Positions 1-64,000 of a DNA stretch of 64,000 nucleotides are shown in pieces. The DNA comes from Octopus vulgaris (lineage: Eukaryota). Numbering within the stretch: the stretch's first letter is position 1; each line of letters begins with the position of its first letter. The stretch is from positions 23,374,001-23,438,000 of the forward strand of contig OX597822.1 of assembly GCA_951406725.2 (NCBI GenBank), written 5' to 3'. Below the pieces are notes generated by a model. It was not told the origin of the DNA and ran no database searches. It saw only the letters and a list, made by a program, of their open reading frames with translations. A program made the translations under genes and the position numbers.

Positions 1-155
1 CATAGAGAAAGAGAGAGTGTAGAGACATAGTTGACATAAAAAGTATAGGATAAGTGCTCATACTTATCTTGGTTGCAGGCAATGAGTAAAGGAGCGCTAC
101 ACAAACACGCACACGCACGCACACGCACGCACACGTACACACACACGCACGCACT

Positions 156-269
<114 letters not shown>

Positions 270-517
270 GAGAGCGTAAGAATCACAGGAGGAGGTGGAG
301 TAAATGACAGAGTAGATTGGTGTAGCTGAAAAATGCTCCGCCGTGGTCAATTGATATTTTCCGTAGATGCTTTTTCAAGCAAGCTGTCCGTTAGCTGTAC
401 GTTTCCTTTTGCATTTGTGACTTGGATATTGGCTAAGATTCGTTTTGCAAGAAACATCGTTGGTCTTAGAAACATCCTTATTTATTTATTTATTTATCTA
501 TTTTCCTTTACTTTTTC

Positions 518-715
518 TCTTTTACTTTTAGACTGTGGCCATACTTGGGCACCGCTTTGGAGAATTTTTTAGTCGAACTAATCAACTCCAGTACTTATTT
601 CGAAGCCTGGTACTTATTCTGTTCGTCCTTTTGCCGAACCGCTAAGTTATGAGGACCAAAAAACACCATCGCACGTACACACACAAACACAAACACACAT
701 ATATACGACGGGCTT

Positions 716-718
<3 letters not shown>
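518..718 (-). mobile_element. CORE-type tRNA SINE (family A), 3' part
   Basis: Reverse complement of the family A tail (cttagcggttcggcaaaag...gaataagtacc..., atggccacagtc...gtaaaagag). Confidence 0.75.
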
Positions 719-769
<51 letters not shown>

Positions 770-1374
770 CATGAGTATACATATGGACATGTGGATGTGA
801 GTGTAATTCTATTAGTTCGTTGGTGAGGGTTTAAATAGAAAAATATTAGTATTGTAATAATACTAGACTTCTTACGTAGGGAGGTTATCTGTATAAGCTA
901 TAAGGAGTTATTTTGATTATATATCTTAGAATATTAGCGTATTTTGACTTTTTACAATCAATTTCTTATAATTTAATTATTATAAACCTCTGTTAACTTA
1001 GTATATATATATTTTTATGTCTTTTGATAGACAAACATAAACGGGTATTCTATACTTTATAATTTAGCGAATGTTTGAATAAAACAGCGGTAAAGTTCCG
1101 GACATTTTTAGTTCTAAAATATTATGTTTACGAAAAATACGGTGTAACATGAATTATGTACCTTATGACAAATTACACTCTCTATCTGGATATAATTATA
1201 TGTATGTTTGCATTTACGGATTTATGGACATATGTGAGTGGATCTGTTTGTAAATACTTAGTTAATACCACGGCCATGGTGCCGTCCGGGGCGGGTGGAT
1301 GTCTGTATGCATGTATGTGCAATCGGTTGAGTTCCTCTGTTTTGCATGTGTATAGTTGCGATAGTACCTCTTAT

Positions 1375-1410
<36 letters not shown>

Positions 1411-1990
1411 TGATTTGGTTGTGTATGTGGGTATGTCTGTGTGTATGTGTGTGGGTGTGTGTGTGTGTGTGTGTGTATACATATAACTATGTATGTATGT
1501 GCGCACGATTTGTGGATGTGCGTGCGCGTGTCAATGTTTCCTAGCTAACTAAACGTAAAATTTCCATTGTAATTCAAATTTAAAACTATAGGCCAATCGA
1601 ATCCATCTATGAAAATCAATACCATGCGGGCAGAGGAATTCGAATGATTGCGTATATATGTGGATGTCCGTGTGCATTGGTTGGTACAGTCGTGGTGTTA
1701 TTAATATTAATATTAATTTTATTGACTTTTTCTGTAATAACACATTTTAATATATTGGACTGTTCAATATATATGCCTGCTTTGAGTGTGAGTGTACATG
1801 TTGTGGTTCCTTGACGTTGGTTATGGAACTGTGGAGTTCAATATGGAACATTATTGTGTTTGTTGATGTATATTGATCTATATTGTTTATATTGTATTAT
1901 TGTGTATATATATATATATGTAAGAATATGAGTGTGTATGCACACATATTTATATTTATATGTAAATTTTTTTCATACTTGCATTAAATT

Positions 1991-2099
1991 CTCTGAAGAG
2001 GCCGTGGGATATTCTTGTTAATGTCTCATTTATACCTGCTTTATATGGCTAATAGGTTAAATGGGACATACCTGTCTTCACGGCCGAAACAGCTGTCAG
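1991..2099 (+). ncRNA. Type I hammerhead-ribozyme-like motif (Penelope/retrozyme type)
   Basis: CTGAAGA 1993-1999; perfect 7-bp stem II GGCCGTG 2000-2006 / CACGGCC 2079-2085; GAAAC-AGCT-GTC 2086-2097; stem I only CT/AG; AT-rich tail runs to (TA)n at ~2263. Confidence 0.7.
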
Positions 2100-2259
2100 C
2101 TACAATGTAAATGTATTTCTATTTCTATTTCTATGTCTTGTTATATTTGTACTATATTAATGTATAATATCATTGCTATTGTGTAATGGTTTAATAAAGT
2201 ATTGATTGGGTATTATCAGATGGTTGATGATTGATTTAGATATATTTCTCCATTTTCTC

Positions 2260-2336
<77 letters not shown>

Positions 2337-2968
2337 GACAGATACTTCCCCAAGTTACCACCTCGTGGAACTGAACCCGGAACCATGTGATTGGGAACCA
2401 AACTTCTTACCACACAGCTGCGCCTGCGCCTATTTATGTATGTATTTATTTATTTATTTATCTATCATAAAATATTTGAATGTTCCGTAATTATTTTTAT
2501 GTTCCGTGTACGATACATTAGATAGTTAAATAGAAAGAATTAGCTTCATTGTTCTGTGACAGGGACACAGTTCTTTTAATTCACTTTGCGATGGAAATAC
2601 CATTACCCCTTCCAGTAACTAGAATTATATGAGAACAGTCTCAAAGAATAAAGATAACAACTTCCACTAGCTGATTAAGACTTTCTTAAAGAAATTCAGC
2701 TGTTACTTGGCACTGGTTACATGACTACACGCTATATTTCTTTTACAATAGGGTAGAATATACATACAAACATACATACATACATACATACATACATACA
2801 TACATACATACATACATACATACATACATACATACACACATACATACATACAAACATACATACATACATGTACATACTTATATATATATACATACATACA
2901 TACATACATGCACACATGCATACATACATACATACATACATGCACACATACATACATACATACATACA

Positions 2969-3001
<33 letters not shown>

Positions 3002-3233
3002 GCACACATACATACATACATGCACACATACATACATACATACATACATGCACACATACATACATACATACATACATACATACATACATACATACATACA
3101 TACGTACGTACGTACGTACATACATACATATGTACATACATACATGGATATATATATATGAGTTAAATATAAAATGAGACAACAAAGCCAAGGCAGTGTG
3201 AAATTTCTAGGACATTTATAAAGAGAAAGGTAG

Positions 3234-3279
3234 TCTTACAGCTGTTTCAGTGATGTAAAAGATATACTATCATCGGAGA
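3234..3279 (-). ncRNA. Hammerhead-like motif (CCGATGA core variant)
   Basis: Minus strand TCT-CCGATGA-TAGT..ACT-GAAAC-AGCT-GTA-AGA; stem I TCT/AGA. Confidence 0.65.
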
Positions 3280-3547
3280 GGATAAGGGAGAGTTAAATAA
3301 AAGGAAATAGTAGGGTTCAATATAAGAACTTTATGAGAAGTATAAAGGGAAATACGAGAATAAAAATAAAAATATGTGTTGAATGTTAAAGTTGCTGTAC
3401 CATTATCCAGGCAATGTACTGTGTAGAATAGGTAAAAAGGCTTCTCGTCCATGGTATGTAAATTCCAACATATATTTTTACTCTCATATTTCCCTTTATA
3501 TTTCCTATATCTCTACCTTTGAAAAAATAATTTCCTTCTAATATCGA

Positions 3548-3592
3548 CTCTGATGATGGGATATCTTTTACATTCCTGAAACATCTGTAAGA
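3548..3592 (+). ncRNA. Hammerhead-like motif
   Basis: CTGATGA 3550-3556, GGGA../..TTCC stem II, GAAAC-ATCT-GTA-AG 3578-3591. Confidence 0.65.
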
Positions 3593-3665
3593 CTATCTTT
3601 CTCTTTATAAATGTCCTAGAAATTTCACACTGCCTTGGCTTTGTTGTCTCATTTTATTTAATTCA

Positions 3666-3740
<75 letters not shown>

Positions 3741-3849
3741 ATATATATATCCACGTATTTGTGTATGTATGTATGTATGTATGTTTGTATGTATATTCTA
3801 CCCTAGAAAGCGAAGTTACATGTAACCAGTAGCCATAAAAGTGACCTAT

Positions 3850-3923
<74 letters not shown>

Positions 3924-4931
3924 TGAGAGAAAAAGAAAGAGAGAGAGAGAGAGGTAGAGGGAGAGAGAGAGAGGTAGAGGGAGAGAGAGAGAAGGAGAGA
4001 GATTGCTGTAAAAATCGTGTATTACAAAATTCGACAGTCTAAAAAGAGTGTTGGGGACACAACATAATATATCAACAACAACAACAACCAAGTTATAAAA
4101 TACTGATTTACTTGAAAGATTGAAATTAATTGGCGAACCATATGGAATCGATTATTTCCTCTGGCCGTTTACGTTCTGAGTTCAGATTCCGCCGAGATCA
4201 GCTTTATCTTTAATCGATAAAATGAAGCAATTTTAGGGAGAGACCAGTTGATTGCGTCCACCACAGTGCTTGAACCCAAAGGATAAAAAGGTAATGCTGA
4301 CCTCGACGATATTTGAACTCAGAACACAAAGAAAAACCGTTTTAAATATTTTGTCCGACGTGTTAACAGTTCTGCCAACTCGCAAACAATCTTAAATATT
4401 GCAACAAGTATGTAATTCGTGGAAGAGTGATTTCAGTTGAATTGTCTCAGTGAGTGTAGGTCTCATAGAGAAGTCTGACTAAACTTAACGACATTTCATA
4501 ATACACTGTACAGTTAAGAGATAAAAGAAATGCTAATACAGCAGTTCTTGTGTGTGTGCTGAAACAGAAAAGATTAGAATGAAAATCGATTTGAATTATT
4601 AACTTAACGATCTTACTGTGAAAACACTTTGGGCTGTACACCAATATAGCACGGCATCTTAGTTTTAAAGATTGGAATTATTGTATATATTATTTCTGTG
4701 ATAAAGAGTTTAAATGCCGAATATATATATATTTATTTCATTAATATTTCATACATACACGAAAGTGCACATATATATTCTGTTTTGGAATGTTGCATCT
4801 CAAAGTAGACAATTCTTTAAACAATAGCGCATAGATATTAAGTTATGACGTCAACTACATACATATATATGTATTATGTTATATATATATATACATACAT
4901 GCATTTGTCTGTTTGTCTGTTTGTCTGTCTG

Positions 4932-5008
<77 letters not shown>

Positions 5009-5030
5009 TGGTATGTATGTGCAGCCGCCT

Positions 5031-5571
5031 TATTTCATTCCATAACTGCCATCTCTGAAGAGTGCAAGGTTACATAATCGGGTTGTTATCTAACATTCCG
5101 TCGAATTCCTAGTGCGAAACCGATTGGCAAGATCGGCTGCAATGAATATATATGGAACGGTATACTACGAAAATGTTGCAAGAAGCAAGGAAAATTTTAG
5201 GAAAAATAAATAAGTAAATGAGCGGAAAATTTATCGTGAGTGTGTTAAATAATAAGGCACTAAAAGAGAATAACTCTCCCCAGACACAACAAAATGTATA
5301 CTGCGATTAATATATTTGTGTGTGTGTGTGCGTGTGCGTGCGTGTGCATGTGCGTGTGTGTGTGTGTGTGCGTGTGTGTGAGTCGTCTATGAGTCTATAA
5401 GTTAGGAAAAATGTACTCGTATATTTGTCAATAGAGTGGGTATTATCGATATTTCGTTCCATATCGGCTACCTCTGATGAGCGTAGGATTACATAATAGG
5501 ATTGTTACCTAACACTCCGTTGAATCCCTAGCGCGAAACTGATTGGTAAGATCGGTCGTAATGGATGTATA
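5031..5571 (+). repeat. Direct repeats (5031-5152, 5450-5571), each with a hammerhead-like motif
   Basis: ATCT-CTGAAGA..GTGC-GAAAC-CGATTG-GCA-AGAT and CT-CTGATGA-GCGTAGG..CCTAGCGC-GAAAC-TGATTG-GTA-AG; period 419 bp. Confidence 0.75.
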
Positions 5572-6512
5572 ATACTCTACATTTCGGATAATATATATAT
5601 TAAAAAAAATTCATTAACAAAAATAATATTGACACCATTTCGAAGTCTCTACCAGCTAAGTCAACATCGGACATTAGAAACCAAATCATCAGCCCACCTT
5701 ACTGTCTTCAAACAGGAAAGATACATTCGGCAATGCTCTTCTAGAATCACCATTATCTATGAGAAGAACGAGATGATCACAGCTTGTCTGGGATTTAATA
5801 ACAGTAGTTAAATAATCTATATTTATATATAGAATCATAGCAAGGGAAAGAGAAGTTAAGATCACGAAGTGAAGTGGTTTGAATTCACGATTGTAGTGAT
5901 AGTTAGGCATGGGTGGGTGGATAAGTAGCTCACTTTGCAACCACGTGATTTCGGGTTCAGTCCCACTGCATGGCACTTTGGATATGTATCTTTTTCTGTA
6001 GCTCGTGGCAAACTAATGTCTTGTGAGTAAGTATGGTAAACGGAAACTCGTCAGATGTATACGTTCGACTGCCATCCGTGTAGCATCTCTTATATTCTTT
6101 CCCACAACTGTCATCCCTTATCTTCCTGCCTTAAGGCTTCACTCCACACGCACCAGCTTAATTTAATTCGTCCTTAGTCGAAAGACACCTGTTGTTAATG
6201 TCTTGTTGTTTGTATTTATAATTGTGTACCATTACTCCGTCTGTTCGTCCTTGTTTTCGTATACATTCGCTTGGTTTCTTCCAAAGAATCTAGGGCTCTT
6301 AGCTTAGATTTTCTTGGGGCCATCCAGATTGGAACAGTCCCGAGTGTATCCGGGCAAACCTCCAGGGATGATCTGGAACTCGACTGACGATAGAAAGTTC
6401 CGAATGACCCGTCCTTGTTTTTTTCCTGTCCTTCTTTGTATCGTCTAACTGTCCAGATGTTTTGTTTTCGCCTGTTACGTTCTTGTTCCATTTTTTGTTT
6501 CGGTTGTATATG

Positions 6513-6624
<112 letters not shown>

Positions 6625-6695
6625 ATATATGTATATGTATATACGTATATGTATACATACATACATACATACATACATACATGCATACATACATG

Positions 6696-6803
<108 letters not shown>

Positions 6804-6813
6804 CATACACACA

Positions 6814-7007
6814 CGAGGTGAGTGCTGAAAAGTCCCTGGCTTTAAGAGTATCATGAAAGGCCTGGTTGGAGGCTCAAACTTCCGAATTATTTTACAGGGC
6901 TTAGAAAACCTTTAGTGTGAATCTGAGTGGGGAATATGTTGGATAAAATCATAATTAACTGATCCTCCTGTATTTCCTTTTACCCAATGCCAGGAAATTT
7001 TCAGCAC
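6814..7007 (+). mobile_element. Mariner-derived MITE (~200 bp family)
   Basis: TIR gtgctgaaaagtccctggc / gccaggaaattttcagcac; similar to 21394, 26675 and 26948. Confidence 0.8.
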
Positions 7008-7046
7008 ATATATATACATATATATACGTGTGTGTATGTATGTGTA

Positions 7047-7122
<76 letters not shown>

Positions 7123-7390
7123 CGTTTGTATGTATGTGTGTATTTATGTGTGCATGGGCTTATATGCGTATCTTTATGTTTGTCCCGTTCCATCATCGCT
7201 AGGCAACTGGTGTTGGGTTGTTAACGTCTCTATAACTTAGTAGTTTGGCAAAAGAGACCGATAGAATAAGTAACTGAAACTGTTATCTTACATTACAATA
7301 ATGATGTCATTGTTTCACTTTTGACACGTAATACCGAAATACTCTAAGAAATCGCAGTAAAGTGGGTCTGTTCGTTCGACTAAACCCATC

Positions 7391-7635
7391 GTGGAGGCAC
7401 GTGGCCGAGCGGTTAGAGCAGCGGTCGAGGGATTGTGGGTTCGAATCTCAGACCAGGCGATGTGTGTGTTTATGAGCGAAACACCTAAGCTCCACGTTGC
7501 TCCGGCAGAAGGTAATGGCGAACTTCTGCTGACTCTTTTGCCACTGCAACGGACCGGCGTCCCGTCCAAGTGGGGAACCTGTACGCCAAGGAAACCGGGA
7601 AACCGGCCCTTATGATCCAGGCATGGCTCGAGAAG
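7391..7635 (+). mobile_element. tRNA-derived SINE (family C)
   Basis: A box tggccgagcggtt and B box gggttcgaatctc, then gagcgaaacacctaagctccacg body. Confidence 0.75.
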
Positions 7636-8015
7636 GAACAACTAAACCCTTCAAGGCAATGCTCTAGTATGGCCGCAGTCCAATGACTGAAACAAGTAAC
7701 AGGCAAAAGGATATACCACTGTTACCTTTGAGAAAGACATATGAAAGCCCACCTTGGTAATTTCCTATTACTCCTTCAAATTACACGGTACTGTGCCTCA
7801 ATACAAACAAATTGATATTTCCTGAATTAAAGGAGTGTAGAGGCTTGACTAGTCAGTTCCGTATACCGGTTGACACCAATTTGCTTATGCTTCAGACGCT
7901 AACGACCTCGGTGGGTGACATAAATGCCCTAAATTTCCTTATCATTCTCTCTCACTTCGCCATTAATATGATATGAAGTAGGAGCATTCTGTAAAGAAAA
8001 AAAGAAACCGATATA

Positions 8016-8073
<58 letters not shown>

Positions 8074-8129
8074 TATGTAGTCTTCCGACAGTCAACACTA
8101 AATTTATATACATGCGTACAGCAGTATAC

Positions 8130-8531
8130 TCTTTTTACTCTCTTTTACTTGTTTCAGTCATTTGACTGCGGCCATGCTGGAGCACCGCCTTCAGTCGAGC
8201 AAATCGACCCCAGGACTTATTCTTTGTAAGCTTAGTACTTATTCTATTGGTCTTTTTTGCCGAACCGCTAAGTTACGGGGACATAAACAGCATCGGTTGT
8301 CAAGCGATTTTGGGGTACAAACACAGACACACAAACATATACACACACATATATATATGAATATATACGATGGGCTTCTTTCAGTTTCTGTCTACCAAAT
8401 CCACTCACAAGGCATTGGTCGGCCCAAGGTTTTAGTAGAAGACACTTGCCCAAGGTGCCACGCAGTGGGAATGAACCCGGAACCATGTGGCTGGTAAACA
8501 AGCTACTTATTACACAGCCACTCCTACGCCT
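8130..8531 (-). mobile_element. CORE-type tRNA SINE (family A), full length
   Basis: Head ggcgtaggagtggctgtg, CORE-like ggcaccttgggcaagtg, internal TA/TG tract, gtaaaagag tail. Confidence 0.85.
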
Positions 8532-8845
8532 ATGAATATATTTATATAACTTCCAGAACTGATTATTATGAAAATTTAAAATCAGAATTTTTTTCAATTT
8601 TTCTTTTCATTTTATTCAATAGGAAGAAGTCTTAAATGATCGAAAGCGATACATGTCTTCTTTCAGTTTTCCTTTATAATGTTCTCCAAACATTTTCTAC
8701 TTTTCCTTATTTTTTCAATCATAAAAGGAAGTGCGGTGAAGCAGAGATATAGTTCCGGTGATTCGAACCCGCAAACTGGTTTCGATTTTTGCAATGAAGC
8801 TTTCAACAAAAGATGATCGTCATACAATCTCCTACCTGTCTAATT

Positions 8846-8983
8846 ACTGGGTTGTCCGGAAAGTTCGTGCCGATTTTTAAAGGAAAGAAAACGGTCAATA
8901 AATACTTGCCATTACATTTTTAATCAACCAGATATGAACCATTTTGTCTCCATCTTTCCTTTAACTTGAAAAACCCTCTTCCC
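8846..8983 (+). mobile_element. Mariner-like terminal fragment
   Basis: tactgggttgtccggaaagttcgtgccgatttt resembles mariner TIRs; no partner TIR seen. Confidence 0.45.
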
Positions 8984-9765
8984 AGATGCCAAGAACCCTC
9001 CTAAGTATCCTTAGATGCCAAGAACCCTCCTAAGTATTCTTAGATGCCAAGAACCCTCCTAAGTATCCTTAGATGCCAAGAACCCTCTTAAGTATCCTTA
9101 GATGCCAAGAACCCTCCTAAGTATTCTTAGATGCCAAGAACCCTCCTAAGTATCCTTAGATGCCAAGAACCCTCCTAAGTATCCTTAGATGCCAAGAACC
9201 CTCCTAAGTATCCTTAGATGCCAAGAACCCTCCTAAGTATCCTTAGATGCCAAGAACCCTCCTAAGTATTCTTAGATGCCAAGAACCCTCCTAAGTATCC
9301 TTAGATGCCAAGAACCCTCCTAAGTATCCTTAGATGCCAAGAACCCTCCTAAGTATTCTTAGATGCCAAGAACCCTCCTAAGTATCCTTAGATGCCAAGA
9401 ACCCTCCTAAGTATTCTTAGATGCCAAGAACCCTCCTAAGTATTCTTAGATGCCAAGAACCCTCCTAAGTATCCTTAGATGCCAAGAACCCTCCTAAGTA
9501 TCCTTAGATGCCAAGAACCCTCCTAAGTATTCTTAGATGCCAAGAACCCTCCTAAGTATTCTTAGATGCCAAGAACCCTCCTAAGTATTCTTAGATGCCA
9601 AGAACCCTCCTAAGTATCCTTAGATGCCAAGAACCCTCTTAAGTATCCTTAGATGCCAAGAACCCTCCTAAGTATTCTTAGATGCCAAGAACCCTCCTAA
9701 GTATCCTTAGATGCCAAGAACCCTCTTAAGTATCCTTAGATGCCAAGAACCCTCCTAAGTATCCT
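8984..9765 (-). repeat. Minisatellite, 27 x 29 bp (AGATGCCAAGAACCCTCCTAAGTATYCTT)
   Basis: Units start at 8984 and every 29 bp to 9738; only two variable positions; minus strand reads RILRRVLGI*. Confidence 0.97.
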
Positions 9766-10227
9766 AGCTGTCCCCAATAACATTGTTTTCTGGAGCTGTA
9801 CTAAAGTATTTCCTATATCCACCTGTTCAAATCTTTAGTTCCTAATACACCTGTAGCTACTGGGATACATTTTACTCGCACTTTCCATAGTCTCTGTAAT
9901 TCAATGTCTAGGTCTTGGTACTTTGCTATTTTTTATATACCCCTCGTACTGATTTTTTCATCATTTGGGACTGTAAAGTCAATTATCTGGCACTTTCTAT
10001 TCTCTTTGTTTACTACTGCTAAATCAGGCCTCCTATTTTCTATTACTCTGTCAGTTTGTATGTGAAAGTCCCACATCTTATACTTCTTACTTTCTAGTAC
10101 TTTACTAGGTTCATATTCATACCATTTATCAGTATGGTCAAATCCTAGTTTTCTACATAACTCCCAGTGGAGTACTCTCTCTAGATTGTCATGTCTTTTT
10201 ATATTCTTTCTGTGCCATCATGCTACA
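9738..10227 (-). pseudogene. 5'-truncated R4/Dong-like non-LTR retrotransposon, endonuclease domain, disrupted
   Basis: Minus-strand peptides KEYKKRHD..LHWELC, WDFHIQTDRVIENRRPDL..IIDFTVP, KIAKYQDL, LLGTARILRRVLGI*. Confidence 0.88.
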
Positions 10228-10254
10228 TTATTATTATTATTATTATTATTGTTA

Positions 10255-10352
<98 letters not shown>

Positions 10353-10412
10353 GTTGTTGTTGTTGTTGTTGTTGTTATTATTATTACTATTATTATTATT
10401 ATTATTATTATT
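10228..10412. repeat. (ATT)n/(GTT)n microsatellite between the two LINEs
   Basis: Direct reading. Confidence 0.95.
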
Positions 10413-11263
10413 CAGTAGTTTTATTTTTATAGCGTGCTTTCACTTCACTACCGAGCGCAGCTCTGTGTGCCTTGGGTATGTGCTGTGATTTGTTGTGATG
10501 CTCTGATGGTTATTGTATGGAAAGTGTTCTGCGTAGGATGTGTGCAGTACCTAGTAGTGCAATTTTCTGTATGTTATATGTGTTTGTAAGTCCTGGTGTT
10601 TTTGTTATGTATTTGTCTGAATATTTTTTTACCATGCCTAATGCACCTACTATGATAGGGATTGTTTCTGTTTTTAGATTCCACATTCTGGTTACCTCTA
10701 TTTCCAGGTCTTTGTATTTTGAAAGTTTCTCCATTTCTTTTAGAGACACGTTGTCATCTGCCGGTATTGATACATCAATCAGAAAGCATTTTTTTTCTTC
10801 ATGATCTCTGACAACTATATCTAGTTTGTTGGCCTTAATTTCTTTATCTGTGTGTATCGGCATATCCCAGAGTATGGTTGCTTTCTCGTTTCCTGTGACC
10901 TTTTCTGGTGTGTGCCTATACCATCTTTTTTCTGTTGTTATTCCATAATGTTGGCATAGCTTCCAGTGTATGTAGGTTCCAACTCTGTCATGTCTGTGAA
11001 TATATTCCTTCTTAGCCAGGACTGGGCAGTCAGAGATAATATGATTTATTGTTTCTTGTCCATTCCACATATTCTGCAGTTACTTGTTATATTTCTTTTC
11101 ATTACATCTTTTTGGTAATTTCTGGTGGGGAGGCTTTGGTTTTGTGCTACAATTAAAAATCCCTCTGTCTCTGCTTTGAGTCCTGAGCTTCTCAACCATT
11201 GCTAGGATTTTTCTTTGTCTATTTCTTTTGCATTTAGTTTAGTGCAGTATTTACCATGAAGGG

Positions 11264-11265
<2 letters not shown>
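10413..11265 (-). mobile_element. 5'-truncated R4/Dong-like non-LTR retrotransposon with CCHC finger, restriction-like endonuclease and 3' UTR
   Basis: ORF 10510-11070: ETINHIISDC, RHD, WDMPIHTD, (P>L)DIVV..IDVSIP, EKLSKYKDL, LGTAHILRR; (TAA)n on both sides. Confidence 0.9.
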
Positions 11266-11301
<36 letters not shown>

Positions 11302-11764
11302 GCTTTTCCAGAGAAGGAAGGACAGATCCTGTAATTCGTTCTTTTTCTCAAGGATGCCAAGAGTTGTTTAAAGAAAACATCCTCAGATCACAGACATACA
11401 AATGAATCCGATGGGCAGCTTCTGGCGTTAACTCGTGCGACAAACAACTTCACCTTAGAAACTTTTGAAAATTATATTCTCCCGTCTGAAAATTATATTC
11501 GCCCGTCACCTCTCAAATTTCACGGTTTTGTGCTTCACTATACACAAACCAATGCTTGTTCTAGCATTAGGAGTGTATTGAGAGTTGACAAGCTAGTTCC
11601 GAAACTATTTGAAGTCGATTTTAGTTCATTTAAGTCACTAAAGACCCCTGGAGGTGGCAGAAACATCACATACTCATTTTTTCTCTCTCACCTCACTACT
11701 CATAAATAATATAAAATGTTTGAGTTCACTCAAAAGGAAACAAGTATTTATAATATATATATAT

Positions 11765-11812
<48 letters not shown>

Positions 11813-13400
11813 AAAAGGAAGTGCGGTAGAGGTGATGTATATTTCCGGTGATACAAATCCACAGCATATTTTTCGATTTTATTGAGGCTTTTCTTAAAAA
11901 CTTATTGTCAGCCATAACTTCTTGATACTTGTTTGAAACTATTTTGAATGATGGATTTATTAACTTTGGTTTCTATTAGATAAGGATAAACTATTTATTA
12001 CTGTTACACAATTTTCTACAACCATGTTCACATTCCCTGACTACCATTGGGATCGATCAGGTACCGGACAAGAATTCTGGATTATTTTTCCATTTTTTAA
12101 ACTTAATTTTTGAGAGTGGTCGGGTTCATGTTTAATATTCTCGTTTGTGAGAGCAGTCGAGTTATTTCAGATATTTTCATTTCAAAAATTTTTCTGGCTA
12201 TTCGTTGAGAGGACGTTGGTGTTACCTTGGTGGAGGTTTGCGCTCTCTGAGTGCTCTTGTTTAATTTAATTTGTTTGTTTAGTTTTATTTCAAGATCTCT
12301 TGCCAATAGAGGAAGAGTCGGTTCCTAACCGAGATCCAAGGTTCCTTCATTGGAATTTCAACATCAACAACAGGGTATTATGTATGTATGTATGTATGTA
12401 TGTATGTATGTATGTATGTATGTATGTATGTATGTATGTATGTATGTATGTATGTATATGCGCAAATTCGTATGTCTTGTTTTATGTATATATTCACATG
12501 CATATATTGCATATCTAGACATGCTCATATATATTTAAATGATAAACTTCTGGAAAATTTTAGATTTTTACAGTTCCAGTGATGTATGTATGTATGTATG
12601 TATTTATTTATTTATGTATGTATTTGAATGTATGTATATATCTGTCTGTTTGTCAGTATGTATGTCTGTATTTCAATGTATGTATGTATGTGTGTTTTGT
12701 CCATAAGTGTTGGGAAACTATACGACCGAACCATCGACTAAGACACTTTACTGCGGTACCCCAGCATGGCCGCAATCCATTGAGTAAAAACGAGCAATAG
12801 ATTAAAATACTAAGCAAGCAACTGTAAAAATTTTGAAAACCTATAAATAAATTATAATCTTACAAAATAAATCGTACACCTGCGCTAATCAATTTATTTT
12901 TGTGTAACACGGAGGAACAAATACACCTACACGTAAATACATGCAAATGAAAAGGAAACCAAAAGAATCTCAGGTGGTCCGCTCCTCGTCTTTATTAGTA
13001 CTCCTAACCCACACGTAATACAACAATATCATTAATATAAAAAGAAGTGAATATAAAAAAATTGAGTCATTAGGCATTCACATATAAACTTATAGCGATA
13101 AGCAGAAGAATTCAAGGAGTGGAGCTATGCGTACACCCACAGCCAACCGATGTCATTGTCCGTTTGTCTTCGTCCATTCATAATTTTTACGAATGAAACC
13201 ATCCCTGTACTTTTTTGTTGACAAGCCTTAATCTTTATGAAGGCGCGTGGCTTAGTGGTTAAGGTATTCGGCTCAAGATCGTAAGGTCGTGAGTTCGATT
13301 CCTGGCAGCGCGTTGTATCTTTCAGCAAGACACTTTAATTCACTCTGCTGGCAAAAGTAAGATGTACCTGTATTTCATAGAGATAACCTTGTCATATTCA

Positions 13401-13597
13401 ATATACCTATTTCTTTACTACCCACAAAGGGCTAAACACAGAGGGAACAAACAAGGACAGACAAACGAATGAAGTCGATTACATCGACCCCAGTGCGTAA
13501 CTGGTACTTAATTTATCGACCCCGAAAGGATGAAAGGCAAAGACGACCTCGGCGGAATTTGAACTCAGAACGTAATGGCAGACGAAATACTGCTAAG
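13401..13597 (-). mobile_element. tRNA-derived SINE family B (Meta-like central domain)
   Basis: Reverse complement of ctttgcctttcatcctttcggggtcgataaattaagtaccag with gtgggtagtaaagaaatagg end. Confidence 0.8.
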
Positions 13598-13899
13598 TTT
13601 TTTATGTCCTGAAAATTAAATCCCTCCGAGGTCCTTTGCCTTTTACCCTTCGGCGGTTGACAAAATAAAGTCTCAGTTGAGTACTGGAGTCGATTGTACC
13701 GAGAGTCCTTTCTCCAAAACTGCTGGTGTTATGTCAACATTCGAAATCATTTAAGTGGCGATCTAGGAAAATCATTTGGAGATCGGAAAATTCCAGTACA
13801 GCACCCTATGATCATTTCCATTCCAGTCGTAGCCACCCCATGATTTTTCCCGATGTGCAGGGTACAAGGGACTACATTTTTAAATATGTCTTTTCCTAT

Positions 13900-14450
13900 T
13901 TATCTGACGAATCATCATTTATTATTTTACCCACTTCAGGGTGAGTTTATATCTGTAGCTAACCAAAAGATATCTTCAGCCCTAGCTATTTGGCTCTTGC
14001 CGTAGAGCATACAGTTGGTACTGTCATTTGGTCCATTCGTTGTTAATACATGGCAGAGTTAAGGCCAAGAATTACCTGAGTATTTTGTGTGATCATGTCC
14101 ATCTTAAAGTACAAACATTGTTTCCTGATGGTTGCACGATTTCCAGGAGAATAATGCGCCGGTTCACGCGGCTAATGTTATTCAAAATCAGTACGAAGAG
14201 CACAAAAGTGAAGTAGACTGTTTGGATAGGCCCTCTCACAGTCACTGGATATCAACATAATCGAACAGTTATGGAGCATTATTGAGAAGAAAATCAACTG
14301 CTTTCCTCTCTGCCATTGTCACCGAAAGATCTAAAGCAGCTTTTATTTGAAAATTCCACTAACAACCGTTCAGAGCCCGTACAAGTCAATTCGTCATTTT
14401 ATAGTTGTGATTGATACCCAACGTAAACAAACTCCGAACTAAATCGTATT
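13900..14450 (+). pseudogene. Decayed Tc1-like transposase fragment
   Basis: YLSILCDHVH, FQE-DNA-like and SLDINIIEQLW (SPDLNPIENLW-like) motifs; paralogous to 26620-27700. Confidence 0.7.
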
Positions 14451-14452
14451 TA

Positions 14453-14495
<43 letters not shown>

Positions 14496-14539
14496 ATATG
14501 TAATATGTAAATGTAATAAGTAACAATTATTCGGTAGCC

Positions 14540-14594
14540 ATGATAAAGTTTCGGATACTCGGGGTGGAAATCCACGCCGCCATCTCTTCAGTTC
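14540..14594 (-). ncRNA. Degenerate hammerhead-like motif
   Basis: Minus strand CTGAAGA-GAT..GTGGA tt TCCAC..ATCC-GAAAC-TTTATC; stems I and III poor. Confidence 0.3.
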
Positions 14595-15011
14595 TCCGGC
14601 CATCAGATAAATTCCTCTATTTACATAATATCGAGGTCTCTTTCATTCTTTTGTTGTCTTACCATTTCTATCAATATATATATATATATATGTGTGTGTG
14701 TATGTGTGTGTGTGTGTGTGTGTGTACATGTACATGTATATGTACGTAGTATAACTGTATACACACACACACACATCCACCACCCACCACCACCACCACC
14801 ACCACCAGATCCACTACATTTACCTCTGTGTGCAACAACAACAACAACAGCAGCAGCAGCAGCAACTTGTAGGTTGGGTTGTTATTTTGTCTTTTGTACA
14901 AGCTCTGCTGAACGGTGGAATGTTGACGAACAACTCTCTCACATGAATGAGGAAGTGAGAGAGGGAAAGAAAGAGGAAGAAAGAAGAAGAGTGTGTGTGT
15001 GTGTGTGCGCC

Positions 15012-15047
<36 letters not shown>

Positions 15048-15737
15048 GGGGAGAGAGAGAAAGAGAAAGAGTGAGATATATACACACACACACACACACA
15101 CAGAAAACAACAAAGAACAGGAATGGCAGAAAGACAGGGTGTGTGTGAGAGAGAGAGCGAAAGAAAGAAAGAGAGAGAAAGAAAGAAAGAGAGAAAGAAA
15201 GAGAGAGTGCATGCGTATGAACGAGAAATACTAATAATGTTAATGGGAGAACAATAGAAAGAAGACTGAAAAACAGGAAGAAGTCCAAAACAAACAAAAA
15301 AAAAAAAAATGAAAGACAAATTGAAGCGACGTAGAAGACAGCGCCTGCGCGAGTACAAGTGTCTTCTACTATAATATCGTTCCTTCTCTTGCCACATATA
15401 ATATCGTTCCTTCTGCCGGAGCTTAGGTGTTTCGCCAAGTCTGAGATTCGAACCCGCGATCCCTCGACCGCAAATTCGCTGCTCTAACCACTAGAGGGTC
15501 GATAAATTAAGTATTAGTTGCGTACTGGGGTCGATCTAATCGACTGGCCACCTCCCCCAAAATTTCGGACCTTGTGTCTAGAGTAGAAAAGAATAAATTT
15601 ATCCATTTGAGTTTTGTTGTTCTTTTGTTGTACTTATGTCTTACATTTTGAACACTCACGCTTCTAAATATAAGTAATCAGTATTATGCAATCTGGCAGT
15701 ACTTTTACATGGAGTTTCGTCTGTCTTTGGAACAAAG

Positions 15738-15816
15738 GCCCTGAAGAGACTCGTATACATATACATGAATTGTTTACAAAACAAATAATGTATATAAGAC
15801 GGAACAAATTGTTGGC
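15738..15816 (+). ncRNA. Degenerate hammerhead-like motif
   Basis: GCC-CTGAAGA..TATACAT/ATGTATA..GGAAC-AAATT-GTT-GGC; stem I GCC/GGC; GAAA mutated to GGAA. Confidence 0.55.
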
Positions 15817-15901
15817 TTAAAAAAAATGTTTATATTATATTTATAGTGTATTATATTATAATGTAATAAATTGTTAGATTGTCAATTGTATTTCTCTAAT
15901 T

Positions 15902-15948
<47 letters not shown>

Positions 15949-16012
15949 CGGATATGTATATCTTTATCCGAATTTGTATGACTGTGTAAAGAAGAATATA
16001 TTAATCAATGAA

Positions 16013-16261
16013 ATTTCAACTTAGTCTGATTTTTACGCTTTAAGATTTCCAATTTCTACATTTCTCAAAATTTTACTATATTGATATAACTAGTACTTTC
16101 ATGTATTATGCAATCGTCATGTTAATGTAGTGGCGGTCGTGTTCCACAGTTGTGTCAAGTGTGGAACACGACAGTCCTACATAAACTTGATGATTGCGCA
16201 ACGCAATTGTAAAAATGTAAAAATTGCAAATAATAGACGTGAAAATCAGACTAAGTTGAAA
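16013..16261. repeat. ~250 bp foldback element
   Basis: tttcaacttagtctgatttttacg / cgtgaaaatcagactaagttgaaa; central gtcgtgttccaca / tgtggaacacgac. Confidence 0.85.
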
Positions 16262-16274
16262 CAATTTAAAGATT

Positions 16275-16335
<61 letters not shown>

Positions 16336-16522
16336 ACACATACACACACACACATACACACACACACACACAATCATTATTTTGTATCTAATATTTCTGG
16401 GATAGGTTTTACTCTTCAAACTCTAATCACTACATCTTACATGTTTTTATGCTTTTCGACGGTGATCATTTTCTCTCTATATGTAAATGCTTTCCGCGAC
16501 AAACAGCATTTCACTTTCGAAG

Positions 16523-16600
16523 CTCCGATGTAGTTATAAAGTTATACACACGCACACGGCTATGACTGCATAGCATCTTATAGCAGAAACAGCTGTAAAG
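16523..16600 (+). ncRNA. Degenerate hammerhead-like motif
   Basis: CCGATG(TA)-GTTATAA..TTATAGC-A-GAAAC-AGCT-GTA. Confidence 0.5.
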
Positions 16601-16772
16601 ATAATGGCGTTTATAATAATTTCTTGTTCCTTTGTCATATATATAATCTATTATTTTGTATTCGACTTACGCTTCTTTTTCTGAAGCATATGTAAATTGA
16701 GTTTTGGCACCAGATTATTTGTATCGCTTTGCCTAAGCGAAGTATTAATATGTATATATGTATGTATATGCA

Positions 16773-16837
<65 letters not shown>

Positions 16838-16892
16838 GTCTGTCTCTAGCACACACATACATATGTATTTATATATCAGGGGAAAGAGAGAG

Positions 16893-16939
<47 letters not shown>

Positions 16940-17518
16940 GAGAGTGGAAAAATAATGAGAAGTTACGTGATTACCATTTTTCCCCCAGTATATTTATTAT
17001 GTAATTCCTAACTCCATTGTAAACTGAACAAATACGACCGTCAGTGGAACGGCAATATAAAATACTGTTCGTAGTTTTCATCGGCAAAAACTTACTCTCA
17101 CATCTTTTGCTGTGTTTTCTTTCAACATAATGTAAACGCTCTGTGATGTAAAAGAAAATCGTTTGACATAACTCAAAACATTAAGTGTCGAAAATCCTTT
17201 TAAAATTTCCGATTGATATTAATAACATGTGACACTACAATAAGTCGCTACATCGCGACTGAGGTTTCAGACATCGTATTGTTAAATGGACTTAGCCATC
17301 AGCATGGAAGGGAAATGCTCAAAAAGTTGTTAGTGAGAGGGGGAAAAGAAACGGAGAAAGAAAGAAAGAAATCAAGAGTGAATGAAAATGTATTTGCTTA
17401 CTATATATAAAGAGCCAAGAATCTGAATAAATCTTGAATTTATACATACATAAATACTTACATTCAAATATACATACACACACATATGTATATTCACGTA
17501 CATACATACATTCATACA

Positions 17519-17552
<34 letters not shown>

Positions 17553-17728
17553 CATACATACATACAAACATACATACATACAAATATACATACACACATA
17601 TATATTCAAATACATACATACATACACACACATATATATTCAAATACATACATACATACACACACACACATGTATATTCGCATACACACACACATACACA
17701 CGCACACAAACACACGCACGCGCACACA

Positions 17729-17821
<93 letters not shown>

Positions 17822-18115
17822 TCAGGTGGTGTGTTAGCAGAATCAACCGGAAAGTGTACAAAATGTTTTGCTTTATTCAATTACAGGCGTTTACACTGTG
17901 AGTTCGAATCACACAGAGGTCGACTAAAAGGTCGGAAAATAAAATATCGGCGAAATACTGGTGTTGATTTCATTGATTTGTCGCCCCGCCAAAATTTTCG
18001 GCTTTCTGTCAAGGTTAGAGACCTTTCTCTCCCTCTTTCTCCGCACACACAAGTCATTTGTTCAAATCATTTGGCAAAAGCTGAACACTCGTACGCCATC
18101 TTCGTCGGAGTGTCC

Positions 18116-18440
<325 letters not shown>

Positions 18441-19604
18441 AAGATGTTTCAGCAATAGTTAATTTAGATAAGATACGAAGGGGAGAGTGAGGTGGAGGAA
18501 TGAAAATGGATGTGAGATATGCAGGGATACTGTATTTGTAGATCCATTATTTAGGCAGAATGGTATACATATAAGATTCCAATACCTTATGAGTAAAATC
18601 CAATAGTATTTAAAATTGGTCATTCCAAGTATTGAGTTTATACACAGTGTTATTGAGTCAAGGGTTTTATTTAAAGTGACATTCTCTACTTTTAGGTCAC
18701 AGCCTGGTCCGGGAATCGAACTCACTACCTCATGATTTGTTTATTGAATTACTGTGTGAGTAATCGAGTATCTTTCCCCTAACCCTTTGCCTGTCCTGTC
18801 TATCACTTGATACGCAGGACATATTTCCCAGGCATCCATGCATCATAATATGTTACACATTTCTAATTTCAGCCACCGGAAGAATTGGGATTTATGAAAG
18901 TAAAGTCTTATATTAATCATGAAACAAGAGGCAACCTTAAATTTGAAAACAAACATGGACGTTGAAGACAAATTTATGAAAATGCTTTGGACAGGCAAAT
19001 GGTTAACCCTCTTGAGACACACGGTGTTTTGGCATGTGAGCCAAAAAGACCACAGTTTTTTTTTCTGTTGAGATTGAATTTGATGGGTGCATGTAGAAAA
19101 TAAAGGATAAAGTGCCTAAAACTACTTTATTAGTATGTAAAATTATATATATTCTATAGTTTTATATTATATCTACTGAACGTCTATCCCTGATTGTCTA
19201 TTACACCTCAAAACATTTATTTCATCGGGTAGATGGATCGGCTTCAAAGTCCTTTCAGTTTGTATCAGTTGGGTCGTTCAATCGACTTGGGTGCCGCAAG
19301 ACAGTTAATGTAATTCTGAGGTCGAGTCGACGTGACACAGTGTGAAGCAAGGTTGGTTCCTTTGACTTACATACGAAAATGATGGCCTGTCGCATCGCTT
19401 CGATGAATGCGAGTTCATTCGACTTCAACAGACCTCAATACAGTCGCCTGTGGGCAGAATCAAAACTGAAGGCTTCTAGAAGGATCTTCTACCCGTCACC
19501 GTCTTCTCTTTCGCTATCACCACAAGACTTATGAAATAGGTATGATAGTGTTGGTGCTGGTGTTTTGGTTTGCTGAAAAACCAGCGCGATGAGTATTGAT
19601 TTAA

Positions 19605-19810
19605 AATTTTGCCTCAAGGCTAACAATTTCGGAGAAGGAGGCAAGTCGATTACATCGACCCCAGTGTGTAACTGGTACTTGATTTATTGACCCTGAAAGG
19701 ATGAAAGGCAAAGTCAACCTCGGTGGAATTTGAATTCAGGACGTAAAGACGGACGAAATGCCGCTACGCATTTTTCCCGGCGTGCTAACGCTTCTGCCAG
19801 CTCCCCCACC
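19605..19810 (-). mobile_element. SINE family B
   Basis: aggatgaaaggcaaagtcaacctcggtggaatttgaa..gtgctaacg. Confidence 0.8.
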
Positions 19811-20106
19811 TTATGCGCGATAAATATTATTAGTGTGGGCACAGCTGCTTGTCTCAGGGAAGGTAACTCCATACAAATCTTGCATCGTGGTCTTTACTGG
19901 GCATGCGGGGCTTGCTGCATAAGACCAGTACAAATTCAAACAACGAGTTCCGATACAATTTCCATGTACTTAATTTAACCCCTGAACTAAGGTGTCACAC
20001 GGAGAGATCGAGACTGGTGACTCATGATTTCGTAACGAAATGCTAAGCTATTTGTAAAATGCATAGAATGTACGAATAAATACATATATATATGTATATA
20101 TACAAT

Positions 20107-20217
<111 letters not shown>

Positions 20218-20309
20218 CACACAGAGATTCAGATAAATATGGTACTTAAGTTGAGGCACCAGAATTAAGTACGGTATTATCCATACAATTTCAAAATAAG
20301 GTGATTAAA

Positions 20310-20516
20310 ATCAAAATAAGCAACAAGGATATCCAGAGGTAATGCAGTACGATCGTTTTAAGCGACTCCAAGCGACTTCATTTTGAACAATGAAATCATT
20401 ACATCAATTTAAATGCAGAGCAATCCTCAACTGCATAAAGACATATTCAATTAAATAGAGTTGCTTGAAACGGTCGTACTGCATTACCTCTGGATATCCT
20501 TGTTGCTTATTTTGAT
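20310..20516. repeat. ~205 bp foldback element
   Basis: atcaaaataagcaacaaggatatccagaggtaatgcagtacga is exactly inverted at 20474-20516. Confidence 0.9.
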
Positions 20517-20519
20517 ATA

Positions 20520-20591
<72 letters not shown>

Positions 20592-20728
20592 ATAGATTGT
20601 TTGATAGATAGATAGACAGACACATGTATGTATATATAACACTATATACATTCATATACACGCACAGATGTATATTTACACATTTATATGTATATATACA
20701 TGGACAAATGCATACATATATATGTGGC

Positions 20729-20767
<39 letters not shown>

Positions 20768-20856
20768 TGTATATATATTCTTTTATTCTTATATATATAT
20801 TCTTTTATTCTTATATATATATATATATATATATGCACATACACATATACATATGG

Positions 20857-20888
<32 letters not shown>

Positions 20889-21393
20889 GTGTATACACAC
20901 ACATACACGTTCACACATAAATATACTTACATACACACACATACACACACACACACAAACTCAATATTGTGTAGGTGTGAACCCCTAGCGAGAAACTATT
21001 CACAGTCTGCAACACATGGTGCTAAATACTCGGTCTCTTCGGTCATTTCACTTCAGTAACTCTCCGCTGCTTCTGTCGCCGCCGTCTCTAACGACGACGA
21101 CGACGACATAGCAATTACGTCACGAATTTCTTAAGGGCAACAACAGCCTCTACATCTACAAGAACCGCAAAAACATCCGCCGGCATTATATATATATAAT
21201 TATGTCTTCCTATTCTAAGTATTCCGAAAATAATCAAAAGGAAACAATTCCCTGAAAGCTTCTCTTGACAACAAATTGTACTAGCTTTCTTGACGTACGA
21301 AATATGTTACGCACGGGTCAATGAGCGAGTCTCTACAATGGTCGCCATCAAATAACACTGTTATTTTAAAGCAGAGAAAAAAATGGCATATTA

Positions 21394-21610
21394 CGTGTAG
21401 GTGCTGAAAAGTTCCTGGTTTTAAGAGTGTCGCGAAAAGCCTGGTTAGAGACCCAACCTTCCGAATTCTTTTACAGGACTCAGAAAAACTGAAGGTCTGC
21501 TGCAATAAGTGTGTGAATCTGAGAGGAGAATATGTCGAATAAAATCATAACTAACTGATCCTCGCGTATTTTCTTTTACCCAAAGCCAGGAACTTTTCGG
21601 CATCTTCTCG
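21394..21610 (+). mobile_element. Mariner-derived MITE
   Basis: TIR gtgctgaaaagttcctgg / ccaggaacttttcggcat; interior reads as a mariner C-terminus (CNKCVNLRGEYVE*). Confidence 0.85.
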
Positions 21611-21633
21611 TTTATAATGCAGTCCGAGCTATA

Positions 21634-22330
21634 TACAGGGGTGGCCAAAAGTAGGTATACACCTGCTGTATATGAGTATACAGTTGCTTTTCATTTCTTC
21701 ATTTCTTTTTTTAGGCGTATGGCGTAGTGGCTAAGAACGCTAAGATTCCGAGTTCGATTCCATGCAGTTAGCTGAATAATAATAATAATAATAATAACAA
21801 TAGCATCGAAAAATACCTCGGGAATGAGAACCCAGTTCGAAATTTCCCCAAGACACCTGATGAAGGCTGGAGGCTATATCAGCCGAAGCGTTCTCTAAAC
21901 AACAAACAAGATGAGGACAAATATTTGTCAAATGTAAATAATGTAAGAATTCTTTGATTCTATGCTCTTTATAAATAATTCTTTCTATGATAAAATAATT
22001 ATTCCTAATTTCAGATATTTATTACTATACGATTGGGAACTAAAACCAACGATGAACGAAAGTGGATTATTAAGCAGTACTGGTAAACAGAGTACTGGTA
22101 AACAGAATGCAGAAATGGCTAGACCGGAATGGACTGAAGAGTATCAAAAGCTAGCTCCCTCAAGATTAACGGTTTACAATATACGCGACAAATTTGAGCG
22201 GACTGGGTCCATCTGCACTGCACAGAAAAGTGGTCGACCGGTCCCTGTTATCCCTGAAGAAAATGAAATGTTTGTGACTCAAGCATTCACTCGAAGTCTC
22301 CCCCACCCCCACCAAAAAAACCCAAAAAAC
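21634..22330 (+). pseudogene. Tc1/mariner-superfamily 5' fragment (TIR plus HTH region), interrupted
   Basis: tacaggggtggccaaaagtagg TIR-like start; PSRLTVYNIRDKFERTGS..KSGRP. Confidence 0.65.
21853..21895 (+). ncRNA. Degenerate hammerhead-like motif
   Basis: CTGATGA 21857-21863, A, GGCTG/CAGCC stem II, GAAGC in place of GAAAC. Confidence 0.5.
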
Positions 22331-22361
22331 AGTGAGGCTTCCTATGAATCACGGCATCTAT

Positions 22362-22400
22362 ATTTCTGACGAAGAGCTCCGCTCAAAACGCGAAGTCCTC
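22362..22400 (+). ncRNA. Degenerate hammerhead-like motif
   Basis: CTGACGA 22366-22372, A, GAGC-tcc-GCTC, AAAAC (G>A), GCGAA, GTC. Confidence 0.5.
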
Positions 22401-22505
22401 CTTCTTTCCTTTCCTGAGCATCCAATAACACTGTACTTATTCCACGTCCTCGCGTTGTTGTGTTTTCTCTTTGTTCATGTTTAGATTAATTATATATATG
22501 CATGA

Positions 22506-22539
<34 letters not shown>

Positions 22540-22861
22540 CAGACAGAGACACACAGACAGACAGAGAGAGACAGACAGACGCGCGCAAATGGCCATGTGC
22601 GTATATATGTGTAGAATTGTGTACTTGCAGGAATAGTGCGTTTAATGTAGCGTATCGAAAAAAGCTTTGAATAAAAAAGATATTTGAAATTGCAGTACGC
22701 TGAATGGTAACGAAAACCGATCCCGGTTTGTAAAATATAGCGCTTCTTGTGTGAAACTTCTTTTGGTTAAAATTTGCTCAAAAATCTTTTCAGTGAAACT
22801 TTTTACGTAGGAAATCTTTTTTTCTATACGAAAACTTTTCAGTTATATGTGAATGCCTCTC

Positions 22862-22952
<91 letters not shown>

Positions 22953-23296
22953 GTGTGTGTGTATGTGTAAAACTCACCTTGGGAAAATTTATATAAATAT
23001 TTTTGCAATAAATCAGTTATATGAAAACACTTATATGAAATTATGGATTTGTAGTTTTACTTTCACACACACACACGCGCATGCGTGTGCATAGACGGGG
23101 GAAGATATAAACATAGACAGGTAGATAGATATATCTATAGATTTATGTATAGAAAGATATATATTATTCATACATATATAACGCAAATGTTTTGTTCGTA
23201 CTTTAGGAAATAAAATTTGTTTTATTTTCAAGCAAATACGTATAAAACTTAAGCATATTTTCATTTTATTTCACCGTTTCTTCTCATTTCCCATCC

Positions 23297-23347
<51 letters not shown>

Positions 23348-23393
23348 ATATGTATGTATGTATGTATATGTATATGTGTGTCTGTGTGTGGGT

Positions 23394-23434
<41 letters not shown>

Positions 23435-23539
23435 CAGAGTCACCCGGCGTTGCCAAATATGTAAAAGATTCCTTGCCTGTTAAAGTCTTGCTAGTTTTTC
23501 TATTGATTCTACGACCGATTATGACTTCCTACCAAGGGA

Positions 23540-24310
23540 CAGGGTCAGAAATTTGAGGAGAGGGTAGGTTTTTATTATTACCGCCAGACTAAAGTACTTG
23601 AATGGTACTTTGTTTTATCGACGCCAGAAAGATCAAAAGTAAATTCCACCCCGACAGAATGTGGATACTTCATAAACTTAATAACCCTTTTCTACTGTAG
23701 GCACAAGCCCTGAAATTGAGATGACGGGGTTAGTCAATTACGTCGACCTCACAGCTCGACTTGTAGTTATTTTATCGACCACGAATGAATGAAAAGTAAG
23801 TTGACCTTGGCGGTATTTGAACTCAGAACGTAAAGATGAATGAAATGCCGTTAAGCCTCTTGTCCGGCGTGCTAACGATTCTACCAGCTCGCCGCCTTAA
23901 CTGTATAGTGGCTTCAAATAATGGCACAAGGCCAATGATTTCGGAATAGGGGATAAGTGGACTCTAGGGATCAACTGGTACGTATTTTATCGACCCCAAA
24001 AGGATGAAAGGCAAATTTGACGTCGGTAGGGTTTGATCTCAGAATGTAAAGTTCCAGAAGTAATGCCACTCGGCATTTTGTCTGAGGCACTAACGATTCC
24101 ACCATCTCGCTGCCATTTTCAATTTTGACACAAACCCAGCAATTCTGAGGGAAAGGGAACAAGTCGATACTTGACTGACATTTTATTTCATCGACTGCGA
24201 AAGGATGAACGGGAAGGTTGACCTTGGTAGAATTTGAACTCAGGACATAAAGATCTGCAAGAAATACTACCAAGCCCTTTTCCCGCCGCGCCAACAATTC
24301 TGCTAAGACA
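23540..24310 (-). mobile_element. Cluster of about 4 old, same-orientation family B SINEs
   Basis: Repeated ttatcgac..gatgaa..gacctt..ttgaactcag..ctaacgatt. Confidence 0.7.
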
Positions 24311-24779
24311 TCAGTGTAAATTTCTCCATTCAGTAAATATAGAGAATTAACGAAGCTTGTTAAAGAAAAATTGATACCTGTAAGGCAATGATTAAGATCT
24401 TTTATTGTTTTGAAGTAAGCCAATTCACAAAACTTTGCACTTAGAGCTGCCAAGACATGGTTCCATTGTCTAACTGGATAATCGCTTGGTTCAACGCTTT
24501 AGAATATTACCACAATGTTGATTTCTCTTGAAAAGAAAAGAAGAAAAGAAAGAGCAATTTATCGTCCGTAAATTGATAATGAAGTTAATGAAGGTGGTGA
24601 GGGTAAGTATGTGTGATTGTAAAATTGTAAAGAAGGAGGAGAAGAAGGAGGTGAAGGAGAAAGTGAAGGAGAAGAATGAAAATGAAGGAGAAAGAGACGA
24701 AGAATGACAAATGATGAAGGAAAAGAAATCGAAGACGTATTCGTCTTCGATTCGTAAAAAGAAGAATGAAGAAGAATAA

Positions 24780-24950
24780 AAAATGAAGGAGGAGTCGAAG
24801 AATGAAGAAGAAGATGAGGAAGAAGAAGAAGAAGAAGAAGAAGAAGAAGAAGAAGAAGAAGAAGAAGAAGAAGAAGAAGAAGAAGAAGAATGTGAAATGC
24901 AGAATGTGGAGACGAAATGAAGAAAGAAAGAAAAATGAAGAAAAAGAAGA
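24780..24950. repeat. (GAA)n microsatellite in a purine-rich tract
   Basis: Direct reading. Confidence 0.9.
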
Positions 24951-25220
24951 ACGAAAGATAGCTAAATAGGCGCAGTCATGGCTGCGTGGTTAAAAAGTTG
25001 CTTCACAGCCATATGTGTTTTCGTGTTCAATCCTACTGTGCGGTACCTTCTACTATAGCCTCGGACTGACCGATAGAATAAGCATCAGAAACTCCAAATA
25101 AAGACTAGGATCAGTTTGTTCGACTAAAGTTTTCAGTATAATGCCCCAACATGGCCGCGGTTCAAGGACTAAGACAAGCAAAAGAATACAAGTATGAAAA
25201 TAACTGATTTTCGTTTCTAC

Positions 25221-25311
<91 letters not shown>

Positions 25312-25362
25312 GTCTATCTTCCTGCCATTGTGCGCGCTCGCGCGTGTGTAATATATAATACA

Positions 25363-25745
25363 GTGGAGGCGCTATGGCCCAGTGGTTAGGGCAGTGGACT
25401 CGCGGTCTTAGGATCGTGGTTTCAATTCCCAGACCTGGCGTTGTGAGTGTTTATTGAGCGAAAACACCTAAAGCTCCACGAGGCTCCGACAGGAGGTGTG
25501 GCGAATCCTGCTGTACTCTTTCACCACAACTTTCTCTCACTCTTTCTTCCTGTTTCTGTTGTACCTGTATTTCAAAGGGGCGAGCCTTGTCACACTCTGT
25601 GTCACGCTGAATCTCCCCGAGAACTACGTTAAGGGTACACGTGTCTGTGGAGTGCTCAGCCACTTGCACGTTAATTTCACGAGCAGGCTGCTCTGTTGAT
25701 CGGATCAACTGGAACCTTCGTCGTCGTAACCGACGGAATGCCAGT
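25363..25745 (+). mobile_element. tRNA-derived SINE (family C, tail 1)
   Basis: gtggaggcgctatggcccagtggttagggcag..ggtttcaattccc head. Confidence 0.85.
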
Positions 25746-26674
25746 CATATAACATACGCATATATACGGGAATACGGAAGATGGACACAGTAATGGAAAC
25801 GTCACTTTTATTTACCAAGTTTTCTGTTGGCAATACGATAACTTAATAGCCACTCTATTCTTTTATCGTGTATTGATATGCATTATAAATTACTTGTACT
25901 TCATGGTATAGCCCCCTACTTTTCTTTTTTCTTGCATAAATTTATATCTAAATATCTTAAAATGTGCGATCTCTCTGATTTCCATAGTGGAGCATAGATG
26001 ACTAGGGCTTCAGTCACTTGAACAGCTGAATTGGTTAATATTTCGAAACTACAGTATATAGAATCATGCTGGCTTTCCAAAAAATCAAGATAAATCCAGC
26101 TCTGGCACGTATAATTCTGGAGGGAAGGCAAAACTCACAGAGAGGCAACTGTACAATAGTGAAATAGTGAAACCTATTGTGTGTAAAAGCCACCGGGTTG
26201 TGACAGCGAAAGTAATCACCGAACTAAACCACCATCTTGCTAACACCGTGTCAACCAAAGCCATTCATCATGAGTCCAATAAAACTGAATAAGAGTGCTA
26301 TAGTTGTTAAACCTCTCCTGATAATTGTAAGATTGTGGTTTCGATTCCTGGACCGGGCGATGCGTTGTGTTCTTGAGCAACACACATCATTTTATGTTGC
26401 TCTAGTCCACTCAGCTGGCAAAAATGAGTAATCTTGCGACGGATTTGCACCCCATCCAAGTGCGGAATATATACGTCATGAAACCGGGAAACCGACTCTT
26501 AAAAGTCGGCATGACTCGAGAAAGTTACTTTTTTTTTAAACTTCTCCTGTCTCCCATCAATATCGATAAGCGGGAAAATGGTGTATAGACAACCAAAAGT
26601 GGTCAATAGGGCAACAGAATAATCTTATCTGACAAATCATCATTCACCATTTCTCCCACTTCAGGTTGAGTTTA

Positions 26675-26889
26675 CGACGGGATGCTAAAAAGTTCCTGGC
26701 CTTAGAGTTATCGCTAAAAAGGTGTGGCTTGAAGCACAACCTTCCGAGTTCTTTTACAGGGCTTAGAAAAACTAAAGGACCGCTGCTATAAGTGAGTGAA
26801 TCTGAGAGGGGAATATATTGAATAAAATCAGAATTAATTTATCCTTCAGTATTTTCTTTTACCCAAAGCCAGGAACTTTTCAGCACCCC

Positions 26890-26893
<4 letters not shown>
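26675..26893 (+). mobile_element. Mariner-derived MITE
   Basis: TA-flanked, TIRs, LQGLEKLKDRCYK*VNLRGEYIE*. Confidence 0.85.
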
Positions 26894-26939
<46 letters not shown>

Positions 26940-26947
26940 CACACATA

Positions 26948-27164
26948 CAAGGGGGTGCTGAAACGTTCCTGGCTTTAAGGGTGTCGCGAAGGGCCTGGCT
27001 GGAAGCCAAACTTTCCGAGTTCTTTTAAAGGGCTCAGAAAAACTGAAGGATCGCTGCTATAAGTGTGTGAATGTGAGAGGGGAATTTATTGAATAAAATC
27101 ATAATTAACTAATCCTCCTGTATTTTCTTTCACTCAAAGCCAGGAACCTATCAGCACCATTTCA
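26948..27164 (+). mobile_element. Mariner-derived MITE
   Basis: TA-flanked, same family as 26675. Confidence 0.85.
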
Positions 27165-27831
27165 TATGTCTATAGATAATCCAAAGATATCTTTAACTCT
27201 GTGTGGGTCCTACCGTAAAGCATGGAGTTGACTCTATGATGATTTAGACTGCCATTACTTGGAATTCATTTGGGCCTTAGGTGGTTTTATATAGCAGTGC
27301 TAAGGCTAAAAATTACCTGAGTATCTTGGTGGATCATGTTGATCTTATAGTACAAACATTGTTCCCCGATGGTAGTACAATCTTCTAGGAGAATAATGCG
27401 TTGATTCACATGGTTAATGTTATTCAAAATTGGTACAAAGTGTACAAAAGCGAAGCAGACCCCTTGGATCGGCTCTCGAATCACCAGATTTCCCAAAAAT
27501 CGAACATTTATGGTGTATTTTGGGGCAGCACGAGAGGAGCTGCTTCCCTCTGCCACCGTCGCTGAAAGAGCTAAAGCGAGTCGTACTTGAAGATTGGCTC
27601 AAAATTCTCTTTACGATTATTTAGAGACTGTGCAAGTTAATTCCACGACGTATTAAATCTGAGACTGATGCCAAAGATGAACTAAATCCGTATTAAATAA
27701 TGAAACTTCCATTTCACATGGTGTTTTCATCATATTGTCCAGCCCCTGTATATATAAATCTATATCCGTGTGTGTGTGAGAGTGTGTGTGTTTGTGTATA
27801 TATATGTATATATATATAGCTAGATAGCTAG

Positions 27832-27876
<45 letters not shown>

Positions 27877-28349
27877 TACGTATATATCTGCACCGAGAAA
27901 CACTCGTACACATATACGTTAGGCGGTTTATTAAAGAGAAACTTGTTTACTGTATTGATGCAATAAAAATTGTCCTGGGAAGTCTGCGGTCTAAAAGTCG
28001 TTACTCTAATGACGTCTTTCTTACTTTTTGCGACTCTTCAAGTTCCTTTTTTTTATTCTAATTTGCTAAGAAATTATTTATTCTAATCTAATCTTTCCTC
28101 TCTTTCTTCTCTCTTTCTCTCCTTCTCTATCTACCTGCCTATCTATTTCTCACTCCGTCGATTGCTCAATCGAGCATTTTTTCCCTCTATCTTATATAGA
28201 TCTTTGGCTTATTCAATTACCTCATATTACCAGCAATGCTAGTCTTTAAGAATTGATGAAATGCTGTCTTCTCTTTTTTTTCTTTTGCACAAACAAAACC
28301 ACACACACACGCGCGCGCACACACACATACTCAAACACTGTCTCATACA

Positions 28350-28398
<49 letters not shown>

Positions 28399-28569
28399 CG
28401 TACAATCGTTATCATGCGCGGATATATGTAGATATAAGTGTGTATGTGTGTATGTGTGTGTGCATTACAGAATTCATGTACGCTTATGATATAAAACTTA
28501 TCTCTCTTCACTCACACACCCATAGAAACACTCACACATCCGTATGAGTATGTTTGCGCGCGCGCGTGT

Positions 28570-28606
<37 letters not shown>

Positions 28607-29322
28607 TGTTTATCAGCGCATCCTGGCCACAAACTTCGTTTGTAAAGCTAAATATTCAACTACGCTTTCGCCAGTCTAATGCCGAGTTTACTTCACTTAC
28701 GTTTCTCTTTGTCTAAAGATATTATACAACATAACAGCAATAACAACAACAATAGCAAGAGTAACAACAGCAATAACAAATATGATTATGATGATGACGA
28801 CGATGGCGATGATTATGACGATAATAGCTATATCTTTTATTTACCGCAGTGACAGCTGATGAGGGGAACAAGTATTGAATTAAATAAAACTTGGGATTTT
28901 ACAAGTATAATTTACATATTTTGCGGATGGTTTACGAAACAAAAAAAAACAGGGCAGTGAACGGAGAGGGGGAGAAATGTGGAGAGATGAAATGAAAAAA
29001 AAAACTCCCAAAAACCTAGCGTACAAAATAGGTGAATATATGGTCGATACTGTACTCATTATACAAGAAAACCTCCAGTTTAGGACCAGCCTAGGAAACC
29101 TACAGGTTCTCGACCATCTTGCGCATCAAAAGCACAAGCCCTCACCAGGCTGTGCACTCCAGAGATACACGAAGAGGGGTGGCAGAAAAAATGGTCAATC
29201 CGTTTTCTGTCACTGTCACCCGGTTATTGAAAAATTCTCTGGGCGAGGAGAGAGAGAGAGAGAGAGAGAGGGGGTGAGAGAGAAAGAGAGAGGGGGTGAG
29301 AGAGAAAGAGAGAGAGAGAGAG

Positions 29323-29390
<68 letters not shown>

Positions 29391-29489
29391 CTCTTTTATC
29401 TCTTCAAGGCCTCAAAAATCTGGGCCTTAAGTGCACAAACAGACCCACTTTCAAGTTTGCATTCCAAGTTTTGAATTTTGATTACATAA

Positions 29490-29872
29490 GGCGCAAGAGT
29501 GGCTGTGTGGTAAGTAGCTTGCTTACAAACCACATGGTTCCGGATTCTGTCCTACTGCGTGGCACCTTGGGCAAATGTCTTCTACTATAGGCTCGGGCCG
29601 ACCAAAGCCTTGTGAGTGGATTTGGTAGACAGAAACTGAAAAAAAGCCCGTGGTATATATGTATATGTATATGTGTGTGTCCGTTTTTGTCCTCCCAACA
29701 TCGCTTGACAACCGATGCTGGTGTGTTTACGTCCCCGTAACTTAGCGGTTCAGCAAAAGAGACCGATAGAATAAGTACTAAGCTTACAAAGAATAAGTCC
29801 TGGGGTCGATTTGCTCGACTAAAGGCGGTGCTCCAGCATGGCCGCAATCAAAATGACTGAAACAAATAAAAT
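29490..29872 (+). mobile_element. CORE-type SINE family A
   Basis: Full head-CORE-microsatellite-tail layout. Confidence 0.85.
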
Positions 29873-30360
29873 AGTATATGTATACAGTTGTATAATATTC
29901 TATACATGTATACGGTTTGTATAATATTCTACCTTGGCAAACGGCATGTGCAATGGTACGAGGCAACGAGAGCGTGAGAGAAGGAGGGAGGGAGGGACGG
30001 AAATGTGGGAGGGAGACAGCATCAAATTCAGAACTAAGACACGCTTGCAATATCTGTACAAAGATTTTAAGAGAGTAATTTTTGCTCATAAGTCATACCT
30101 GTTCTCACTTGTGGTGCTAACGCTATATTTGTGCTTGAAGTGGCCAAGTTTTGTTTCAGAGCAGACTGCCATATATATATATATATATACGCACGTGCGA
30201 ATGCACACACACGCGCGCAGACATACACATACACACGCGGACACACAGATTAGTTACAGGATTCGACTAAAATATAAACTGAAGGATTAGTTTATATATA
30301 TATATATATATATATATTTACATATTTCTCAATGTAAATCTGTGTGCATGAGTGTGTGTG

Positions 30361-30401
<41 letters not shown>

Positions 30402-30980
30402 TCAGACACACACACACACACACTAACGCACACACACTCACACTCACACACACCCACACATAACACACACATACACACACACATCCACACACGCATCCAC
30501 ACATTAAGGGAAGATACAGGGGGATGTTTTAAGTGCAGCAGAAAGAACAAAATAATCCAAACAAATAACAAATAAAAAAAAGACAGAAAGAAACAAGCAA
30601 ACAATCGCAGTTTCTTTATCCAATAACAGTGTTAAAATTGCGGTTATCCGTTAATTTGTTGCTTAGCTGAACAGAAAGTCCTTAATTAACAATACCGTCA
30701 TAGAAGGCGATCAGTAACAAAACAATGACCGTACGAATTACTATTTAGTCGATTTTTCGTATTGCTGTGTAAATGTATCCCGGGGTAAGTGAGTCTTTCA
30801 CGACCATTTAGTGCAAAAATAGTAGAGTCATTCGTAGGTTCCTGTACTAAAAAAAGACACGTGTAGTCTCATTAGCTCTTTTGTTTCTTGTCCGTGTCTC
30901 TCCGTCTGCCACGGCCACCCTTACTTTCTGTGTGTGTATATATATATGTATGTATGTGTGTATATATATATGTATGTATG

Positions 30981-31026
<46 letters not shown>

Positions 31027-31499
31027 TTTAGTCTTCCACACGTTTTGCCTTTTATTTATTTACTATTAAGGCTGAGGAAGGGAACCTGCATGTGGTCATT
31101 TGCTCCGCTAGAAATACACAAGATTTTCTATTAAACCGCAACGGAAGGACAGACTTACATAATGCCTTGAAAATGATGGGATCTCCAACGCTTTGGAATA
31201 GATGTCTACACCGTCAGGGCTCGCTTGTGATGGGATTCTGAGTTTAACAAATTTTTTGTTTAAGGCATTCTTTAGCGCAGTAAAAGTACTTTGGTACACA
31301 TTCTTTTATTATTCTTTCATTCTTTTACTTGTTCCAGTCAAAGGACCGCGGCCATGCTGGAGCATGCATAATGTTCAAAACAGAAAATAGGATTTATATA
31401 TTTTAGCTTATAACTATGAATAATTTAAATGCCATGCTGTATTTCATAATACATCTATTTTTAGTTAAGACTGGCACGGCCATGTAATGCATATGGATG

Positions 31500-31680
31500 A
31501 AGACATTTGCACCATGACATGCTGTTGTCTAAATGTGGAGGAAACATGTGGATGGGGTAGACCCAGGGAGGCGTGGGACGAACTGGTGAGAAAGGATCTT
31601 CAGACGTTACGCCCACAGAGAGGACGACGAGGGACAGAGACTTCTAGCGGTTTGTTGTAGTTGAGAAGACAATGCTAAGC
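31500..31680 (+). pseudogene. RTE-clade LINE 3' ORF remnant
   Basis: VEETCGWGRPREAWDELVRKDL resembles the GRP..W....DL C-terminal motif. Confidence 0.55.
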
Positions 31681-31775
31681 TAAGCAAAACCGTGGTTGTC
31701 CTTGCATATTGGTTTATCCCCTGTTTCCCTCTTCAGCTGAGGGATCCTTATCTTGTGGGTTCATGGGGGCTTGTG

Positions 31776-31895
31776 TCACGTAAAAGCACACGTGCCAGTG
31801 TTGCGTAAAAGCACCCAGTATACTACGTAAAGTGGCTGACGGTAAGAAGGGCATCCAGCCGTAGAAACCATGACAAAGCAGACATGGAGCCCGGG
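31776..31895 (+). mobile_element. V-domain-like SINE fragment
   Basis: taagaagggcatccagccgtagaaacc. Confidence 0.5.
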
Positions 31896-32274
31896 TAGAT
31901 GATGATGTTGATGATGTCGACGATGATAATTATGATGCTGATGCTGATGCTGATGAGGAATCAATAGATATGTCATATAATACAGATTAGTTTTGAAAGA
32001 AAAGTCTCTCGCACGGGTAGTTTATTAACAGGACTAGTCACCAAGAATGCATTATATATACAAATTCGTCAATCCAATTTATTTACTATGGTTTTAACAA
32101 TAGAGAATTTATAAGCAGTGTCTCTGTTGACAGCTGAGAGGATAACTCAATCGCTGATAAAATCTCAACGCAGTCTTAAATCTCATTTTCTAACTTAAAA
32201 ATATTGTATCAAAAGACATGGCGCTCACATCAGTCTCTACATACAGGGCTGGTTGATAATCAGTAGCACGTATC

Positions 32275-32677
32275 CTTTTACTTGTTTTAGTCATTTGACT
32301 GCGGCCTTGCTGGAGCTCCGCCTTGATGAGTTTTAGTCGAACAAATCAACCCCAGGACTTATTTTCTAGAGCCTAGTATTTATTCTATCGGGCCCTTTCT
32401 ATCGAACCGCTAAGTCACAGGTACCTAAACACACCAAAACCGGTTGTCAAGCGGTGATAATGGGAGGAGACACAAACACAGACACAAAGACCCCCCCCCC
32501 CATATATATATATATATATACGACGGGCTTTTTCAGTTTCCGTCTACCAAATCCATTCACAAGGCTTTGGTCAGCCCGAGGCTATAGTAGTAGACACTTG
32601 CCCAAGGTTCCACGGAGTCGGGATGAACCCAGAACTATGTGGTTGGGAAGCAAGCTTCTTACCACACAGCCACGCCT
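32275..32677 (-). mobile_element. CORE-type SINE family A (older copy)
   Basis: Reverse complement of family A. Confidence 0.8.
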
Positions 32678-32870
32678 CGGTAAACTTTTTTCGAGAAGTG
32701 GGCTACATGAGACAAAGTTCATCATCAGGTGGGCTGCGTTACTGTAAGACAATTCCAGGTAATTTTAGTTAGGCGTCCATTCAGAAAGTACCGTGGGTTG
32801 GCTGCAGTTTGCCCATACCTAATCAATAGAGCAGAGGTAAAAAAATATATGCACTAAGCTAAAAAAATAT

Positions 32871-33330
<460 letters not shown>

Positions 33331-34563
33331 ACTGATTAAAGTAGAGGAAAGCTCTCAGTTTCAATTCTCGATTGATCTTATTTCGTAAGTAGATGGGAGT
33401 CATACATCCACTTAGGAATAAAAAGGGATAAACGCTACCACTTCCCAATATTCAAATCACTAAAACTATTGGGCAAACAATAAAGAAGTAATATAAGCTA
33501 CTATCTTAGACAAGAAGAACGCGGCGAACAGGTAGAATCTTTAGCACGATGGGGAAAATGCTTATTGGTATTTCGTCTGTCTTTGTGTTCTGAGCTCAAA
33601 TTCCATCAAGGTCGATTTTGCCTTTCATCTCGTCCGAAGTCGATAAAAATAAGTAGCAGTTGAGGACTGGGGTTGATGTAATCGACTAGCTCTCCTCCCA
33701 CGAAATTGCTGGCCCTGTGCTAATTGAAACCAATCTTAGACCGGTGGTTTCTAAATAGTGTGGTGCGTGCTGTAAATAGGTGCAACGCGAAAATAACAAT
33801 TTGTAACATTGGCATACGGTCAGACATAGGATGGTAGAGAACAATCGATTCGATTTAATCGAACACAGTACTTTACTGGTACTTTATTTACTAACCTTTG
33901 ACCTCAGTAGGATTTGAGCCCAGAACAAATATCGATAGAAATTTTGCCCGACATTTTAAAGATTCTGTCCATCTGCTGCTCTTAATAAGTGTTTCTAATT
34001 TAGACAAAATTCTAGCAATTTGAAAGGAGTAGGATACTACCCATTCCAGTACTTTACTGGTACTTAAATTTATCGCTCCTGGAAACATGAAATTCAAATT
34101 TGACCACGGCGCGATTTGAACTAAGAATGTAGAGATTCGGAACAATTACTTCAAGGCTTTATATTTTGTTCGACGTTCTAACGATTCTGCTAATCCACCG
34201 TTCTAAAAATAGTAATAATTCTTCTTTCTAATATTGGTACAAAGTCAGCAATTTTAGTGGGAGAGAGTCAGTCGATGATATCGTTCCCCTGTATATAACT
34301 GGTACTTTATTTTATTTACTCCGAAAGGACAAATGCAAAACTGGCCTTGTGCGCGAGAGCGTGTGTATATTTATCTCTCTGTGTGTATGTGTGCGCGTGT
34401 CTCTTACTGCTTGATAATCAGTACTGTGTATTTTACGTCCCCGTAACTTGGTAGTTTTGTAAAGGGTTTTCGATTCTGGGGTCGATTTGTTCGACTAAAC
34501 TCATTAAGTGGTGTTCCAGCATGGCTGCAGTTCAACGAAAGATGAAAGAAACGTTAGAGAATG

Positions 34564-34622
<59 letters not shown>

Positions 34623-34623
<1 letters not shown>

Positions 34624-35221
34624 GGAACAAAAAAAGAAAATGGAGAAAAAATGTATGCATGAGTAATTTATTTGTATATTATAAAATATTGAAAATATCT
34701 CTTAAAAAACATAACAATACAAATAAATTGATTATAATTTGTAAAGCTAAAAAATATAGCTAAAAGAACCTACATATATGTTTCAGTACTATCCTCTAGT
34801 TGATCAGAAATTCTAAGCATTTGGTTAAATGCTAAGAAAGGTATTACATTCTAACTATATAGGGTAGAATTTTTTCAGAGTTATTCTGAGCTAATAGAAC
34901 TTAGGTTATTATTTTTCATTTGAAGGGTGCATAATAATAACCTCATAATAATAAGTTCATAATAACCCTGAAGAACTTCTACCCCATATAGTTAGAATAT
35001 GATACCTTTCTTAGCATTTTACCAAATTGTGAGAATTTCTGATCAATTAGGGGATAGTACTGAAACATATATGTAGGTTCTTTATGTTTTTAGCTTTACA
35101 ACTTATCAATTTATTTCTATTGTTATGTTTTTTAAGAGAATTTTCAAGTAACTTCCAACATTTCATAATATACACATAGATTATTCATGCATCCATTTTT
35201 CTCCATTTTCTTTCTTTCCTG
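34623..35221. repeat. ~600 bp foldback element with hammerhead motifs in both arms
   Basis: ~290 bp inverted arms centred near 34920, e.g. aaagaacctacatatatgtttcagtactatcc / ggatagtactgaaacatatatgtaggttcttt. Confidence 0.9.
34965..35078 (+). ncRNA. Type I hammerhead-like motif with long stem II insertion
   Basis: ACC-CTGAAGA 34968-34974, CTACCCC../..GGGGATAG, GAAAC-ATATAT-GTA-GGT; stem I ACC/GGT. Confidence 0.7.
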
Positions 35222-35755
35222 TAATATTTATAATATATATAATTACAATAATCCCTAACATATACCAGTGACTTTTACTTATATAATACAGATTAACCAG
35301 TGGAATATCTTGGATTATATAATGAGAATACAACTTCCTCGAACTGACTATATATATATATATATATATATATGTTTGTTTGTGCGTGTGTGAGTGTGCG
35401 TATTTATATATATACTTATATGCATATATATATTATGAATATATTATGTACACTTACATACATATATATACATACATGCATATATATATATATGCATACA
35501 TATACATATATACATGTATATGCATACATACACACATGCATATGATTACATACACACATACGCATGCATGTATACATACATATATATTCATACATATATA
35601 TACATACATCTATGCATACATACATTTATATATGGATACGTACATACATATACATAATACATACATGCATACACATACATACACACACATATATATACAT
35701 ACATACATATATGCATACATACATACATATATGCATACATACATACATATATGCA

Positions 35756-35789
<34 letters not shown>

Positions 35790-36548
35790 GAATATATATG
35801 AGAGAGAGAGGGGGGAGAGCGAGTTAGAAACATGGAGACAGAGAGAGATAGAGAGATAACTACACATACATGCACATATACGTTTACTCATTCGTGATAT
35901 TTTCGTTTTCGAAAACCTTAATTTGTGACCAGTAAACACATCTATACAGGCAAAACGATTATACATGTTTATGCAATAGAATACAAAAAACAAAACATTT
36001 CATCTTATACAATTACAATTTACAACTGCAATTTTCATTGATTTAATCAAATTGTTTTGTGGTTAATACCTTCGTAATTTAGTTCTATTTCTCTCTCCTT
36101 GTTTGATGAAATTGTTATTTTTGCCAATCTTAAAACATTTCGACTGCATTTATTTAAATGTAAAGTTTATCTTGAGAATTCCATGACCTCATCACCTTTT
36201 GCTCGGTGTGTGGACTCCTACTGTATTTTGTTGAAAGTCACCAAACAGATTTGTTAGCAAAGATTTAAAAGAAAAAATCCTAAAGTAGTAGGTTAATTAC
36301 ATCACACGCAGCTCTTTCGGAGCTAAACTCACCTATTTACCCGGCTGATTATTCGCCATGCTCCACAGTAAAAGACAGTATCACTGATTAACATTGAGAA
36401 GTGACACAAGCGTCAAGTCACAAATTCAGTTCTTTATTTTATTTTTTTAATTTATTCTATCGAAGAACGGTTTATAGCCACCTCAACGCAACGGTTTCGG
36501 TCCTTGGCTTACATAAAACTTAACACATTGTAATATTGTATTGCATTG

Positions 36549-37135
36549 AAGGCGGCGAGTTGGCAGAAACGTTAGCACGCCGGGCGCAATGCTTACCGGT
36601 ATTTCGTCTGTCGTTACGTTGTGAGTTCAAATTCCGCTGAGGTCGACTTTGCCTTTCATCCTTTCGAGGTCGATAAATCAAGTACCAGTTACGCACTGAG
36701 GTCGATGTAATCGACTTAATACCTATGTCTGTCCTTGTTTGCCCCCTCTATGTTTAGCCCCTTGTGGGTAATAAGGAAATAGGTATTTCGTCTGTCTTTG
36801 CGTTCTGAGTTCAAATTCCGCCGCGGTCGACTTTGCCTTTCATCCTCTCGGAGTCAATTAATTAAGTACCATTTATGCACTGGGGTCGATGTAATCGACT
36901 TAATTATTTTGTCTGTCCCCTCTATGTTTAGCTCCTTGTGGGCAATAAAGAAATAAGAAACTTTAGCACGCTGGGCGATTTTCTTACCGGTATTTCGTCT
37001 GCCGTTACGTTCTGAGTTCAAATTCCGCCGATGTCGACTTTGCCTTTCATCCTTTCGAGGTCGATTAATTAAGTACCAGTTACGCACTGAGGTCGATGTA
37101 ATCGGCTTAATACCCACATGTGGGCAATAAAGAAA
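36549..37135 (+). mobile_element. Head-to-tail trimer of SINE family B
   Basis: Three units joined at ~36782 and ~36957. Confidence 0.85.
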
Positions 37136-37139
37136 TAAA

Positions 37140-37560
37140 TATTCTTTTCTACTCTAGGCACAAGTCCCGAAATTTTGGAGGAAGTGGGCAGTCGATTAGA
37201 TCTACCACAGTACGCAACTGGTACTTAATTTATCGACCCCGAAAGGACGAAAGGCAAAGTCGACCACGGCGGAATTTGAACTCAGAACGTAAAGACAGAC
37301 GAAATACCGTTAAATAAAGATATAAATATTGTATTGCATCGGAAGGCGGCGTGCTTACAGGTTTGTTAGCAGGCCGGGAAAAATGCTTAGCGGCAATTCA
37401 CCCGTCTTTACGTTTCGAGTTCAAATTCCGTCGAGGTCGACTTTGCCTTTCATCTTTTCGGGGTCGATAAAATAAGTACCAGTTGAGCACTGGGATCGAT
37501 GTAACTGACTTATCCCTCCCCCCGAAATTGCTGGACTTGTGCCAAAATTTGAAATCAATA
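37140..37560. mobile_element. Inverted pair of family B SINEs (37140-37312 minus, 37343-37560 plus)
   Basis: Core motif present on opposite strands. Confidence 0.75.
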
Positions 37561-37819
37561 TTGTATTGTATCCCAGAGTACGACATTGTATTGGATCTTA
37601 ATAGCGAAAGCCTTCATTGATTAGCTTTTATCGGCAACCGGACATATTACAGCCATTTGCTTCAATTTTTTCTCTTCATTAATTACCTTCAAAAATTTTG
37701 ATTTCAGGTAATAAGAAACCTCGCCTAGAACCCATTATAAAATTTTGCTGTAAACGTCAAATGTAAGCAACAAGAATTTGAGATGGGAGTATTGGTTTAC
37801 TTTATAGAATTACTTTACT

Positions 37820-38734
37820 GACATTCAGGTTTAAAAGCTAGTATTAATGCAATCGTGAGCTAGAGAGATGTTAAACTGGTATATCGAGGACGGTAGAACA
37901 TAGAACGAAATGATTTGTAAAAATTTAGCTACAAAAAAAAGAAAGAAAAAACTTGAAGGAAAAAATCTTTAATGAATTCAGTTGCTGATAATAACTAATT
38001 AAAGAAAATTACAATTGCAAAGGTCTTAAGGCTTTTGCTATTAAGAGCAAAATAACGTTTTTGTGCTGTAATACAATATCTTAGTTTGATAAGTTCTACG
38101 AAAGCAAAAGGACCGAAACCTATGACGTAGATCTAGCTTAAAAACTATTCTTATAGATGGCTGTGTGGTTAAGCAGCATCTCGGGCAAAGTGTCTTCTAT
38201 GTTCTGAGTTCAATCTCGCCGGGCTTGATTATGTTTTCCCCCGCTTAGCACTTTTTCATGCTTTCTAGTGGTAGGCAAATAGGAAATAACAGTTGCTAGC
38301 CAACTATAAGAATTTAGGGTTCCCTTCGGTTACGGTAGTGAAGACTAGTAGTTGCCTATGCGTGTAAGTCTTCTCTCTCGCCATGTGAGAAATTTCTTTA
38401 CGGACATTCAGGTTTAAAAGCTGGTATTAATGCAATCGTGCGCTACAAGGGCGTTAAAGTGGAATATCGAGTACGGTAGAGCATAGAAAGAAAAAAAAAA
38501 CAGAAAAAAAAGAACTTGAAGGAAAAAACCGTAATAAATCAGGTTGCCGATAATAACTAATTAACGAAAATTGCAATAGTAGAGGACTTAAGACTTTTGT
38601 TATCAAGAGCAAAATGATGTGTTTGTGATGCAATACAATATCTTAAACTGACAAGTTCTACGAAAGCTGAAATACCGAAACATTTGAAGCTGATCTACCT
38701 AAAAACTATTCTTATATGCGACTGTGTGGTTAAG
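37820..38734 (+). repeat. Diverged ~340 bp direct repeats (37820-38173, 38403-38734)
   Basis: Both start gacattcaggtttaaaagct.gtattaatgcaatcgtg and end ctgtgtggttaag. Confidence 0.85.
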
Positions 38735-39386
38735 GGAAATGAAGGCCAAAACAGTTTGGTACCATCAAAAAGCCGATGCATTAACAGCTTTGTTAATCTA
38801 ACACCCTCATTCGGTTCTTTATTGATGGTGAAAGAATGAGATGCAAAGTTAAGCTTGGCAGGATTCGAGCTCAGACACATGGAATAAATATCACGAAGCA
38901 TTCCACCCGACGCTTTAACATTTCTGCCGACTAAAGAAAGATTTAGTAATAGATTGAATTCAAATGTCTACACCCACTTTCTTTCAGTTTTGTGAGAAAT
39001 CGCCATTATTATACGGCAGAATGAATAAGCGGCTAATAGAAAGTGTAGGGTAGAGTCGGGGAACTTGTGAACCTTCAATAGAGCTTGTTGGGAGCTTCTA
39101 AAAAAAAAAAATGATATCGTAATATGGTTTGAAGGGAAAATCATTATCATGGAATAAACTTTTCTTGATTTCATTTTTACCAAAGGTCTACCTTCATAAA
39201 CCACACACACATGTATGTATGTATCATATGGTTAACTGAACAAACATTTAGTTGGTGTTGTATTTATTGAGTCACAGACTGATTTAGTCCTTCATGTTAC
39301 ATGAACTTTATCCTCGTATGTCCGAGGAACTGATCATGTTTTTTTCACATCTGCGAAGCTTAAAGTAACATAGAGGAGAGCTAATT

Positions 39387-39443
<57 letters not shown>

Positions 39444-39448
<5 letters not shown>

Positions 39449-39730
39449 GCGCAATGGCCCAGTTGTTAGGGCAGCGGACTCGCGGTTTCGATTCCCAGAC
39501 CGGGTGTTGTGAGTGTTTATTGAGCGAAAATACCTAATGCTCCACGAAGCTCCGGCAGGGGTGGTGGCGATCCCTGCTGTACTCTTTCGTCACAACTCTC
39601 TCTTACTGTTTCTTCTGTTGGCCTGCTCGCTTAGCCAGAGGGGTGGCGTCATTTGAAGGCTAAAACAATGCGAAGCGCATTGTGACCAGCGATGTGCAGC
39701 AACATCTGATAGCCTGGTCGGTCACGGTGA
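39444..39730 (+). mobile_element. tRNA-derived SINE (family C, tail 2) within (TA)n
   Basis: Family C head; tail ends gcctggtcggtcacggtga-(TA)n. Confidence 0.85.
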
Positions 39731-41312
39731 TATATATATATATATATATATGCTCTAGCATGGCCGCAATCAAATGACTGAAACAAGTAAAAGAAAGAGT
39801 GTGTTTGTATATGTGTATGTATATCTTGCCCATTTTTAAAATTAATTATTTGAGAATATTTAGAATCAACAAAAATTCTTTATCTATATTCGTAATTAAT
39901 AACATGGAAGCCCGAAGTTTTCGGAAAACATAAAATAAATAAATAAAAATACGGTGATAATGGTTATAGCAAATCAGCGTATTTAAAAAAAATAAATTTG
40001 TAAGAATTTTTATAAGTTGTAAAATATTTCATAAAAACTGATAAGTTTCTTATAAAAAGACATCAGCTATGAAATAACTCATAGCATTTAAAAAAAATAA
40101 TAGGAATAGTAGTTTAATTATCTTTCTTTTTCTTTTGGAAATGTGATCTTGTTAACACAGCCTTCGACTATGAAACGATTCCTCACCCCTCCCGTAGAGC
40201 AACAGAGTTTGCTTCTCGATGTACTGAGCTCAAACGCCATTAGATGCTTTATCTCTCGTTTGTCGAGAGTCAGTAAAACGTTTACCGCTCAGCTATATTG
40301 GCGGGAAAACTCGATTGCCAGTTCACCAATTCTCTTACAAGACTTGTGTCCGTGTGTCAATAAGTATTAAAAATCAATCGGCATTAAAATCCATTGAAAG
40401 ATTAATTACTGCTTAGCCATTCCATACCATTTTAGTAAAGTGGAAGCAATAAAATCGATTGATAAAATTGATTGATTAAACTACAGCTACACTTATAAAT
40501 AAACATCTAAAATTTAAAATTTTTTCGTACAACAAAAGGTCAGACTCGCTCCCATTCTGCATGCAAATTTCTTATTAATTTTAATTAATTAAATTAATTA
40601 AAAATTCGGCGTTGTGACCCTTGCCTTTTTTTTTTTTTTTTTACCAAAGTTAGTAATTTAGAGAATTATTTATTCTTATTACAAAGAATGAAATTTTAAT
40701 TAATAAAACTTTCTTGACTCACAATTTATACACTTTGCCGACTTTACTATTGATTGTTCACGCAGAAGGCGTCCCTAGGTATTTTGCTACCAGTCATTCT
40801 AAGCCCTAATTTGAGACAGGAACAAATAATTAATAACAAGCTCCCTAATGCAAATCAAACACCCGCATATATTGCAAAGTATGGACTATAACTGCAGACA
40901 CATTGCAATCTGGTTGCCCGGAAAGTGATAGCGTAATTGGTAACGCTGTTGCTGGGCAAGTGATTGTGTGATTGATAACACCGTGAACCTGGCTAACAAT
41001 AGTTAATTTAAGGTAACACGGTTTGCGGTAAAGTGATAGTCTCTGGTAAGATAGTTACCTTATTAGTGACAGATAACAACTGTGAGACACAATTTTTGTT
41101 CTTGGTTAGCGACTGTTATTTCCTATTTACTTACCACTAGAAAGTCTGAAAAAGGGGTAATATTTCCTTCAAACTTTGCTTTTGTAACATTCATTCAAAC
41201 CCCAGAGGATCCCTCTCAACACATGGTTGTGATGTTCCCCCACTACACCTGCTTATTAACAAAGATGCACATATTGTCAGCCACTAAGGGATATGCTCAA
41301 GTGGTTAAAGTC

Positions 41313-41459
41313 CGCCGAGGTCGACTTTGCCTTTCATCCTTTCGGGGTCGATAAATTAAGTACCAGTTACGCACTGGGGTCGATATAATCGACTGAATCC
41401 GTTTGTCTGTCCTTGTTTGTCCTCTCTGTGTTTAGCCCCTTGTGGGTAGTAAAGAAAGA
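41313..41459 (+). mobile_element. 5'-truncated family B SINE with 10-bp target-site duplication
   Basis: GGTTAAAGTC at 41303-41312 and 41460-41469; interrupts a repeat seen intact at 58690-58829. Confidence 0.88.
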
Positions 41460-41976
41460 GGTTAAAGTCAAACAGCTGGCAAACAAATCTGTGGTATTGA
41501 GTGGAATATTTGCTATAACGATATTTCTGATTCAACAGTTCAGCGCTAAATCTGTGTGAAATTAATGAAAAATAGGCCATTGATGTCCAGGACACGAAAG
41601 AAAAGTTTGAAGGCAATGGTAGTCATTTCCTTTGATTTCTAGATAGAAGCAAATAAGAAATAACACTGACTGACCAAAGACGAAAAAATGAATAATAAAT
41701 GAATATAAATTTTGTTAAACTAGTATAAAGTTATCACGATTGCCAGGCTAGCGATTGGTAACGTGGTTACCAGGCTAATGACAGTATTGCTTGGCTAGTG
41801 ATAGATAACATCTGATTAGCAACACAATGGATAACACGGTATGATTGAAAACGCAGTTGTCTTGAAAAGGATAGTGAGACTAATAACGCATTACAAGTGA
41901 TAAATAATGCGAGTGGTTACACAGTTACTTGGCGGTAGTCTCGTTGATATACTACAGAATATAGCTAACATTCTAA

Positions 41977-42140
41977 GGCGTAGGAGTGGCTGTGTGGTAA
42001 GTAGCTTGCTTACTAACGACATGGTTCCGGGTTCAGTCCCACTGCTTGGCACCTTGGCAAGTGTCTTCTACTATAGCCTCGGGCCGACCAAAGCTCTGTG
42101 AGTGGATTTGGTAGACGGAAACTGAAAGAAGCTCGTCGTA

Positions 42141-42199
<59 letters not shown>

Positions 42200-42461
42200 G
42201 TATATGTGTGTGTGTGTGTATGCTTGTGTGTGTGTGTGTGTGTATATGTATGTAAGTTTGTGTGTCTGTGTTTGTCCCCCAACATCGCTTGACAACCGAT
42301 GCTGGTGTGTTTACGTCCCCGTAACTTAGCAGTTCGGCAAAAGAGACCGATAGAATAAGTACTAGGCTTACAAAGAATAAGTCCTGGGGTTGATTTGCTC
42401 GACTAAAAAGGTGGTGCTCCAGCATGGCCACAGTCAAATGACTGAAACCAGTAAAAGAGTA
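41977..42461 (+). mobile_element. CORE-type SINE family A
   Basis: Full length. Confidence 0.85.
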
Positions 42462-43426
42462 ATACAGCGTTGCTTAAAATCTTTCGTGGTATTCCATAGA
42501 AACTCTTTTAAAACACCAATAATTTTATTCTAATTTCATCTTAAATATATAAAATATATTTTATAGAAGCACCAAGAAATTTCGTAAAAGTTGAATTATA
42601 CTTGTTGTATGTATCTCAGATATTACCAAAAGTGGCAACGTTCAATCCCCGGGTTAAAATTCTAGTTATTAATGATATTGGTTTCACATTTTAGCACAAG
42701 TTCAGTAACTTCGGAGGCAAGTCAACGAGATCGACTCCAGTGCTCAACTGGTACTTGTTTTATCTACCCCGAAAGAATAAAAAGGCAAAGCCGCGGTGTC
42801 GGAATTTGAACTCAGAACGTAAAGACGAGCGAAATGACACTAGGCATTTTGCTCGGCGTGCTAACGATTCTGCCAGCTTGCCCACCTTGTTGTTATTAAT
42901 GATATTAAACATGATAACAGTTATTCTTATTCAACTTGTCTGCATGTAAAGTAAGGGCTAAGTTCGTTCCTCTGATATGACTGATACCTTCAATAGCTTT
43001 TATCCTTTATCTTTTACTTGCTTTAGTCATTTGACTGCGGCCATGCGGGAGCACCACCGTGAATAATTTTATTCGAAGTAATAAATAAACCACAGTACTT
43101 AGTAGTTTTTTTCAAAATTTGGTACTTCCTCTGTCGGGGTCTTTTGTTGAACTGCTAAGTTATGGGAAGGTAAACAAACCAACAACGGTTGTCAAGCGAT
43201 GTTCAAGAACCAAATGAAGGGCAAATTTTCGATACTGGGATCATCCTGATTCCAAGAAGGAATATGTCTATGTAGAGCAAATGTAGAGTGAAATACAGGG
43301 GTCCCGGACAGACAAAATTTCGCGTTTATTTTTATTATCTATATATATATCCATATGTATATATATATATATATATATATATCCATATATATATCCATAT
43401 ATATATATCCATATATATATATATCC

Positions 43427-43457
<31 letters not shown>

Positions 43458-44149
43458 TATATATATATCCATATATATATATGGAAATTCATTTTTGGAC
43501 TTTCTTCTATCGAAGGCATTCTTACAAAAATGCTTCCGTATAAACGGTGAAAATATTGTCAATTTCCCCAAACAGGAACACAATTCAATTTTTAAACAAT
43601 AACCAAGGCTCCTTCTCTCAAAGGGGGTGGTTTACAATTATTTAACAAATGCAACACAACAACGTTTCCCTTACGAGGAACCAACAAACTTGATAACATT
43701 AGTTAAACAGTAATAATAATAACAACAAACCTTACGGTTTGTACGCAGTACGCAGTTGAAGGTATAGTCCTTTATGTATAAGAAATAAACCAACAGCAGT
43801 ACTCAGTAGAAGCGGCTGTTCGAGAAAACAGACATTACATACAGCCAAACTTCATATAGATACTTAATGCTAGCTAATTAGCAGTTAATCTAATGTAAAA
43901 GCCGTGGTAAACGGTATTTGCACAGCTCCATCTGGACTATTCCATTTCTGCACACCAATTTTATTTTTGATTTATTCCCATTCATGTGAAACCACTTATT
44001 TAAGTTCAAGTCATTGATGCAATTTTATACCAATTGCTATTTTTACTTTTGTTATGTTACGGTTATATTATACTTTAGTTTGATTTTAATTATTACTTAC
44101 TACATATAATTCAATTGTTATTATTATCTCTAATTTTTATTGTTAAAGT

Positions 44150-44380
44150 GAAAGTATCTGACATAAAATAGAGAAATGTTTTTGTTTCACTTTTAACACG
44201 TAATACTGAAATAGTGGAGACGATATGATATTGCTATGGGCTCGCCCCAGGCAAGAAGTTGAACATTTTTTTGCCCATGAATCTACATGGACCCTAAGTA
44301 AGGCATGTGTAAAATGTGAATGAAATTGGTTGTGTAGTTCTCAAGTTTTAGGGAAACACACAGACAGACACACATTCTCA

Positions 44381-44392
<12 letters not shown>
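44150..44392 (+). mobile_element. Possible non-autonomous Helitron/Helentron-like 3' end
   Basis: tgaaattggttgtgtagttctcaagtttt..cagacagacacacattctcagttttatatata layout; partial copy at 7311-7342. Confidence 0.4.
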
Positions 44393-44445
<53 letters not shown>

Positions 44446-44454
44446 GTATATATA

Positions 44455-44675
44455 GCTGGCAGAAACGTTAGCGCGCCGGGCGAAATGCTTAGCGGTATTT
44501 CGTCTGTCGTTACGTTGTGAGTTCAAATTCCGCCGAGGTCGACTTTGCCTTTCATCCTTTTGGGGTCGATAAATTAAGTACCAGTTACCCACTGGGGTCG
44601 ATGTAATCGACTTAATCCCTTTGTCTGTCCTTGTTTGTCCCCTCTATGTTTAGCCCCTTGTGGGTAGTAAAGAAA
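44455..44675 (+). mobile_element. SINE family B
   Basis: gctggcagaaacgttagc head through gtgggtagtaaagaaa. Confidence 0.85.
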
Positions 44676-45869
44676 AAAAAAAAATATATATATATATATA
44701 TATAATCCAAAATTTGTAATATTATATATATATGCACGCGCTCGTGCAGACATACACACACATACACGATAGGCTTCTTTCAGTATTCTGTACAAAATTC
44801 ATTCACGAGGCATTGATCGGCCCGGGACTATAATTGAGACACTTGCCCAAGGAGCATACAAATATTGATATAAGCATACTTGCAGCGGCCCTAGGTCAAA
44901 TGAGACATTATCTTTAATCATGTGTGATTAAGAAAAAAGTAAGTTGATATAAATGGATGTAGATAATGGAGTTAGTTTAAAAGTGAAAGAAAAAATACAA
45001 AGATGGAGACCGTCGAATTTGTTTGGAAACTGTAATAATTGTGATTTGATTGGTACGAAGTAGACGGATCGTAGGACCTTTAAGATGGAAGCATGCATTG
45101 AAACACAGTGCCCTAACAACTGGGTTAAACACATACACAAGACCAAAAACAAAAAAACAAAACAAAAAATAAAGAACAAAATAGAATTAAAAAGTGAAAA
45201 ACCCTAAAGATAAAAATAAGCGGCAAGCGATAGGGAGGATTGTTTGTTTTAGTAATTATCCCGTTCTAAAGATGAAACGGATATTGCTAACAGCTTGAGA
45301 ATGAGACGACCTTAAGTTGATATGTAAGAGATATGTCATAAATACGCCTATAAACCTTCAAAAGGGGGACATGATGTAGGCCACTAACTCTAAAAACAAG
45401 TATTCTTTCCAAGTATTTATCCAATTCGAGCCAATTTTATAATTTCGTTTATCATAGTTTGATAGCATCTAAATGCTAGTTGAACATGGCCGATATGATA
45501 AGTTGTTCGCTTGTTGGTTAAAATAAGTCTGCTATTTGTCCGTGTTCGTTAGCGTTGTGCTGCGTGTATGAATGACCAGTACAACTCAATTTATTTAAGG
45601 TTACGTGAAGTGTAGCCAAAAAAACAAAACAAAAAACAAAAAACATGAAAAAACGTCCTAAACTGAAAAGTCTTGATGAATATTTCAATAGCAAACGCGC
45701 AATGTTCATCAGGTCAAACTATGATGGCGAATAATACAATAATCACTGTAAAACATTTGCTACATGGAAACAGAATTATAACCAACTTAATCTCACTAGC
45801 GCCACACCAATGACCGTGTAAACCATGGGAGGTTTTTCTGACGCATATTGTAGTATAGGGTGCCATATG

Positions 45870-46475
45870 ATTGGTTTCAAATTTTGACACAAGGCCATCG
45901 ACTTCGGGGTGCGAGTAAGCCGATTACATCGACTCCAGTGCGCAACTGGTACTTAATTTATCGACCCCGAAAAGATGAAAGGCAAAGTCGACCTCGGCGG
46001 AATTTGAACTCAGAACGTAACGGCAGACGAAATACCTATTACTTTACTACCCACAAGGGGCTAAACACAGAGAGGACAAACAAGGACAGACAAACGGATT
46101 AAGTCGATTATATCGACCCCAGTGCGTAACTGGTACCTATTTAATCGACCCCGAAAGGATGAAAGGCAAAGTCGACCTCGGTGGAATTTGAACTCAGAAT
46201 GTAGCGGCGGACGAAATACCGCTAAGCATTTCGCCCGGCGTGCTAACGTTTCTGCCAGCTCGCTGTCTTAGCTTTCACCTTAAACCTTGGTTCTAAATTT
46301 TGGCACAAGACCAGTAATTTTGGGGGATGGGGTAAGTTGATTACACCGACCCCAATGCTCAAGTGGTACTTGTTTTATCGAGCTCGAAAAGATGAAAGAC
46401 AAAGTCGACCTGAAACCGGAACAAATGCCGCTAAGCATTTTGTCTGGCGTACTAAAGATTCTGCTAGTTCGACAC
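45870..46475 (-). mobile_element. Tandem family B SINEs (dimer plus older copy)
   Basis: Junction gacgaaatacctatt at ~46026-46040. Confidence 0.8.
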
Positions 46476-47534
46476 CCTATAGTGGCATATAGTTAATTTA
46501 TGTATATACCAATGCTTTTTGAAAACATTACTCACTTATAAAACAAAAAGTAATAATTATAAAAGGATAATAAAAACAAACGGTAGGACATTAGCGACAT
46601 GTAGACACCATTATTATTTGCGTAACTTTATTAGTAGCTCATCAATATCCATGTGAAATATGGGATGTTTTTCTGCCGCATACTGCAGAACAGCGAACCG
46701 TATGTCTAGTAATCTTGGGAGTAATGCTCTATTTTAAAACGCTATTCCTTCATGGGACAAAACGGGACAAGGGCTCACTACTGCTTGCGTCGGTTCTTAC
46801 ACAATACATCCTTCATCCGGCCACCAGACCTAGCTTGATCAAATCTAGTCATGTGCCCTAGCGGTGCTCTTCTGACCATTACTGATCACTTCTTTTTAAC
46901 CAGAGCCATCGAGATGCTTTCTAAGCAACCTCTACGTTGTTCTTCTTGGTTCTCCTAGTCATTCCTGAAATATATGTAAGAATGTACGTACCTAAATACA
47001 TACACATTTTAAGGTAGTAAAAAGGACCTTAGCGTCTATTTCTAACGGTACGTGGGGAGGCATAAAGCTGATCCCTTGTTATAATTATGTATATAATTAT
47101 AAAATAATGTGTAAATACATACACATATATGTCACGTTTTTTTTATTCTGGACTTTAATAATTTCGATATACAATACACACATAGCCACACTCGCTGAAG
47201 AAGACGACGCTGACGACAGCAATGATGATGATGATGATGATGATGACGAGGACGACGACGACGACGATGATGATTAATGTTGATGATTAAAAATAGTAAT
47301 TTCAGTGTTTTGGTTTTTCTATAGCAACCATTCATGCAGTTGTTACTTAGCATTAATTAACGAATCAAGTTGAATGTTATGCTTGTCATAGAAACTGTTT
47401 TTATTGCACATATTTTTGTAAAATATACATTTATATTAAATTAAATCAGAGTAGGTTTTTCTAACCGGAGCATTCAGTCTCGCCCACTCAACAACTGATA
47501 ATGATGAGAATGATAATTAATAATAATAACAATT

Positions 47535-47930
47535 CTTTCTACTATAGGCACAAGGCCTGAAATTTGGCGGAGGTGGTGTGGGGGCTAGTCGATTATATCG
47601 CCCGCCTTACGAAACTAGCACTTATTTCATCGACCCCGGAACGATGAAAGACAAATTCGACCTCAGCGGAATTTCAACTCAGAATATGTAAAGGCATGCT
47701 AACGATTCTTATTTCTTTATTGTCCACAAGGGGATAAACATAGAGGGGACAAACAAGAACAGACAAAAGGATTAAGTCGACTACATTGCATAACTGGTAC
47801 TTAATTTATCGACCCCGCAAGGATGAAAGGCAAAGTCGACCCTGGCGGAATATGAACTCAAAACGTAACGGCAGACGAAATACCGCTAAGCATTTCGTCC
47901 GGTGTGCTAACGATTATGCCACTGCCAGCC
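47535..47930 (-). mobile_element. Family B SINE dimer
   Basis: Junction gctaacgattcttatttctttattg at ~47698-47722. Confidence 0.75.
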
Positions 47931-47948
47931 CGCAGAACAATGATGATA

Positions 47949-47998
<50 letters not shown>

Positions 47999-48050
47999 CT
48001 CCAATTTAATTTTGGCATAGGTTAAATAACAGCAACAACAGCAGCAGCTA

Positions 48051-48516
48051 GTGGAGGCGAAATGGCCCAGCGGTTAGGGCAGCGGACTCGCGGTCGTAAG
48101 AACGCGGTTTCGATTCCCAGATCGGGCATTGTGAGCATTTATTGAGTAAAAACATCTTAGCACCACGACTCCGGCGTGAGGTGGTGGTCCTTGCTGTACT
48201 CTTTCACCACAACTTTCTCTCACTCTTTCTTCCTACTTCTGCCACAAATCAGAGGAACCATGGTGTGACCCACTATGGTGTGGTGAACTTTCAGATCCTA
48301 GTCTAGATTGCGAATCCTCTGTACCCCAGGGTGGTTCAGCTCTCCACCCGTTAAAAGCCACCGTTTACGGAATGAGGATAACAACGTAGCTTTCACGCCC
48401 GTGTGCACCGCCAGTCTATCGCGTGTGGTGGGTGGATCTTCAAGTTGCCACACGCATTCTTAGTAGCTTAGAGATTATTCTTTGTGGCTAATGGCGTGAG
48501 TCCTGATTGGAAGAAG
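48051..48516 (+). mobile_element. Family C SINE head fused to a different ~270 bp tail (tail 3)
   Basis: Family C head to ~48235, then unrelated sequence; caacagcagc on both flanks. Confidence 0.65.
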
Positions 48517-48699
48517 ACAACAGCAGCTCAGCAGCAGCAGCAGCAACAACAACAACAACGATTTGTGATTTAGGTACCAGGATTGGAACTTTGAAGGGAG
48601 ACAACTTAATCCGTTACAGTGACCTCAGTCAATAAATGATTGGCATATTATGTTATCGATGTCGAAAGGTAGGAAAATAAATAAATAAATACATTGATA

Positions 48700-49248
48700 A
48701 AGGAGATGGCGATGATGATGATGTTGATGAGTATGATGATGATGATGACGCTGCTGCTGCTGGTGTTGATGATGATGATGATGATGATGATGGTGATGAC
48801 GACAATGATGAAGACGACGTGGACAATGATGATGATGACGATGATGACGGCATTGATGTTTCTCATGAGGACGACGATAACGATGACAACAATGATGATG
48901 ATGATGATGATGATGATCATCATCATCATCATCACCACCACTCCACCACCACCACCACCACCACCACCATCATCATCTTCACCATCAGCGTCCTCCTCCT
49001 CCTCCTCCTCCTCATCATCATCATCGTCGTCGTTGTCGTCGTCATCATCATCACCATCATCATCATCATCAATATCATCATAGTTATCATCGCCATCATC
49101 ATCATCATTATCATCATCATCATCATCATCATTATCATCACCATCACCATCATCATCATCATCAATATCATCATCATCATCATCATCAATATCATCATAG
49201 TCATCGTCATCATCATCATCATCGCCGCCGTCGTCGTCGTCATCATCA
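48700..49248. repeat. (GAT)n/(CAT)n compound trinucleotide tract with strand switch near 48916
   Basis: Direct reading. Confidence 0.9.
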
Positions 49249-49721
49249 TATAAGGTAAACGACGACAATTTTTCAAAATTCCTCTTCAGCCAACATCTCT
49301 TCCTTTACCCGTATTGCCTATTGACGCAAATATTTGATAAAAAAAAAGTAACGACAATCTGACGAAATACGTAGGTGAGCAAGTCGGAAAATTGGAAGTC
49401 GTCATTTAATTTCTCTGTTTTTCTTCTTTTTCTTTCTTCTCAACACCATCACCAATACCTTCACCGCTCCCGTCTTTCCTTTCAATGCCAAACAACCATC
49501 GACAGGAAATAGAGCGTCATGGCGCATTTCTCAGTATCCTGAAACAGAAGGAAATTCGTTACTATTTTTAGATCCGATGCACCTAAGAATCCTGTGGAAT
49601 TTAATTTCGGATAGTTAGTAAATTACTTGAAATATGTTAAAATGTCGGTGGCGTATTGATGATATTAACAACGTCTCTCTCGCTCTCTTTCTCTCTCTCT
49701 CTCTTTCTCTTCCTCCTTCCC

Positions 49722-49836
<115 letters not shown>

Positions 49837-49893
49837 CTAAAAAATTAGAGCAAGTTTTGTGTCTTATAAAAAGAAACAACAACAGCAACAACA

Positions 49894-49961
<68 letters not shown>

Positions 49962-50145
49962 CACTACTACTACTACTACGTCAACGTCATCGTCGTAATA
50001 TTTACTATTCTTTTCGATTGTGTATGCTCACTCTCCCAGAGGTTGAATATGTACTAGTTAACTGCTATTATGTGATATTTAATTTAAGTAAAATACACAC
50101 ACCATGTATATATATATATATATAATGTACATATGTGCATGTATA

Positions 50146-50204
<59 letters not shown>

Positions 50205-50234
50205 CACACACACATATACATATATATGTACATC

Positions 50235-50286
<52 letters not shown>

Positions 50287-50287
<1 letters not shown>

Positions 50288-51521
50288 GAGGGGGTGTTCA
50301 TTAAAGATTTCTAGTTATTGCAGGAAACGGAACTTGAACAGGTAGAATCATACATGTCTCTACATGTCACATTGAAATTGCAACTTTCCACTAGTATCCA
50401 TTTGTCTTTTACGGCTGCTAAGGTAGACTAAGGTGTTTGAATGGAGGCAGTTTAATGCAGATCTGTGATTAGGTTCTTATACTTGAAAGGTCCTACACCA
50501 AAAGAGACTTTCGATGAGATGAAAGAAGTTTATGGTAGCGATGCACCATCGTACGACATAGCCAAGCACTGGCATTGCCAGTTCAAATGTGGTCGGATAT
50601 CGGTGGAAACTGCTCCTATTCCTGGACAACTACATTCCGCCATTGATGACGACAGCGTCCGTAAAGTGGAAGCCGCTATTTTGGAGGATCGCCGCGTAAC
50701 TATTCGGCAACTAGCCTAAGAAGTGAAGATAAGTGTAGAATACGTGCAAAATATCATTCACGACCATTTACACATGCGGAAGTTGTTTGCATGATGTATT
50801 CTCCGGATGCTCACACCTTTTCAGAAGCAGGAACGTGACAATTGCCCGCAAGCTCTTTTGATAATGTGCAAAGAAATCGAGGACTTTCTCGGCAAACTTA
50901 TCACACAAAATGAAACATGGGTCCATCACTATGATCCTGAGACTAAAGTCTAGTCGAAGCAATGGAAGCATGATAATTCATCACCTCCAAAGAAGGCTGG
51001 TGTCCAACCCTCAGCTGGCGAGGTGATGCTCACAGTCTTTTGGGACCAGTGCGGAGAAGTGATGACAGATTTTCTGGCAAAGGGCGTCACAATTAGCGGG
51101 GAATATTATGCTTCTCTGCTGCGGAAATTGCTGGACGCTATCAAAGAGAGGCATGAAATGCTGACCAAAGGAGTCCACTCCCTCCAAGACAAAGCCCCAG
51201 TTCACAATGCGCATTTTACCCAGATGATAGCACACTCTTGCAGCTATGAAATCCTTCGTCCACCTCCTTACTCTTCCGACATCGCACCATTTGACTTCCA
51301 CCTCCTTCAAACCACGAAGACTTTTTTAAAAGGCATGCACATTCTTGGATGATGATGAACTTATTTTCTGGGCAAAGTCTTGGCTCCAGACACAACCTAC
51401 TGACTTTTATGGACAAGATCTTCACAACTGCATAACACGATGTAGAGGACTAATTATTACGTTGTTTCGTTTATCGCAGTCCTTCAGAGGGTCAGGGGAA
51501 ATCTTTAATGAATACCCCTCG
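50287..51521 (+). mobile_element. Near full-length decayed mariner transposon
   Basis: TA-flanked TIRs cgagggggtgttcattaaagatttc / gaaatctttaatgaatacccctcg; HTH, TQNETWVHHYDPETK, LQDKAPVH, PPYSSDIAPFDFHL; stops and frameshifts. Confidence 0.93.
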
Positions 51522-51538
51522 TATATGTACATAAATTC

Positions 51539-51581
<43 letters not shown>

Positions 51582-51776
51582 AATTTATATATGTTTATAA
51601 ATTTGCAAACAAACCTTGTTAAATTTCGGAGAAAAGCGTCTATATAGGTCTTTTTATAATAACTGTAATTATATCATTTTTTATAATAATAATATAGGAT
51701 CCAATTAAAGTGACTAATCTAAACAAATTTGTTTAGGTTAATTGGAACCATTATAAAAAAAGTATATAATTACAGT

Positions 51777-51878
<102 letters not shown>

Positions 51879-51883
51879 CATAT

Positions 51884-51946
<63 letters not shown>

Positions 51947-51950
<4 letters not shown>

Positions 51951-52103
51951 TGGCTGTGTGGTAAGTAGCTTGCTTACGAACCACACGGTTCCGGGTTCAG
52001 TCCCAGTTCGTGGCATCTTGGGCAAATGTCTTCTACTATAGCCTCGAGCCGACCAAATCCTTGCGAGTGGATTTGGTAGACGGAAGCTGAAAGAAACTCG
52101 TCG

Positions 52104-52145
<42 letters not shown>

Positions 52146-52360
52146 CGTTTATGTGTCTCTGTTTATCCTCCCAACATCGCTTGACAACCGATGCTGGTGT
52201 GTTTACGTCTCCGTAATCTAGCGGTTGTGCAAAAGAGACCGATAGAATAACTACTAGGCTTACAAAGAATAAGTCCTGGAGTCGATTCGCTCGACTAAAG
52301 GCGGTGCTCCAGCATGGCCACAGTCAAGTGACTGAAACAAGTAAAAGAGTAAAAGAGAGT
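51947..52360 (+). mobile_element. CORE-type SINE family A
   Basis: Near full length. Confidence 0.85.
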
Positions 52361-53109
52361 ATATATACACCCTCGTTGCTTTCTCGTATACGAGCAAAGC
52401 CATTGCTAGAAGGAATCATTGAAATGAGTCAATGTTGAATCAATGTTAGGCCCTTGTATCACTATTGATCTCGGCGAAAGTTTTACACATTCTATTACAT
52501 AAAGCACGGCTGTGCTGGCTGACAGAAGAAACAGGTGCGACATTATGAACTCTTTTGACTTGCCTTTTCAATCCTCCAGCTGAGAAGTACACCTTTCCAC
52601 CTGTTCAGCCATATCACAATTTACCATGGGTATATATCTTGTAATGTGTTGTTTAAAGCCTGTTTACAGTATTCGGCTATCTGATGTCATCAACAGTGTG
52701 GAGGTATATCCCACTAGAATTACTTCTGTATTTCCTTCCTGTCCGTAGGTTTATAAAAATATGAGAGGAAGAAAAGGAAATTTATGAGATTCATCATTCA
52801 ATACGATCGCTTCGACAAGCAAAACTCCAGACTAGCAAGAAACTGAATAAAAAAAAACACACACAAGAGAAGTATTAATGTGTATTATGTTATCAAGTAC
52901 ACGTTCCATAAGTCAGAACGGAAGCGCATTCAGTATCCTTTATAGAGTGATTATATTTTTGTATATTGTTAATCAGTATGTTTGCTGGTTATGACGTAAC
53001 TATTCAAAATATTACCGTCGGTTTCGGGCCGACTATAGAACATACGTAATATTGGTTTCAAATTTTGGCACACGACCAGCAATTACGGGGATGGGGGCAA
53101 GTCTATTTC

Positions 53110-53399
53110 AATGACATTGTTCTGTAAGTCTTCTCTTGTGACGTTTTATAGGTGACATCTTTTTTGTGTCTTTTCCTGTGACTTTTGTCTGGGATTTCTT
53201 TCCAGTAACGCTTTTTTTCGATAACTTTTTTCAGTGACTTTTTCTTGAGATCTTTTTCATTGACATACCGTCTTACATTTTCCAGTGACTTTTCCTGTCG
53301 CTTTTTTTATGTGATTTTTCCCCCTGTTACTTTTCTTGTCGCTTTATCCTGTGACTTTCTATGATTATTTTTTCAGTGACTTTCTACAATGACATTTCT
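53110..53399. repeat. Degenerate GTGAC(T)n minisatellite-like tract
   Basis: Recurring gtgacttttc/ctgtcgcttt every ~12-20 bp. Confidence 0.7.
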
Positions 53400-53818
53400 T
53401 TACTCTTTACTCTTTTACTCTTTTACTTGTTTAAGTCATTTGACTGCGGCCATGCTGGAGCACCGCCTTTAGTCGAGCAAATCGATCCCAGGACTTATTC
53501 TTTGTAAGCCCAGTACTTATTCTATCGGTCTCTTTTGCCGAACCGTTAAGTTACGGGGACGTAAACACACCAGCATCGGTTGTCAAGCAATGCTAGGGGG
53601 ACAAACACAGACACACAAACATACACACACATACGTATATATATATACATACATACGACAGGCTTCTTTCAGTTTCCCTCTACCAAATCCACTCACAAGG
53701 CTTTGGTCGGCCCGAGGCTATAGTAGAAGACACTTGGCCAAGGTGCCACGAATTGGGACTGAACCCGGAACCATGTGGTTGGTAAGCAAGCTACTTACCA
53801 CACAGCCACTCCTGTGCC
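53400..53818 (-). mobile_element. CORE-type SINE family A
   Basis: Full-length reverse copy. Confidence 0.87.
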
Positions 53819-54304
53819 TTCTTTAACATTTTTGTATCATATTTTTAGTAATCTTTCTGTGCTTTTATCTCCCAGTAACATTTTATCGAGCCCGATAAAT
53901 ATAACAGACAAATCATACAAAAAATAAATTTGGAAAAAAAAGAAGGGGCAAATGTAGGCCACATTAGATAATGCAGTCTTAGATATCCCTTAAGACAGTG
54001 GAACGTATTGGCGTAGAAAGTCCTTCGTAGGCGTGAATGTAAAACTGACTGACGCATCAACCGAAACATCAGGAATGGCAGCTTCAGAGTGGATCACATT
54101 CAGGCTATATCGCCATCTGTCGTTCCAGTTTTTGCCATAGATTACAAGAGTTAAAATCTGTTGGGTATGTGTTCAACGACACCTGCGTCTTTTAATACAT
54201 CAATCCTCACAGACATCTTTACTGTTTCGTTCTCCCCATCTTTTCCCCTCGACAAAATCTGTTTTTCTATCTTCTCTTTTTGCTATCTATCTATGCAAGT
54301 ACGC

Positions 54305-54394
<90 letters not shown>

Positions 54395-54664
54395 ATATTT
54401 AACATGTTTCAATGTTGTTAGTTACGTCTGCTGACACGTTCAGTCATTAGCGGGTCCGTCACGTTTAGCTCAGGACTTCAAGGGCTTCGTTCTATAATTC
54501 ACACACGATATGCACACACGCAAGTGCGCGCGCGCGCACACATACACACACATGCACACACATACACACAAGCACTCACATTCACATAGACAAATATATA
54601 CACGTGTATGCACATATATATACACATCTATCGTGCATATATATGTACATACTTACATACAAAC

Positions 54665-54755
<91 letters not shown>

Positions 54756-57301
54756 ATAAATATATGTTTACATAGCACGTACATACGTACATCTACACAC
54801 ATACACACAAGCACTCACACTCACATAGACAAACATATAGATAATGAGTACGCGCATAAGCACGTGTATCGTGTATATATATGTGCATACTTACATACAA
54901 GCGTATATATTCATATATATATATATGTATGTATGTATGTATATATATATACATATATTTACATACATACATACACACACACATACACACACATACATGC
55001 ATGCATACATACATACATACATACATACATACATACATACATACATACATACATACATACATACATACATACATACATACATACATACATACATACATAC
55101 ATACATGTATATCTCCCTTTATACATTCACACACATGTCACTTTTGATTCTGACTGTAGCTATTTCTTTGTAAACTACATACATAACCATATTCATACGT
55201 ACGCGCACACACGTACGCACACTCACGCATATATATATATATATATATATACACATGCATACATACATATACATATATATTCGCAAACATGTATACGTAC
55301 GTAGATACATATTTTCATACATAGATACACGCATACATACATACACATATTCAGACATACATGCATACATAATGCATACGTACATACATGCACATATACA
55401 TACATGCATGCATACATATATGCATACATGCATACACACATACATGCATGATACATATATACATACATGCATATATACACATGCATACATGCATACATAC
55501 ATGCATGCTCATATACATACGTGCATACATACATGCCTGCATACATACATACATGCATATATACATACATAATGCATGCATGTACCCATGCATCCGTCCA
55601 TCCATCCGTCCATTCATCCATACATGCATACATACATGTATACATTTATACATGCATGCATACATGCATATATACATACATACATAGTGACATGATGTCG
55701 GATTCAAACACATAGGCATAGAGGACCATTCATTATCCCGGATAATGAATACTATCTCCTATAATGTTTGTCATTAATGTAAATCTGCTAAGAGAAATAG
55801 TTATCTTTAAGTGAATGCAAAGAAACAACCTTCATTGAAGAGATCGTAATAATAATCAAACAGTGAAATACATACCACGTGGGAAAGTTACTATACATAC
55901 ATAGCTACGAAAATATCCAGAGTCAGTTACCGCAGGTCACGAAACTATCTAGGAAAAATCCAGCGGACTTTTACACTTAACCAAGCTGAACGGAAAGGCT
56001 AGGCAAGATCCCTCGATAAGCTACATGAAAAGACTTAAAGAATGTGGAATAAGTAATACCCAATGTTCTCAATTTGTTCTGCAAAACTATGTTTATTTTT
56101 GTATACTTCCACTTTATTTACATTTGAAAAGTTTTCTCCCGCTTTGTTTCAGCTGTAAAGTCTTTGATCAGATCTTCACTATGAACACTTCAACATTCTA
56201 TTTCCTATCATACAAACCACTCCGAATATTATTTTAGCAATATTAAAGTGATTTCTTTTGTGCTGTAAACCATTTACCATTTCTGTGGTGCTTCCCAGAT
56301 CCCTTGATGTCCTAAACACGTGGTTTATCTTGCTTAATGGATAATCCAGCGCTTCTCTGTCAAGAAAAATATTAGTGAAAGTCAGAACGAAACAACGCTA
56401 AGGTTTTATCTGATGGGAAAACTGACACCTAATCGAGAAGGCTTTCGTTGTAGTATTATCAACGCACTGCAAAAAGCGTAACGATGTATGACGACGACGT
56501 CTCACAAAGCCAGCCATGACACAATGTATGATTAAACCCGCAACCACATGGTTGTATAGCAAACATCTTAGCTACAGAGCTATGCCTGCGCAGATTTCTC
56601 AGCCGCTAATCTTTTGTTCGTATGTTTAGTGTGGATATTTAATACACATTTTTGTTTTTATTTGGTCGATCTACTTCGAAACTAAATGACTTCATAGAAA
56701 CGTGAAATATTGTATTAAAAAAAGAAAATATAGATTCTGTCGAAAGGATAAAAACGTCGTCTATTTAATTTGGTATTTTTATCAGCTCCCCACCAATCGG
56801 CACAAAAGCTTTATAACAATGCATACTTGAAACAATAGAAGTATAAAGAAAATGGAAGTACATTCATATGGGTTATCTACTACACGGTACGATTTATGCG
56901 AAAAGCGATCAATTAGCACAGTCGTTAGAGCGTTCGGCAACAATATCTTTTTACACTCTGAGTTCAAACTTCACCAAGGTCAATTTTTTTTCGCTTTTCA
57001 TTCTCCCGGGGTTGATAGATAAAAATATCAAAGAAGAGCAATAACAGGAAATCAGAATTCTAGGTTACCAGGAATTTATTCTTTTGTGGAAAGCACGTAT
57101 AGTGTTTGTTATCAAGAAAACCACCAGAGTTCACTCGCCAACTGTTTGATGCGTCTGCTCGACATAAATTAACATCAATGAACTTAAATTTTCTAATGAA
57201 TAGAACAACAAAATATATTATATATTGCTGCTATTTCACCTCCTGCCATCTCTGATGAAGTATACCTATAACTATAATAATTTTCAACGTGACATCCATT
57301 T

Positions 57302-57387
<86 letters not shown>

Positions 57388-57409
57388 TTATATACACATA
57401 CATATATAT

Positions 57410-57530
57410 CAGAAGTAACAGAGCGACTCAAGGTCCGAGAGTTCCGTGCGATCAAACTAGTCGAACAGCGACTGGTTTGATAAGTGCTAACACACGAAAC
57501 TCTCGACCTTGAGTCGCTTTCTTACTTCTG
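57410..57530. repeat. 121 bp hairpin with decayed hammerhead-like motif
   Basis: cagaagtaa..agcgactcaaggtc / gaccttgagtcgct..ttacttctg; centre atcaaactagtcg-aacag-cgactggtttgat. Confidence 0.85.
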
Positions 57531-57620
57531 TTAAATATTAATAAAAATATACATATACTTATATTTTGAGTTTTATCTTTCCTGTTCGCATCAACATACC
57601 TGTACAGACAGACAGGCAGA

Positions 57621-57663
<43 letters not shown>

Positions 57664-57984
57664 TCACACGAGAATGGAATAAACTGAGCAAGAACACACA
57701 CGAAGACGGAAAGCGTCGCCGGGGAGGTCACAGATGTATGACGAAAGATTTCCGGACAATGAACAAGAGCAAGAATAAGAACAATAATAAACAAGCGAAG
57801 GGGGAAAAGATGACCGTCCCGAAATACAATATATATACCACCTTGACCGACCAGTCCGTCGGGCGTCCATTTGACACCGCTAGTCACAGCACGCTGTCCA
57901 CTCCTCTGGATCGCGCCTTCCTCATCCACGTGGTCCCAATTGCCCTCCTAAAATCGAAGTTCATGCAGTCCGACAACGTACCAA

Positions 57985-58255
57985 CAGGTCGAATGGTGGT
58001 CGGCAGTGATGAAATAGAGGAGGCAAAGGAATATGTCTACCTGGGACAGGAAGTGAATATGTGCCGAAACATCGTAAATGAGATCTTACGGAGAGTAAGG
58101 GCCGGATGGAAGGCGTTTAATGGCATAAGGGACGTGCTCAAGGGAAGGTTGGACAGGACCACCCGCACCAACTTCATCAATTGCACAGTTCTACCTGTAA
58201 TGTTATATGGTAGTGAAACATGGGCTACAACAAAGAGAGAATAGCAGAGATTGGG

Positions 58256-58257
<2 letters not shown>
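57985..58257 (+). pseudogene. RTE-clade LINE fragment (post-RT thumb region)
   Basis: IEEAKEYVYLGQEVN..EILRRVRAGWKAF..VLPVMLYGSETW. Confidence 0.85.
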
Positions 58258-58290
<33 letters not shown>

Positions 58291-58293
<3 letters not shown>

Positions 58294-58683
58294 TCTTTTA
58301 CTTGTTTCAGTCATTTGACTGCGGCCATGCTGGAGCACCGCCTTTAGTCGAGCAAATCGACCCCGGGACTTATTCTTTGTAAGCCCAGTACTTATTCTAT
58401 CGGTCTCTTTTGCCGAACCGCTAAGTGACGGGGACGTAAACACACCAGCATCGGTTGTCAAGCAATGCTAGGGGGACAAACACAGACACACAAACACATA
58501 CACACACATATGTATATATACATATATACGACAGGCTTCTTTCAGTTTCCGTCTACCAAATCCACTCACAAGGCATTGGTCGGCCCGGGGCTATAGTAGA
58601 AGACATTTGCCCAAGATGCCACGCAGTCGGACTGAACCACCACGGACCATGCGCCTGGTTGGTTAGCAAGCTACCTACCACAC
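58291..58683 (-). mobile_element. CORE-type SINE family A
   Basis: Reverse copy. Confidence 0.85.
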
Positions 58684-58845
58684 AAAGAATCTCTCTCACA
58701 TGCTATGATGTTCCCCCACTACTTCTACTCGAGATCAGAGATGCTCATATCGTCAGCCACTAAAGGATATGCTCATGTAGTGATCAAACAACTGATAAGC
58801 AAATCTGTGGTATTGACAGAATATTTGCTCAATATATATATATAA

Positions 58846-58909
<64 letters not shown>

Positions 58910-59171
58910 AATGTTTCCCTGAAGCAATACCAGTCACTGGCTCTCATGGCTTCTGATCTTGACTGATTGACAGTGTTATCATGTATAAGTTTTGTCTTGG
59001 TGTAAAAGATGGGTTACAGCAAATATTCTGCTCAATACCACAGATTTGCTTATCAGTTGTTTGACCTTCACTACATAAGCATATCTCTTAGTGGCTGACG
59101 ATATGAGCATCTCTGATCATGAGCAGAAGTAGTGGGGGAGCATCATAGCCATGCGTTGAGAGAGATTCTTT
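58684..59171. repeat. Inverted pair of an unclassified dispersed repeat (58684-58829 / 59018-59171)
   Basis: cagagatgctcatatcgtcagccactaa..aaatctgtggtattga inverted; third copy at 41200-41515. Confidence 0.85.
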
Positions 59172-59315
59172 GGGGTTTGAACAATTAATCTCAGGAAGCA
59201 TGGGTGTTTTGTTCATCATCCATAAAAACCCTTATTCAGGGACCTTTTGACCGGAATGAGTTACTCGACTTGAGGAAAATTCTAACTCTATGTGTGTGTG
59301 TGTGTGTGTGTGTGT

Positions 59316-59730
59316 AGGCGCAGGAGTGGCTGTACGGTAAGAAGCTTGCTTACCAACCACGTGGCACCGTGTTCAGTCCGACTGCGTGACACCTTAGGCA
59401 AGTTTGTTCTTCTAAAAGTTCAGGCCGACCAAAGCCTTGTGGGTGGATTTGGCAGATGGAAACTGGAAGAAGCCCGTCGTATATATGTGTGTGTGTGTGT
59501 CTTTGTGTCTGTGTTTGCTCCCCCCAACATCGCTTGGCAACTGGTGTTAGGGTATTTATGTACCCGTAACCTAGCGGTTCAGATAAAGATACCGATAGAA
59601 TAAGTATTAAGCTCAAGAAAAAAAAACATTAGCTCTGCCGTCGATTTGCTTGACTAAAACCCGTCAATGCGGTACTCACGCAAGGTCGCAGTCAAATGAC
59701 TGTAACAAGTAAAGGAATAAAAGAATAAAG
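59316..59730 (+). mobile_element. CORE-type SINE family A (older copy)
   Basis: Diverged full-length copy. Confidence 0.8.
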
Positions 59731-59828
59731 GAATTTATATATATCTTCTCAAGGTGATGTCCCAGAACGGCCGCAGTCTAATGAGTGAAACAAATAAAAG
59801 ATACAACTATATGTGATACACACACAGA

Positions 59829-60061
59829 AAGGCGGCGAGCTGGCAGAAATGTTAGCACGCCGGGCTAAATGCTGAGTGGTATTTCGTCTGCCGTTACCTT
59901 CTGAGTTCAAATTCCGCCGAGGTCGACTTTGCCTTTCATCCTTTCAGGGTCGATTAAATAAGTACCAGTTACGCACTGGGGTCGGTATAATCGACTTAAT
60001 CCGTTTGTCTGTCCTTGTTTGTCCCCTCTGTGTTTAGCTCCTTGTGGGTAGTAAAGAAATA
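59829..60061 (+). mobile_element. SINE family B, full monomer with likely TSD
   Basis: aaggcggcgagctggcagaa head; tatatgtgatacacacaca on both flanks (59808-59826, 60062-60080). Confidence 0.88.
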
Positions 60062-60646
60062 TATATGTGATACACACACAGGCGTGCACATACACGTATA
60101 TATGCACACCAGCATACCTATGATATGCTAAGAAAGTTCTTCATTAGACAGAGCAAAAGTTCAACTCATATTTGATTTCAAATGACGACGGTCATTTGAA
60201 GAGCCTACTTATAACTGGTTTCCAACAATAGCACAATCCCACCGCAGATAAATAAGAATCCCATCACATGATAGGAAGTCGCAGATTTATTTCACTCCAG
60301 CACATGACTGGTATCTATTTTATCGATATTTGTTGTTCAACCGGCAAGGTCAAACCTCCATCCTGCCAGATATTTAAAGGCCGAAAGTAAAAGGCGGTAA
60401 AAAGTCATACGTAAATAATCTTTCACAAAGCAATTAAATTTTGCGCGCTGCAGATTCTACTATGCCGTCGCTGCCGTATTCTGACAGACTGTGTTGCTCT
60501 CTTGAGGTGCAGATGCTGTAGAATATAAATGGTTCTTAAGACTTGAAGAGATGAGTTGGAATTCTTCTCGCAACAAAACAACAAGTGTTCCACCGTTAAC
60601 AGGTTATTTCTGTGAAGGAAACAGACTAGAAACCTCTAACTCCCCA

Positions 60647-60694
<48 letters not shown>

Positions 60695-60725
60695 TATATA
60701 TATATATATATATACGTATATCTCT

Positions 60726-60824
<99 letters not shown>

Positions 60825-61051
60825 TTCTGTTTTTATATGTGCCCTTCTCTGTATCTGCATCAACCTGCCTGTCTGCCTGCCTGTCTATTTGTTCCTTGCT
60901 CACTGTGTATCCATGTCTCATTCTGTTCTCTGTTTCTCTCAGTCCGTATATTTGAGTGTCTGTATATAAGTATGCATGTATATGTGTGTAGGTGTATGTA
61001 TGTATGTATGTATGTATGTATGTATGTATGTATGTATGTATGTATGTATGT

Positions 61052-61118
<67 letters not shown>

Positions 61119-61144
61119 TATACATATGTATATATATATATTCA

Positions 61145-61306
61145 CCGTATTTCAACGTGTATAAGGAACCCTTTTTTGTCAAATTTTAACTTAAAAAAAT
61201 ATGGGAGTTTCTTTTACATGGATAGTATTATAATCCCTTGCAAAATTTTTATCCCAAATTTTAAGTCCCCAAAATCAGGGGATTCCTTATACACGTTGAA
61301 ATACGG
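61145..61306. mobile_element. Tc1/mariner-pogo-type MITE
   Basis: Perfect TIRs ccgtatttcaacgtgtataaggaa / ttccttatacacgttgaaatacgg, inside (TA)n. Confidence 0.88.
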
Positions 61307-62189
61307 TATATATATATATATATATATATAGATAGATATATGTGTGTGTGTGTGTGTGTGTGCATGCACATGTGTATACATGCTCGTATCATTCTAAATC
61401 TTTGTGTCTAAGTGGTTTTGTCAATCTGTGTCTATCTATCCGTCTACACCTTATTTTTTTCTTTCTTTCTCTGCCCTTTCACTCCTATCTCTGTATTTCT
61501 TCTTCAACTCCCTCCCTTCCTTCCTCCCGGCTCCTGTATCCATTCACCATTTAATGATGTAGTGATGATGCAACGAACCAATTTCTTCTTCGTATGGCAT
61601 CTCTGAATATTCCCTTGTAAACTACTCAAAATCCTGTAATCTTTCAACTCTAATAAAACCTTCGGTGAAAACGCAACACAAAGCAAAGTTATGCTGCTTT
61701 CTATTAGAGACTAGAATATCCGTATTAATGCTACATCCAATTTACATACAGTCTTATATTTAATACTTGTTTCTATAGCACGTAGACATAAAATTAAAAA
61801 TCTTTCTTACCTAAGGACATATTATTAAATATTTATGTCTATAACACATAGATTTAAACCCATATATCTCTCTGTTACCTACGGACATACAAATTTAATA
61901 TTCATGTCTATAAAACGTAGATATAATGTTATAATATCTCTTTATTATAAATGGACAAATACTTAATACTTCTCTGTATTAGGAATGGACGTATGTGTTA
62001 AATTACAGTTGGACATATGCATAAATGTATATACGTGTATCTACGTCTGTGTGCGAGTATGTGTACATGCATGTATGTATGTATGTGTACATGCCTGTCT
62101 GTATATTTACAAGTATGTATGGATGCGTGTAAATATGTGTTTTCCTTTTTCTCTTTTTAATTTAGAGTTATGTGCGGCTAACTACTCAT

Positions 62190-62440
62190 AAGTGGTTGTC
62201 GGAGTGGCCATCACTCAGAAGTGGTTTTCTGCGAATTTCTATGATTTCTCAAGCCTCAATTTCTGGCCTCCTAATTCCTCCCATTTGCAATCTCATGTGA
62301 GGTGCGGTTGAGAAAGACACCAACCGCTCTGCTTGTAACACCAAGGTGAAGAACGTATTGCCAGTTTTCGGAGCCGTTTTGAGGCTGTGATGGAAGCTGA
62401 GGGCAGCTGATTTAAGTAAAGTGTTATCTCCCAGCCAGAA
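62190..62440 (+). pseudogene. maT-like transposase 3' remnant
   Basis: FWPPNS motif, FRSRFEAVMEAEG. Confidence 0.55.
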
Positions 62441-62845
62441 TCTAGTTGATATATTCTGGCTTTTTAAAAAATACTTTCATTTTTAGATGCGACATTGTGT
62501 ATTGTTTTCATTTTAAGCAAATTATGAAATTTAACTCGTACAACCTGTATACATATATGTATGCGACCATATACACATGGGAACAGACAATAATATCATT
62601 GATTATGTAAATTTTATTATATGCTAAGCGTTTTGAATACGTTACATATGTTGAGTGTGCTCTTTGACTGTCAGTTACGTGGTAAGAAGTTTTCTTCTCA
62701 ACCACAGGGTTCTTGGTTCAATCCCACTACGTGGCAACTTGGATAAGTATTTTCTACTATAGCCACGGGCCAACCAAAGCCTTGTGAATAGATTCGGTTA
62801 ACGAAAAATGAAAGAAGTCCTTCGTGTATATATATATATATATAT

Positions 62846-63093
62846 CACATGACCGACCAGGCTATCAGATGTTGCTACACATCGCTGGTCACAATACGCT
62901 TCGCATTGTTTTAGCCTTCAAATGACGCCACCCCGCTGGCTAAACGAGCAGGCCAACAGAAGAAAGAGTGCTGGAGCCTCGTGGAGCTATAGGTGTTTTC
63001 CCTCAATAAACACTCACAATGCCCGGTCTGGGTATCGGAACCGCGATCCTATGACCGCGAGTCCGCTGCCCTAACCACTGGGCCATTGTGCCT

Positions 63094-63096
<3 letters not shown>
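62846..63096 (-). mobile_element. Family C SINE, tail 2 (internal deletion)
   Basis: Reverse complement of 39444-39730. Confidence 0.85.
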
Positions 63097-63136
<40 letters not shown>

Positions 63137-63138
<2 letters not shown>

Positions 63139-63965
63139 GGGTGCGATGGGTGAATTGTCGTCATTTTATATTTTTTATTTATTGCGCAATATTTGCTTTT
63201 GATTTTGTCGACTACACAGTCTGTGAGAAGAACAGTACCATGACGCAATTCACCCTGCCAGAAATTTGGAAACGACATGCTGTACCGCTTGGCATTCGCG
63301 CCGGAAGCTCCAATACGAACAGATGGTGAACACACTGAACAACCGTTGGCTTCCCGTGTCACCAAAAGATGTACCGACAGTGATAAAAATAAAACATCCA
63401 GTCAACATCATGGTGTTTGGAGTGATCACAAGTGATGGCGACGTTGTGCCTCCATTCATCTTCCCACACGGTCTCAGACTCAACACGCAGATCTACATCA
63501 AGTGCCTGGAGGAGGTAGTGATGTCCTGGGTCAAGACCATATGTCTGGCAAACAGGACTCTGCACCATGCCACACAAGCAGGAGAACCCAGTATGGATGT
63601 CTGACGATTTCTACGATCACATCACCTCTAACATCTGGCTACCAGACTGCAACTCCTTTGATTATTATGTGTGGGATGCAGTTGAGCGAGAGACCAACAA
63701 AACTCCTTGTAACACCAAAGATGAACTGAAGGCAAGAATTATAACAGCATTCAGCAACTTAAACAAGGAGACCGTCCAGAAGAGTTGCGGGAGATTCTGA
63801 AGTCGTCTGGAGACCGTGGTTGAAGTCAATGGCGATTTTATTGAATGAATATACTTTTTAGTATTTCAAGATATTTCTATGTAATTTTGGTAAATATATC
63901 TGTTAAAATGAGATGTTAGTGTTATTTTCATTTTTGCGTAATTTAGGCGACAGTTTATTTACCGT
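63137..63965 (+). pseudogene. Internally deleted maT (DD37D-like) transposon
   Basis: KHPVNIMVFGVITSDG, QDSAPCH, PDCNSFDYYVWDAVE, CGRF*SRLETVVEVNG. Confidence 0.8.
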
Positions 63966-64000
63966 TCAACTGCACTCAACGCATAATAACCAAGGAAGGG

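Follow-up and report, generated by a model that had tools for sequence, protein, structure and literature searches.

A 1.1-kb palindrome with two decayed hammerhead motifs and mirrored flanking DNA in Octopus vulgaris: a possible fold-back of Penelope-like cDNA

The window, meaning the whole 64,000-nt stretch of Octopus vulgaris DNA analysed here, contains a palindrome at 2708..3835 in which two inverted copies of a hammerhead-bearing repeat are followed on each side by microsatellite and by a short mirrored piece of non-repeat DNA. The palindrome is lopsided, with a left arm of 725 nt and a right arm of 403 nt. Its features, together with the third copy of the repeat in the window, are:

2708..2759 (+): left outer arm, a non-repeat, single-copy-looking flank, mirrored at 3795-3835
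2760..3145 (+): (ATAC)n array of ~95 units with a CAAA interruption at its outer edge, longer than its right-arm counterpart
3145..3160 (+): TGGA-(TA)n junction, the likely target tract, mirrored at 3739-3753
3161..3432 (-): left arm, the 3' end (5'-truncated) of a repeat with a hammerhead, likely a PLE (Penelope-like) pseudo-LTR, with its 3' end on the TA tract
3169..3229 (-): terminal block of 61 nt with no difference between the arms (its partner is 3597-3657)
3234..3279 (-): type I hammerhead motif of the left arm, with core CCGAUGA, palindromic helix III CAGCUG and a disrupted helix II
3433..3665 (+): right arm, an inverted 5'-truncated 3' end of the left arm's repeat, from profile and alignment
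3547..3592 (+): type I hammerhead motif of the right arm, with core CUGAUGA, 6/7 pairs in helix II, a broken helix III palindrome (CAUCUG) and a helix I of 2 bp
3666..3749 (+): (TATC)n/(TA)n tract, expanded in the right arm alone
3750..3794 (+): TCCAC plus a short (TGTA)n with the complement of the CAAA interruption, mirroring both edges of the left array
3795..3835 (-): right outer arm, which repeats 2708-2759 in inverted orientation apart from small indels
18318..18560 (-): third family copy, solo, ~74% identical, its 3' end on (TA)100, with neither a mirrored partner nor the 2708-2780 sequence

The original prediction, a 1.1-kb palindrome with symmetry running through the microsatellites and their CAAA interruption, is borne out by several measurements. 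Self-comparison matches the core (3152-3680) with its own opposite strand at 73% over 552 columns (E 4e-83), and complementarity reaches 87% between 3150-3284 and 3542-3676. The motif TGGATATATATATAT occurs at 3145 (+) and again at 3753 (-), so that the symmetry continues through the microsatellites, and an exact block of 44 nt (2749-2792 against 3805-3762) includes the interruption. The arms have indeed grown different microsatellites, (ATAC)n at 2760-3145 on the left and (TATC)n at 3666-3748 on the right. Outside these tracts, the non-repeat part (2690-2759 against 3795-3840) scores 46.5, compared with a null maximum of 28, a score reached in 0/6,257 null windows. Its outermost piece (2708-2748 against 3806-3835) aligns with 25 matches, 4 mismatches and 4 gaps, and scores 28 alone, for a null maximum of 26 (n=2,503). 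When flanks of 500 nt are masked and compared in a less strict test, the score is 28, below the null 95th percentile of 36.5, and does not separate the locus from chance SINE pairs, which raise that null (576 positions). Masked self-comparison and alignment find no symmetry past ~2696-2708 on the left or 3835-3844 on the right, and at the palindrome edges there is no flanking direct repeat longer than 4 nt, just non-adjacent 4-mers.

That this structure is an assembly artefact (a false fold-back) or a chance alignment of microsatellites is very improbable. The core is not a product of assembly, since five of 24 public runs, which come from four studies under three organism labels, contain 84-93% of the 45 core words sampled; the best-scoring of these may be the source sample. 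A sixth run holds 58% of the words. Shares are low in organism D (0.16, six runs) and in six presumed-RNA runs (0.11-0.13), approximately what the 61-nt block alone would yield, and are given no weight here; no RNA run carrying core words is listed among the public runs. Local contigs lead to the same view of the left side: 2470-2754 forms one contig in each of runs X2 and X3, with 1 and 0 differences and no joints or loose ends, and the junction of the left flank with the outer arm is spanned in both at 99% or better. This contig check covered 2470-2790 in four runs, with 2755-2790 skipped as repeat; at its likeness of 80% it would miss copies that differ as much as the right arm does, and the absence of any contig over 2470-2790 in runs X12 and X14 (organism D) is uninformative. 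Long microsatellites are weak points of assemblies, and the right outer arm (3666-3835) lies outside the core and left junction that the public runs cover. Against an artefact there are also the many indels between the arms and the null test of the outer match.

A profile built from the arms finds three copies of the repeat in the 64 kb, at 3162-3420 (-), 3434-3661 (+) and 18319-18561 (-), and all three 3' ends adjoin TA-type tracts. Each copy has a CUGAUGA or CCGAUGA core followed by one unpaired base, then a helix II of 7 bp, GAAA, a helix III that is a 6-nt palindrome, and a helix I of 2-3 bp; the CCGAUGA variant is common to the left arm and the 18.4-kb copy. The two arm motifs lie on opposite strands, 274 nt apart. 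A hammerhead descriptor, composed after the motifs had been seen, matches the window three times, at 3550+ and 3276- and, unrelated to these, at 1993+; it has no match in 30 shuffles and misses the 18.4-kb copy. Aligned, the three family motifs have 80% of cells paired and no compensatory changes, an alignment that at n=3 has no power to detect covariation. Rfam at the gathering threshold gives no matches in the 64 kb, and no hammerhead family is among the seven weak matches at 3140-3680.

The two outward-facing hammerheads of the original prediction can thus be located by their cores, at 3550 (+) and 3276 (-), but both are damaged and Rfam finds neither. Likewise, each strand carries one ribozyme by position, but the motifs are decayed and read-through RNA is predicted to form a long hairpin, with the arms pairing between 2712/3830 and 3400/3454, which would bury the two motifs. 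The predicted fold of the core is a single hairpin (-253 kcal/mol, 77% paired). An ambisense viroid-like circle was considered and rejected, as one damaged motif per strand gives no unit-length monomer and the core is one hairpin. Editing of a palindromic RNA by ADAR before insertion was also rejected: the differences have no polarity (7 versus 5 transitions). A separate solo hammerhead-bearing end lies at 1993-2261 (+), 450 nt left of the palindrome; it has a CUGAAGA core, a CAGCUG helix III and a helix II of 8 bp that closes a segment of 86 nt, and ends at (TA)36.

The layout of the two arms, together with the motifs, points to a Penelope-like origin. PLE remnants carry dual minimal hammerheads on opposite strands, ~100-700 bp apart (Cervera and De la Pena 2014, PMC4209133), and metazoan minimal hammerheads cleave poorly and need a same-strand partner (PMC4209133). 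PLEs form inverted 5'-truncated copies in microsatellite targets (Craig 2021, PMC8557442; Arkhipova 2013, PMC3846280; PMC8969392), and in Octopus vulgaris they are abundant, with 31 recently active families (PMC13282606). The locus has both the 5'-truncated inverted pseudo-LTR layout and an insertion in a microsatellite/AT-rich target. The end base is the same in the two arms; the one-sided 30-40 nt tail is not seen, tail and TSD being optional in PLEs. Neither arm, nor the sequence upstream of the 18.4-kb copy, holds an ORF or a recognisable remnant, which is expected because the ends are 5'-truncated. Pattern scans of metagenome, viral and genome contigs give no match. The two arms are likely back-to-back decayed Penelope-like ends, a membership assigned here from their architecture, and the locus itself is probably defunct, a fossil that serves no function.

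The core layout is ordinary locally, since six more single-copy palindromes occur in the same 64 kb. Masked self-comparison of the window gives 467 inverted matches, 41 of them local; the 13 local ones checked for copy number comprise seven multi-copy SINE-like pairs and six single-copy palindromes (16014-16261, 20312-20514, 34629-35217, 51659-51779, 57410-57530 and 61145-61306). With 2708-3835 included, five of the seven palindromes have a (TA)5+ tract at most 25 nt away, where the background is 2.9% of unmasked positions within 20 nt, and three of the seven contain hammerhead cores or half-cores. Six of the seven have high identity at the outside and low identity inside, a gradient biased by outer limits that are BLAST ends. 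None of the other six has symmetry beyond its own arms; a score of 44 at 16 kb is the own arm of 16014-16261.

The palindrome at 34629-35217 has arms of ~280 nt that are 83.5% alike, a hammerhead-like motif in each and a left end on (CA)n(TA)n; the motifs have a CUGAUCA core, in which neither arm keeps G8, and their helix III is CAUAUAUG. Among four weak Rfam matches at 34600-35260 there is no hammerhead family, and the miRNA matches reflect the hairpin alone. The outer arm of the present locus was considered as a member of this 34.6-kb family on the basis of a common 11-nt word (34860/2749; expected 0.02 per window) and rejected, as the family profile misses the outer arm. Of the remaining five palindromes, in which identity peaks at the outer ends, four lie at most 25 nt from a TA tract, and 20312-20514 contains a hammerhead 3' half-core. 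Palindromes occur in the window at about one per 9 kb. An inverted pair, 58683-58829/59018-59172 (90% over 155 nt), surrounds a TA tract at 58832-58905 and sits between oppositely oriented SINE-like copies (58294-58684 and 59336-59801). SINE-like fragments of alternating orientation form nested inverted repeats at 36984-37567, and a minisatellite of 27 copies of a 29-nt unit (97% matches) occupies 8984-9765. The window as a whole is AT-rich (30-42% GC), with 149 tandem-repeat rows and many SINE-like repeats of octopus-like character. Open frames occur at 10510-11079 (-) and 57570-58244 (+), which we take to be non-LTR retrotransposon C-terminal or RT fragments, and at 50954-51352 (+) and 63227-63604 (+), presumably Tc1/mariner transposase fragments.

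What sets the locus apart is the mirroring of ~100 nt of neighbouring DNA, a putative ancestral length. The words of the outer arm (2708-2759) are confined to the palindrome within the window. The original prediction proposed looking for 2708-2780 beside the copy at 18318; that sequence is absent there (18318-18560). Because it is absent at the third copy, is unique in the window and has no extra contigs in the two covered runs, the flank is best taken as a piece of local target DNA that was duplicated a single time, in inverted orientation. Two-sided priming of a break is insufficient by itself, because the same flank cannot land on both sides; a flank common to both sides of an inverted pair requires either copying back along a joined strand or two copies of one broken end.

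A different origin of the outer arms is that they travelled with the element, through 3' transduction of a donor microsatellite and flank or as parts of a 1.1-kb non-autonomous foldback unit. SINE-like copies in the window (51948-52339 and 58294-58684) do contain internal microsatellites, and host DNA may be carried in the space between pLTRs (PMC3846280). An old donor locus may also exist, since the contig check is blind to copies diverged like the right arm. Nevertheless, a second copy of the outer arm is absent from the window and from the two covered runs, the third family copy has no outer arm, no TSD is found, and PLE reverse transcription in vitro starts from a fixed internal site (PMC11167929). 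Travelling arms are therefore unlikely. For the same reasons, namely the third copy lacking the flank, a single contig in both covered runs and no TSD, the foldback element including the microsatellite that the original prediction offered as one option is disfavoured. Its other option, an insertion with an inverted copy of the flank made by snap-back, fits the evidence best, with a mechanism that is a reconstruction from the end state.

The reconstruction that we tentatively prefer, with a probability somewhat short of even, is a single event: target-primed PLE cDNA folded back and was copied through its primer site ~100 nt into the flank. A PLE endonuclease would cut the TA tract, and the 3' end of the flank would prime reverse transcription starting at the element's 3' end, to give one arm. 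Synthesis would halt after ~270 nt; the cDNA end might then self-anneal near 3432 and extend back, producing the inverted arm. This extension would overrun the TA junction, where ordinary pairs stop, and proceed through TA, TGGA, (TACA)n and ~50 nt of unique flank, after which the overrun strand would join the other broken end. The arms would diverge afterwards and expand different microsatellites, both of which are seen in the end state, and patchy arm-to-arm conversion with decay at the centre could produce uneven identity. The polarity of the left arm is that of a cDNA primed from the top strand of the left flank; the right arm and right outer arm would then be the reverse complement of this left-primed cDNA, reading past the primer site again and on into the flank. 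A history in mirror image is just as probable, so that either arm could be the original one. Geometry is among the points that favour the fold-back: the 3' end of each arm lies on TA, as TPRT at a TA target predicts, and both arms share end base, junction and flank. Against it, the mirrored flank is known from a single locus, no ORF links the repeat to a PLE, no seed microhomology was identified at the palindrome centre, and the outermost 41 nt, with 4 gaps, lie directly beside the 44-nt exact block.

The distribution of differences between the arms also weighs against a single fold-back. Identity falls inward, from 100% in the 61-nt block to 84% in the hammerhead and 74% in the inner segment. 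The terminal segment (3161-3229) has 66 matches and one mismatch to the right arm, including the exact run of 61 nt; the hammerhead segments are identical at 46/55 positions; and the inner ~150 nt have 81 matches, 28 mismatches and 10 gaps. The difference between 61/61 and 46/55 is significant (Fisher p 0.0008), and an identical run of 61 nt is improbable by chance (p 0.009, for 10 random substitutions in 124 columns). Copying from one template predicts even divergence, in contrast to the 61/61, 46/55 and 81/109 plus 10 gaps observed. With identity this uneven, a single event would have to be followed by conversion between the arms and by decay at the centre.

Uneven identity would suit a history in two layers, in which a self-complementary (TA)n snap-back duplicated the flank, either ahead of the insertion or while the cut was being repaired, and twin-primed cDNAs from two family RNAs filled the centre. 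The 61-nt block would then be identical as the protein-binding end required of every usable template, and both p values agree with two RNAs sharing a constrained 3' end. The outer-high gradient of six of the seven palindromes points the same way, with the bias of its BLAST-set limits. Published work supplies the components: the anole PLE protein, in purified form, cuts both strands in vitro and extends them (PMC11167929), L1 insertions can be built from two RNAs in opposite orientation (PMC11702581), and PLE hammerheads vary strongly within one genome (PMC4209133). This account requires two events at one site, however, and the terminal segment agrees between the arms at 66/67 positions, as opposed to 50/66 aligned bases between an arm and the third copy. 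Other TA-centred flank palindromes are also not picked out in the window, in a search of low sensitivity. We regard a two-layered history as a minority possibility.

An identical end state would follow if a solo PLE end had been inserted first and a later replication template switch had duplicated the end and its flank in inverted orientation, unrelated to retrotransposition. Solo copies do exist (18318-18560 and 1993-2260). Such a switch would have to place its fold-back centre, by chance, at the position found in insertion-linked pairs, and the six other palindromes have the element-end layout with no mirrored flank. A template switch is accordingly rated slightly below even the unlikely transport of the outer arms with the element.

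Extended beyond this locus, the preferred fold-back would make the palindrome an overshoot fossil, and PLE inverted repeats would in general arise by cDNA fold-back past the target junction, not by two-ended priming. As a general rule this is rather less likely than not. The origin of tandem and inverted PLE structures has been named an open question (PMC8557442); for ordinary pairs two separately primed cDNAs are favoured, because the anole protein extends both strands (PMC11167929). No description of flank mirroring for PLEs was found in the literature searched, a set from which most subscription papers were out of reach. If the general rule were true, a genome with seven palindromes per 64 kb would hold many overshoot cases; this would settle how PLE inverted repeats form and add a route by which host DNA is duplicated as palindromes. 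A single decayed locus shows little. Since flank mirroring has just two sources, genome-wide counts of overshoot would distinguish snap-back from twin priming.

Foldback and MITE-like DNA transposons are non-coding and have long terminal symmetry. The locus is like them in both respects; unlike them, it has no TSD, its arms are of retroelement type and its termini are not repeated elsewhere in the window or in the two covered runs, where copies below ~80% would be missed. Non-LTR retrozymes are likewise non-coding, with a type I hammerhead and a kinship to PLE pseudo-LTRs (PMC7229834; bioRxiv 10.64898/2026.07.22.740005). They are made of head-to-tail tandem units with same-strand ribozymes, whereas the units here are inverted, with one motif per strand. 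Identification as a retrozyme in the tandem sense was rejected for this inversion and for want of a tandem array of the unit in the window.

Closer parallels come from retrotransposition itself. L1 has been described as making foldbacks by self-annealing of its cDNA, target-templated insertions and also inverted duplications of a local kind, and the locus resembles such non-canonical insertions in its insertion-linked inverted target copy, for which cDNA self-annealing has been proposed (PMC11702581). Those cases come from cell clones and are often chromosome-scale; the locus, by contrast, belongs to another element class, has no poly(A) and is a short germline fossil. With PLEs it shares the type I hammerhead with a long helix II, the unpaired base before helix II, a short palindromic helix III and a short helix I, as well as the 5'-truncated inverted copy, the microsatellite target, the lack of a visible TSD and a motif spacing within the published range. 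It differs from PLEs in that an ORF remnant is absent, a one-sided tail of 30-40 nt is not seen, and ~100 nt of flank is mirrored, a feature not found for PLEs in the literature searched. The palindrome core, its ribozyme pair included, is therefore the published pattern, and the mirrored flank is a one-locus variant that offers a mechanistic hint.

Follow-up and report, generated by a model that had tools for sequence, protein, structure and literature searches.

The stretch of Octopus vulgaris DNA analysed here (64,000 nucleotides, hereafter the window) contains a minisatellite of 27 units of 29 bp that was built from the last nine codons of a LINE open reading frame (ORF). We consider it very likely that this array goes back to one microhomology-seeded duplication, which was expanded by host DNA replication or recombination long after the LINE had been inserted. 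The features of the locus are collected in Table 1.

Table 1. Features of the array and its surroundings (positions in the window).
Feature	Position	Strand	Remark
Twelve nucleotides just past the array	8969..8980	-	11/12 match to a variant-C unit
27 x 29-bp minisatellite	8984..9765	-	Unit-by-unit reading and Tandem Repeats Finder; the native end of the ORF forms unit 1 (9737-9765)
Stop codon TAA of the array-bearing LINE ORF	9736..9738	-	
Upstream microhomology arm AGGATACTT	9757..9765	-	ORF side
Array-bearing LINE stub	9737..10226	-	5'-truncated, decayed; covers the C-terminal endonuclease region of a Dong/R4-like LINE whose family is high-copy
(TAA)n/(CAA)n microsatellite	10227..10412	-	Forms the tail of the upstream LINE stub and borders the array-bearing stub on its 5' side
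Second, different LINE stub of the same kind	10412..11264	-	5'-truncated; own 3' UTR of about 98 nt and TAA tail intact
(TAA)n run	11265..11301	-	5' junction of the second stub

Tandem Repeats Finder reports a period of 29, 27.0 copies, 97% matches, 0% indels and a score of 1473, and a reading unit by unit agrees with it, as had been claimed in the preliminary description for a 27-copy 29-mer array made from a LINE ORF end. The span given there, 8984..9770, is right at its start and too long at its end, where it takes in 5 nt of the ORF. On the minus strand, the unit consists of nine codons (RILRRVLGI) and the letters TA, and the first base (A) of the following unit completes the stop codon. 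The units had been said to repeat in phase; they do so in register, but not in reading frame, as nine codons plus TA make up each of them. The final unit is 1 nt short. Three unit types occur among the 27: fourteen are identical to unit 1 (A), ten carry G>A at position 3 (B), and three carry G>A at position 11 (C), the last being numbers 4, 23 and 26 when counted on the plus strand. Read from the LINE side, their order is ACABCABBBAABBABAABAAAABCABA. These two recurrent sites are the only variable ones, just as first described, and no unit has a private change. Units a few tens of bases long, arranged head to tail and with variants scattered among them, are what defines a minisatellite, and within the window this is the only repeat with a period of at least 15 and at least 4 copies outside microsatellite mosaics.

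No further order was detected within the array. A block ABCAB (units 3-7 and 22-26) resembles a higher-order duplication and is not significant by permutation (p = 0.18), and the B units show no significant clustering (p = 0.79). DNA folding of four units gave z -2.68 with an empty centroid for the minus strand and z -1.14 for the plus strand, so no stable structure is claimed. A search of metagenome and viral contigs for a 26-nt junction pattern gave 0 exact matches. A CRISPR array, which had already been discounted, does not fit 0% indels and the lack of unique spacers. A coding function was rejected because a 29-nt unit shifts the frame from copy to copy and all frames run into a stop. The array is probably neutral, and we propose no function for it.

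The LINE stub that bears the array is 490 nt long and is disrupted, as previously noted, by two nonsense codons (9933-9935 and 9813-9815) and two frame breaks (near 9805 and 10199). Its 5' junction, at 10226/10227, directly abuts a TAA run, as expected of an insertion into (TAA)n; the 3' side of the insertion is missing. The 3' UTR motif of the family is absent from the right flank of the array, and there is no TAA run below 10228; the array thus stands in place of the UTR and the (TAA)n tail, in line with the preliminary description.

The affiliation of the element was approached through protein relatives. Neither LINE stub had a significant Pfam match, and a word-indexed protein search with the 91-aa stub confirmed 0 of 9 candidates, while phmmer with the same query returned 3779 proteins at E <= 0.001. 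In all five long phmmer matches that were scanned (P0127, P0198, P0241, P0251 and P0200; 958-1304 aa), RVT_1 lies in the middle of the protein and the match to the stub near its C-terminus, and the best PDB matches of P0127 are R2 proteins. The RH, WD, PD and D positions align, and we take this motif to be the one labelled REL. A reverse transcriptase (RT) followed by a C-terminal REL endonuclease is therefore seen in relatives of the element, to which the observation applies. The label is that of PMC7998251; in the available parts of that paper and of PMC3812793 and PMC3774820, Dong/R4 elements are described as combining RT with a REL endonuclease, as having (TAA)n for their target, and as occurring in insects, molluscs and cnidarians. 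[quoted passage not shown] An excerpt of PMC13282606 reports that Dong-R4 is abundant in Octopus vulgaris, with 51 families and 92.7 Mb. As the relatives carry RVT_1, R2 proteins are nearest to P0127 in PDB, and published elements combine RT and REL in (TAA)n, we call the element Dong/R4-like, a label based on sequence likeness and not on an RT tree.

The single-copy state of the ORF end can be read from other members of the family. Contigs from 4 of 24 listed public runs (X1, X4, X7 and X12, with four organism codes) were aligned to 9737-10226 at 80% likeness, giving 4460, 4734, 3201 and 4776 contigs, respectively. All 24 runs are contig sets; none of RNA was listed, which has no bearing on expression. 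With thousands of contigs per run, the family has a high copy number in each of the four aligned runs. Loose ends at 9740 that continue into an ordinary 3' UTR are seen for 24 contigs in X1 (agreement 0.68) and for 27 in X12 (0.74); among the loose-end rows listed, none at 9740 is from X4 or X7, with 1575 further rows outside the listing. The letters compared are those of loose ends and not of contigs that extend past the ends of the aligned stretch. In these loose ends, the family 3' UTR begins TAA-GGTTACTT, and the LINE strand shows the stop codon, then GGTTACTTG, then a short stem-loop. The UTR start proposed earlier, TAAGGATAC, is off by one base, the contigs reading TAAGGTTAC. That other copies end in an ordinary UTR points to the array as a one-off minisatellite, with regard to the copies listed and not to a genome-wide count.

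Comparison of this UTR with the ORF end suggests how the first duplication may have been seeded. The UTR arm AGGTTACTT of the family matches the ORF arm AGGATACTT at 8 of 9 letters and lies exactly 29 nt, or one period, downstream, so that the ancestral single-copy state has microhomology arms one period apart. The offset is fixed by the array and the UTR letters were obtained independently from contigs; an 8/9 match at that fixed offset is expected by chance with P about 1.6e-4. Such arms are not rare, as an 8/9 match is found somewhere across the stop in 11 of 69 relatives. On this sequence comparison, the microhomology likely seeded the first duplication, and the suggestion of the preliminary description that microhomology was involved gains an 8/9-nt match at exactly the period. 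Short flanking repeats of 5-10 bp (the Haber-Louis geometry) are described as starting minisatellites, also inside transposons, in the available text of PMC6947457, and microhomology-mediated tandem duplication has been shown at scale according to the part of PMC13167724 that was available. All 26 internal junctions of the array carry the letter A of the ORF arm and never the letter T of the UTR arm. Slippage over the full arm would give A in antisense-strand synthesis and T in sense-strand synthesis. The junction letter is nevertheless weak evidence on the maker of the seed, because the antisense direction is that of RT and also that of one replication strand, and an exchange inside AGG gives A too.

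The age of the array was compared with that of the LINE body. Of 296 differences between the body and the contigs, 40 were listed; the 30 at which each of the four runs has the other letter in its majority were kept, and 10 were dropped. The body thus differs from the family majority at no fewer than 30 of 433 nt (a minimum of 6.9%), a majority letter possibly including subfamily differences. Assuming one frame between breaks, the 30 changes are 16 nonsynonymous, 2 nonsense and 12 synonymous. If the 783-nt array were as old as the insertion, about 54 private changes would be expected in it, and 0 are observed; with no more than a quarter or a tenth of the divergence placed after the insertion, the probability of 0 is 1.3e-6 or 0.004, respectively. 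A decayed body next to an array without private changes means that the array was expanded or homogenised at the DNA level after insertion. The common ancestor of the 27 units is much younger than the insertion, so that DNA-level turnover is needed and a single RT event is ruled out as their source. The DNA-level, VNTR-type step favoured in the preliminary description is thereby upheld, and a 3' tail made by RT slippage and as old as its insertion was not found here.

A sequence of events can be put together as follows. A 5'-truncated stub with a normal UTR and tail would have been inserted behind a (TAA)n run by target-primed reverse transcription. A slip or an unequal exchange between the 8/9 arms, 29 nt apart across the stop, would then have produced the first doublet, and repeated slippage, unequal exchange or conversion may have led from there to 27 copies, two point mutations spreading among the units along the way. 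A deletion presumably removed the UTR and the TAA tail, both of which are absent, and the flank opens with an 11/12 unit match. This match starts 3 nt beyond the array (null 4/3000; 31/5000 by local alignment), and its 12 nt are either what is left of a decayed unit at the edge or the point where the deletion of the UTR and the tail was joined. Upstream of unit 1, no degenerate unit was found (1995/5000 null).

Relatives from other animals provide a base rate for the ORF end of the clade. An alignment of the upstream stub and 14 matches led to 398 metagenome loci, of which the best 80 were used, together with 2 loci from a genome collection. Seventy-three of these 82 extend to the C-terminus, and in 72 a stop is found nearby (45 clusters at 80%). 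A TAA run lies within 150 nt of the stop in 49 of the 72 and within 600 nt in 50, some contigs ending too early. A tandem repeat (period of at least 10) over the ORF end was seen in 0 of 72 relatives (45 clusters). These are families of other animals at 40-60% identity, mostly on single contigs, so the count is a base rate for the clade and not for the array-bearing family. Two distant relatives, L072 (2047-2076) and L075 (2041-2070), have the TAAGG start in common, and a hairpin is predicted in both directly after the stop codon (z -2.2 and -1.4; L075 is the closest relative, at 61% aa). This is a candidate for an element recognised by RT; L032 (z -0.07) and L080 (z -0.42) have it in a weak form at best. 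In another relative, L026, an 18-nt-period repeat of telomere-like CCTAAC units stands about 70-145 nt after the stop at 846, after the UTR and in place of the TAA tail. Two short contigs of a cyanobacterial metagenome-assembled genome (L081 and L082) encode the same animal-type LINE region, which is likely host DNA contamination.

One alternative differs from the preferred explanation only in the maker of the seed: while the LINE was being inserted, its RT may have slipped back at the stop-codon hairpin, so that the initial two or few copies were its product, host DNA processes doing the rest. We regard this as unlikely, though worth keeping because of ORF-end duplications of 38-42 nt in four contigs. 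Among 12 of 59 duplication rows listed, four are go-back joints from 9757, to 9737, 9737, 9740 and 9743, with 21-24 letters of the UTR hairpin between and periods of 42, 42, 42 and 38 nt (depths 60-80). They come from three runs (two in X1, one each in X4 and X12), have one junction in common and differ in several letters; they could represent a 42-nt subfamily, slips that happened repeatedly at the base of the hairpin, or units from a single array of greater age. An RT-made seed would also agree with the junction letter A, if slippage was on the antisense strand, and with the position of the downstream arm, which overlaps the 5' arm of the post-stop hairpin that is also predicted in L072 and L075. 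For UnaL2 and RTE, the available parts of PMC3747384 and PMC2887409 describe template slippage at the 3' repeats of LINEs. However, replication slippage on one strand predicts the same junction, the hairpin is weak in L032 and L080, and none of the 72 relatives has such a duplication, although 8/9 microhomology across the stop occurs in 11 of 69. The same 38-42-nt duplications keep alive a broader and still less probable reading, in which the stop-codon hairpin would be an RT slippage hot spot, 29- and 42-nt ORF-end doublets would seed minisatellites genome-wide, and the family would act as a minisatellite factory.

Much less probable is a subfamily in which the 29-mer array travels with the element as a VNTR tail, in the manner of SVA or Hebe, the present array being one of many insertions. 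Hebe does have a 72-bp 3' UTR repeat in 1-4 copies (in the excerpt of PMC2861651), and 42-nt duplications with a common junction could mark a subfamily. Against this, the loose ends show the UTR, the array is younger than the body, no tail follows the array, and no go-back joint of period 29 occurs among the best-supported rows (196 joints and 47 insert rows lie outside these).

We give an equally small chance to the copy number or variant order being partly an assembly artefact of a shorter array. The 782 bp exceed short reads, and no 29-nt joint appeared among the 15 of 211 joints listed in the contig comparison, which included one unit only; the array thus has no independent confirmation from reads. 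Nevertheless, the three unit types stand in a non-periodic order, unique flanks lie on both sides, and the window contains no N. Telomerase-like copying, raised in the preliminary description, in which RT would have gone 27 times over an RNA that ended at the stop codon, all during insertion and followed by no turnover, can hardly be upheld: the array lies at the 3' end of the element, replaces the UTR and tail and lacks indels, but it has 0 private changes where about 54 are expected from body decay and is far younger than the body, its two substitutions are found in 10 and 3 units, respectively, the family copies listed have a normal UTR, and 0 of 72 relatives have a repeat over the ORF end.

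A microhomology-seeded origin followed by host-driven expansion places the array near several known systems. Its closest counterpart is Haber-Louis or microhomology-mediated tandem duplication, in which, as far as the excerpts of PMC13167724 and PMC6947457 go, a single-copy segment between short direct repeats likewise duplicates and expands. In contrast to the excerpted part of PMC13167724, the single-copy state is read here from thousands of paralogous contigs and not from an allele, and the distal arm has been lost; even 3x alleles are rare there, whereas the present array has 27 copies with two interspersed variants. Minisatellites derived from Alu, B1, MaLR and Ogre (in the available text of PMC6947457) are also retrotransposon pieces expanded in place, but the unit here is the last nine codons of a Dong/R4-like ORF. 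With Dong/R4 non-LTR retrotransposons, as described in the accessible portions of PMC7998251 and PMC3812793, the element shares the C-terminal endonuclease of RT-bearing ORFs and the (TAA)n 5' junction; unlike Dong/R4 relatives with a short UTR and a TAA tail, the array-bearing copy is a stub with neither.

Tandem repeats at the 3' end of LINE insertions are also known from the TGTAA units of UnaL2 and the microsatellites of RTE. There, according to the parts of PMC3747384 and PMC2887409 at hand, short units form the normal terminus of the family, whereas the present 29-nt coding unit was not seen as a terminus, the listed loose ends reading into the UTR and 0 of 72 relatives showing a repeat, and is younger than the insertion. 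Hebe (jockey clade) resembles the array in having a variable tandem repeat near the LINE 3' end, and Hebe copies have microhomology-linked deletions; its 72-bp repeat differs in being family-wide and in the UTR, with 1-4 copies (PMC2861651, excerpt). A literature search, with most subscription journals and repeat-library sequences outside its scope, found no minisatellite from a Dong/R4 ORF end.

Minisatellites from transposons are already well known, and the array is a further, microhomology-seeded example, an ordinary birth of the textbook type. What is unusual is that the LINE family still shows the single-copy state from which it arose, and that the decay of the insertion itself provides a measure of how young the array is. 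Use as a VNTR marker is conceivable. Should RT prove to make the 29- and 42-nt duplications recurrently, target-primed reverse transcription would be linked directly to minisatellite origin.

The surroundings of the array are themselves rich in repeats. Between 10227 and 11301 on the minus strand, two Dong-like families are stacked in one TAA microsatellite, the second stub sitting between two TAA runs; the two stubs lie head to tail and share 37% aa identity, with no blastn match. An 85-nt stretch at 8722-8803 and 11812-11891 (74% identity, same orientation) flanks this two-LINE cluster on both sides. It is probably another repeat fragment and not a target-site duplication, because it is too long and too far out. 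At 8127-8548 lies an interspersed repeat of about 400 nt, probably a SINE, with at least 8 other long copies in the window (70-88% identity).
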